DNA from: Selaginella moellendorffii
Lineage: Eukaryota > Plantae > Lycopodiophyta
NCBI RefSeq assembly: GCF_000143415.4
Contig: NW_003314289.1
Location: 383,281 to 441,318 of the forward strand
DNA: 58,038 nucleotides
Direction of reading: 5' to 3'
Shown here: one piece after another, positions 1 to 58,038 of the stretch
Position numbering within the stretch: the stretch's first letter is position 1
How the letters are laid out: the number at the start of each line of letters is the position of its first letter
Made by a program: the position numbers and the translations under genes
Notes under the pieces: generated by a model
What the model was told of the DNA's origin: nothing
The model's database searches: none
What the model saw: the letters and a program-made list of their open reading frames with translations, nothing else

Positions 1-3000
1 ATCCATAGCTCAATCTTTTGAGCCTCGCGAACCTCATTAAGAGAGGTAAATCTTGCTCTATGCTTTGTGGACACTGAACGTCAAGTACTGCAACCGCCGA
101 CGGCACAGAATCCTCATCTAGAAAATCCATAGAGGCTGGAATAATAGGCTCGTCAGAAACATGAGAAGAGAATGGAGAAGAAAGAGGAGCTTGAGAAAAG
201 GCATTAGCATCAGCCATAGAACTCTTTGGGTGATGAACAACATCAAAATCATATATTTGAAACTTCAAAGCCCATCGAGCAGTACGACCAACCAGATTCT
301 TCCACTTCAATAATAAAGTAACAGCAGTATGATCACCTTTAAGTAATGTTCAAGAACTATGTAGATATGCATGAAGTTTCTCGAAACCCCAAATTGCTGC
401 TAAACACTCCTCTATCGTGGAGTAGTTCATTTCTGCTGGTTGTAATGTATGGCTTATATAAGCAATGGAATGGCGCTAACCAGGCACACTCGAGCTCTCT
501 TGCATCAACACACCTCTAAGACCAATGTCAGAAGCATCCACACGCAAAAATAAAAGGTCGAGTATAGTCAGGATATGCTAAAACCGGAGGAGTCGTTAAT
601 AACTCTTTGAGATCCCTGAACACTCACTCACAATCCAAAGACCAAATGAAAGATGATGTTGATGATTTGAGCAATGCTCACAACGGTGCAATGCGATCAA
701 AAAGATGATCCACAAAACAATCGAGATACTACACCTTGCTCAAAAAGTACTATACATCATTCACACACTTCGGAGTAGGGAACTTTAAAACAGCTACAAG
801 TTTATCAGGATTAACTTGCAAACCCTCATGAGAAATACGGTACCCAAGATAAGTTGTATCCTTGAACCCAAACACGCACTTCAACTGCTTCAACTTTAAA
901 CCAACATCGTGTAGCCGATTCAACACTTTACAAACATCATGAACATGCTCCTCCCATGTCCCCTCCGAGTGGATCAAGACATCATCAATGAAGTTAGCAG
1001 TCACCTCCAGCATATCGCAAAGAACCTTGTCCATCATTTGCTAAAAAGTTGCTAGAACATTGTTTAAACCAAACGGCATGACCAAAAACTTGTACAAACC
1101 AAATGGTGTACGAAAAGCAGTCTTAGGAATATCTTTTTTGGCCATCGGTACTTGCCAGTACCCAGAAGCAAGATCTAGCTTGGTGAACTAACAACTTCAT
1201 CCCAGACGATTCAAAAAATCAGCAGTGTGAGGAAGAGGGTACACATCTGGGATCATCACTTCGTTTAACGGACAATAGTTGATGCAGAAATAAATACTCC
1301 CATCAGGCTTCGTCACAAAATGAGGTTCACATGCCCAAGGACTCCGCAACTTCCGAATAACACCCTTCTCCAACATCTTCTTAACATTTGCACATAAAAC
1401 CTTAATCTCCTTGGGTATGGGAACTTTGATTGGACGAGCATCCCCGGTTGGAATTGGATGATGTATGGCAATTTTGGCCCCAGATGATAGGTCAAATTAA
1501 AAGAGATTAGGATACTCCTTCATGAGCCAGTCCACTGCTGCAACACAAAGATCGTTGGAGGGATCGAAAAAGGGAAGAGCAGAACAAAATGGAAACATGG
1601 GAGGAAATAGTGGGGGAACAAAAGTAATGGAAGCAGAGGTAAAAGTAGAGGGACAAAGAGGTACAAAAATGAGAGGAATGGATGAAACATAAGGAAGTAT
1701 GAAACAAGGGGGAGAAGCCTCAAAATCACACTTACCATGATTGCGCTGCAACCAATCCATACCAAGAATGAGGTCAAAAGCTTAACTCGACACCACCCGC
1801 AATGACTGCAACCCAAGCTCAAGATCGGCCACACGCACAACCAGGTCCACCTCATCCCGTGCACATGTATGTGTACGGCCGTTGCCATAAAAAATGAAAA
1901 CTGGTTTTGCCGCACGACGCAAGTGTAGACGGCAACGTGTGGCAATAGGTCGAGCAATAAAAGATAAACTCAAACCGGTATCAACCAACACGGAGAAAAT
2001 AATAGGAGACCTCTTGTTATAAAAACGAGCTTGGAAAGTAAACACTGGATGAACCGGTGCCAAGTGCACCCCTTGATGATACTCCCGAAAGAAAGATGGA
2101 AGGGTCACTAACTTATTCGCGCAAGGTCCCTCCACTACTCGTGCGACTCCTCATTTTCCGAATGTATCTCGGTGTCCAAACCATCCACTGCAGCAACACC
2201 AATGGGATATTGCTAACACCAAGGTCTCCACTCAAGAAATGGAGGTTGCCAATCTGGAAACCACTAACAACGCCGATAAGTATGACCAACTTCATCACAC
2301 ACCCAACAGCGACCATCACGGCCATGACCACGTCCTCACCCTTGTCCTTGGACTGAAGCAGTAGTAGCATCAACCTCCATTGGAAGAGGACCATCACCCA
2401 TAGGAAGGGGAGTTGAAGGACGGGCAGCGAGAAGTGGAAGAGGCGACGTCTTATAACATTGTGCCAAGGGAAGAGCATCGTCAAGGTGGTGGGAGCAAAT
2501 GCATGCACAAGTCCGACAAGATCTTGACAAAGTGCTAGCCACAACATTCTTAGCTTGATCCGCTCCGACATGTTTGTCTCCACACGAAGCAAAAGACTTC
2601 GAAAACGAACGCCAAATTGCATCACCAACTTAGATGGCCCTTGATGCAGACGATACAATTGTTGGAAGGCATCATCACAATCGTCGGCATGTCCGAAAGC
2701 ACGTTTGAAGACGTCCGGGAGAACACTCCAATCCCCACGAATAGTTGTGCTCAGACCATTGTACCATTACAATGCCATCCCTTGGAGACATGTGGGAAAC
2801 TCATGCAAATGTTGAGCATCATCCCAAGAATGATATGTGGCAATCACCATGAAGTGATTGAACCAATAGTACACATCATCCCCAAGATTCCCGTAAAAGA
2901 ACTCTAGCCGAACACGAGGATTAGCACCAAGAGCAAGAGGAGTTATACCATGTGCTGTGAATGCCACCATCAACTGATTTTGGTTGTTCAATTGCAAATG

Positions 3001-3470
3001 CATAGCATTAAGCAATTGTACCAACTGCTGCTCTAGAGTCAAAGGAGGAGATTGTTGATCTGCCATAAAGACGGACGAAGAAAGAAAAAGAAGAGAAATA
3101 ACAAAAAGCGAGAAGGAAATGGGAGATCTAGACAATGCAAAAAGCTAGCTCTAAACCAAAATCCTGAAAAGGAAGAATAAAAGAAAGGAAATGGAAAAAA
3201 CTAAATCTAAATGATGCAAAAGCTAGATCCAAACCAAAATCCCAAATTCAAGCACTCTTCAGGGACAATCAAAAATGCCCCTCAACTTCACTAATGTGAG
3301 TGCTTGGAATATGGAAAGGGAATATAGAAAATCTGCATATCAATTAGCCCAAAAACCCTAGTTTATATACATAAGCAAGTGGTCCGGATTGAAACCAATC
3401 TGATGGCTACCAAAATCCCATTACGCTAATATTAGTATATGGCATCGTAGCCGTACACTTGGCCCTCACA
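1..3470 (-). mobile_element. Decayed Ty3/Gypsy LTR retrotransposon (5' LTR, gag, protease, RT, RNase H; runs off the window)
   Basis: Minus-strand fragments: gag (RLEFFYGNLGDDVYYWF, 2767-3135), protease LVDTG (1782-2135), RT (NFIDDVLIH...YLGY, 750-1037), RNase H (DASDIG about 530). Many stops and frameshifts. Confidence 0.93.
3295..3470 (-). repeat. Short 176-bp LTR with TGTGAG...CTCACA termini
   Basis: 6-bp inverted termini (tgtgag 3295-3300, ctcaca 3465-3470). A PBS-like tract (minus strand TAGTGAAGTTGAGGGG) follows immediately. A homologous copy lies at 4287-4481 on the plus strand. Confidence 0.75.
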
Positions 3471-4286
3471 AATATAATTTACCTATATATACTATAGTTT
3501 CACATATAAAATAGTTTGAGAGACTAATATATATTTTATTAAATCTACTATCTATAATATTTTAAAAATCATACTAGAATCATAAATGTTTGTTTCATAA
3601 TCTTGATTAAACTTAATAGTTCCTTGTGATGTGCATATTTTATTAGTAATATCACTTAAATTTATATATTTCAGATATATAAATTTAGTAATTTATAAAA
3701 CAGATTTTAAATGCTAAGTTTTACAAATTTGATTGTTTAAAAACAACTCAATTTTAATAAATAAAAATATTATAAAAATAAAAAGTGTTATTTTTTAATT
3801 TATAATCATAACAGTTAATAATATCCAATCTAGAAAATTAAGACTTATTAAAAAATTAAATTTTATTTTATATATTATATAAATGTACTAATGTAGTATT
3901 AGTGTTGGCTTCAATAGTGTTAACACATATAAGAAACTAAGAAAATACTCTTACTACTTTTAAAATTTCTTTATGTACTTTAAAATTAATACTTTATTTA
4001 ATTTATTTTTTGATTAATTTTGTTCTTTATAATATATAAAACTCTTAGATCTTTACATATTTACAATAAATTTTTAGAAATTTATAAAATCCCTATATCA
4101 TATTTTTACTTTTCTTTACTGCTAAAACTTAAGAAAAAATATTCCTAAAAGTTGATTATCTGTCATAATTAGCATACTTGCTAAGATAAATATAAAAGTA
4201 TTTTATTTTCTCTTTCTCAAATATTTATATATTTTTACTTCTATTTAGTGCTAAAGCTAAGAAAAAATTCCTAAAAATTGATTATC

Positions 4287-6640
4287 TTTAAGGTCTAAAT
4301 ATACAGCTACAATGCCATATACTAATATTAACAATTGTACACTAAGATTAGTATAGTAGGATTTTGATATTTGTCAAATTGATTTCAATTCAAACCACTC
4401 ATATATGTATATAAACTATGGTTTTTGGGCTAATTGATATGCACATTTTTATATTTCATTTTCATATTTCATGCACTCATATTAGTAGAGGTGAGAGGTA
4501 GTTTTGATTGTCCTTAAAGAGTTTTTAAATTTGGTCTTTTGATTTAGATTTAACTTTTGCATTGTCTAAATCTCACTTTTCTTGTAACTTTTTCACTTTC
4601 TTCTCTTTTATTGTTCCTTTTTTGTTCATTTTCATGACAACCTCCTCCTACTTTGACTTTAAAATAATAGTTGGTGCAATTGCTCAATACTAAAGTTTTA
4701 GTTGAATAGTTAGACTTAGTTGATAGTAGTATTCATAACATGTGGTACAGCTCCTCTTGCTCTTACTGCCATTTCTTCTGTCTGAATGGAGTTCTTTCGT
4801 GGGAATCCTAAGGATAATATGTACCATTTGTGCAATCACTTTATAATGATTGCCACCTATCATTCTTGGGATGATACTCAATATTTGTGTAAGATTCCCA
4901 TATGTTTCTAAAGTGGTTTTTTATATTTTTTTTCAATCTTCTCACTTTTATTCCCTTCCATCCCTTTATTTCTACTTTTATTTCCATCACTTTTGTTTTT
5001 CTATTACTTCCTATTGTATTTCTATTTTACTCTTCTATTCCCTCTCTAGATCCCTTTGATAGTCTTTGTATCACAATGGTTGACTAACTCAAGAAGGAGT
5101 ATGTTGATCTCTTTGACTTTGACAAGATTGCAATATGTCATCCTATTCTAACTAAGGATGTTTGTTTAATCAAGGTTCTTGTTCAATGTTAGTCACCAAA
5201 GGAAATCAAGATTTTATGCATGAACATCAGAGTATTTAGATGTGTGAACCTTATCTTGTGATGAAACCAGTTCCCTTTTGCATTGACTATCATTCATTAA
5301 ATAATGTGACTATCTTGGATGTATACCCTCTTCCTCACACTATTAATCTTTTACATTATCTAGGGAAAAGTCATTAGTTCACTAAATTAGATCTTGCTTT
5401 TGGGTACTGACAAGTGCCGATGGCTAAGGATGATGTTCCTAAGAGTGTTTTTCATACACCATTTAGTTTATACAACTTCTTGGTGATGTTGTTCAGTTTA
5501 AATAATGTTTTAGCAACTTTTTAGCAGATGATGGATGAAGTTCTCTATGATATGCTGAGGTGACTGTTGACTTTATTGATGATGTCTTGATCCACTTAGA
5601 GGGACGTGGGAATGCATCTTTGCATCTAAGAACACAACTTGAATGATGTGTAGTGCTTGAGCAAAATGCAATATTTCGATTGTTTTGTTAATTCTTTCTG
5701 ATTGTACTACACCATTGCGAGCATTACTGAAGTCATCAACATTATCTTTCATGTGGTCTAAAGATTGCAAATAGGCAATTATGGATCTTAAAGAACTTGT
5801 TGACAACTCTCCAATTTTGGCATATCTTAATTACACTCAACCTTTCATTTTATGTGTGGATGCTTCTGATATCGGTTTTGGGGGTGTCTGGATGCAAGAA
5901 AGCATGAGTATGCCTCAATGTCATCCTATTATATATATCAACTGTACATTACAATTAGCGGAGATAAATTATTCCACAATAGAGAAAGAGTGTTTAGCAA
6001 TGGTTTAGGGTTTCAAAATGCATATTTACATGGTTTTCAATATTACTATAAGGTGATCATGTTGTAGTTACTTTGTTATTAAATTGAAGAACTTGGTTAA
6101 TCATACTGCTTAGTGGGCTCTAAAGCTTCAGATATATAATTTTGAGGTTGTTCATCACTATAAGAGTTTTATAATTGATGCTAATGCCCTTTCTTAAATT
6201 TTTTTTCCTTCTTCACTCTTTTCTCCTATTCTTGTTAACCCTAATATTCTAGTATCTGTGGATTTTCTAGAGGAGGATCTCATGCCGTCGATGGTTGTTA
6301 TACTTGATGTTTAGTGTCCACAAGATGCACTACAAAATTTACCTTCTTTTTACCAGGTTTGTGAAGCTCAAAAGTTTGAGTAGTGGATCTGAAAGCTTTA
6401 CAATAGGTTTGAAAATTTTACATCACTTATTAATGACTTGTTATTTTAGAATTTACATTCTCAATATCACCTTGAGGATGGCCTTCTTTATTTTGTGGGA
6501 ATAAATTTTGATTATTATTTGTGGTTAGTGGTGTCTTTGATCTTTATTCCATGCTTTCTCCATGTATACCATGATTCTCTTATTCTATATAAGCATATAG
6601 GGCATCATTATATAACTGAGAAGCTACACATATCTTTTTA
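4287..6640 (+). mobile_element. Second, more decayed and internally deleted copy of the same Gypsy family, inverted relative to the first
   Basis: 4287-4900 is the reverse complement of about 2790-3470 with many C>T/G>A changes. RT and RNase H remnants follow (PILAYLNY..FILCVDASDIG...EINYSTIEKECLA, 5781-6008). Most of gag and the protease are deleted. Confidence 0.88.
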
Positions 6641-6749
6641 TTTTTATCCCATTTGTATGCAGCCCAAGTGTACACTTTATTTAGACAAGTGGAAGAATGC
6701 TTGTCAAATATTAATTCTAGGACTTAGCATCAATAGCTTAGAGCAATTG

Positions 6750-9700
6750 TAAAGGTAAACTCAATTCCATTGGCAGTATTGGATTATGACCATATAGAAG
6801 TTTATATAGTGAAGCACTAACAGAACTTTGTACCCTTGTGATATATGCATACCAAAGAGATGGCAAATAACTATCCCACTCTAAATGCTAAAAGTTCACT
6901 TACTTTACAATCATTCATTTGGAGGTTTAAATGAACTATTCCACCAAACCATTTATCTATAAATGATAAGCACTTGTGATAGTGTTATGTATCTCCAGTT
7001 GAGATGTTAAAATGTGAAATGCCTTATCCATAATGTGGGACCATTATCTGAAAAAATCCATTTTGGACAAGAATGCTAAAACACCACTTGATTAATAAAA
7101 AAGTATCTAACAACAATTGCAAATGCACTAGCAAAAACACTGACATCCATATAGCGAGTCAAGTAGTTAGAAGCAATAATAACATACTCATTACCAACAA
7201 TCAATTGTGGAAAATGCCCCATCAAATTAAATATCACGAACTCAAACAAATGGGAAATTACAATTGACTCCAACTATCCTTTTGCAACATGAGAGATAGT
7301 ATTATGAGCTTAGAACCAAATATAGTTGTGCACATGCCGGATAACATCATATTGCATCTTGCAACTCCTTAGTCACATATCATATCACATATCTAGTCAA
7401 CGGAGATCATGCACTATTGAAGATATAGGCTAATCAACCACAATCTGGATCTTTGTGGGATCAACTCTCACTCCATATATTGAAATCAAATGTCTAAAAT
7501 ATTCAATTTTCTCCAAAAAAAACTCATACTTAAATAACTTCAAGTAGAGCTTCTTATCCCTCAAATGTTGCAAAACACTTTACACATGCATCTTATATTC
7601 CTCCACTAAAGAGCTAAACACTAGGATATCATCAAAATTATCAATTGTAAACTTTCCCGAGTAAGGTTGTAGAACTTGATTCATCAATCTCTAAAAAGTT
7701 GTAGAAACATCTATCGAACTAAATGACATCACTAAAAACTCATAGTGACCCCATCGTCTAGAATGTAATTTTTGGAACATCCTCTGGCTTGACACAAATC
7801 TAATAATACCCTTGCCTCAAATCAATATTTGAAAAATATCAAGTATCACAAAGGTAATTGAGAAAATCATTGATAAAGGATTGGGAACATATTCTTCATT
7901 ATCTTATCATTCAATCCTTTGTAGTTCACATAGAGACACTATATACCATCTTTCTTCTTAACTATCACCACTGAAGCAACCTAAGAAGACTTGTTTATCT
8001 ATAACCACCCCTTCCAAAGGTACTTAACAAATTGCTTATTAATCTCTTTATCTTTAGTAGGATTAATATGAGTCAATTGTCACTAATAAGGAGTAGCTCC
8101 AAGAACCAAATCAATCTCATGTTGAATTCCATGTTTGGGAGGCAAACCATCAGGCAATTCATCTCGAAATACATCTAGAACTCCTCTTAAATGCAATCCA
8201 TCTAAGCCCCATGCCCATGAACATATGCCAAATTAGATATGAGCATATTAGAAAGAAACAAACCACAAAAGAACTAGTTATCTCATGTGTGCATGTTACC
8301 AACTCCAAAGTATTAATCAATGAAGTATCATTATTGTCTGTTATGACAATCTTTTTCATAGTGCCACTAATTTCGATATGCAGAACATTTAAACTCTCAA
8401 TTGATCCTTGGCTTCACATCATAAAACCATTCCTTCCCAAGAATAACATCTGTGTGACCAAGATCTATAACCTGGAGCAAAGGATGGTCAAGAATCCCTT
8501 AAATCATCAAAAGAACACTCGGAGCCTATTCACCGTAAACATAAGTGTTAAATCCATCTACCATAACCACCTCATAGATTACCAAACTCTTTTCCACAAG
8601 CAAACCAAGTTACTTCACCACCTTGAAGCTCAATAAGTTGTGTGTAGCACCTAGATAAAAAAGAATACTAACAACACTACCCTGAATGTCCCCTTTGACC
8701 TTCACAAGTTAATTGTGCATAAAACCATTGAGCTCTACAGAATTGATATACACTTGAGACTTAAATTTTTGAACTTTTGCCACAAGGTGTGAAAGAGCCA
8801 CCACAACAAATGCCTGAGTTGTATCCATGATAAATTCCACCACCTTAATATTCTTTGATCCCTTTATAAGAAGACAATCCTTGCTATGATGTCCAGCTTT
8901 GTGATAATGAAAAAAATTGCCCTCTACCTTATCCTTCTCTTGCTAATGTAAACAATTTCTTTTAGCCTTATTGTCATCTTCACTTTTTGAGCTATGATGG
9001 AACAATTGTTTCTTCCTTGAATATGAAGCATTAGGGCTGGTATTGACTACCCTATAAATCATCCTATTGACCAGAGTTGACTAAGTTGATTGATAGTTTG
9101 GGCAAAAATATTTGAGCTTTAGTGATAGCATTAGTCAACATTGCTGGAAAATCCTTTTTACTTTTTGCTACACATCCATTGAGCTCAAATCTTTGATGAA
9201 ACATTGCACTTTTAACAACTCATTATAAATGCTCATAAGACTAAAGTAAAGATTGTGTGCATATACATCTAAAGACAAAGTCCCTTATTTGATCTCTAGA
9301 AGTTAGTTCATGAGATCAACCTCTTCAAACTTTTTGATAAACAAAGTATAGAAAATTTTAATCAAATCACTCCAAGAAGTCAACTTAGAATTAACTTAAT
9401 TTTCACCTTATGAGACCAATAACTTTCCCACAATTCCAACCAAAAATCAACTTTCTAACTATCGCAAACATTTAGTGATGACTTCCATTCCATAATACCA
9501 TAATCCTTGGCATGTTTGACGTATCAATAATAATCACAGACACAAGATTGATTCAACTCTTAAGGGTCTATGTGAAGTAAAATGTTTTTAATAAGATTGA
9601 TAGAATCTTTAACCTCCTTAATATTATTTTAAACCTTAGATATTTGGCATCACAACAACATTATCAAGATTCTTCCTCTTTGTTATAGCAATCATCACTA

Positions 9701-9775
9701 ATGCCATACTTCTCATCAAGATTTATATCCCACTTATCTGCCATCCCAAAAGAATGTGCTGCTCCAATACTAACG
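6750..9775 (-). mobile_element. Decayed Ty3/Gypsy element(s): gag, protease, RT and an integrase-core fragment
   Basis: Degenerate tRNA-iMet PBS (minus tagtattggagc versus TGGTATCAGAGC, 9761-9772). RT remnants at 7480-8200 (FDDI). Integrase-like LMGHFP...GNEYVIIASNYLTRY at 7076-7273. Confidence 0.85.
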
Positions 9776-10402
9776 AAACTAACAAGGAATGAACCCAACC
9801 CTTGAACAGGCCATGGAATATTCTTAAAATATTCTTGTAGTTTATGTCATCCCTTATTTTAATGGATTATCTGCCACAAATTCCATAGTACATCTACAAC
9901 AAGCTACAAAGTAGGCCAACTAAGCTTCTGGCCAGCACAAAATTCTTAAAGCCCTTTATAAGACAAATTATCTTTCTTTACTTATTAAAAAGAATAGTTT
10001 CTTATGCCAGATGTGGCTGCAAGTGTCGTCTTATATTGCTGGCCATGTGGAATATAGATGAACCGTTGTAAGATCCTCACAAAGGATCGAGTCCCTTCGT
10101 TGGAGGAAGAGATGACCACCTGACACTCCCTTGCCCTTGCCCTACAGCCCTTCATTGCACAAGTTGTCGGATGGCCACTGATCCACTCTTTTCCTGTATT
10201 TGTTCATTTGCAGCGCATCTTTGGTGTTGAATTGTGACCTACTTTGGAGTTAAAGAAAGACAGACTTTCCATCTTGGAGCTGTCTTGCTTACACATAATC
10301 AGGCATTTAGAAAGAGCTGCCTCCTTTGCTTAACAAATGCATCCTTGTCTCTGGAGCTTTGCTTTGCGATTCCAGTCGCTTTAGCTCTTTCTTTTCGCTT
10401 GG

Positions 10403-13400
10403 TCAAGTTCCCACCACAAGGCCGAGAGCTCCCACTGCGGCCGCCTCGAGCTTGGCGTCTCGAGGAGGGCCTCCTGCCTTCAACGAAGCTCCAGCTCGAC
10501 TACACGACTGTAAGATGGCCACCACTTTTGGAGCGAGCACAGGGAAGGTGGTGGCAATCTCTGCGACGGGTTGCAAAATCTGCGCTAAGAACTCGCTGCT
10601 GCCAGCGACCTTGGACAGGATGTATGTGACATGAGAGACTACCTGAGGCACACAACACAGATTGCTTGTATCAATGAAAACAATGTGTGGATAATTGCCT
10701 ACCCTCTCTGCCACTTGGAAGCTTAGATTGGCTTCGGGATAGCAGCGAGTGACGTGCGAGGCGAGAAGGATGGCAAAAACTTGTTTGTGTTGCTGCTGCT
10801 GTTGTAATAACTCGTCTAGAAAATCAAGGCAGTGGACCATTGCAGGGACATGCTCTAGCATCACCGGTATACGCGTTGAATCATATCCCTGCAAAATATT
10901 TCGAAATGTGCATTGTAGAATGAAACGGGATAGGGAAAAACTTGCCTGGAAATGTATCAGCTTCAGAAGTAGAGAGTTCACTGTAAGAAGTGATGACACC
11001 GTCTTACAAACAAGCTTGTTCATCGCCATCGACAAAGACTCTTTCCCCTGGCTTAAATCACAACGCTCCAGTAGAATCTGGCAGACAGCGCTGCATGCAC
11101 ACAAAATTACTCTCTCGAGAAAGAAAATTGAAAACTATAAACTATACCTGTATTGAGAAACGAGTGCCGTGGCGATTTCTTCACGCCTCAGGCCATCTTT
11201 CCCAGACTCCAATATCGATGCCTCGCACAGCCTCCTGTTCACTATCAGGATCTCCATTAGCGTGTCCAAGTAAAACGCTAGCATCGGCGTACGAAAAAGC
11301 CTCGGGTCGCACGATAAGAAAAGCAAGGGATCCCGGACCAAAGTTCTGTAGCTCAGTAGCGCGTCTTCCTTCAAGAGACCAGTATAGGCCGAGCCAGAGA
11401 CCTTAATCGCTTTGAAGAAGACTATGATCAGAGGCTCCTTCGCAGCATCTGGCAAAGCGTACCACCAGCTACAAAACTTTGCCTGTACGTCATGCGGGCA
11501 CGTTGGGTCCAATAAAAACGGCAGCAATTCCTTGATAAGAGTGCTCTCTAGCGTCCAGTAGCTGGGCTTTCCAACCACGTCTGTCAACTTCCAGTCATAG
11601 CTAGAAGCTCGCCGACGCATTCCGTCCAGAACACGGAGAATAAGTTGTGGTTCGCTTGGAGCCTTCTTTCTTGCCGATTGAATTGCGTCCACTGATAAAG
11701 AGTCCCTGTCTGCCGCATGTTCGTCGGTCATTGCGACGTCGACGCCTACCGTATCAATAAGTCTGTCCGTTGCTTCCATTTGGTCAAGATGGTTGAGTAC
11801 GATGAACTTTTCAGGGAAGAGTGCAGTTGCGAGAGCGAGCCACTAGGAGCAGCAGATACAAACGTTAAAGGCTTCTAGCATGAATTTGACTTGGTGATTT
11901 CTTACCTGAGGAAGAAGATTTTCGTATTGCGACGAGAACTTCTCCATGTACGAGAGCACCAGCCTCCAAGGTGTACCTGAGACCAAATCCGGCCACCATT
12001 TTACATCGTCGTCAACACCCAAACTTCTGAGGAGGTGTTCTCTGCAGAGAATGAAGTATGTCGCGAGAACTGCCGGCGCCTGATCGACAGCTTCCCCCAG
12101 ACCTATTTGCAAGAGAGCGAGCTAATGACATGAATAATCTGGAAAAGAATCTCACCATCATCCGAACAGTTGTTATAAAAAGACAAGCTGCCAGGAGATA
12201 TGGCATCCAATAAGAACGTCTCCAGCTCGACCGCTTTGAATATAGGGCCTTTGGCATTTCCTTGTTGAACCGGTAAATCCATATAAGATTGGATCAAGTG
12301 CACTACCTCCTAGAATCGACGCAAAGCTTGTAAGACAAAAAAGAAAAGAAAAATAAAGACTCTAGAGGCCAACTTACACGACAAACAGGCTCGCGTGCTC
12401 TTGAAATACTGTGTATTACTGCACCTAGGATGTCCGTGAAGCACCGACTGAACGTACCCGCGTGAAGTAGTTGCGTGAGACACATTAGTGCACGACTCTG
12501 TTGTTTCCTGCAAGAATCAAAAGTCAGTCAATGAGAAAGGTAAATGGTGATTTGATTACACGTTCCCAGCAAGAGCACCTTGAGGCCGAAGTGCAGCAAC
12601 GGCATTTGCAATCAGCGACGGGTCGGACGTTATTCCAGCAGCCGACGCAAAATCATGCATCAAACCATGGTGCACTGTCACGTGGATTCCAAGTGACTCC
12701 CTAACAAACTGCCACACAGTAAGAGCATAGAATAGAAAAGACGCGCGTACTGGATTTACCTGGGCTATGTTGTTCAAGTTTCGTAGAAATAGCTGCACCG
12801 ACAACCATATGGCAAGCTCCACAGTCGATGAAAAACCGCTGTCTTGCTTCACGGGTGAGAGCAAGTACGACACACATCCATGGTACAGCAGTCTCGTTGG
12901 GCTTCCAGCTAGACCTGGTACCAAACATAAATATGCAACTCCAAGTTCGAGAATACGTTGCGAACAACAGGGTGGCTTTGTTTTGTCTTGCGCAATTGTT
13001 TTCAACCAGAAATCACTCTGCAGCCATGGCGAAAGATTAAGCCAGAACCAAAACAAGAAAGAAAACTTGAGTACCTCTTCAAACGATGGCGAGATGTCTC
13101 CAACTCGAATCAAGACACAATATATCTTCAAGTGTGCATATAGCTCAGGACACCATCCTTTTTTCTGTTTTATCCTCCTCGCATGCCTCAGCAAGGCCTT
13201 CCTGAGCTCGCAAGTCACCCATTCCTTGTTAACAAATCTTTCGGATGGCGTCGAGAGACCCTCCTTGTCGGTCATACGCGGAAGTGGCAGCAAACTTTTC
13301 TCTCTCGACGATAGATACTGCGCCAACCATGGCAATAAGCTATGTACCGTTCCACCAAGTGTAAAGCTCTTGAACAGAACTTCTGATAGGAACTCGAACT

Positions 13401-14332
13401 CGTCGTGTAAAACCTCCAGAGTCACCAGTAATGCCAGCTCCTCGAGAACCATTGCCTCCACCATCGCGTCTCTGCAAGTCGAGGCGAACGAACGAGAGAC
13501 CTGACAAAGCTTGAACAGCGTCCACACAGCGGCTTCCATCTCGCGTGACGGCTTTAAACGAGGCTCAGCAGGCGACTTTTCACGGGCTGACTCTTGATCT
13601 AACTCCCGTTTCACGAGGTCCACCAGGAGTGTTGGAGCTCGCTCGACCAGCGATGGATTGTTTGCGAGCGTTGTGACAAGAAGCTCTATGCCACAGGCAG
13701 CAGTCAGCAAGCTTTTGACGAGTAGCTCTGCAGAAAAAAAAAAACATTGAATGTGAGCGAGAGAAGAAGAAAAAAATTCAACCTGGAGTGAAAATTGCTG
13801 GACAACGTGAAACAGCGATTGGAAGAAGCAACCTTAGCTCGGATAGATATGCCGTGTTATTCCAAATACTGCCCATGCTGGAATTCGAGGTTGCTTTTGA
13901 AGCTCTTCCTAGCAAGGATGTTATAACAAGCTCAACGCGCCCTTTCTATAAAAAAAGAGACGATCCATCAAAAAGAAGGAAGACATCCTTTAAAACTTAG
14001 AAGATTACCTCAGTAGCCTGCTCAAACGCCAGGCATTCGTCCGGACTTTCCCCGCCATCGAGCAATCCATCTTCGTCCATAGGCGCGGCATTCTCGGCTC
14101 CGGCACCGATATTACACGAGATCTCCCCGTAATCCAGCCGCGCATACTCGAGCGCTCGCGAAACGCACCTGTGATCTTCCAAATTCCCCAGCACACAATG
14201 CCGCTGCTCCGGATCATCGCACGCTGCAAGTAGAAGCGAGGGAGCGAATGGCAGCTTCACGGACGCATCGATGGCGCGCAGGCGCTCGGGGAACACGCGA
14301 TGGCGCACGAATTCCAAAATATCGTCCGCCAT
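10403..14332 (-). CDS. INTS2: Integrator complex subunit 2 homolog (multi-exon)
   Basis: Blocks match remembered animal INTS2: AFEQ...RVELVI, LLVTTLANNP, LKIYCVL...PSFEE, VRDPLLFLSCDPRLFR, REEIATAL, LIHFQGY...VPAMVHCLDFLDELL...KQVFAILLASH. The blocks are separated by short GT-AG introns. Internal exon boundaries are approximate. Confidence 0.88.
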
Positions 14333-14446
14333 CGGCCATAAACCCTAACATTCTAACGTAATATTCGAGTGCCGTTACAAGGATATTCTGTGAGCTTTTT
14401 AAATAAGCATCATCCAGCATATTCGCAGATTTAGGGCTCTTGGGCA

Positions 14447-14922
14447 TTACCGTCCTGGCTTGCGCTTGGGTTTCTCGACGCGCCCCCTTGCGACGCCGGC
14501 GTTGGAGCCCAATCGCACCAATCCACTCGGTTTTGGAGGCGGGTTAGAGGCCTGGATCCAAGAACTTTGTGAGTGTGAGAGAGAGGGAGTAGAATTCCAC
14601 CTGTTGCTGGTCAGATGGGCGAGACGATGCTCCCAATTTGGACGCCGCAGCAGTAGCAGGAGCAGCAGGAGCAGTGGAATCGCTATCTCCAGCCGCGCGC
14701 GCTGCCATAGGACGTCGATCAATCAATCCCTCTATCAAATGTCTTACCAGTGCGCAATTTCTTGGGCGGATGGAAGATGTTGCTCTCCTGCTCCTTCTTG
14801 GCCTTCCTCACCATCTCCAGCAGCTCCTGGTCGCTGTCGGGCGCGCTGCTCGCCAGCAAATCCACCGCCCGGTTGAAGACGCGCAGCACCTCCGAGGACG
14901 AGCCAGAGAAGCGAATCGCCAT
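14447..14922 (-). CDS. Small (about 120 aa) 3-exon basic/low-complexity protein of unknown function
   Basis: ATG directly after a telo-box. Exon 1 MAIRFSG...PPKKLRT ends at a GTAAG donor. A plausible phase-0 intron joins ...SDQQQ to ASNPPPKP...KPKRKPGR-stop at 14447. Confidence 0.5.
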
Positions 14923-14970
14923 AAACCCTAAAAACCCCCACTATTAAAGGTCTTGGGTTTTTTAGGGTTT
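14923..14970. promoter_or_regulatory. Inverted telo-box pair in a 64-bp divergent intergenic region
   Basis: AAACCCTAAAAACCC (14923-14937) and GGGTTTTTTAGGGTTT (14955-14970) flank TATTAAA. Confidence 0.65.
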
Positions 14971-14986
14971 TGGAGAAGAAGAGAGA

Positions 14987-15586
14987 ATGGTATTGGCGAG
15001 AGCTTCCGAGCCGCGGCCATGTCTCATCCCACCCGATCAGCGCCCCGAGCACGAAGGCAAGCCAACCCTAGTTCTCGACATGAATCACACGCTCGTCTCG
15101 AGCGTCACAAGCCCCGACCAGAGGTACGACTTCGTTTCCAAAGTCCGTGGATCCGATGGCACACTTCTCACTCTCAAGCGCCCCTTTGTCGACGATTTCC
15201 TCCGCCAAGTGGCCCGTGTCTACGAGATCGTCGTCTTCACGTCGTGCGACCGGCGCATCGCGGATCCGATCCTGGACGAGCTCGACCCCGAGGGAAGATT
15301 GTTTGCGCACAGATTGTATACCGAGCATTGCAGCTGGAGCAGCGAAGTTGGGCACGTCAAGGATTTGTCGATGCTGGGGCGGGGGATGGAGAGGGTGGTG
15401 ATTGTGGACGACTCCGAGTCCAAGTGTGTGTGGAACCTGGATAACTGGGTGCGCGTTTCGAGCTTCTGGGACAACCCCGATGATCGCGAGCTGCTGGACC
15501 TCGTCCCGTTTTTGCTCGGGCTTGCGAAGGTCGAGGATGTGAGGCCGGTTGTGAGGAAGTGGCGACTACAAAACTTCCGCAAATAA
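14987..15586 (+). CDS. SCP/FCP1-like (NIF domain) HAD-family CTD phosphatase-like protein, intronless, with DxN instead of DxD
   Basis: PTLVLDMNHTLV, KRPFVDDFL, YEIVVFT, DPILDELDP, RLYTEHC, VKDLSMLGR, VVIVDDS, DRELLDLVPFL...DVR. Confidence 0.92.
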   Translation: MVLARASEPRPCLIPPDQRPEHEGKPTLVLDMNHTLVSSVTSPDQRYDFVSKVRGSDGTLLTLKRPFVDDFLRQVARVYEIVVFTSCDRRIADPILDELDPEGRLFAHRLYTEHCSWSSEVGHVKDLSMLGRGMERVVIVDDSESKCVWNLDNWVRVSSFWDNPDDRELLDLVPFLLGLAKVEDVRPVVRKWRLQNFRK

Positions 15587-15744
15587 TTGGATTTTCCTTA
15601 AGGACAGCGTTTAGAAATCTGCGGAGAGCTGGTCAGAGTTTCTTGATTTTCTCGGCTCTGATTGTTTTCGATTGATTTGTAAGTTAGGAACATCTTTCAA
15701 CCTGTATTGCAATCAAAATGGATTGTTCTTTATCTCCTTAGATA

Positions 15745-18700
15745 TCAAATATTCCTTGTCAGACCTTGAAATCCATCATCGTCGTCACTTTCTTCCCACT
15801 CTTGCACAATCTGTTCTGCTTCGTCTAGTTTTTCACAGCCCGAGATCTTCAAGTGTGTGATTGTGGATAGAGAACCTCTGTCAATCTGGATCAAGGATGG
15901 TAGATTCTTCAGCGAAAGGCGTTCAAGTCCGTGCATGGGAGGAACTCTTTGCAGCTGCTGACAGTCCGAAATGTACAATTTTACCGCACAGCTTTCCTCG
16001 ATATCGACCAGAAATGGCAAACTCTTTAGTCGAAGTTCCGTCATCCCAGAAATGGAGGGAACCCTGTGCAACTTCTCGCAGTGCAAGATACTCACCCTTG
16101 ACATGCTGTAACCTTGTCCAATCTCGACTAGAGATGGCAAGTTCTTTAAGACAAGCCGATAGCCTTTTGCATGATCTGCCGTGGTGGCATTGAGAGATTG
16201 AGCTGGGAGGCTGCGCAGCTTCTCACAATCCGATACTATGATCATTTCGAGATTTTTGGACGGCATAATGGCACCAATCTCCACCAAAGATAGTAATGCC
16301 ACCAGTTCAATCCTCGTGACTGTAGAAGGAAGAGCTGGAACGCTGTGCAGCTTGTCCGGATCTGAAACTGCCTCTGGATCAGATTGCATATTAATTCTTG
16401 ACAAATATGGTAAGTTCTGCAGCACAAGCTCTTTGAGTGATGGCAATCTAGCTGAAATGCTGTGCAGCATCTCACAATGTAAGATCGTCAGTCGTTCCAG
16501 TCTTGGCAAGAACATGTCATTAATCTCCACCAAAGATGTCACCTTGTCCAATGAGAGCTTACGAAGCATAGGAAGAGCTTTGGGAAGCTTTTGTAGCAGC
16601 AGCTTCTCACACTCCATAATGTGCAGCATCATCGAGGTAGAGAAATCAATCAAATTGAAGATGAAGATGGATGTCCGTTCCCCCAGTGTAAGGTTGCCTA
16701 TCACTGGAATGTCGTCTATGCTCTCACGCGTGGAGAAAGAAAGATCTCGGCGCAAGCTTTTTCCAACATAAACCTCTTGGATCAACCCACAGTTATCAAT
16801 AATAAGATAATCAATGAATAACTGCTCGTCGATTTGTCTTAAAGCTGGTAGTGGTGAATCCAGGTGGACAACAAGCGGTCTCGTGGATTGTACGTGGGGA
16901 AGCTGAGCCAGCTTTGGACAGTCTGAAATGCTGAGGCGCTCAAGCCGTGGGAAGGATACTAAACCATCTTGAAGAGCAGAGTCAGGAATGCGTTCCATTG
17001 TAGGACAGCCCGAAATTTTAAGCTGCCGGAGGTTGCAAAGCCTGCCCAACCGTGGCACTTCTTCCAGCACTCCACAACCGTCTAATTCCAGGCTCTCCAA
17101 GTTCTGAAGCTCTTCAAAGCTGGGTGGTAGGGATTTTGACGCAACCATGATTTGCAAGCTAGTGAGACGTGGAAAGTTGATATGGCACGGCAGCTCTGTA
17201 AGAATAATAGCTCCAAGATGTAGCATTGTTAGCATCTTAGACCCACTGAAAGTTTTGAATAATTCCAGTGCGTTTTTGGAGAGAATAAGATCTTCTTTAG
17301 GACACCTGAGTTTCCCGTCGTATTTGACATTCAAATGTTTATCTTCAAGTCGTAAAACCTTCAGCTTTCTTAATTTCCTCACAAACTCAAAGTTTACCAC
17401 TGAAAGTTTGTAATAGTAAATGTATAATTCGCTCAGGTTATGCATCCCATGCAGAAAGCTGAGATCAATAACGGCATCCGCTTCTCTGCCCCGTAGTACT
17501 ATTCTGAGTGCCTCTAGCTTAGAAAGCTTCCGAAGAGCATTCCACAAGCCACTACACCATGACTCCAAGTGTAAGTACCTGAGCTCCAGAAGTTTCCCCA
17601 GAAAAGATTCCGTGAAAGTTGCCACATGACAACGCAGGAACCTAAGCGATGGAGTTTCAATGAGAGGCTGGGAAGTAGTCTTATTGACAAGCACAATCTG
17701 TTCAGCATTGGGTTGACTTAAAACTAGATATCCTTGAGTGTCTCTGCAAATCTTTAAAGTGGTAAAAAATAATGGCTCGATGTCTATGATGTAGTCAGCA
17801 AAACTCATCATAAGATCGTCGACAACGATTTGATCGCCCCACTGCCGCTGCCCAAACGATGCATCTTCTAGCCTGCAGATGGCATCGTTGAATTTATGCA
17901 ACTCAAAACAAAGGTTATCGTCTTCTGAGCACCTCATTGCTCGCCACAGGTGAAATAAGCTCGATTCATCCCAGGGATCTCTTAACAGGGCGAGGGACAA
18001 AAAGAGCAGCTGCGCATCTTCGTCCAGCTCCATAAAACTCAGTTTCACCATTTCAAATATGCCCTTCCATTCATCCAGTTCCCACCTGTTGATCTTCTCA
18101 AGAAGACGCTGCCAATAAAACCAAGGACGATCCTTGTTTCTTCTCATATATCTGCCCATCACCTGAAGAGCCTTGGGAACTCCATTGCACAGCCAAACCA
18201 CCTTCTCCACATAATCTCTATCAAGGGTGTCTGGGACCTGGTCTTCTCCTCCAAACGCTTGCATGCAAATGAGTTTGTAGCCATCATCAAAAGACAAAGG
18301 ATCCAACTTGACACTAGTCCACCTATCCTCTGGAAATAGCTTGGCATTGCTGGCGATGGCCACCACCTTGTTCCCCCTCCCCATGTCACCTTCCTGATCT
18401 AAAAGATGCAGCCAGTTCTTTTTCCATACATTGTCCAGAACAAGCATGTATCTCTTGAGGCTGCTCCTGGTTATAAAGTTGAAAATCTCCCTGCTTCCAT
18501 TCGCAACCGATGCTACCCTCCGATCGTTCCCTGTCAACCGAGAAAGTATGTCTGCTTGCATAGTGACCAACGTATCGAAGCGCTCTCTGTAATCAAAACT
18601 GATCCAGATGATGCCATCAAAATGACTGGCGATCTCCCCGTCGCGACACAGATGAGTCACCAGGAACGTCTTCCCAACGCCGCTCGGGCCAAACAAGCCA

Positions 18701-19304
18701 ATCCTCTCTGGCCTTCCCTCGTCCAGAAGCAGTGACTTGAACCTGGAAAACTCCTCGTCTCTTCCAACAATCAAGTAGTTTATGCCTGGAGGAAGACTTG
18801 GGGGCTGGCAGCGATAGTGAAACTCATGGGGCGGCCGAGAGCCCAAAGCCTGGATTTTCTGAGAGTGGACTAGAGGCAAAGGCCGCTCGAGAACTTGCTG
18901 GGCGTTTAAGATAGGCATCAAGCTGTCGAGTTTAGATCTGGCGCCGAAGAAGCGGAAAATCTCCCTGATGTATCTACAATAGAGTGATGTTTAGTGTTCC
19001 AGAATTTTTCCAGATGAGGATGTTACCTGGGATGAGCTGAGTGGACGTTCTTGATATGCTGCTCCATTTCATTGAAACAATCGCAAAAACGAGTGAGTGT
19101 TTGATATTCATCCGAAGCATGATCTTGTACGGCCGCAATACGCATAAGTGCAAGATTGTAGATAGGCGTGTACTCGGTAATTGCAGCCTTGGACGCGCTT
19201 GGGAAATTCCAGTACTTGGAGGCCCCGGATATGAGGAGCTTGAAAGCTTCGTTGATAGGCACGGCAATGACCGCTGGCAACACGGACGTGGGATCGAAAG
19301 ACAT
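15745..19304 (-). CDS. NLR immune receptor: N-terminal helical (CC/RPW8-like) domain, NB-ARC, long LRR; 2 exons, about 1170 aa
   Basis: P-loop GPSGVGKT, kinase-2 LVLDNVW, GVPKAL, many LxxLxLxxC LRRs. A 53-nt GT-AG intron (18974-19026) joins exon 1 (MSFDPTSVL...HPR) in frame to YIREIFRFF... Confidence 0.93.
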
Positions 19305-19673
19305 CTTGTGATAAGATAGCTGTTAAAGCAAAAATTGCTCATGAACAAACTATACGAGCTTCACTCCTAGAAATGAAAAGCAGAACGCGTTGTTTGTACT
19401 TTTCAGCGTGCTCCGAAGGGTCCTGGCATTGGGCAAAGTCATAGTGAATAGTATAAAGAAAAGTCTTGGGTTGGAAAATGTGGATTTTCAGCACAAAACA
19501 AAAAGGAAAGAAAGAGTCACATTGGTGAGAATGAAAACGATGGGCTTTTCTTTAAAAATGAACCGAGAATAAGAACAGGAGTTCTGTGAGTGAATGGTTA
19601 CCACTTGGTTCCTACCTAGTAACACATTGCTGAAAATGAAAATGAGCTTGTGAGAATGAAGATCGCTCCCCAC

Positions 19674-20258
19674 CTAGTGGAACCCAGGACGGCCCTCGTA
19701 GAGGGGCGAGGTAAAAGTCCCGTCTCCACCCCTTAGCTCCACCAGCATGCGCCCGTAGTAAACCGAGCACCCGGTGCCCAACTTGGTCATATCGCGGTTG
19801 CCAAACACGAAATCGTTGCGCCCACCATCCACTACGTAGAAATCCATGCAGCCTTTGTACCCGCCATCCAGCTCGAACACTAGGTCGCTCACCTTGCGGT
19901 TGTGGACCACGGGCGACCCGTCAACGCGGAATGGGCGGCACAGGGTGGTGGTCAACCCTAGGCGGTTGACCGCGCTGACCGAGACCAAGGCGTCGGAGCC
20001 GTAGTTGGGCATGAAGGACGCCGGGCGACCGTTGACCGTGCCGCGGGCCCAAAGGCCATAGTCGTTGGAGTCGCCGTAGGATATCATGAAAGTCTTGTTC
20101 ACCGGCGGCGCCCCGAGCTCGGCTACCATGTCTTGGGCCTCGCGGACGCTGGCGGGGCGCTTGTCCGCCACGAAGAGGGCGACCTCGGCGTTGGAGACCG
20201 ACTGGAGGTAGTCGCGGACCTCGACCGGCAAGCCAAGCTCCTCCATTTCTCTCCCCAT
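19674..20258 (-). CDS. Intronless GC-rich retropepsin-like (Gag C-terminal + aspartic protease-derived) protein lacking the catalytic Asp
   Basis: EVALFVADKRPASVREAQDM resembles the Gag capsid C-terminal helix. RGTVNGRPASFMPNYGSD aligns to G.VNG...FLVD(T/S)GA, and FYVVD...DFVFG matches the ILG motif. Intact 194-aa ORF with strong GC3 bias. Confidence 0.72.
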   Translation of the reverse strand: MGREMEELGLPVEVRDYLQSVSNAEVALFVADKRPASVREAQDMVAELGAPPVNKTFMISYGDSNDYGLWARGTVNGRPASFMPNYGSDALVSVSAVNRLGLTTTLCRPFRVDGSPVVHNRKVSDLVFELDGGYKGCMDFYVVDGGRNDFVFGNRDMTKLGTGCSVYYGRMLVELRGGDGTFTSPLYEGRPGFH

Positions 20259-20663
20259 CTTTCTTGCAAAGGATAACAATGCCAGCGGCGATCAAAAGGG
20301 GTCTGCTACTGGACTGCCCATCACATACCTCTTGTGACGCTAGAAAGCCCGAGATCGAAGTGCCAAGAACCAAGAGATGATGTGGCAAACTAGCTTAACG
20401 GCTGATGGCGAGGTGGCAGCGATGGACTGGCTTTGTAAACTGTTTTTGATACAAACAGTGTAGGTGGTTAGAAGTGAACTAGTTAGAACCAACTATAAAG
20501 TGCTAGAGAAGTACCTTGCTTGTAAGCACGCGCTCCACCGGGGGAGATCTCGTCCTCGTCGCCTGAGAAGCACGCCAAGAAATCTCGTCCTCGTGGCCTG
20601 TAGTCGCGAAACTTGTTAGAACCAATTCTACTTTCCAAACTACTAGGGAACTAAGTACCTGGC

Positions 20664-23600
20664 TTATAAGCACGCGCTCGAGGATGCATCGTCCTCTTCC
20701 GGCTCCTGTGTATCAATCTCCACGTCCGACAGTGACACGCCTTCGTGCTCTCCAGCCTCGTTTAGGACGGATCGCTGCCCTTCTCCTAATTGTTGTACAA
20801 GTTGGAAGATTGCGCTGCCTGTCGCAGGCCTGTCTAAAGAGCTGTACTTTGGTGCCGGTACTCGAAACGGCAGTGTAAAACTATGGATTCCACCATGGTT
20901 TTGTTGTTTCGTTGTGTTGGAATCACCATCGTCCTGGTATGTTGGTGGCGGATCTATGAATATTATCCCGAGCTCGTAGTTACAAATGTGTAGTCGAGTG
21001 CAAGGTGGCTGGTACTCGTCGTCGTTTCTCGCCGCCTTGTTGATGTATTTGCCCCACGCGGCGGGGCTAAAGTTGTGTGAGCCTGTATAAATCCAGCCAA
21101 ATGCTTGGCTTGATGTGGGCGATTTAAATCGTCTCTGTGCTACCTGCAAGGTTGAACAGATAGCATTCTTTGCCACTTAGAACTTATAGTACCTTTACAT
21201 GCATTGGGATTCCTTCTCGACTAGGTGGACATGGAATTGCGTCGTGCAAGTTGACAGCGCTCGTCGATTTTATTCTCTCCCACGTTCGCTGTTGTTGATA
21301 GAAGTGATGTTTGCTTGCTCGGCAAAAAACATTTATGTACCTCTGCGAAGCAAAGAATTCCTCGGTATGAAGAAGGGCCCCATTTCGCGCTTTTTAACCG
21401 GTCCAAGGTCGGGAAAACTACTTTTATTGATGGATTGGCCGCCTCATGCTCCGCGGTCCAGCGGCCCCACTGAATAGGAAAAGATCGCAAGATAGTCACG
21501 TACAATAACAAAACCTTACCTCCGGATCCGACTCACACGAATCGTCTAGTGATGCCTTGCGGCCTGCAGCATCGGAGAATGATGCCAGAAAGTTCGAGCT
21601 CAAGGACGTTCCAATGGAAGAGGAACCTACAAGGACCTCGACAATCAGTTATAGTGATAAGTTTTAAGCAGCACTTACAATACACAAAATCGACTTCAGC
21701 GGAATCTGGCCACTTGTGCTCGGCAAGAACTTCCTTTAATCGCCGCAAGCCATATTTCCGTTGAATATGGCGCAGGAGATTGCTCATTGCAGACTCTTGG
21801 TCTTTACTAAGAAGCTCCCCGAACTTAGACCCCTGATACACAAAAACACTGTCAACAATGTACGATATAAAGCACGGGTTACCTCAAAAACATGAAGTTT
21901 AAGCTGTAATACGCTTTTGCTTTGGCCAGCTGCCACACCAAGCACTTGCTTGGGCCATAGCATGGCCCTCAAGCTACACAGACCAGCGTCACACAGCGTT
22001 GAAACCCATGCAGCTGCACGTTTTGGCAAGAATCCAATCGGCAGCTCCTCTGCTTGTGATACAATATCGCCTGTATCACACACACAGAATTATTATCGGT
22101 AAATCATAAAACAGAACACCAGAAGTTAACACATACTTTGCTCGAGAAAGCGCAACTGCTGAGTTGGTGGAACCACGGAAATCACCACTGCATTCGGATC
22201 AGCAGGTAAGTCTTTGGCTCGCTTCAGTTGGACGTGCACCATGCCTTCTGGATCAAGAGGCAAACTGTTCAAGAGAGCAGCGAGCTTTCGCAATCTCAGT
22301 CCATTAGGATCGCATTTGGGGGAAAATTGATGGCTAATTCCCGCAACTGTTGTTGCTACGGTGCCAAGGTAGCTTTTCTCCAGCTCCTGCTTCGGAATTT
22401 AATCCGAACGATTTACAAACACCAAAATAAAAAGCTTACCTTCATACTCTCTGGGAAAGGCAACAGTTCCTCCCACAATCCCGGTACTGACGCAACCAGT
22501 GACACCGTTGCCTTCGAAAAATTGTAGCAAGCCAAGTCGGTTGCCCAATGAGCTTCGCTAGGAACGTCTTTCACCAAAGTGGAAATGAAGCCAGCCAAGT
22601 AAGCTGCAAAATCTCCATTTCTTTCTCCGCCATCGGTAATCTTGGACGAAAATAGAGAGGAATAGTCTCTTGTGTTGCGAAGGGGAAAATCTTGCCACCA
22701 AACCGTGTTAGAGACTTGCAGCCACTGTGAGAAAAAAAAGAGTTAGCAAACTCCAAAGGAGAATATGAAAACGAAATACCTGTCTGTAATTCAAGTTGGA
22801 GGACGTCACTATAACTCGAATATCTTTTGAACGCTTTAAGAGAAAAAACTTGGGATGATGGCAGCCAACACCACGCATCCTGGATTTATCATTTGTTCGT
22901 CGCAAAACAGGGAAAGGCGGATACCTGCATAGAAACATGTAGATACTTCGCCTGGAACATGAGATACGAGAAACTTACACTACTTTCAAATTCGGCCACT
23001 CACAATATGGATGCTCCATGCGGTCGCTTATGGCGGTGCTCCAGCTTCGTTCGCTGTCGTGACAAGCTATAGTCACAGGTAATGTCTTTGGAAGCCCGAA
23101 GGACGAGATAAACCTGCAAAAAAACACTTGCGGAGATTAGACAAAGAGAAAGAAGAACAGAAAACAAATAAACTCACCAAATAATGTCAGTAGTAAACGA
23201 TGCCACAAACATTTCTCGAATGTCTTCCAATGGCGCCAGAAGATCTGCCACTGACACGTCTGTTCTGGAGGGCTGTACATCCTCCAGTTTATTCATGCAC
23301 AGTCCACTTGATTTTGGAAAAGAATCACAACTAGCCACCTTTGTGTCGCCTCCAATCTGTTCAACTTCTTCGAGATCCCTTTCCTTCCCGACGAAAGCTC
23401 GATTTTCCAGGCTAGAGTTCCTGGTAAAGCACTCTGATCGTAGCTGCCGGCTCTTATCAATCAGCTTCTCCACCGAAGCTTTCACCCTCTTCACCTTACA
23501 GTTGAGACTTGGCCCGAGATGATCAGCCTTGGATTTTACCTGGCGCCGCTGGACATTCATCTCTAGTTCCTCCAAAGAGCTCCTTATAGCATCACTACTC

Positions 23601-23971
23601 TCGCCAGCATTCTCCACTGTAAACCCTGTATCCTGGATAGAATCCTTAACCGGAGCTACCAAGAACACTCTATCCCCTGGAACAAGAACCCTGGAGCTCC
23701 CGAGAGAAATCCTTTCACTGTTGACGTAGACCACGGACGATCTCAGGCAAATATCTGCCCCTTTCTCGACTCCATGGTGCAAGACGAGAGAATTTCCGGC
23801 ATCCACGAAAATCTGGCAATGCCGGCGACTGACCCTCCCATCCTTGAACACGAGATCGCAGCAGCTCGATCGCCCCACAGTGTAAATCTTCCCTGGAGCT
23901 ACCTCGAGATCCGCCAAGAACGACTGCGCCGCCAGCGGCCTGACAACAAATCGGCCGCGAGAATCCCCCAT
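20664..23971 (-). CDS. TDP1: Tyrosyl-DNA phosphodiesterase 1 beta type (FHA + PLD/HKD, probable HIRAN), multi-exon
   Basis: FHA (TVGR...VSRRHC), FVASFTTDI, GCHHPKFFLL, SSNL, LVASVPG, PMHVK, WIYTGSHNFSPAAWG, NYELG. Confidence 0.9.
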
Positions 23972-24153
23972 CGATGCGCTTAGATCTATGCTCCAATCTG
24001 CGCCTACTGGATCTCTAGAGCTGGATTACGCTGAGCGAGCGCCGCATTGGCAGCCTAGCGCGGCCAATGCCCTGCCCTTGCGTAAGAGCCCTAAATTTGA
24101 GTATCTTGTAGCTCACGCTTGGCGGGAAAGAACTAGGGTTTGTTGTGAGCGCC

Positions 24154-24504
24154 ATGGGATTTATGGTAACGACGATCCTCTTCTTCGGCGCTGCGCTGCT
24201 GGGCTGCCTGGGATTCACATTCTTCTACAACAAAGGGCCATCCATGAATTTGTGAGTAGAAATCTATAGATGCGATCGCTGGATCTTAGGTTTTCTCTGG
24301 TTTCCCGTGGGAAATTGGCAGGCTACATGTAACTTTGGTGATCACCGCTGTGGTCTCGTGCTGGATGCTGTAAGATCTCTCTTTCTCTCTCTCTCTAGCA
24401 GACTGATACTCTTTTTTATCTTTTATCTTTTTTCCAGATGGGCGATTGTGTATATTGCACAGATGAATCCCTTGATAAATCCCATTCTCTTGGACGAGGA
24501 ATGA
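24154..24504 (+). CDS. VHA-e: V-type H+-ATPase subunit e (3 exons: 24154-24251, 24322-24369, 24438-24504; 70 aa)
   Basis: Spliced translation MGFMVTTILFFGAALLGCLGFTFFYNKGPSMNLLHVTLVITAVVSCWMLWAIVYIAQMNPLINPILLDEE matches plant VHA-e. Introns are canonical GT-AG. The ORF track captures only the last exon. Confidence 0.95.
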
Positions 24505-24963
24505 CACTACTTCCACACTCCTACTGCCACATTTTTTGTAGCCAGGCCAGGTATATTGTTGTAATCAAATTCCATTTGTTCTTCATGGCGTGCTTTCTCT
24601 TCCAATTGGTTCGTCATCGTTCTATGCATTCGTTGTTCATGAGATCTAGTCTTAAATTCACTTGGGCGATTGTGGCTAGAGAACTTTTGCCAGTTCGAAG
24701 TCGCTCGTGCTGAGTAGAAAAAAAGCTAGAAGAATTCGCGGGTCAAGTTTTTCTTTTCGTTTCTTTGAAAAGGCAAAACTCTAGAGTTTCTGTGCTGTGG
24801 TCAGATTACGCGACAACGAACAGTGGATGACAAAACTTCGTGATTTGGGATCTTATGATCTCTCGAGTTTCAAAAGGGGGATTACAAAAGTTTCGAGCGG
24901 TAAGTGATGAGAATCACCACTTCTTTTAATGTGCTTTGATGATTTGACTGTGGAGTTTATAGA

Positions 24964-25326
24964 ATGGCCATCGCCGCCACATCTCCTCCATCGCCTTTGG
25001 TTCCACTGCTACTTCTCTCCATTCTGTTTCTCTTCAAAGGCAAAGGCATCCCGGGCTTGAAAGATGGCTTGACAACATTCTCCGTTTGGGCTATACTGCT
25101 GCCTCTCATCATCTTTGTTGCTGCGATGATCATCCATCCAAGATCCTCGTCTCAAACCAACACAGCAAACTTACCAAAGCTTTCATCCACACCAAACTAT
25201 AATCACTTCGACACTTATGGCGCTGGAGCTTCAAATTCCTCCGAAGGCCCCAGATGGGGATACATTCTCATGTCCATGCTCTTTGCGCTGCTCATGCAAC
25301 TGTTTAAAGAGAAGAAAAAGGATTAG
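24964..25326 (+). CDS. Small multi-pass membrane protein (120 aa)
   Basis: Three hydrophobic segments. The C-terminal EGPRWGYILMSMLFALL resembles the GSPWG motif of a plant small-TM family. Confidence 0.6.
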   Translation: MAIAATSPPSPLVPLLLLSILFLFKGKGIPGLKDGLTTFSVWAILLPLIIFVAAMIIHPRSSSQTNTANLPKLSSTPNYNHFDTYGAGASNSSEGPRWGYILMSMLFALLMQLFKEKKKD

Positions 25327-25670
25327 AGCCAAATACATAGTTTTGACACTGTCTTTGTTTGGTATTACACTAAATCGAATATTAGTCAAAATCAGTTGCA
25401 GGGATTTTACTGTGGCCAGCGAAAGCAATACTGTAACAAGTTGACGTCCGTTAGACTTGGTAAGTTGGAGAAATCTTCTTTGTCCGGAAGATTCACATAG
25501 ATGCTAACAATATAAACGTTGGACCTGGTGAATTCCAATCTTATCCTTCTTGGTGGGCACTACACGACCATGTAAACACAATAAACAAAGAGATGAGCCT
25601 CACTAAGGTCTTACCCAAGAGTATTCCCTAGTATATAAGCACAATGTATAATCAGTTGGAGGTAGAAGCG

Positions 25671-26006
25671 ATGGGTCTCAAGCTTGGTTTTGTAGTCGCA
25701 AGCGTTTTGTGTGTGGCGTTTTATGTCGCAATGGAATGTAATGTTGCTGCTGCTGATGATGATAATTCTTGCGATGGCGGCCGGCACTGGAGAGGATCTG
25801 TGTGCTCCTGCGACGGTGGCCAGCATTGGAATGGACACAGTTGCGTGTCACAGAATTGCGACGAAGACGGTGGATGGCACTGGAATGGTAGCAGATGTGT
25901 GAGATGCGACTACGACTATGGGTGGCACTGGAGTGGATACGATTGTGTCAAATGCTATGTTGGATGGTCCTGGGACGACGGCAGCAAGAGGTGCGTGAGA
26001 GACTGA
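25671..26006 (+). CDS. Secreted Cys/Trp/Gly-rich peptide with five tandem C..G-x-[HS]-W..C repeats
   Basis: TATATAA at about 25633, signal peptide MGLKLGFVVASVLCVAFYVAMECNVAAA, 10 Cys in 5 paired repeats. Confidence 0.85.
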   Translation: MGLKLGFVVASVLCVAFYVAMECNVAAADDDNSCDGGRHWRGSVCSCDGGQHWNGHSCVSQNCDEDGGWHWNGSRCVRCDYDYGWHWSGYDCVKCYVGWSWDDGSKRCVRD

Positions 26007-26331
26007 AAGGTCTCTCAGAGCTCTCAATCAAGAATAAGAAAACCAGCTAAGTATTATAAAGTAGTTGGTTTGATTTATCTCTACTTTTCTTTCTTTCTTT
26101 CTATCTTGTAAAGCTTTGCTTCTTCTTTTCGAAACCAACAGTGGAACTAAAATGATACCATGAAGTACTTTGACAAAATCATCTTTCAAACCGTGTGATG
26201 GTCGTGCAAGCTACTTCCAGGAAGATCATGCGCTACACAAATTTCAACGTTGAAAACGTACACTCTAAACCATCCCATATGAGATCTGAAACCTCCCTCG
26301 ATTCCACTTGAGCTTCATAATCGTAGGTAAA

Positions 26332-26967
26332 ATGTCGTCATGCAAGTGCTTCTGCTGCTGCTTCTGCTGCTGCCTCTTCTTCTCGATGTTGTTTGTGATC
26401 ATCTTCTTTAGCTCAGTCAGTGCAGTCGTAAACCGCTCAAAAGTCCACCACATCCTGGAGGACGCAGTCCTCTCGAATCTTAGCGCAAGCAACTCAAGCT
26501 CACAAGGATCCAGGATCGACTCGGCATCTCTAACTTTCAAGGTCTGGTCTCGCAATGCAAACAAGAAAATGGGGGTCCATTTCTGGCACTTGCGAATCGC
26601 TGCTGTCTATCGCGGCTACGAGCTGGGAAGAGCCTACGCATCTCCGTTTGTCCAGCCACCTCGAAACATCACACATTTTGAAGCGCCTCTCCAACTTTTC
26701 AACCTCACCATTCCTCTTGATCTTGCCACAAAACTGAAGGGCGATCTAGACTCCGGCCAAATTCCGATGAGGATCAACGTGAAAATGCGGGCAAAGTACA
26801 ACCGAGTCGACAAGTCATGGCAAACAAAGCTTATCTCTGGCGACCTTCACGGGGACGATAAGTGTAACCTTTTGATTGGCGTTAGTTCTACTAATAGGTT
26901 CAGCAGCTTGAAAGGAAGGCAGTGTGGATGGACTGTTGCATTTTTCAATCCAAATCAGGGAGCTTGA
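26332..26967 (+). CDS. NDR1/HIN1-like (LEA_2 domain) membrane protein
   Basis: Cys-rich stretch and TM helix, then RNANKKMGVHF, YRGYELG, FVQPPRN, DLDSGQIP and the C-terminal C..C pattern. Confidence 0.88.
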   Translation: MSSCKCFCCCFCCCLFFSMLFVIIFFSSVSAVVNRSKVHHILEDAVLSNLSASNSSSQGSRIDSASLTFKVWSRNANKKMGVHFWHLRIAAVYRGYELGRAYASPFVQPPRNITHFEAPLQLFNLTIPLDLATKLKGDLDSGQIPMRINVKMRAKYNRVDKSWQTKLISGDLHGDDKCNLLIGVSSTNRFSSLKGRQCGWTVAFFNPNQGA

Positions 26968-27438
26968 AAATATATAATCTTGATTTGTTATTTTGCACGG
27001 TCCAGATTCTGATTTGAAGGCAAATGCTTTTCAAGGACGCGTGAAAGCCGCTAGAATTCCCACAATGCAGTCAGCCTGAGCGTTGAGTAAAACATTGATT
27101 TTGTAAAACACAAGGTCAGGCCATGCAAATATTTGGTCCTTTTGGAGCTTTTGATACAAGAGGCAGCAGACCAGAAGCTCGATCAAGGCTGGGGCGCAAG
27201 CTGGGACGTGGTGAATTCAGCATCACAATCTGGAAAAAGAGAGTGCATGGAAATTGTTCATGGAAAAAGAGAGTTGTTGTGCTAATATTGGAGCAGACCA
27301 GGACTTTATAATTTTTAATACTTTATATTATTTAAAATAAACAAAATCCAAATAATAATTTAAAAAAACAAGAAAAATACTTTTATAAATAAAATTTAAA
27401 CTCTTAAATATATTATAGTCATTTCCTAATTAATAAAT

Positions 27439-28320
27439 ATGGCTAAAAACATTATTATCAGCTATGTAGAAATATTATTTTTGACAGTAACATATGGTGA
27501 TGATCCAGAATTTGATTTTCTAAATAGTGTGGATATGAGTAATATTGTTGACGTTATTGATGAATCAATAGGTTTTATTGATTGAAATGATAACTATCCT
27601 TTAAATTAATTTAAAGGAATATCAGTAATTTTAGCTAGTGGAATCATTTTAATCAAAATTTCACGTTATTCAAGAAATGCCCTTAATTATGCATCAAGTG
27701 GAGCAAATTTATACTTTGGGGAATTCTTTATATGAAGGTTTTGGAAGATTATTTTGAAAATAATTTAATAACATTTTATTAACTGCAGCAAGTTCCATAA
27801 AACTTACATTTAAAAATTTTAAAATTTATTATGACCCAGATGGTATATCAGAACCTGAATATTATTTTGTTGGATCAGTTAATAAACTAAAATAAATAGA
27901 TGATTGTAATATTTATAAAAGTATAATTATAAGTGGTACATACATTAATCCAAGATAATTTTTAATATCTCCAAATAATATTAATATTTTACTAATAAAT
28001 GTAAGATGTAATCTTGTAATTTATTCTGGAAAAAACAGAATTTAAAAAAATTAAAATTAAAAAAAATCAATTTAAAATGCTATTTGCAGAATTAAATTAA
28101 AAGAAATTTTATTTTATTTTTATCATTATATAATACAGAGTAGAAAAGGAACTTATTTTGTAAAAGGAATTTTAATTGTATATTTCTAACATTTTTGAGC
28201 CTTCAAAATGATTGTAATTTAGTTTTATATCCCAAGTTATCCTGATAAACCTTTTTGGTCAACTGAAACTAATAGACATAACTTATATTTCTTCTTTATG
28301 ACCAATGTAAAATATAAACC
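27439..28320 (+). pseudogene. Extremely AT-rich decayed gene with bulb-type (GNA/B-type) mannose-binding lectin domains
   Basis: Readable through stops and frameshifts: ISGTYINPR*FLISPNNINILLINVRCNLVIY (about 27925-28025) and LQNDCNLVLYP/SYPDKPFWSTETN (28201-28273). The latter contains an exact QxDxNxVxY motif. Confidence 0.7.
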
Positions 28321-28846
28321 TTAATTAAACAATAAAATAAAAATTTAGATTTTTTTTAAAATTTATTTTAAGGAAAAAATTTCTCTTAAAATATATAAAC
28401 AATTTACTATAACACTTAGTTTATTTTGAGTTTTATTTTTTGTGGTATTTTGTTATTAAATAAGAAAAAAAAAATTTAAGCTATATATTTTATGGTTTAT
28501 GATTAAAACACTTTTTTTATTAATATATTTATGTTAAATACCAAAATATAAATTAAGTAAACCTTCTTTTCATCATATCTACAATAATAACAAAGGCAAG
28601 CCTAAAACAATAAGGTTATAGTAAGAAAATCCCTAATGTTTGCTAGAGGGTGGCACATAGAGCATGGTAAGATGCGAGTTTGACACGTGTTTAAGGTGTT
28701 GCTGTGTGTGAGAAGTGTTGACTTTTCATGTAACCATAGCTGATGACTAGAATTTGTTTTTTCTCATAACAAAGAAAATCAAATGTTCAGTCAACACACA
28801 GGCAAGGAAACCATATTAGTCAAAACATCAAAGAGATAGAAACTCT

Positions 28847-29060
28847 CTACCTAGGCCAGATATTCCAAGGGACTCTATACCTGGAACAAGGAAATATCCC
28901 TTGCAGCAAATTCATCTTGTCCCCTCCTAAGAACATTTTAAATTGCTCTTTCAAGTCCTTGGGAAAGTTTAGATGTACATGAATTCCCTTGAATCCCACT
29001 GCTACTCGGTCATATGCCCTTGTGGCTTCCTCAGTAGTGTCGAGCCACACTCACATGGTG
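28847..29060 (-). pseudogene. AP2/ERF domain fragment
   Basis: VWLDTTEEATRAYDRVAVGFKGIHVHLNFP versus the consensus WLGTFDTAEEAARAYD.AA..FRG..A.LNFP. The N-terminal YRG part is not recognisable. Confidence 0.75.
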
Positions 29061-29703
29061 GAGTTTAACTAGGGAATTCAAAACGACAAATATGAAGCCT
29101 AATTCGTTGGATGTGGAGTATGGCCTTATGGCATCTGTGGAGCGATAGAGCTAAAGCAAGCCTTCTGCAAAGTTCCTTTGAGTTAGCAATTTGCAAGTGA
29201 TATTTATCACTCATTGTAATCATTGTAGTGATTGGAAATCTTTATACTAGCATTACGTAATAAGCCAAAACCACTCAAATTCATTTACCTTACTTGTTTA
29301 TGTTCTTTTGCTTCTTCTCTTCACCACACTATAGCCGGTGAAGAGACATTGTCTTATAAAATAGAGACACCAGATCTTGAGTTCATGTCCACCCCTAATG
29401 TTATTCCTGCTGAGAGTGTAAAAGAGGTTGCTCCATGACTAGATAAAATGTAAATAGGCTAGAGGAGACAATTTTATAAAAGAGCTTTGTTAGTGATGTA
29501 GCAATTCCAATGTAAAGTCCATTATAAGATAGAGCTATTCTAGTGCAGTGTTAACCATAAAGTTGAATAATTATGGTCAACCACGTGGTTGAGCAATTCT
29601 AGTGCAAGTTCTAGCATAGGATGGCATCCATTGCACCCCTGCCCCCCCTGCCCCCCGCCCCCCGCCCCCCACCCTCCATAGAGTCAAGAGTATAGCTACA
29701 CAT

Positions 29704-29803
29704 NNNNNNNNNNNNNNNNNNNNNNNNNNNNNNNNNNNNNNNNNNNNNNNNNNNNNNNNNNNNNNNNNNNNNNNNNNNNNNNNNNNNNNNNNNNNNNNNN
29801 NNN
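29704..29803. other. Assembly gap (100 N) next to a C-rich tract
   Basis: Run of N; C-runs at 29636-29676 and 29810-29823. Confidence 0.99.
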
Positions 29804-31443
29804 ATTCAGGCCCAACCCCCCCCTTGAGAGCATTGGACTTTAAAAAGCAGAAGGATCACGTTTTTTTCCGAGTATGAAGCTGGCTACCTGCATTCTTCAT
29901 TTTTTAGTTAGACACTAGTTGATATATTCCATGGATGAGCCAGACTTTTGGTCATCAATCACAATAGAGCCAAAATATCCACTTCAATGCATTGTTGACT
30001 TGCATCCTTCTGTAGGGAGTCATCTCATGCTTTGTTGCTATGGGACCTTTGACTTCTAGCACAAAATTGAATCAATCTAGCACCTTGCCACATCACTCTT
30101 CCTCAATGCTGACTTCATAGACTGGCTTAGAGTGCACTTATGTACTGCAACACTGTTTTTCAAGTTTTTGCAAATTTGCAACAACTTCTTCCTACTGAAA
30201 AAGTGCCTAGTGTAGTTTTAGTATGCATGGTTTCAGTAAAAAATTTGTGGATGTTTGTTTAGCCAATGGCAAATTGGTACAAATTTGCTTAGCATTGATT
30301 GGACTGAGGTAAGAAATTAACATGTGTTTAATATGATTGAAATGGAATTTGAGCTACAATGTGTACTATTGTGTTTTATAAATCATGGTTCACATGTTGG
30401 GAGATCTCTGTGTCAGCACATAGCATAGGTTGGGGCCAGTGATTGGTGATCCAATTTCCAAGCTAACATTTTGGATTTTTAGTTAGCAAAGAATTCTCTT
30501 TATTATGGTGATTGTAGGAAAAAAAAAGGGTTGTGATTGCAAACATCTTCACCATCATAATTGGCTAAAGTTGAGCATGTAGAAAGTCTCTTGTTTTTCT
30601 TCTAAAAAAGGCTTGCTTGTAAGTTTACACTAGAGCCAAGAGCAAATAACAACCAAAAATGCTGAAGTATGCTACGTTTCAAAATAGGTAATATATTAGC
30701 CCCAAGAAAGGTTGGAGGCATGTCCTCCCCAGGGCATGAGGAGGCAGTAGTTGGAAGACTGGGGGATTATAAAGTTCTAGAGGAAATCCAAGCCACAAAA
30801 ACAATCAAAAGGCTTCTAGAATTTTTCATATTTAATAGTGTTCATTTTTTCAATTTATAGGATTGTGAGAGTTGATGCTTTAGATCTGGTGACAAGGTGT
30901 CAACAAAGTGGCTGTAAAATGCATGTACCTGGGTACTTTACAGTCTCCTTATCCTCATACTCATTGAAACTTGAAAATTGGTTTGGGCATGTACCAAAAT
31001 TTCAAGTTATTTCAAATTATTTCAAGAATAATTTGCCACACATTGCATGCAACAACACTTGGTTTATTTAATAGTAGTGTCGTTCAATAATCCAATTGAT
31101 CAATAATTATAAAAAATGTTTATAATTTATAAATCAAAATTAATCTTATTGCATTAACCATTAAATGGTAGAATAGAAAATAATATACTAAGAAGTGTCT
31201 AGGAAAGTTTAAAAATTATAAATATGTTTATAAATTATAAATACAAGATTAATCTAAATAAATAAAAACTGTTAGAATCTTCAAATATTCAAATATATTC
31301 TAGGTATATTCACTACCATGCTTAAGCAAACCATGATGAGACATGTTTTTTCTAAAATAATTTTTTGTTGTCTTTTGTTTGAAATTTAAATGGATGTAAT
31401 GATTTATTATATTTAAAGTACAGTCTTTCCTGATTTATAGTTG

Positions 31444-32286
31444 TTATTCTAGCTCTATATCAATGTCTTTAATCGTGATTTCCACGCCTTTGGTAGCTCC
31501 ATGACGAACAATTGCGACAAGAACACTCCTTTCCTTCTCCAGATGGAGCAGCTTGATCTTGTCACCTATTCCAAACCGAACTTTCACTCGTCGATACCCT
31601 GGCCTATCGATCTCGCCACTCGCAAACGAGCCAACAAACTCCGGGAGAGTGATCGGCGAGCTCTCGCTCGCTTGTGGGAGATTAATAAACACGTCGAATG
31701 CTGTGAGCTCGGATCTTGGCACCACCATACTCAGCTCAAGAATCTCCTCGAGTTCTTCTTCTTCGTTTTCCACGTCGAGTTTTTCTTCCATAAACACGCC
31801 GCGAGATGATTCACTGACCAGTGAAGTTGCCGTGGTTGACAATGCCATTGGCCTCTGGACTCTAGCGAGAAAAACTCCCCCATGGAAGACTAAATCCTTC
31901 TTTGGAAGCCCTGGGCCATACTCTGGAATATCATCCACCTCCATAGCCAAAGCCGCCGAAGGGCCGATGAGACACACCGCCGTGAAGAGCAGCAAAGCCG
32001 AGAAGGAGCGACGCTGGATCTCGGAGTTCACCTTGGACAGCATGGAGATTCTGAGCGTCAAGTCGAGCCGTGCCACCAGATCAAACTTGGCCTCGTTCCT
32101 CTCCCTGAATTCCAATCGAGGAAACGATATCCTGGCCTTCTCCCTGGATTTACCACTGTCGGTGATCGCAGCGCGTGGATTCCGCTTGAATCGTTCGAGC
32201 ACCTGTGAAGATCACAGCCCATGAGATAGAAAATTCTTGGATTTTTCGGTGTGACTTGCCTTAGAGATCGAGGAAGCGAGCGCCAT
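31444..32286 (-). CDS. Stand-alone polyphenol oxidase C-terminal (PPO1_KFDV-like) domain protein with plastid/Tat-lumen targeting peptide
   Basis: TAFDVFIN, PEFVGSF, VRFGIGD, SVLVAIV, ITIKDIDIELE. Twin-Arg signal RRSFSALLLF...AALA. The likely 27-nt exon 1 (MALASSISK) is joined by a 57-nt GC-AG intron (32203-32259). Confidence 0.82.
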
Positions 32287-32647
32287 TCGTGTCCTTGTGT
32301 CCCAACATGGAGAAAACACAAAGACCCTTTACTCTATAGCTTAGCCTCCAAAAGAGGGCAACTTACACCTTAAGAAACGGACCTATTTCTTGCGCTTCTT
32401 ACATTCGTCTTCGAGAAATAACCAGCGCTGCCACGCTTTCTTCGCACCAAGCTTGCTTCCTTGAATTTCCTGCCAGCTCTCCACTCAGGAAAGGTTAAAA
32501 GAAAGGTAGAAAACCTGATAAAAAAGAGATTTTTCTGCATTATCTTCCAAATATCTTTCCTTATAACGATTGCTTCTCGAGAGTAAACATCTTCACCTGT
32601 CCTTCGAGTCTTCATCTGTCCTTCGATTGCGTGATGTGATCACCGAT

Positions 32648-34588
32648 TTATCTACGTCTGCGAACTTGAACTGGAAAGTAGTCTTTGGGCCTTGGATGCG
32701 GCAGGAAAGTTACTTCGCAATCTGGATTCAGCGGTTTCATGCTGCAAATAGCACAAGCACACAGTGAACAAACACGTAAAGATACACATACAAATAAAGT
32801 TTGTTTACTCGTAGCCGAGCACCAAATGGTGGACTATAATGCATGCTTCGAGCTTCGCGAGTTCGTTCCCTGGGCATGTTCGACTTCCAAGTCCAAATGG
32901 TAAGTGCGTGAATGGACGAACTTCATTTCTCTGCAGGGATTTGTTTTGTCACAGTAACGCAAAAACAAAGACAACACTTACAGCCCATCGATCCGGATCA
33001 AAGTTTTGAGGATTGGAGTGCACGGCAGGATCCATATGAACTTGTCTCAACCAAGGCTCCACATACCAGCCTTTAGGAATTGTAAAGCCTGTATACGATT
33101 TATAAGTCTAGAGAAACTAAGAACCGGAAAGAATCACCATTAACTTCAACATCAGTCACAGCTCTTCTGAAAACCATTGGAGATATGTTAGCCACTCGCA
33201 AGGTTTCATTGATCACCTGGTACAAAAGGGAAAAGAAGATGAGACAAAGCTATGAATCGCAACTTTACTCTTGAAAGATATGACATCTTTTTCACGTCCG
33301 ATAGAGAGAGCGACTCTCCAACAGGTCTTTGAGACGCGATGAGCTCTTGTTCTTCCTGTCAGCATGTCAGCAGTAAAACGGTGTTTAACAAAGAGAGGAG
33401 AAAAGAAGCAAACTACCTTAACTTTGTCATAGACAATTTCGTGCTTGAGTAGGAAAATCAGTAGCCACAGTATGAGATGAGCAGTCGAATCGTGCCCCGC
33501 ATTTAAATACATCACTAGCAAATCTACAATTTGCTTGTCGTCCAAATGCTTCCCGTTCTCGTCAGTGGCATCCATAAGCAGCGAAAGTGTGTCTGTTTTC
33601 TCAGGTTTCTCCGAAAATCTTCTCTTGTTGAGAACTCGGTGAAGCAGTACATCGAGTTTCTTGCGAGCCTTGCACAGAAAAAAGGTTGTTATCATAGGCT
33701 GGAGAGACAAGCCTGGGAAAAGCAAAGTTTTTACCTTAAGAGCTCGATTGTACGAAGTTCCTGGCAAGTTGATCGGTAGAGAACGTATTCCTTGGTTCAC
33801 TTCATAGTAAATAGATGAAACTTCTTCCACGTCCAGGCCCGAATCTTTGCTGAAAAGAATATCATGAATGGTACGAAACGCGTACTATATAGATTCCCAT
33901 TCAGAGACCAACTCAAAATCGATTTGAGCAAGAACATACCTTTCTCATCTCCTTGAGCAAGAGAGTTCTTTCCTGACACGACCACTCTTCCAGGCAGCTC
34001 TTTATGTTGCTGGACATGCGAGGGATGTAATCCTCGAGAGCCTTGGGATTACTGAGCGCTGGCTCCGTGAGCCTGCGAAGTTTCAAGTGCTCCTCGCCGG
34101 TAACTCCAGCGAAAGATCGCGTGCCGATAAGTCTCCTTGTGCTGCTCGGCCATCCAGTCTCAAACAAAGAATCCCTCGAAAGAACCACTTTGCATGTCTC
34201 TGGAGTAGTCGCCAGCACTGTTGGCTGCCAAAAGAGAAAAGCTTTGTAGACTCCTGTTCGATCGTACCTTTGAGAAGGACAAGATCCCAAGCGAAAAGGT
34301 TCAGTTTTTCATGAGAAAAATGCTTGAGTTTTTCATGAGAAGAGAGAGAGAGAGAGAGCTTAACTTGTGGAGATAATTGGTGATGAAAGAGTCTGGATTG
34401 TGGGACTTGAAAGCCCGAAGGAACGATGCCATGTTTCCAAAGATTGGCCATCCGAGAGAGCCTGGAGGAAGTGGAGCTTGGCCGGGCTTGAGCTTTGGTT
34501 CATACCAGAATCTATTGAAGTTGCGAAGGAGCTCGAAGAATGTAGCGGCAGCCACTGTGGCGATCGCAATCGCCCACTTGAGATTCAT
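32648..34588 (-). CDS. CYP88: Cytochrome P450, CYP88 family (ent-kaurenoic acid oxidase-like), multi-exon
   Basis: [49 protein letters not shown], heme motif [18 protein letters not shown]. Confidence 0.92.
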
Positions 34589-35040
34589 CCCTGGAACAAA
34601 GAGAAAAAAAAAAAGAGAGAAGAAGAAAAGAGAGCAAACTCTCAGTGTGGAGTCGACTTTACAAAAAGAGGAAACCTTGGAGGAAGACTAACTTGTGGGC
34701 TTGAGCTCTCGTCCATAGCTTTTCCTGATTCCATCCAGCTCCTGCAAATTACAGGACACTTTGACAAAAATCAAGATTTTGCTCCAGAAGAAATCAAGAT
34801 ATTGCGTTACGCTAGAATCTTCCACGAGGAACAAAAAAAAGGAGTAAAGTAATCAAAAGCGATCCGCGTTAAACCCTAAACCCAAGCTTAGAGGTGAAGA
34901 GGAGGAGGTTGCAGGGCCGTCCATTTCCCCCATCGGACGGTAGCAACCCGCACACGTCAGGCTCCAGTTATGAGCCCTAATTTCCAGACGCTATGGCGGA
35001 TTGATCAAGCGAGCAGCGCCACAGAGGCGATTGCTAGGGT

Positions 35041-36554
35041 ATGGCTTGCTTGCAACCGGCGTGCTGGCTCAAGCCATGCGTTTCCTCGACTAGTGCAAGC
35101 GCCATTTCTTCCTTGGCGTCTTGGCCGGATCACAATCGGGCAAAGCAGGCGTGGAGCTCGTCCAGGGCTTTTTCTGCAATAGGGCTATGGCGGAGCGGGA
35201 GGAAGCATTCTAGCTGCGCCGCGGCTACCTCATCGGCATCGTCTGGCGATGAATTAACTTCTTCCTCTGCTTCGTCCGCTGGCAATCGATCTCTTGTAAG
35301 AAATTCTAGGCCTGCATTTTCGATTAGAATTTTTTTCTCCTGCTTGTTTCGACTAGAAGGTTCTTCTTTCTTGCTTGAAGCTCTGGATTTTTCTCTTGTT
35401 TCGACTAGAATGTTCTTCTTTCTATGGATTTTTTATATGATGGATTCTATACTGATTGGGAGGAAATGCTTTTGATTTCTTCTTCCAGTCCAAGACTAGG
35501 AGAGATATGTTGCTGGAGTATGTGCAAAATGTCCAGCCCGAGTTCATGGAACTCTTCATCCAAAAAGCTCCTCAACAGGTAAAGATTTGTGATTTTTCTG
35601 CCAACTAAACTCCTTTTTCTGTACCTTAGGTGGTCGAGGCTATGCGAAAGACAGTGACGAACATGCTTGGAACGCTTCCTCCACAGTTTTTCGAGATAAC
35701 TATCACTACGGTAATGGTTTTAGTTTGTTGGTCCTTCTTCGTGGTTAAAACACTTGTGCTTTTCTAGGTGGCTGAGAATCTTGCTCAGCTCATGTATAGC
35801 GTCCTAATGACAGGATATATGTTTAGAAATGCGCAATACCGTCTCGAGTTGCAACAAAGTCTAGAACAGGCGGCACTTCCGGCCCCCAAAGACGAGAAGG
35901 CAAGATGAAATGATATTCGTAAGTCTTGTCTGATACCAAAGATGATTTTTGTGCTCGTTCCAGTTTGGTCCCGAATTCGAGAGTAAGGTACAAAAGTCGC
36001 AAGTCCAGGGGAGCGTCTTGAAGTGGCACAAAGAAGATGGCCCGGTGGCTATGGACGCCGTGGAATACATCGAGTTCTTAGAGTCGGAGGTGGAAAAGCT
36101 TCAGCAGCAACTAGAGCGAGGCAAGGTGTCTGGCCAGAACGAGCTTCTCGACTACTTGAAAAACCTGGAGCCCAAAAACTTACAGGTACTCAAACCTCAG
36201 TTCATTCCTAAAGTTTTGGATGAGAAGTTTTTGAGTTCGCAGGAGCTGACAACTAGCGCCGGGGAGGACGCAGTGGAAGCCATGAACACATTCGTGCAAC
36301 GCTTGATAAGAATCTCGGACGCTGCAATGCTAAAGGTAGCAGCCATATGCTTTTCTCTCTTTAGATCTCCTGTGCGATGCGATCACTCACAGAGAACTGC
36401 GACCGAGACGAGCGCGAAAGAACTGGCGAGATTGTTATACTGGCTCATGGTGGTGGGATACAGCATCCGGAACATCGAAGTTCGCTACGACATGGAACGG
36501 ATACTCGGAATTCCTGCCAAGCATCCGGAGCTCCCTCCGGGGGAGACGATGTGA
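35041..36554 (+). CDS. Chloroplast DUF760 protein (multi-exon)
   Basis: Transit peptide, then LLEYVQNVQPE, EAMRKTVTNMLGTLPPQFF, ENLAQLMYSVLMTGYMFRNAQYRL, NELLDYLK, LARLLYWLMVVGYSIRNIEVR. Confidence 0.92.
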
Positions 36555-36605
36555 TGCACAGTTTTGTTTGAGCAAAGGAAAGAATAGAGATACTACACAA
36601 AGATT

Positions 36606-36680
36606 GCCCGAGATGGAGTGCCCGAGGTGGAGTCCGAGGTGGAGTGCCCGAGCTGGAGGCTGACGTGGAGTCCGAGATGA
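36606..36680 (+). repeat. Short tandem GGAGT(G)CC(C)GAG repeats followed by a B-box-like GGTTCGAATCC
   Basis: About 5 imperfect 12-14 bp units; GGTTCGAATCC at about 36692. Confidence 0.6.
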
Positions 36681-36753
36681 GAAAGGTCAGGGGTTCGAAT
36701 CCTGGAACCTAGGGCGCCAAAGTGAAAATTTGTCCGTTGCTAGAGGAAGATCC

Positions 36754-37918
36754 ATGGCGTCGCCCTGCCGGATGCGCCGCGAGGAATGCTTCGCAGTGAA
36801 GCACGATCGCTACTTCACGCGCTGGAAGGTACCACATCTCTCCCTCCCTTTCCAAATCCTGGCGCATTTCTTCCACTTCTTGGATCCTGGTCTCCGCTTA
36901 ACGCCGATCCTCTAGATCTTGATCGGGCACTCGGACTGGCGCGATTCAGTGGACAGCCCTAGCGGATCGAGGTACCGGCTCCACAATCTCCCCAGCAAGA
37001 GCGCTGTTCGTCCCGGAATCTACGAGCTGGGGATCGTCCGGCCGTGCTCGAGTTCTCGCAAGAGGAAAAAGAAGAAGAGGCTACACAGGAGAGATGTGGT
37101 GGCCGTGTACCTCGGACAGGCCGAGAATGTGAGGCAAAGGCTACAGTCTTACGGGCAAGGAGGGTCTCACTTGGAAGGCTGGACTGGATTGGAGAAATGG
37201 CTGCCCGAGAAGAGAGTTCTCACGCAGATCTTCCGGCAAGGACCTCGATTGTTCTCCGAGATCTTTGCTCGAGGATACTCACTGGCATTTCGATGGTCTG
37301 CTGTAAGTTCTTGGTATTTTTTTCTCTCGCCAGTTTGCTCATCTTTTTCTTCTTTTTTTGTTCTAGACAGGAAGCAAGGAATCAGCGCTAGCAGCCGAGA
37401 AGAAGCTACTCCATGTTTTCGACTACGCTTGGAACAAGGGTGCCAATGGAGCTCGGCGATCGCTGGACGTTCTCACCAAGCTCGAGATGCAATCCAACGT
37501 GGTGTGCGGGACGAGGAGCTCCATCGCGACCCGGCTGGGCTGCGCGAGGATTTTCGAGAGGAGAGTTGGAGTCAGGGTGGAGCTGTCAAAGCCCAAGGAT
37601 CGATCGGAGGCCAGGAGCTTCCGGGACGTGATAAGGGGATTCCTTGGCCTCTCCATTGATGGTCACGAAGATCATCGCAAGAAAGAAGGAGATGGAGTTC
37701 GTCCAGACGATGCGAGGAAGACGAGTTCTTCCAGGAAGGATTGCAAGGTGAGGATCGAAAGAGCAGGGACAGGGAAACTCTACGGGGAAGTGACAGGAGA
37801 GAATGGATTGAAATGCGGAGTGGTTTCGAAGGTGGATGGCGTTGGCTGCACGAGAACTCCCAGAAATGGGAGGAAGCGCTGCGATTTGCATAGGAGAATG
37901 AGGGTGATCAAGATATAA
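36754..37918 (+). CDS. ET: EFFECTOR OF TRANSCRIPTION (ET) protein: GIY-YIG-like domain + one C-terminal ET zinc repeat (3 exons)
   Basis: RREEC...KHDR.F..WK, RYRLHNLP, PGIYELG...VYLGQAENVRQRLQSYG, FDYAWNKG.NG.RR, and CGV.....GC...P..GRKRC..H. Confidence 0.92.
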
Positions 37919-38189
37919 GTATTGTTCTTATGTGATGGAAGTCCAACTCTCACACATTGTATGCTAAGCTTACGCTCAACAAAATTTACCACCTTTTTAA
38001 CAAGGGGTAAAGATTCCTAAGTTTGTGATGATGGAATGCTCCAGACACGCACATTTGAACTCAAGATTGGCTGTCATCAAGGACGGATTCGAACTTTTTT
38101 GAAATCACGAGAAAACAACAGAATGTACGATGTTTGATTTAAAGATGAGATTTGACTCTTGTTATCATGTCATTGTTACAACTCTGTAA

Positions 38190-38610
38190 GTTGAAGTTGC
38201 CACTCAAGAACAGGTTCATCTTCAGAGTTCACACTGGAATAACAAAATGTACAAAGAAACCTTTGAAATTTAAAGTTGCCACTGAACAACAGGTTCAAAA
38301 TTGCTGAGTTTCCTAGGAAATAACAAAATGCACGAAGAAACTTTTGTTCCCACTAAAGAACAGCTTGAAACTGCCGAGCTTACCCAGGAAATAAGAAAAT
38401 GTACAAAGAAACTCTTGAATTTTGAACTTGCCACCCAAGAACAGGTTCAACCACAATAACAAAGTAACAAAATGCATGAAAATGTACAAAGACTATGGAA
38501 ACTTTTGAATTTTGAAATCAAGTTTGAGCTTCAGAGCAGAATCAACTTCACAAATGAAATAACAAAATGTACAAAGCAACTTTGGAATGTAAACTTGCCA
38601 CCCAAGGACG
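38190..38610 (+). repeat. Degenerate tandem array of about 65-80 bp units (TTGCCAC.CAAGAACAGGTTCA...AATAACAAAATGTACAAAG)
   Basis: Five to six recognisable units between the convergent 3' ends of ET and XTH. Confidence 0.8.
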
Positions 38611-38686
38611 AAATGGAGCTCACCCGATTTCGATACAGCCCAGAGCTTCAGCCGTGTGCAAGAATGGAAGCCACCATGCACCAGTC

Positions 38687-39776
38687 CTAGAAAGCGTCCT
38701 TGCATTCGGCCGGAGGCGTGGGGTAGCGCGAGGTGTCGATGCAGTAGTTGTAAACCATGTAGTTTTTCTGGACCCACTTGAGCCTGTGGCGCTGGTTCCG
38801 ATTGAGCGAGCGGTAGCGTTCCTGGTTCCACCACGCGGAACCGGCCATGGCCGAGCACGCCTCAACCTTGCCCGACTCGCAGGCGTCCACCGCAAAGTTT
38901 CGATACGACGCGACGAACGGAGCTTTGCTCCAGTCGATCTTGACGACCCCTCCGCGAGTAGCCCACTGATCCCCGTTCCAGATGCTCGAGAAAGCACCCA
39001 TGGATTGCTTGGACGGAAACGCGACGCCTTTGGCCTCGTTGTTGCGGAAGACGCGGATCGGGATTTCATCCACCAGGAATCTGTGCCAAGGAAGGAACTT
39101 TGAGCTCGAGAGAAGAGAAAGAAGAGATTTTTGTCTTGCTTACACGATCTGGTGCTGGTTCCAGAGCACCGAGTAGGAGTGGAAGCTTGTGGTGGGATCA
39201 AACCAGAGGAAGATCCGCTGCTCTCTCGCTCCAACTCCATTGGAGTATATGTTGGTTTGGAGAATGTATGGCTCGCCGGAAACGTTTCCCAGGAACTCGA
39301 AGTCGAGCTCGTCTCGATTGGGTGTTTGGCCCGATGTGAGCTGCAAGAAAACAGCAAAGCAAATGCTATGTTAGATCCAGATCGAAATGCTCTCAAGATC
39401 GAATCGTGAATCGTGATCTGGAACTTACGTAGTATGCTGTGACTGTTCCGGCCGAGTCTCCCGGAACTAGCTTCATGTCCATGCTGATCTTTCCAAACAG
39501 GAACTGGCCCTTCGATGCAAATCCAGATCCTAACAATCAGAGGATTCCAATCGAGACGGTGAGATCAATAAAAGGAAGAAAAATGTGAGAGGATCCCTTT
39601 TCTCTACCAGATGAATTGTCGAGCCGGAGCTGGAGAGCACTACCACCCAAGAGAGTGTTGACGTGATCCGGCGACCAGGTCACCGCGAAGTCGGTGTTGA
39701 AGTTCTTGTTCACGGGTGCTGCCAGTGAAGAAGCAGCGAGAACTACCACGAATCCAAGCACAAAGAAACGCTCCAT
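38687..39776 (-). CDS. XTH: Xyloglucan endotransglucosylase/hydrolase (GH16), 4 exons
   Basis: Signal peptide, [62 protein letters not shown]. Confidence 0.97.
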
Positions 39777-40828
39777 CTCTATGCACTACAAAGAACTCGA
39801 TTTTGATTCACAAGAACAGGAGAGAACCAACTCGATCGATCGAGAGTTTCGATCGCCCAAAACAAAGGCCTATGAATCTATTTGTTCTCTCCTTCGTTTT
39901 ATAGCGGGGTACGTAGCGTTTCAAAGGTAGCTTGAATCGAAAGCCACAGTAGAGCAGAGCAACGCAGAACACGTGAGAAGAGAATTGGGGCGCTCGAGTG
40001 AGTGATTCTCACATCCCATGGCTGCGTGCCAGTGCTTCACTTTTAGGCTGGAAAATCAGTCTCTCTTTTCCAACATTTGCAAATATGTTTTCTCTAGGAA
40101 AAAAAATGAAAATACAAAAGTTTCTGTTTGTTTTTTGAATTGTTTTTTGCTTTTGTCTGTTGGGATTCGACCATCGACATGCCTATCTTTTGCTCCGTCC
40201 GAGACGACGAAACGGAAGAATCAAATTTTCCAGGGAGACAACGACCGCTCCTCCTGGAGCTCGCTTCTCAAAGTATTATATACCTATACAGCTCTCTCTC
40301 TACGGCTACGTAGGGGCCGTTTGCTACGTACGTAGGTCCGGAATCATGAGTCACGAACTATACGATCAATCAAAATCGGAAATCAATCTCTCTCTCCCAT
40401 CCATGCCATCAGTTCAGTGTCCAGTCCAGCTCATACTTACTTTACCACACACAAACAACTACATTTACCACCTATTTATCCTAGCCAGCCTGCCAGGCTA
40501 CAACAGAACAGATGATACTATACTTTGGTGTCAGGCCAGCTGGTTCCTTCAAGTTCAAAAAACAATAAAGCCATTTTGGTTGGTTATTTCGAAAATCTTT
40601 CTTCAGATTAACCTTGATCAATTTGCGTTGACTCGGTAAGACATCAAAACCCCATTCCAACGAAAGTCAATGCTCATCGACTAAAACATCTCTCCTCTTT
40701 CCACTCTCGGGTCAAATCAGCCGGTAGTTTCATATTTAACCAGAAGCTTTACATGATCCAGATTGACATGCCAGCCCAATCCATTGATATTGCCAGTGAG
40801 GAACAGTTCCAATCAAGAGTGGCAACGC

Positions 40829-41125
40829 CATGGAGCATGGAGCAGAGCGTGACTTGGAGCACAAGGATTGGAGCAAGGACCAAGGCTGGAGCTTGGAGCT
40901 CGGAGCTGGGATCATGAAAGCTTGGAGCATGGATGGAGCATGGAGTGTAGAGGATGTGGAAGCGTTGGAAAGATGAAAAGGACGCAGAGCTACGTCCCAG
41001 TTTTGATGATCGGCTTTGGAGTTTGGAGCTTGGAGCAAGAACTTTGGATTTAACCTGGAAGAGAGGGCGTGGAAGGACATGCATATGGAGCGTGGTCTGG
41101 AGCTCGGAGCTTGGAGGGAGCCTCC
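40829..41125 (+). repeat. TGGAGC-rich low-complexity array
   Basis: More than 15 copies of (T/A)GGAGC in about 300 bp. Confidence 0.7.
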
Positions 41126-41842
41126 ATTCCCTGCGAGAGAGCATCCTCGTCCTGCTGCGATGATTGCGGTTGCAAATCCCGATACCCGAGCAGCCGGCTG
41201 CATTGAACTCTGACCGTGATCTGACTTGACACAGCGTAGCAAGTTTTCTTCGGCCTCCGCTTGGTGAATCCAATGCAGAAGAGCCTCAAGGTGTAGTTGA
41301 ACGTCGTGCATCCAATCAGACACTGAAGCTGGCACAAAAGTACCCAGAAGTTGATGAGAACGTTCCGGCCTGACATCCTGAGCTTGATCTTGCAGCCCGA
41401 CCTCGCCCCCGGTCTCCAGTGAATGGCAGAGTGCCGAGTCCTTCTCCGCAGCACGAGCAGCAACATCGATGCTCTTGCCGCTGCCATGAACTTTGGAGGG
41501 GGCATCACCAGCAGCAGATCTTGGGCCTGTTACCTTTGTTGCATTTAAGCTTCTTTCATCTCGGTTTCTCCTACCTGCGCGAATCAAATCTTAGAACGGA
41601 AACAGGAGGGAAAAAAAAAAAAAATGATGCCCCGCAACACAGTTTGGCCATTCGTTCGGTCAGTTGATGTACATATCGACAAGCAAAAGCCTTGGAAAAG
41701 TAGAGAACTCTACTTACCTGGGACTTACCTCCAGTGGGGATGGCAATATCGTCGAGATATGGCGATAATCGTCAGAGAGCCACGTTCACAAGTCATGAAT
41801 TTCTTAAAAGTTATCATACACAAAGCTTCATAGTGGAATTTT

Positions 41843-42124
41843 TCAGAATACGTACGCGATGCAAGCGGCAGTAAAGCCACTACCCACAGCAGAGGCTACC
41901 GTTGCAGCGGTAGTGGAAAGGCCGGCAGCGCCTACAGACTGGAGAATGGCGCACAGACTTCCCGCAGGAACAGCACCACCATAAAGACTCATGATACTCG
42001 CCGCTGCTGATCCGGCGGTGATCCCCGTCCCCGCGAAACCAGCAGCTGCGATGCCCGCAGAAACTACGGCGGGTGTTGCAACCGCAGCAGCAGCAGTAAG
42101 CGCTATCCCTATGCCGATATTCAT
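41843..42124 (-). CDS. IFI6/IFI27 (ISG12, Ifi-6-16 family)-like small hydrophobic protein, 93 aa
   Basis: AAGFAGTGITAGSAAASIMS...GGAVPAGSLCAILQSVGAAGLS matches the ISG12 motif GFT..GI...S.AA.MMS...GGV..GSLVA.LQS.GA.GLS. Confidence 0.88.
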   Translation of the reverse strand: MNIGIGIALTAAAAVATPAVVSAGIAAAGFAGTGITAGSAAASIMSLYGGAVPAGSLCAILQSVGAAGLSTTAATVASAVGSGFTAACIAYVF

Positions 42125-43405
42125 CGTCTGTTCGCACAAGAAAAAAGATCACGCGCTGATGAGGGGGAGCGGAACTTCGCGTATGGAGCGAGAGGAACTA
42201 GCAGGATCCGATGGGAGCTATGGTGTGCTATTTTGTAAATCACCTTTGCTTCAATCCCACGTAATGCTTCGAAGAATATTTTTAGAATACCTTTAGAAAG
42301 ATAAAAGAAAAAGATTCCATCTGGCCAGAAAGAGAAAAAGTATCTCAAAAGAATAATTTGAGTGCGGCAAAACTCTGCGAGATTCCCGTGCTTAAATGTT
42401 AATGCTTACTTAGACATTTGATGAACTTGCTCTAATCACCAGATTTTCTGGTGTAATGGCCATGTCCCATGGTTTCCAGCGATGGGTCATACACCATCCA
42501 TCATAGCCATTCAAGTTTCGCGATGCTTGTTGAGCAATTCACAAATTCTCGGCTCGGTTGATTCTGTGCTTTGAAGGCTATTATATTTATAATATCCTTA
42601 TTAATTCAGCATTTTCTTGTTAACTGGAAAATACTAGTCCTATTGTTTATGAATCTTAGAAGCTTGGCTTTGCTATTATGGTAATATTTCAAATAAAGAA
42701 ACTTTACAAAATAAGAATTGCAATATTTTGTCTAAAAATCTTAATAATAATAGTTGCAATATTACTAAGAGAGTTTGTTGATGGTCACAAACTAGAAAGC
42801 CTTACACTGTTATTAGAAGCAACATAAATTTTTTTTTCTTTTGGTGTGGATGTACCTTAGTAACCATTTAGAGCACACTAGGTCTGATCTTCCTCATGGT
42901 TATGTGCAAGTAGTAGAGCTTGGATCGTAATTTTGCCAATGCGGGACTTGCCTGTGAAACGAGATATGCGCACAAACCTTTGACAAGATGAGTGCAGGCA
43001 CCACCAGCAAGATTTAGAGTATTTAAATATCATTTTAACTCTCAAAGGGAAAACAAATTAAATATTTGCTCAAAGCTGTTATTCTTCCACTAATAAGATG
43101 AGTTAACTTCGGATTAAAATTCATGCTACAAAATGGCAGCTCAAAGTTTGGAAAGCGATGACAAGGCTGTTGCACAGACCTTAGCCACCGATTGCTTTCA
43201 GGCGATGTTTTCGAGCACGGATTTAATATGGTTCCGATAGCTTTTATCTGCACGCATCACCCAACATCCCAAAACGATTCATCTTAACGACTCTGTCTCC
43301 AACTTACCTGGTGATTGTCCTCCATGCCTCTAAAAAGGCGAGAGTTTGCCATCTCCAAGGCCATCAAAGTTTGTAGATTCTATCCTTGAAAGATGAAAAC
43401 ATACC

Positions 43406-46400
43406 TTACATTTCTTCCACTCGCAGCTCAAAGCCACAGCCACAGCGCTTGATCCGAACGCACGCCTCCTCGTCGTAGCTCTGCCACTCGTCCGGGAAGC
43501 TGTGGACGTGGTTCTCATCATCCGCCTTTGCGGGCCTCCTCCTCGCTGCGCGATCATCACTGGCAGCAGCACTCGAATGGTCAGCAGCAGCCCGGGCCTT
43601 TTCTTCCTCCGCCTCTGGGACGCTGCTGCTCACACCTTTGTCTTCGTACGCTGCTCGCAATCTCTCCCTCGTCACCATGGAACGCAGCAGCTGCCTCCAC
43701 CGTAGAGCCGCTTGTGCCTCGGTCTTCTCTCGCAGCTGGGCCTCCCTTCGCTCTTCCTCGGCGCGGTACACCTTTGGTTTTTCTCCGCACAGTATCAGCT
43801 TCTGAAAACGGTGTGACGGGAGTTTGCTTACCTGTAGGATGGCGTCCTTGAATTCATCGCACACGACCACCCCTTGGAAAACTGGTACCGAGCGCCCCTG
43901 CCGGATCTCAAACCCGACCATTGCCGGTGCGAAGTCGATCCCCAGCATCTGGACGACCGGGGTCACCCGCGGGAGCGCGAGGTGCACGGTTCCAGGAGGT
44001 ATACATTTTTCTGACCATACATCCACATGGCCTCGCTCGTTCTAAATCCACAAAACAAACGCTCAGAGATACACAAAGAGATTGAGGCCTTACTTTTGGA
44101 ACAATTCCATCCACTGCCGGCGGAGGTTGCCATGGATCGGTTTGCCATTTTCCGAACAAGAGCACTAGAGAAGGCTCGTCGGGCGCTCCCTCTACTTTGC
44201 GGGCCAAATTACGAGATTTTATGATCTGCAATAACAAAAGCGATTGTCGTTTGGTCGTGATATTCTGGTGAGTGACAATACCTTGACGGGCTCTTCTCCT
44301 TCTCTCACAGCAAATCCTTCTCGTAGCCACCGTTCTTTGGTGTGAAGATCCTGAACGCACGTCCGGGGATAAACAGGCTTGCCACCACAAGTGCCTAAAA
44401 TGGGCCCTTTCGGATGTAGCACTTGGTATCTTGTCAGCCATCGTTCCATGACATACAAGTGGTGGTTTCGGTACGCCTGTGGACGACGCGTGGTAAAAGA
44501 AGATTGCCCATGGAATGCTCGAATACCTGTTGGTTTGTTGGTAGCGGCTCAGTAAAAGACTTCACATCCAGCTCCATATCTTCTCTCGTGTTCCTTTCTG
44601 ACGGTGTCACGACGTCAAGTCTAAAACATATAGCATTAGATGGTCACCTTCGTTTGAAGTTCTGTGTGAGTCGTATGCATTTGATTCCAAGAGCCTAAGA
44701 GGAGAGAGACATGCACTCCACCATCCTTCGTCCACTCTTAATGCCTGTATCTTGGACCAGGAAGTAGTGTACCTGTTAATTCGAAAAAATGGATGAGACG
44801 GCGAGCATTTTGAAGCAAAATGTATCTACCTGCGAGTCACATCTTTTGCTCCGGATCCAGCAAACGCGACGACGTAACGAACTGGCTGCTTGCTCGAGGC
44901 CTCGATTTTCTCAACGTCATCGACCAGATTTCGAGCAGCATCGACGTGAATCCATCTTCCCGAGCTGTCATCGCCACAAAAGACTTCTGCCCAGTGCAGG
45001 AGAGGACCTTTCTTTCGAGACCAAACCACCGGCGGAGGAGGCTTGGGCTGAACAACTTTAGAAGCCGGTTGGGGTGTAGATACCACTGCTGCACTGGTCG
45101 CAGCCATTGCCCGTGCCAGTTCCAGCTCGAACTCTTCATCACCCCTTCGTTTTCTTTTCTGTTGAGTGGCTGGAGTCGTCTCATCTGTATTGCTGACAGC
45201 AGGCTTTGAAGTTGGCGTGTGATTCCTCTTTTTGCTGGTTGATTGAGGTTTTGATGGTTCAGGGCCGTCGTTGGACAGAACCCTCGTAGATGTCGAAGCT
45301 GGCGAAGTTGTTAAGTCTTCGGTTTCACGTTTCGACGTCCAAACATCTGGTGAGCCACCAGGCCTAAAATCTGAGAAAAGCCTCCCTGCTTTTGTTCTAG
45401 AGTCAGCTACATTTTCTTCCCAGTTTTCCGAAGCGAGCATCGATTCTGTATCGGGCTTTATGGAAGCCACGTCCAAAACGCAGACATATCTGTCACGCCA
45501 CACTTTAGTTCGTGAGTAAAACAGGATTCCAACACGTACGAACCTGGTTTTAAATGTCAGAGCACGGAACATGGCCACTGTGATCGCCGCAATCTAAAAA
45601 CGATTTACTAAGTTCATAAAAGAGAGAAAACGCATGTTACCTCTTCTTCTGAACCAAATTGCCGGGAAAGGACCTTACTCAACTCGGACAAGGGTCCACT
45701 CACAGATCCAACAGCAATTTGCATCACGCTATTGAGCTGATAGATACAAAACAAAAGAAGACATAAGAAATCATGCAGCAAAAGTACCCGACAAAACAAA
45801 CATGTCTTACCCATCTTACAAGAGAAGTCAGAGTCGACACAGTCGTTTTCTCCGGCTCGATGGACGAAGTAAACCGAGCTGGCACAAGCGAATAAACCAA
45901 TCCCTGCATCAGAATAGATCTTAAACTTCTCACACTTGGAAAACAAAACAATCTCGAAACCTTGAGTAGCGTGTCGTCACAGGCAGCGTCCACGAGCCTC
46001 CCTCTAGCCAGCAAACACAAGAGACGCAGCTTATGAACAAGCTCCGCGAATTCCTGTAACACTAAACTCGTTGAGAGAAAAGAAAAGAAGAACAAACAAA
46101 CAATCGTAGAGGAAAGAAAGACTAACCTTGTCTTTCGCGTTCGCTCTCCTTGTGATTTTCTTTTTTCCACCGACATCCTTTTCCACTTCTATCGTTAAGC
46201 CATTCTTCAAGCACTGGAAATTCCCATCACCAACTTCCCAGTCGATATCGTCTTCCGGGGCTTCAATCTTGCCTTTCTCGGCCGCATTCTTCTCCCGCGC
46301 CAGCAAAATCTCCTGGTGCGACTGCGCTACCGCCGCCGGCGCGCCACAAACCGACGCGGTAGCGGCAGCTCTGGAAGAATCCCAAATGCAGCGCTTCTGA

Positions 46401-46638
46401 TCGAAGGCACGGATCGATCATTAGCCCCCCTGTTCCACCCGGCAAACAACATACCGCACTGGAATTCGGCGCGCTAGAGCTGTCTTTCTTGCTGGATTTC
46501 CCCCGCACCCGATCCAAGAGCCGCTGCACATCCTTCTCCGAGGCATCGGCCAGAGTCTCTGCAGAAAAGAGAAGATCGAAATATGTCCAGGACGAAGAAT
46601 CGCGAGCGCGCCATGCCCTTACCCCTCTCCTCCTCCAT
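43406..46638 (-). CDS. RAD4: DNA damage recognition protein RAD4/XPC (multi-exon)
   Basis: VHKLRLLCLLARG, WAEVFC...RWIHVD, AKDVTRRY, LYVMERWL, PVYPR.CV..LH..ERWLREG, LFGKWQT, GIVPKNERGHVDVW, APAMVGFE, plant-type C-terminus CGFELRVEEM. Confidence 0.95.
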
Positions 46639-46726
46639 CGCGATAGCCCTTAAACCCTAAAACATTTTAATATAAAGGTAAAAAGAAAAACCCTAGAACC
46701 CTAAAGGTATATTCGAGATTTTGGCA

Positions 46727-47175
46727 ATGTGAAAAGTACTTCGCAGAGGTGGAGCGCCGCGGCACCAAGATCTTCGTGACGGCTCCAATGCCGGCTCGCG
46801 AATTCCGCGATCGATTGCGCAAGATCTACGGGCACCCGGCGCCCATGATCTTGTATGCCATCCGCTACGGTTTCTACTCCCACCATCCGGATGTCCCGTA
46901 CTGGGAAGCGTGCGAGCAAGTGGACGCCGAGCACCGCTACCTCGCAGGTGGGGATGGATCCAAAAAAACTCGAGGCGATTGAGAGCGAGCTTGAAGAGGG
47001 ACACAAGCTGCTCGGCAAGCCGCCGAAAGCAATGGCGGTTTCCCAGACTCGGCACTCGATCGATTTCCGGGAGGCGCCCAGCGTGGAGGAGCTCATGGCG
47101 GCGTTTCGCGAGAGGAGCAAGATCGCGCGCAAGTCGTGGCCGCTGCACTACTTCAACCGCGAGCGTGGCGAGTAA
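46727..47175 (+). pseudogene. GC-rich orphan coding region interrupted by apparent 1-bp frameshifts
   Basis: The ATG at 46727 is one base out of frame with EKYFAEVERRG...YLAGG. A second shift at about 46950 would join it to MDPKKLEAIE...RERGE. Telo-boxes lie upstream. Confidence 0.45.
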
Positions 47176-47419
47176 ACGCCGCTGCCGCTGGCCAGCCTTC
47201 CCAGAGAGATGAAGCTTGGCCAGCTCGAAGGATGCGGCAGCAAGAAGCTGGAGCTCATCTTTTGTTGCCCGGCCAACTTGTTCGGAATAGCACTGGACAC
47301 CGGCAAACAAGATCCATGGCAGCCTCCTCGGCCAGAAGACATCGTCTAAGTCCTGTCCAAACATACATAAGAAATCTGGTCTCTAGAGATAAAACACCAA
47401 AACTTTCCACTTACTTGCT

Positions 47420-47800
47420 CTGGAGCTGTGATGCTTGAAGCTGGAACTCCTCCTTTTTGAGAGCTCTCCATAGCTCTTTCTATCGCCAAGCACCGGTGGG
47501 AGCTTGTAGAAGTTTCAAGCTCGATGGACTTCCTCCGTTTTGATGACGAGAACCACGTCCCTGGATGGAGCTGTTCGATCAACTCCACAGCTCTTTCTAT
47601 GCCAAGCACCCCTGTTCCCGGATGGAGCTGTTCGATCAGCTCCATAAGCTCTTGCTCTTTTTATCCCCTGGAGCTGCAGAAGCTTGAAACTGGCTGGAAC
47701 TCCCCTTTGAACCACGTCCGAGAAACTCAGGTCTCTGTATCGCCAAGCACCCCTTGGAGCTGTGGAAGCTTGGAGCTGGACCTCGAAGAGTGAAGGAGCT
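47420..47800. repeat. GGAGCT-rich region with about 57-bp direct repeats
   Basis: GGATGGAGCTGTTCGATCA occurs twice (about 47563 and 47620). The TCT(T)T(C)TAT(C)GCCAAGCACC motif occurs three times. Confidence 0.7.
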
Positions 47801-47860
47801 CTTCTCCACAGCGAGATCTTTGATAATCTCCACGAACTCTTTTTTGTGCCCCAAGAACTC

Positions 47861-48913
47861 TCAATATCCATGCCTCTTAAGGCAAGTTGGGCCACCATAT
47901 CTTCTCTTCTTCCTGGGATCGGTGCTAAGCACCGCCGCTCGCCACAGCCTCTTTGTCTTCTCCGCGTGATAGAGATAGTGATCCGCGATGGAGTCCCCTG
48001 GCACGCCCAGCCTTCCCGTGAGAGCCGTCTGGAACATCCGCGCGCGCTCGTCGAAGACTTTGCATGCGCTCAAGTGCCTCCCAGCCTTGTGAAGGGCGAT
48101 GACGAGCTTTCCAATCGTGTCGACGTTGCCCTCGTAGCCACTCTCGATCATCTCCAGGAACACGAGATAGGCGGTCCCGACGTTGTGGGTCTGCGTGAGG
48201 AGCCCGATAAACTTGTTGTAGAAGAGGTGTGGGAAGCATATCGGCTCCGGCCACTGGATCAGCCTTGAGAAGATCTTATAGGCCTCCTCGACCTCCCCGT
48301 TCTTGCAGTAGCAGTGGAGGATCGACTCATACGTGCTGGGATGCGGCGAGAGCTTGAGCTTCTTCATCTCCGACCACACCACCTTGAGCTTGTCCAGCTC
48401 GCCGGTTCTTCCCAGCGATCGCAGCGTCACGTCAAAAGTGAACGACGTGGGAGCCAGATCGATGTAGAGCATCCTCTGGAAGATGTCGTAGACGATCACC
48501 TGGCAATCCGCGAGCTCCAGGCACCGGATGAGGCAATTGTAAGTGTAGGTGCTGTGCTTGAATCCCGGCTGCGTCGCTGCCCAGTTGAAGAACGCGAGCG
48601 CGGCGTGGCCTCTATCGACGTGCTTGAGCGCCTCCCCGACTAGCAACGGATCCACGAATCCCTCCCACACCTTAAGCGATTCCTTGAGGCTGGGGACGAG
48701 CTCTGGCTTGTTGAGAACGTTGATGATCTTGTAGAGGAATGGCCGCGTCCGCAGCAGCAGCAGCCTCTCGGGATGCATCGTCTCGGATGGATCGACGACG
48801 CATTCCACGAGCTCGCGGCTGTCGCTGCCCCTGGCGGCGCAAATGCACATACCTCGCCGACTGCGAATCCACCCCTGCGCCGCGATCGATCTCCCGGCGC
48901 CATGGCGGAGCAT
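47861..48913 (-). CDS. P-class pentatricopeptide repeat protein, probably mitochondrial, intronless
   Basis: ALAFFNWA..QPGFKHSTYTYNCLI, TFDVTLRSLGRTG, TYESILHCYCKNGEVEEA; Arg-rich N-terminus. Confidence 0.92.
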   Translation of the reverse strand: MLRHGAGRSIAAQGWIRSRRGMCICAARGSDSRELVECVVDPSETMHPERLLLLRTRPFLYKIINVLNKPELVPSLKESLKVWEGFVDPLLVGEALKHVDRGHAALAFFNWAATQPGFKHSTYTYNCLIRCLELADCQVIVYDIFQRMLYIDLAPTSFTFDVTLRSLGRTGELDKLKVVWSEMKKLKLSPHPSTYESILHCYCKNGEVEEAYKIFSRLIQWPEPICFPHLFYNKFIGLLTQTHNVGTAYLVFLEMIESGYEGNVDTIGKLVIALHKAGRHLSACKVFDERARMFQTALTGRLGVPGDSIADHYLYHAEKTKRLWRAAVLSTDPRKKRRYGGPTCLKRHGY

Positions 48914-49220
48914 CCAAAACCCCAGAATCCTTTTCCCCCTTCCAAACTATTTTTTAGGGTTCTTGGCATAAGATATAATCTTTCGCTGAAGACAGCGTTA
49001 GCGCTTAAGAAACTCTCTCCAATGTGACACAAGGATCTTAAAATATTCCTTCCATGGCGTGTTCTTTCCCAGCATTAGATCGGCCACTTTGCAAACACTG
49101 CCGCTAGACACACAAGGTTTCTACAGTAAAACAAATCCCAGCCGTCCGACTGTCTCGTCCGTTGGCCATTTAAAACCACGAACGGCTAGCGATCTACTAG
49201 TGGTTTTTTTAGGGTTCTTC

Positions 49221-49952
49221 ATGGGGGCCAAGTACAAGAAAGATGCGGCAATGGCTGCCGGTCCGCTGGTGGCGCTGCGCAGCAACTGCGATTCCTCCGC
49301 CGCGTCGCCACCGGATCAATCGCACGCCTCGGGCTGGCGCCACAACAGATTCCTCCGTGGCATTCTCAGAACGTTCATGAGCTTCTTGCCGATTCCGGCA
49401 TTTCCCCCTTGCAAGTGGCTCGCGCTCCCCCAGGGATCGTCCTCCTCCTCGCAGCAATCCGTGGGCAGCATCGTCGTCGGGACGCTCTACGGCTATCGTC
49501 GCGGTCACGTCTTCCTTGCCGTCCAAGAAGACCCCAAATCCGAGCCCGTGGTGCTGCTGGAGCTCGCGACGCCGACGAGCTGCCTGGTCCGGGAGATGTC
49601 GTCGGGGCTGCTGAGAATCGCGCTGGAATGCGAGCGCGGCGGCAGCAATCGGGGGTTTCTCTTCCAGGAGTCGATCTGGTCGATGTTTTGCAATGGGCGC
49701 AAGGCGGGCTACGCGGTGAGCCGGCATTGCGGCGCTAGCGATACCAGGGTCCTGGGTCTCGTCCAGTCGGTATCCATGGGCGCGGGGGTTCTTCCCGGGG
49801 AGAATCCCTCGCCCTCTCCCGGCGAGGAGCTCATGTACATGAGGGCCAAGTTCGAGAGGGTGGTCGGATCGAACGATTCGGAGGCGCTCTACATGGTGAA
49901 TCCCAACGGGAGTGGCGCGCCGGAGCTCAGCATTTTCTTCCTCCGGATCTAA
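49221..49952 (+). CDS. MIZ1: MIZU-KUSSEI1-like (DUF617) protein
   Basis: VGTLYGYRRGHV, LLELA.PT..LVREMSSGLLRIALECE, WSMFCNGRK.GYA, VSMGAGVLP, ELMYMRAKFERVVGS.DSEA.YM.NP, PELSIFFLRI. Confidence 0.95.
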   Translation: MGAKYKKDAAMAAGPLVALRSNCDSSAASPPDQSHASGWRHNRFLRGILRTFMSFLPIPAFPPCKWLALPQGSSSSSQQSVGSIVVGTLYGYRRGHVFLAVQEDPKSEPVVLLELATPTSCLVREMSSGLLRIALECERGGSNRGFLFQESIWSMFCNGRKAGYAVSRHCGASDTRVLGLVQSVSMGAGVLPGENPSPSPGEELMYMRAKFERVVGSNDSEALYMVNPNGSGAPELSIFFLRI

Positions 49953-50016
49953 GAGGCGATGACCTCGACTAGCTCTGCAGTGGCAATGCGATGGATCGTC
50001 GGTTGCGTGTAATATA

Positions 50017-50220
50017 AGTGTTTGTGTGTGTGTGTCTGTGTGTATGTGGGCTGTGTGTACATTTTAGCGTCTGGATCAGCGCAGCGAACGCTTGGCCGAC
50101 GAAAGTACTACAACCACACTGTTTTGTCAATAAGAAGGATATTCTTTATTCCTGTTTTGTCAGTTAGGAGAATATTCTTTATCCTGTTTTGTCGATAAGA
50201 CGAATATTCTGTAATCCTAA
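50017..50220 (+). repeat. (TG)n microsatellite followed by a 3-copy, about 32-bp minisatellite
   Basis: gtgtgtgtgtg at 50024-50045; TGTTTTGTC..TAAG...ATATTCTTTAT(T)CC repeated at about 50120, 50153 and 50185. Confidence 0.8.
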
Positions 50221-50549
50221 ATTTTTTATATAAGATTAAAGAATGATTTTATTTTAATGGTAATCTAAATTTTAAATTGATTAATTTAATCTTTCAAAGT
50301 TTCAGCTATCTTTTATGCTGAAAAAAAGGGCTCCATTGGAGACGAAATTGCGTTCCCTTGAGACTCAGACGCGAATACTTGAGCTTCAGCGATACGACCA
50401 TGAGCGATTTATGCATGAGAGGAAGAAAGTCAAGAGCTTCAACAACGTTTACAGAAAGAAACTCGAGAGCTTAAACAGCATTTACGGAAAGGCTTCAACA
50501 GCAAGGCAAGTCTCCAGATGGTATGTTCCTGATTATAGCTGAAAATCCT

Positions 50550-53500
50550 GACAATCTTTGGGAGACTATTGTGGACTCGTTGGTACTAGAAAAAGTCGAA
50601 AAAGTGCACTTCACTCCAAAAGGCAAACGACAGGAAAATCAAAATCAGGTCATACAAATACAAAGCACAAGTCCAGGAGGAACTTGATTACACCTCAAAC
50701 TTCCAGTCAACAGAGGACCACAACCAAAAAATTCTATTCACCAGACTCACCAACTTCCGTTGACACCAGCATTCAGAACCTTGCCAACGAACTGCAGATA
50801 AAACAACAGCCCCTCCTCCCTGTGGCCACAATACTGATGCAATCCTTGCAGGTGCCAGCCAGGGGGCTTGCCGAGGAGAAACGATTGGAGATGTTCCCAA
50901 CAAAACATACAAGACATACAAGAGTAGAAAGCCAAAAACAACTCAGCTGACCTTGCACTCCTCAGACTTTCTCTAGAAATAAGTCACTACAAACAACGCA
51001 TGGTTTGGAATCTGGAGTTGTGATCACCTGTGGTAGTTGCTGGTGGTGGCTTGGTTGTGTTCGGATCTGCCCTGTTGTGAGGCGACGACTGCACTTTGTT
51101 ACTTCAAACCTTTCTAACTTGTGCAAGAACATTCCAGAAATAGGGTACAAAGTGCCCTCAATTTGCTACACGTTGGAATGGCTTGACCACTGACATTGCT
51201 GGGTTTGGTCTGATGAATACCTGATCTCCATCCTCGTCAAAGGAAAAAAAAGAAGTCGTCGTTGCTGTGTGTTATTTCCCCCTTGCCTGGGTCCTCATAC
51301 AATCAAGTCTCCTCAATTGCCTTATGAAACACCAACTTAATTCCACTGTTGTCCTTGGGGACTTTAATGCTCGAACAGACTGCCAGCCGAGTTGCATACC
51401 ACACCAATGTCCCGGCACTCTGAACACAGAATTCTCAATAGAGTAGGGAAGCAACTTCTACAACTCGCTGATGTTGTGCCTCCAGATCTTAAATGGCACC
51501 TCGAAGTGGCCAGACACAACACATTACACCTGCTATACTACCAGCGTTGTTGACTATGCTCTCACCACACACAACAAACTTCCACTTGCAGAGTAGACCA
51601 GACCCCTGGGTCTCAGATCACTACCCATTGGAATTGTTTTACCACCATAACATACCCACTCTACAGTGAACGAGTGAAGAAACTGTGGTTGGATTCTACA
51701 CCACTAGAGGAACATGATGCACTCCTCCTACTACAGGTGCTCAGTACACCTTCCCACAGAACACTACCAAACAAGCTGGCAGATTCCCTAGAGACTACAT
51801 CACCTCAAAAAGCGTAAAACATGAGAGGGTGCACCTGATGCAGCAGACATTCAGCAACAATTCTGCCTGCTATGCAAATGGAAGCAACATCGCCACTGCC
51901 TCAAGAAGAATCTCGAGAATGTACGCCAAGCACTACACCACAAAAAGCTTTAGCTTGCAAAACCTATTCTCCTTGCCGACAAGCAACTCTACAGCCAACA
52001 GTCTCGAGACCAAATTGTCCCTGACAATGCTCACGAATACTTCATTTTAGAGAAGACTAAATCCTTGGAGCCATAGAGACTTTAATGATGCCAAGTTTGT
52101 GACATGATCTTCCCCTTGAAAATACTTCCGCCAATTTTTTTTAACGTGCGAACAGTGTTGAATGGACAATTAACCGTGTTTTCCAATCCACAAGTCTGGT
52201 GATCCTAGGCCACCTGAAAATTATCGCAATGGTGAGCTCCATTATTTGCAAGCATTCTTGAGTATCATCTTGTATTATGGAGTGAACTCAACTCCAAACG
52301 AGCTGTCGGCCAGGCAGGATTTAGACCACAGTATGGCTGCACAGATCATTTCATTATGCTACGCACATTGTATGAAAAATTCGCAAAACTAAAGCAACTC
52401 TTTTTTGTTTTGTTGATTTCAGTAAAGCATTTGTTACTGTAGCTCTTCTGGAGACTCTGGAAATTAAATGCACTGGTCAATGCAATTGAACACTTATATA
52501 CAAGCATACTAGCATAGTATCCAAGAGGCCAACCTGTACAATGCACTGTCGGGGTCAAACAAGGATGTCCTTGTCCCCCACTCTCTTCAGTTTTTAGACA
52601 CTCATTCGAAAACAGGATTTATCATAAATCTCCTCCTCTATGCTGATAGTTTACTCCTGTTCTCAACAGGCTTATAACACCAAGTTCACCACCTAGTAAG
52701 GTTCTGTCGCTTTATTGGCTTGTCTGTAAATCTCACAAAAACACAGACCATGATCCTTGGTCAAGTTGATCACAACAACATGAATGATGGTGATCTTCAC
52801 TATGAAAATCAAGTGCTTGTTCATGTTGAGAAATACAAGTACTTTGGTTACATGGTGCACACTAAGGATCCCTGGAAGACAGGAACAACATAAAGAATTC
52901 AAGCTGCCACCAATGCTTACTACGCACTCCAAAGTTATCTCAAACAAGTTGGCATCTTTTGATGGGACGCTGCAAGCAATATTATCACACCAAAGTCATC
53001 ACAGTATTGACATATGGAGGTGAGGTTTAGGACCTTGGCTTGCCAACAGCTGATAGAAGAAAATGGAGCAACTAAATTGCTAGTTTCTCAATGTTATGTT
53101 TGGATGCAACAAGGTGCCCATTGGGATCATGGAATCTGGTATACTCCCAATCGAGGTCTACATGTGGAGGAACACAATACAATACCTTCTGAATCTGATG
53201 GGCCACAAGTGAGAGAAAATGGTTCAATATGCTATCTCCAACTCCATTGAGCTTGCAGACACAACTGGATAAGGGTGGTTTCACACAAATGGACAACATG
53301 TCTTGGAATGGATCTTGACACTTTGCTTGACGAAAACATTGCCTATGTCCCAGCACAATGGCTTCAATGAGCATTTTGAATGGTGGTTCCAAGGTGCAGA
53401 TCATGATCAAAAGTTCCACCACTACCTCTCCACAATCAACATGGATCAAGGTGGGAATCTATCTCCCGCTGCCCTACTAGCCCTAATCCCAAGCCCTAAA

Positions 53501-53800
53501 ACCGCACATGCCCATGGGACAGAAACATTGTAGAATTTTCCCATTATACAGAACAAGCCAGCATCATCTTCACTCTGAGGTTGGATGCAAAATGCCAAGG
53601 GAGGGTACTTATTCACTCAAGCAATAAAAATTGTTCAACACTTTGTCCAAGATTGCATAGCTTACAACCTGCTGATAGCTTCACAGTGCCACTCCCTCAA
53701 CACAAAGAACATGTCTGACTTGGTGAATCTGTCAATAACAACATGCCTTGACTATCACCAACTTCAAACAAAACTCTAGATACATACAACATCATCAAAA
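50550..53800 (+). mobile_element. Decayed non-LTR retrotransposon (APE endonuclease + RT)
   Basis: VVLGDFNART (about 51348), SVVDYAL, SDH.P, QAGFRPQYGCTDH (52311), GVKQGCP (52551), LLLYAD (about 52630), KYKYFG. Confidence 0.88.
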
Positions 53801-53859
53801 CACCTTGCCTCAAGTGAAGACACTCCACTTGCTCAAGTGAAGGCATCTCCTACACAAAT

Positions 53860-56800
53860 TATAGGTTGATGCCCTATGTGGGCCCTCATGACCTTTATAA
53901 AGAGCCTATAATGTATCGATAAGGTTCTACAATGCTTTCAGATGGAGGATTGTACTTCAATCTATATGGATATTGAAACATGCAATAAGCTACTGGCCAT
54001 TCTTGAACCAAGGGAGTGAACTGTAGGCCAACCTCCCAACCCTTAGCCTTCATAGAATATCAAAATATTCATATAGTTTATATCATTCTCCCCTCCCTCA
54101 TGAACTAGCCTTGAGAAACTAAACAAGCCTCACATGAAGGGAAGGCAATATAGCTATGGAAAAAAAAATGTGCAAATCATAACACTAATATCACAATAAA
54201 CAACCACAAAAGAAAGAAAGCAATATAGCTTTCTCACATGATAACACGGTCATGGAAATAAGAGAATAAGAATAAAGAAATAGCTCAAATCATATAGCAA
54301 TACAACTATAGAACTCAATTCTCCCCTTCATCAGGAATGTTATTCAAGTCATAACCAAAACTCATAAATAATCTTTTCATGTCATCCTTAATTTCCATGT
54401 AGCCTTGTCTATAGAATAACCATTCCATTGAACCAACAACTCTTAAGTTATATTACAACATATCCTCACTAATGTCTGAGCAAGAATATTGAGGACTAAC
54501 TTTCTTAACATTAATCTTTGGGACATAAATGGGACTTGGATGATGGATTGCATGACATCACTAGCATGCAAACACAATTTAAGCTTGTTCATATGGAATA
54601 TCAGATAAATTTTCAAATTAGTTGGCAAGTCTAAAGTATAAACAAAATCCCCCACATGCTGTAAAGTCATCTAAGGCTCACAATATTATGGAGACAACTT
54701 AACACTACCACCTCCTTTTAAAGACTATTGTGCATTTGACAACTTAAGGAAAACTTTGTCACCAACTTTGTACTCTTAATAACAATAATGATCATTAGCT
54801 AATATTTTGTTTCATTCTTGAGTTTGTCTCATGTTTAAATTTGCCAACTCAAGTTTGTTTTGCATATCCTCCAAGAAATCACAAGCATGAGGCACTTGAA
54901 CCAAAGTTAATGTCGCTCCTCGCGACAACACATCAGCGAAATGGAGAATCACTATTGCCTAGCCTTGTCCTTGGCCTCATTGGGGACCTCTACTAGAACC
55001 TTTGCCAACATTCTAACCCAGGGTGCGCATAGGTTGGACAACTCACACAGATTAATTGATCTTGAGTGATTCTTGCTGTGATGTGCTCCTCAAACAATTG
55101 TAGTCACCCCTACACTGCCAACCTCTGCTCCATACATTCTAAGGCTGTCAAATGAGGCATCTTTCCAAGAACCTTCTCTTTTATTTCACTTCATTCACTT
55201 CTACAAACATGCTATGCCTGAAAATTGGCCATCCACCTCTCATCAACCTCTAGCACCAAGGGACACATCCTATTTCCAGCTGAATATTCCCTTATTCCCC
55301 CTCTATAACAAAAAAAAGAGAGGAAAAACTCCCAACTTTGACCAAGTCTTATTCTTGAGCTGGCTTTGGCCCTTGACATCGCCCCTGTGACAATTGTGTT
55401 TTGTCACCAGAGCACTCTTCTCCAAATGGAATATGATAGCGCTGCAGTCGTTCTCCGTTCATAGGTATAGGCAAAGGATCACCAACAAAATCCTCCAGCT
55501 TGACTAAGCCATTGATATTCACAGCCTTCACATGATAAGGTCCAATCTAGTAGATCTTAAGCTTACTTGGATGCTTCCAGTACTTGCTCTCGTATAGCAG
55601 CACAAGATCTCCTACCTGAAAACTCTTAACCCATAAATGATGATGATACCACTTCTTGCATTGATGTTGGAGAGCTTCACGAACTTGGAAAGCAAGGAGG
55701 TGAATCTCATCTAGCTTCTTTAACTGCTCCAGCCGTTGCTGAACAGCTCCATCCCAATCATAATTGTGAGCTATTGTTGTCTACAAAGAAGGAACTTCCA
55801 GCTCAAGAGGATCACCTCCTGGCCATAAACCAATTGAAATGGTGAGAACTGTGTAATTACCTTGTAGGCAACTCTGTAAGCCCATAGCACATTAAGAAAC
55901 TTGGTATCCCAATCGCTGGCACTTGCGTTGCAAAGCTTGGTCATGGTGTCATATAATGTCTTATTGGTTTTCTCAACTTGGCAATTTGCTCTTGGATGAT
56001 ATGGTGTTGAGCGTCAATGGGAAATGCCATACTTGGCTGTGAGAGCTACAATGACTGCATTAATAAAATGCGTACCTCAATCACTTACAAGTTCAAGTGG
56101 GCATGGACAGTTTGGTGAAATATGGCCCATCTCATCGCAATTCCAGCATTGAATAGGTCCTCTACAGGGAGCTCCTTGTCCACAACTGTCTAGCTTAGTC
56201 TCTAGTTTCTCAAAAACCATTTGCCAAAACTTGAATGTGAATTTGGGATTTTGATCACTCACATTGTCACTTGGCAAACCATAGAGACTAAATAACTAGT
56301 CTACAAACACCTAAGAAAGTTTAGAAGTTTTAATAGCCATCTTCATAAAATGGTCCATCATTTTTTTAAAAGATCTTGGGTAAATTAGTGATAAAGTCTA
56401 TCAAGATGTTATTCTATTCACTCTTGGGTACATGTAAAGTATGATAGAGGCCAATGAGCTTTTGATGATCAACTTTGACCACTTGGCAAGTTAAATAACC
56501 ACATATGTACTTTTCAACATTTAACTCCATCTTAGGCCAAAAGAAATGTGTTTTTACCAACACATACATCCTTAGTACCCTCAGATGCTTAACATTTGGC
56601 ACATCATAACACTCAACCAAAATTTATTTGATGAGTTTATCAATACAAGGAACCACCACACATCCCTTCTTCACTAGAATTCCATCTTGTATATCAAATA
56701 ACACAAACTTATCACCCTTCAAATTTGTAGAGGTGTCTCTCAACAAAACCTTTATACGAATATCATTGATAAAGGAGTTGAAGTTAGTAAATTCTAAGAG

Positions 56801-57240
56801 ATTATAGGATAGTTTTACAAATGAGATAGAATTCATTATCTTGGATAATGCATTAACCACCTTATTGTCACCTCCATATTTTTACTGGATCTTAACAAAC
56901 TATGGAATCAACTCTCATACCATGCATCGAAATTAAATGTCCAAAATATTCAATCTCCTTAAAAAAAAAAATCGCACTTGGACAACTTCAAGTAGACCTT
57001 ATTGTCCCTCAAGAGTTGCAAAAATCTCATGTTTCTCCATAGTAGAGTTGAACACTAGGATATCATCAAAGTAATCAATCACAAACTTCCTCAAATGTAA
57101 AAATTATTTCTTCAACCTTTGAAAAGTTGTAAGAGCATTTGTCAAACCAAATGGCATTACCAAAAACTTATAGTAATTCATCCTTGTTTGGAATGCTATC
57201 TTTGGAATAGCCTTTGGCTTGGCACAAATCTAATGATACT
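53860..57240 (-). mobile_element. Decayed chromovirus-type Gypsy (RT, integrase, chromodomain, PPT, probable 3' LTR) interrupted by another Gypsy fragment at about 54911-56185
   Basis: Chromodomain ELLVQWNGYSIDKATWK (about 54392-54442), PPT GAAGGGGAGAA (about 54319-54329), integrase (FFWPKM...C.TCQ; SDQNPKFT.KFW), RT (YFDDI). Insert carries a second integrase (STPYHPRAN.QVE) and a zinc knuckle CWNCDEMGH...C. Confidence 0.87.
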
Positions 57241-57249
57241 TGTCTCTAA

Positions 57250-57620
57250 TACATATAAAATATTCTCAGAATATTCCAGTGGTCCATGTTAGAGATTAAC
57301 CCTAATCTCTCCTTTGATTGTGTTTGTTTTTTAAATATGGAGAGAAACATAAAAGCCATGCAACATTTCTCTTATTGAGCTGTTGTGGGTAGTCTCATTT
57401 ATTTATTAGTTTATATTTGTCCAAATCTAGCATATACAATGGCATTATTGCTAAGTTTTCTGAGAATCTAGGCATATTAGTAGGCAATCAAGTGATTTTT
57501 TTATTATCTTCAAGGGACTTGGTCCTTTGCCTTTACTTACTCCTCTGTCTTAGATGCTAGCTTTCAGTTACATGGATTTTGTGATGCCGACTAAGGTGGC
57601 TACTAGGAAGATAGGCACTT
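57250..57620 (+). mobile_element. Ty1/Copia RT-RNase H fragment
   Basis: AVVGSLIYL...PNLAY and HGFCDAD*GG..EDR (Copia RNase H start). Confidence 0.8.
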
Positions 57621-58038
57621 ATGCACACTGAGGAGCATAGGACCCTAATCTAGTTTGTGTCTCCCTCACACTCGCTCTCTACTCATCTTCAATCTTCAAC
57701 CTTCTTCTTGCACACTCTATTTCCTTAAGGTACTATATGATATGGTTTATAAAGTTTAATTATGTAAAACTTACCAGCATGTTAAGACTTTGCATAGAAT
57801 ACTTGAAAATCACAAGAGCCTTGCAAAACCTGTGTCAAACAAAAATTAAAGTTTAGCATTTTAGAGTCACCTAGCTGCAACTTGCACAAGCTCTATAGCA
57901 AGCTTAGAAGCACTACAAACTTCTTGGAGCTTTTAAACTTGGATAGATTCTTTGGGATAAAATGCCACTAAGCAACTCGTCTCATTACATACGCAAAGAT
58001 GAAAATGATGATCTGAGTGGAATACATTTGGTGTATGC

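What the first reader, a model, noticed from the sequence alone, without database searches (positions are those of the whole stretch)
10403..14332. Full-length Integrator subunit 2 in a land plant
Seen: collinear N-, mid- and C-terminal blocks matching animal INTS2 in an intron-rich intact gene. Known (from memory): the Arabidopsis snRNA 3'-processing DSP complex contains homologs of only some Integrator subunits (INTS3/4/7/9-like plus a CPSF73), and no INTS2 was described. Inference: non-seed plants may keep a more complete, animal-like Integrator backbone that was lost in angiosperms, possibly with INTS1/5/6/8 and PP2A-coupled Pol II termination.
Basis: partly seen in the sequence, partly recalled or inferred. 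Interest (0 to 1): 0.72.

Follow-up and report, generated by a model that had tools for sequence, protein, structure and literature searches.

The report
Spikemoss Integrator subunit 2 gene
This is an intact, expressed 12-exon gene of the spikemoss Selaginella moellendorffii for Integrator subunit 2, a scaffold of the RNA polymerase II termination machine; public databases already name it, and related genes also exist in conifers, Ginkgo, water lily and lotus, so flowering plants as a whole have not lost it.

Summary
Window 10403-14332 (minus strand) is exactly the coding sequence of Selaginella moellendorffii XP_024536342.1, which RefSeq already names 'integrator complex subunit 2' (1097 aa, 12 exons, 11 introns of 51-68 nt). 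The protein matches Pfam INTS2 nearly end to end (250 bits, E 5e-74). Human INTS2 is its only hit among solved structures by sequence, and human INTS2 chains are its best fold matches by a wide margin. Transcript-like contigs from four studies carry all 11 splice joints.

The literature does describe the Arabidopsis DSP complex with only INTS3/4/7/9-like subunits plus CPSF73-I. But INTS2 orthologues occur in green algae, a liverwort, lycophytes, ferns, gymnosperms and two angiosperms, Nymphaea colorata and Nelumbo nucifera. Their tree follows the species tree. So there was no loss at the base of seed plants or of angiosperms.

No other angiosperm orthologue turned up. That fits later losses within angiosperms, but my searches were not sensitive enough to prove absence.

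The scan has separate notes on INTS1 and INTS5 genes elsewhere in this genome; I did not test them. Overall this is an already annotated, ordinary orthologue with a modestly interesting, unpublished taxonomic distribution.

The parts
14009..14332 (-). Exon 1, with the ATG at 14332; codes aa 1-108, an N-terminal region conserved among plant orthologues
   Evidence: Exact spliced mapping of P0001. The joint 13945/14009 is seen in 4 runs.
13783..13945 (-). Exon 2
   Evidence: joints 13945/14009 and 13727/13783.
13075..13727 (-). Exon 3; holds the N-terminal/middle INTS2 block, Pfam model positions about 217-356
12760..13017 (-). Exon 4
12560..12708 (-). Exon 5. The productive donor follows 12560. 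An alternative donor follows 12579; it removes 19 nt, shifts the frame and meets a TAA after 8 codons.
   Evidence: One search gives the model. One search shows joints 12506/12559 (X1, X2) and 12506/12578 (X1, X4, X7). The frame was read from the sequence.
12378..12507 (-). Exon 6
12156..12309 (-). Exon 7
11906..12102 (-). Exon 8
11148..11842 (-). Exon 9, the largest exon (aa 677-907); Pfam INTS2 model positions about 698-873; used as the query of the exhaustive search
10946..11090 (-). Exon 10, followed by a GC-AG intron (10889-10945)
   Evidence: One search shows the donor GCAAGT. In one search the joint 10887/10945 allows a shift of up to 4 places, and a shift of 1 gives CT..GC on the + strand.
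10703..10888 (-). Exon 11, with the conserved HFQGYD block
   Evidence: Canonical GT-AG placement of the joint follows (cut +4).
10403..10642 (-). Exon 12, with the stop codon TGA at 10403-10405; C-terminal INTS2 block up to Pfam model position 1047

Best explanation
The locus is the Selaginella moellendorffii orthologue of Integrator complex subunit 2 (INTS2). INTS2 is a roughly 1100-residue all-helical solenoid. In animals it forms, with INTS1 and INTS7, the 'backbone' on which the endonuclease module (INTS4/9/11) and the phosphatase module (INTS6-PP2A) are mounted next to RNA polymerase II.

Shown here: the gene is intact, spliced and transcribed; it is homologous to animal INTS2 along its whole length in sequence and predicted fold; and it was inherited vertically through green plants, including gymnosperms and at least two angiosperms.

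Inferred: the protein acts as a non-catalytic scaffold of a plant Integrator-like complex. In that role it would bridge an INTS1-like protein and the INTS7 homologue (DSP1 in Arabidopsis) and so support co-transcriptional cleavage of snRNA precursors and possibly promoter-proximal termination.
For: Pfam INTS2 scores 250 bits, E 5e-74, over model positions 97-1047 of 1050. By sequence, the only hit among solved structures is human INTS2, at E 1e-14 for the single protein. The plant profile scores E 2.5e-59 in three collinear stretches, covering human residues 80-666, 849-964 and 988-1134.

The AlphaFold model has mean pLDDT 77.7 and is all-helical. Its five best Foldseek PDB matches are all human INTS2 chains (E 1e-24 to 1e-16, TM about 0.45). 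The next matches are generic solenoids at E 2e-5 or weaker and TM 0.2 or below.

The 12-exon model is exact, and contigs of four studies carry all 11 joints. A second haplotype copy is 99% identical and also intact.

Orthologues occur from a prasinophyte alga to angiosperms, and their tree follows the species tree. RefSeq already names the protein 'integrator complex subunit 2'. The backbone role of INTS1/2/7 is taken from PMC10511320.
Against: There is no functional or interaction evidence for any plant INTS2. The one plant complex characterised, Arabidopsis DSP, was described without INTS2, so a plant snRNA 3'-end machine can work without it.

In two of the four runs, the only contig assembled across intron 5 carried the frameshifting splice form, so part of the transcript pool is non-productive.

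I did not verify that partner subunits are present in this genome. Identity to human INTS2 is low (16-18% in the structural alignments).
Confidence: 0.85

Rival explanations
1. The protein is a true INTS2 homologue, but in plants it has been repurposed as a helical scaffold outside an Integrator-like complex. This would explain why many angiosperms can dispense with it while keeping the DSP complex.
For: The Arabidopsis DSP complex works without a described INTS2. The stem branch leading to the angiosperm copies is long, 0.94 substitutions per site. Their Pfam scores are lower, 155 and 94 bits against 250.
Against: Conservation is highest in the same C-terminal blocks that are conserved in human INTS2. 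The whole solenoid is retained rather than a single domain. The scan also notes INTS1 and INTS5 genes in this genome (untested).
Confidence: 0.1
2. The gene is a decaying relic on its way to loss: transcribed but no longer making a functional protein.
For: A frameshifting alternative donor in intron 5 appears in 3 of 4 runs, and in 2 of them it is the only assembled form. The gene appears rare among angiosperms.
Against: The 1097-codon reading frame is uninterrupted in both haplotypes, with only 7 amino-acid differences. The productive splice form is assembled in full in run X2. The protein has the highest Pfam INTS2 score of all plant sequences tested.
Confidence: 0.03
3. The gene is an animal or protist contaminant in the assembly, or a horizontal transfer.
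For: None beyond the family being best known from animals.
Against: The introns are short (51-68 nt). The gene sits on a 1.97-Mb contig, between a plant-type NB-ARC/LRR gene and a NIF-domain gene. It is present in both haplotypes. The tree follows plant phylogeny.
Confidence: 0.01

Closest known systems
Human INTS2 (PDB 7CUN chain B, 7PKS, 7YCX, 8RBX, 8RC4)
   Same: Same Pfam family across nearly the whole model, and collinear sequence alignment over N-terminal, middle and C-terminal regions. The all-helical solenoid fold matches INTS2 chains far better than any other solved structure.
   Different: Identity is only 16-18% in the structural alignments. The protein has 1097 aa against 1204. Global TM is about 0.45, so the predicted relative placement of the sub-domains differs from that in the solved complexes. 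No evidence exists for plant partners.
RefSeq XP_024536342.1 / XP_024522922.1 'integrator complex subunit 2 [Selaginella moellendorffii]'
   Same: XP_024536342.1 is identical to the protein encoded in the window. The other record is the second haplotype, 99% identical.
   Different: Nothing; this is the existing public annotation of this very gene. The older GenBank records EFJ23308 and EFJ05404 call it a hypothetical protein.
Arabidopsis DSP complex (DSP1-4 plus CPSF73-I)
   Same: It is the plant counterpart of Integrator for snRNA 3'-end cleavage. DSP1 is the homologue of INTS7, which in animals is the backbone partner of INTS2.
   Different: It was described without any INTS2 (or INTS1/5/6/8) homologue. 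The Selaginella gene shows that this reduced set is not a feature of land plants in general.
Uncharacterized proteins LOC104586155 (Nelumbo nucifera) and LOC116250992 (Nymphaea colorata)
   Same: These are angiosperm orthologues carrying the Pfam INTS2 domain (155 and 94 bits). They form a clade inside seed plants.
   Different: They are unnamed in RefSeq and more divergent, with a long stem branch. They are only 28-29% identical to the Selaginella protein.

Membership tests
Integrator complex subunit 2 (Pfam PF14750, INTS2) | Significant match to the family profile above the curated cut-off, over most of the model | tested here: met
   250 bits against a cut-off of 25, E 5.2e-74, protein residues 100-1071 on model positions 97-1047 of 1050. 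Separate exon ORFs hit collinearly.
Integrator complex subunit 2 (Pfam PF14750, INTS2) | Animal INTS2 is the best, and only, match in the reverse direction | tested here: met
   Against all PDB chains the only sequence hit is human INTS2, at E 1.2e-14 for the single protein and E 2.5e-59 for the plant profile.
Integrator complex subunit 2 (Pfam PF14750, INTS2) | Long all-alpha solenoid fold like that of INTS2 in Integrator-PP2A structures | tested here: met
   The model has pLDDT 77.7 and is all-helical. The top five Foldseek hits are INTS2 chains at E 1e-24 to 1e-16 and TM 0.43-0.47; the next hits are at E 1.7e-5 or weaker and TM 0.2 or below.
Integrator complex subunit 2 (Pfam PF14750, INTS2) | Orthology: vertical descent, one copy per haploid genome | tested here: met
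   The tree of 13 plant and algal sequences follows the species tree. The two Selaginella records are 99% identical haplotype copies.
Integrator complex (functional membership) | Physical association with INTS1 and INTS7 in a Pol II-bound complex | not testable with these tools
   This needs affinity purification or co-expression. The backbone composition is known only from animal work (PMC10511320).
Integrator complex (functional membership) | Partner subunits (INTS1, 5, 6, 7, 8, 4, 9, 11) encoded in the same genome | not tested
   Only unverified scan notes exist for INTS1 and INTS5 on other pieces of this genome.
Integrator complex (functional membership) | Required for snRNA 3'-end processing or Pol II termination | not testable with these tools
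   No plant INTS2 mutant or assay was found in the searched library.

The most novel reading that the evidence does not exclude
Green plants inherited an animal-like Integrator backbone (INTS2, probably with INTS1 and INTS5). It is kept from algae through bryophytes, lycophytes, ferns and gymnosperms, and into Nymphaeales and Proteales. It was then lost several times independently in other angiosperm lineages, including the one leading to Arabidopsis. On this reading the Arabidopsis DSP complex is a derived, stripped-down Integrator and not the plant norm, and Selaginella, liverworts or even lotus would be the right systems for studying full Integrator function in plants.
Probability: 0.45. 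Interest if true: 0.5.

Novelty: already known. Interest (0 to 1): 0.3.

Why it matters
The gene itself is already annotated, so its existence is not news. What is useful is a correction to a common picture. The plant snRNA 3'-end and termination machinery is described from Arabidopsis as a five-subunit 'small Integrator'.

This locus and its orthologues show that the INTS2 backbone subunit is widespread in green plants and persists in at least two angiosperm lineages. Any reduction therefore happened inside the angiosperms, not at the origin of land plants, seed plants or flowering plants.

If the patchy angiosperm distribution holds up, it is a natural experiment on which Integrator modules are dispensable. 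It also points to tractable non-flowering models for testing backbone and PP2A-linked functions in plants, such as Marchantia, whose relative Riccia has the gene.

Tried and rejected
1. Word-index protein searches for angiosperm relatives. I tried the Nelumbo full-length protein, an 11-sequence plant alignment and the conserved C-terminal region of Nelumbo. They returned only Nelumbo, Nymphaea and one gymnosperm-like transcript. They even missed members of the query alignment, and one search missed Nymphaea. I therefore treat them as weak evidence of absence.

2. ESM Atlas look-alikes. These confirmed the INTS2 family but gave no plant taxonomy.

3. Literature. Ten searches found no paper on a plant INTS2. 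One search was wasted because 'INTAC' matched 'intact'. The only plant mention is a Pfam INTS2 hit reported within a Fragaria vesca KNAT6a gene model (PMC12300509), which I could not check. It may be a fused gene model or a chance hit.

4. The 49-55-aa metagenome proteins that share a 90% cluster with a Nelumbo isoform. Their sequences do not look like INTS2, so I did not count them as further angiosperm copies.

5. Unnamed Logan, JGI and ENA fragments from the exhaustive search. By BLAST all are closest to liverwort, lycophyte, fern, gymnosperm or algal sequences, and none to the angiosperm pair.

6. Contamination and pseudogene readings, rejected on genomic context, the intact frame in both haplotypes and the tree.

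Full report
**What is in the sequence**

On the minus strand between 14332 and 10403 there is a chain of open reading frames. Three of the six frames I scanned separately hit Pfam PF14750 (Integrator complex subunit 2) in collinear order, at model positions 217-356, 698-873 and 877-1047 (E 0.012, 3.4e-10, 2.3e-18).

I used the largest clean exon (window 11150-11842, 231 aa) as the query in an exhaustive HMMER search of 1.84 billion representative proteins. That search returned a 1097-aa protein with 100% identity (P0001). A cluster look-up identifies it as XP_024536342.1, 'integrator complex subunit 2 [Selaginella moellendorffii]', on a 1.97-Mb contig. A second record, XP_024522922.1, lies on another contig. 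Older GenBank entries call the protein a hypothetical protein. The two RefSeq proteins differ at 7 of 1097 residues, so I take them to be the two haplotypes present in that assembly. That last step is an inference from my own knowledge of the assembly.

**Gene model**

An exact spliced mapping of P0001 onto the window gives 12 exons totalling 3294 nt including the stop. There are 11 introns of 51-68 nt. The start codon is at 14332 and the TGA stop at 10403-10405. Ten introns are GT-AG. Intron 10 (10889-10945) is GC-AG, with the strong GCAAGT donor.

**Expression**

Twenty public runs from 10 studies hold half or more of the sampled words of the stretch. The best hold about 0.7, which is close to the exonic share. 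I laid contigs of four runs from four different studies on the stretch. All 11 joints appear at exactly the modelled positions, and one contig (X2, 3465 nt) covers the whole coding sequence in spliced form. The runs are not on record as RNA, but contigs that lack all introns can only come from spliced transcripts.

One alternative event was seen. In intron 5 a donor 19 nt upstream (exon 5 ending at 12579 instead of 12560) occurs in three runs, and in two of them it is the only assembled form. Reading the sequence, this shifts the frame and meets a TAA after eight codons, so it is a non-productive isoform. Contigs cannot give its abundance.

**Family membership**

- The full protein scores 250 bits (cut-off 25), E 5.2e-74, against Pfam INTS2 over model positions 97-1047 of 1050.
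- Against all PDB chain sequences the only hit is human INTS2, at E 1.2e-14.
- A profile of 13 plant and algal orthologues hits human INTS2 at E 2.5e-59. The three collinear stretches cover human residues 80-666, 849-964 and 988-1134.
- An AlphaFold2 model built with that alignment has mean pLDDT 77.7 and is all-helical.
- Its five best Foldseek matches in the PDB are all INTS2 chains of human Integrator-PP2A structures (E 1e-24 to 1e-16, TM 0.43-0.47 over the full length).
- After those come generic solenoids such as karyopherins, CAND1 and Tra1, at E 1.7e-5 or weaker and TM 0.2 or below.

Every sequence- and fold-based criterion for INTS2 is met. Physical membership of a complex cannot be tested here.

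**Likely function**

In animals INTS2 forms the backbone of Integrator with INTS1 and INTS7. The shoulder (INTS5/8), endonuclease (INTS4/9/11) and phosphatase (INTS6-PP2A) modules are arranged around that backbone (PMC10511320). The most likely role of the Selaginella protein is the same non-catalytic scaffold role in an Integrator-like complex at RNA polymerase II. This is an inference from homology; nothing here tests it.

The scan's own notes record an INTS5 gene in this genome, followed up as an expressed 13-exon gene, and two INTS1 candidates. I list these as leads only.

**The evolutionary claim**

Liu et al. 2016 searched Arabidopsis for homologues of Integrator subunits and reported DSP1 (INT7-like), DSP2 (INT3), DSP3 (INT4) and DSP4 (INT9), together with CPSF73-I (PMC5079582). 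[quoted passage not shown] I found no paper in the searched library that discusses a plant INTS2.

The inference that the subunit was 'lost in angiosperms' and kept in 'non-seed plants' does not hold as stated. The exhaustive search found 20 clusters at E below 1e-3. The named ones are:

- Riccia sorocarpa (liverwort)
- Diphasiastrum complanatum (lycophyte)
- Ceratopteris richardii and Adiantum nelumboides (ferns)
- Ginkgo biloba and Taxus chinensis (gymnosperms)
- Nymphaea colorata and Nelumbo nucifera (angiosperms)
- Spirogloea muscicola and Cymbomonas tetramitiformis (green algae)

All the full-length ones I scanned carry Pfam INTS2, at 94-230 bits. The Nelumbo gene spans 31 kb of a 1.46-Mb Nelumbo scaffold, next to a Trm112-like gene, and it has four RefSeq isoforms.

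A maximum-likelihood tree recovers ferns plus seed plants (96/98), seed plants (100/99) and a Nelumbo plus Nymphaea clade (100/100). The stem leading to that angiosperm clade is long, at 0.94 substitutions per site. An unnamed transcript groups with Taxus and another with Riccia. So INTS2 descended vertically into flowering plants.

**How far loss within angiosperms is supported**

No other angiosperm cluster appeared. By BLAST, every unnamed fragment from that search is closest to bryophyte, lycophyte, fern, gymnosperm or algal sequences. A word-index search with the full Nelumbo protein found only Nelumbo, Nymphaea and a gymnosperm-like transcript. Flowering plants dominate public plant sequence data (my own knowledge). 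Given that, this result is suggestive of widespread loss or strong divergence within angiosperms, and it fits the failure of Liu et al. to report an Arabidopsis INT2 homologue.

It is not proof, for three reasons. The exhaustive query was a single 231-aa Selaginella exon, and it scored only E 2e-10 and 6e-9 on the two angiosperm proteins. The library collapses relatives above 50% identity. The word-index searches demonstrably miss relatives at 30-40% identity. One paper reports a Pfam INTS2 hit inside a strawberry KNAT6a gene model (PMC12300509), which I could not examine.

**Surroundings**

About 650 bp upstream, on the opposite strand, lies an intronless NIF-family (CTD-phosphatase-like) gene at 14987-15586 (Pfam NIF, E 2.6e-49). 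Its catalytic motif reads DMNHT instead of DxDxT. Beyond it is an NB-ARC/LRR resistance-type gene at 15745-18921. These place the INTS2 gene firmly in plant genomic context. The pairing of an Integrator scaffold with a CTD-phosphatase-like neighbour may be coincidence.

**Verdict**

However, the gene is already named in RefSeq and its domain is precomputed in public resources, so it is already known. The interpretation needs correcting: the backbone subunit is not confined to non-seed plants and was not lost at the base of the angiosperms.

The remaining open and moderately interesting question is whether it was lost repeatedly within angiosperms, making the Arabidopsis DSP complex a derived minimal form.

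Noticed in passing
window 12560-12579 (minus strand, end of exon 5): An alternative 5' splice site lies 19 nt upstream of the productive one. It shifts the frame and gives a TAA after 8 codons. It appears in contigs of 3 of 4 runs, and in 2 of them it is the only assembled form, so it may be regulated unproductive splicing.
   Followed up: partly
window 10889-10945 (minus strand): Intron 10 is a GC-AG intron with donor GCAAGT. It is confirmed by spliced contigs in all four runs.
   Followed up: yes
window 14987-15586 (+): An intronless NIF/CTD-small-phosphatase-like gene (Pfam NIF, E 2.6e-49) sits head-to-head with INTS2, about 650 bp from its ATG. The catalytic DxDxT motif reads DMNHT, with the second Asp replaced by Asn, so it may be an inactive phosphatase. 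Its adjacency to a Pol II termination scaffold may be chance.
   Followed up: partly
window 15745-18921 (-): A 1058-aa uninterrupted ORF with NB-ARC and RPS2-like LRR domains: an NLR-type resistance gene.
   Followed up: partly
P0031/P0036 (Nelumbo, Nymphaea) in the tree: The stem leading to the angiosperm INTS2 copies is long (0.94 substitutions per site, against 0.21-0.32 for the gymnosperm tips). Their Pfam scores are the lowest among the seed-plant sequences scanned. This points to relaxed or altered constraint before the apparent losses.
   Followed up: no
L003 7-156, L004 64-213 (JGI metagenome contigs): Several 49-55-aa metagenome proteins share a 90% cluster with a Nelumbo INTS2 isoform, yet they do not look like INTS2. 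They may be a repeat-derived or mis-annotated exon in one Nelumbo isoform.
   Followed up: partly
window 8000-10000: The region downstream of the gene is AT-rich (GC 0.32-0.34, against 0.47-0.54 across the gene) and has a strong negative GC skew. I did not examine it.
   Followed up: no
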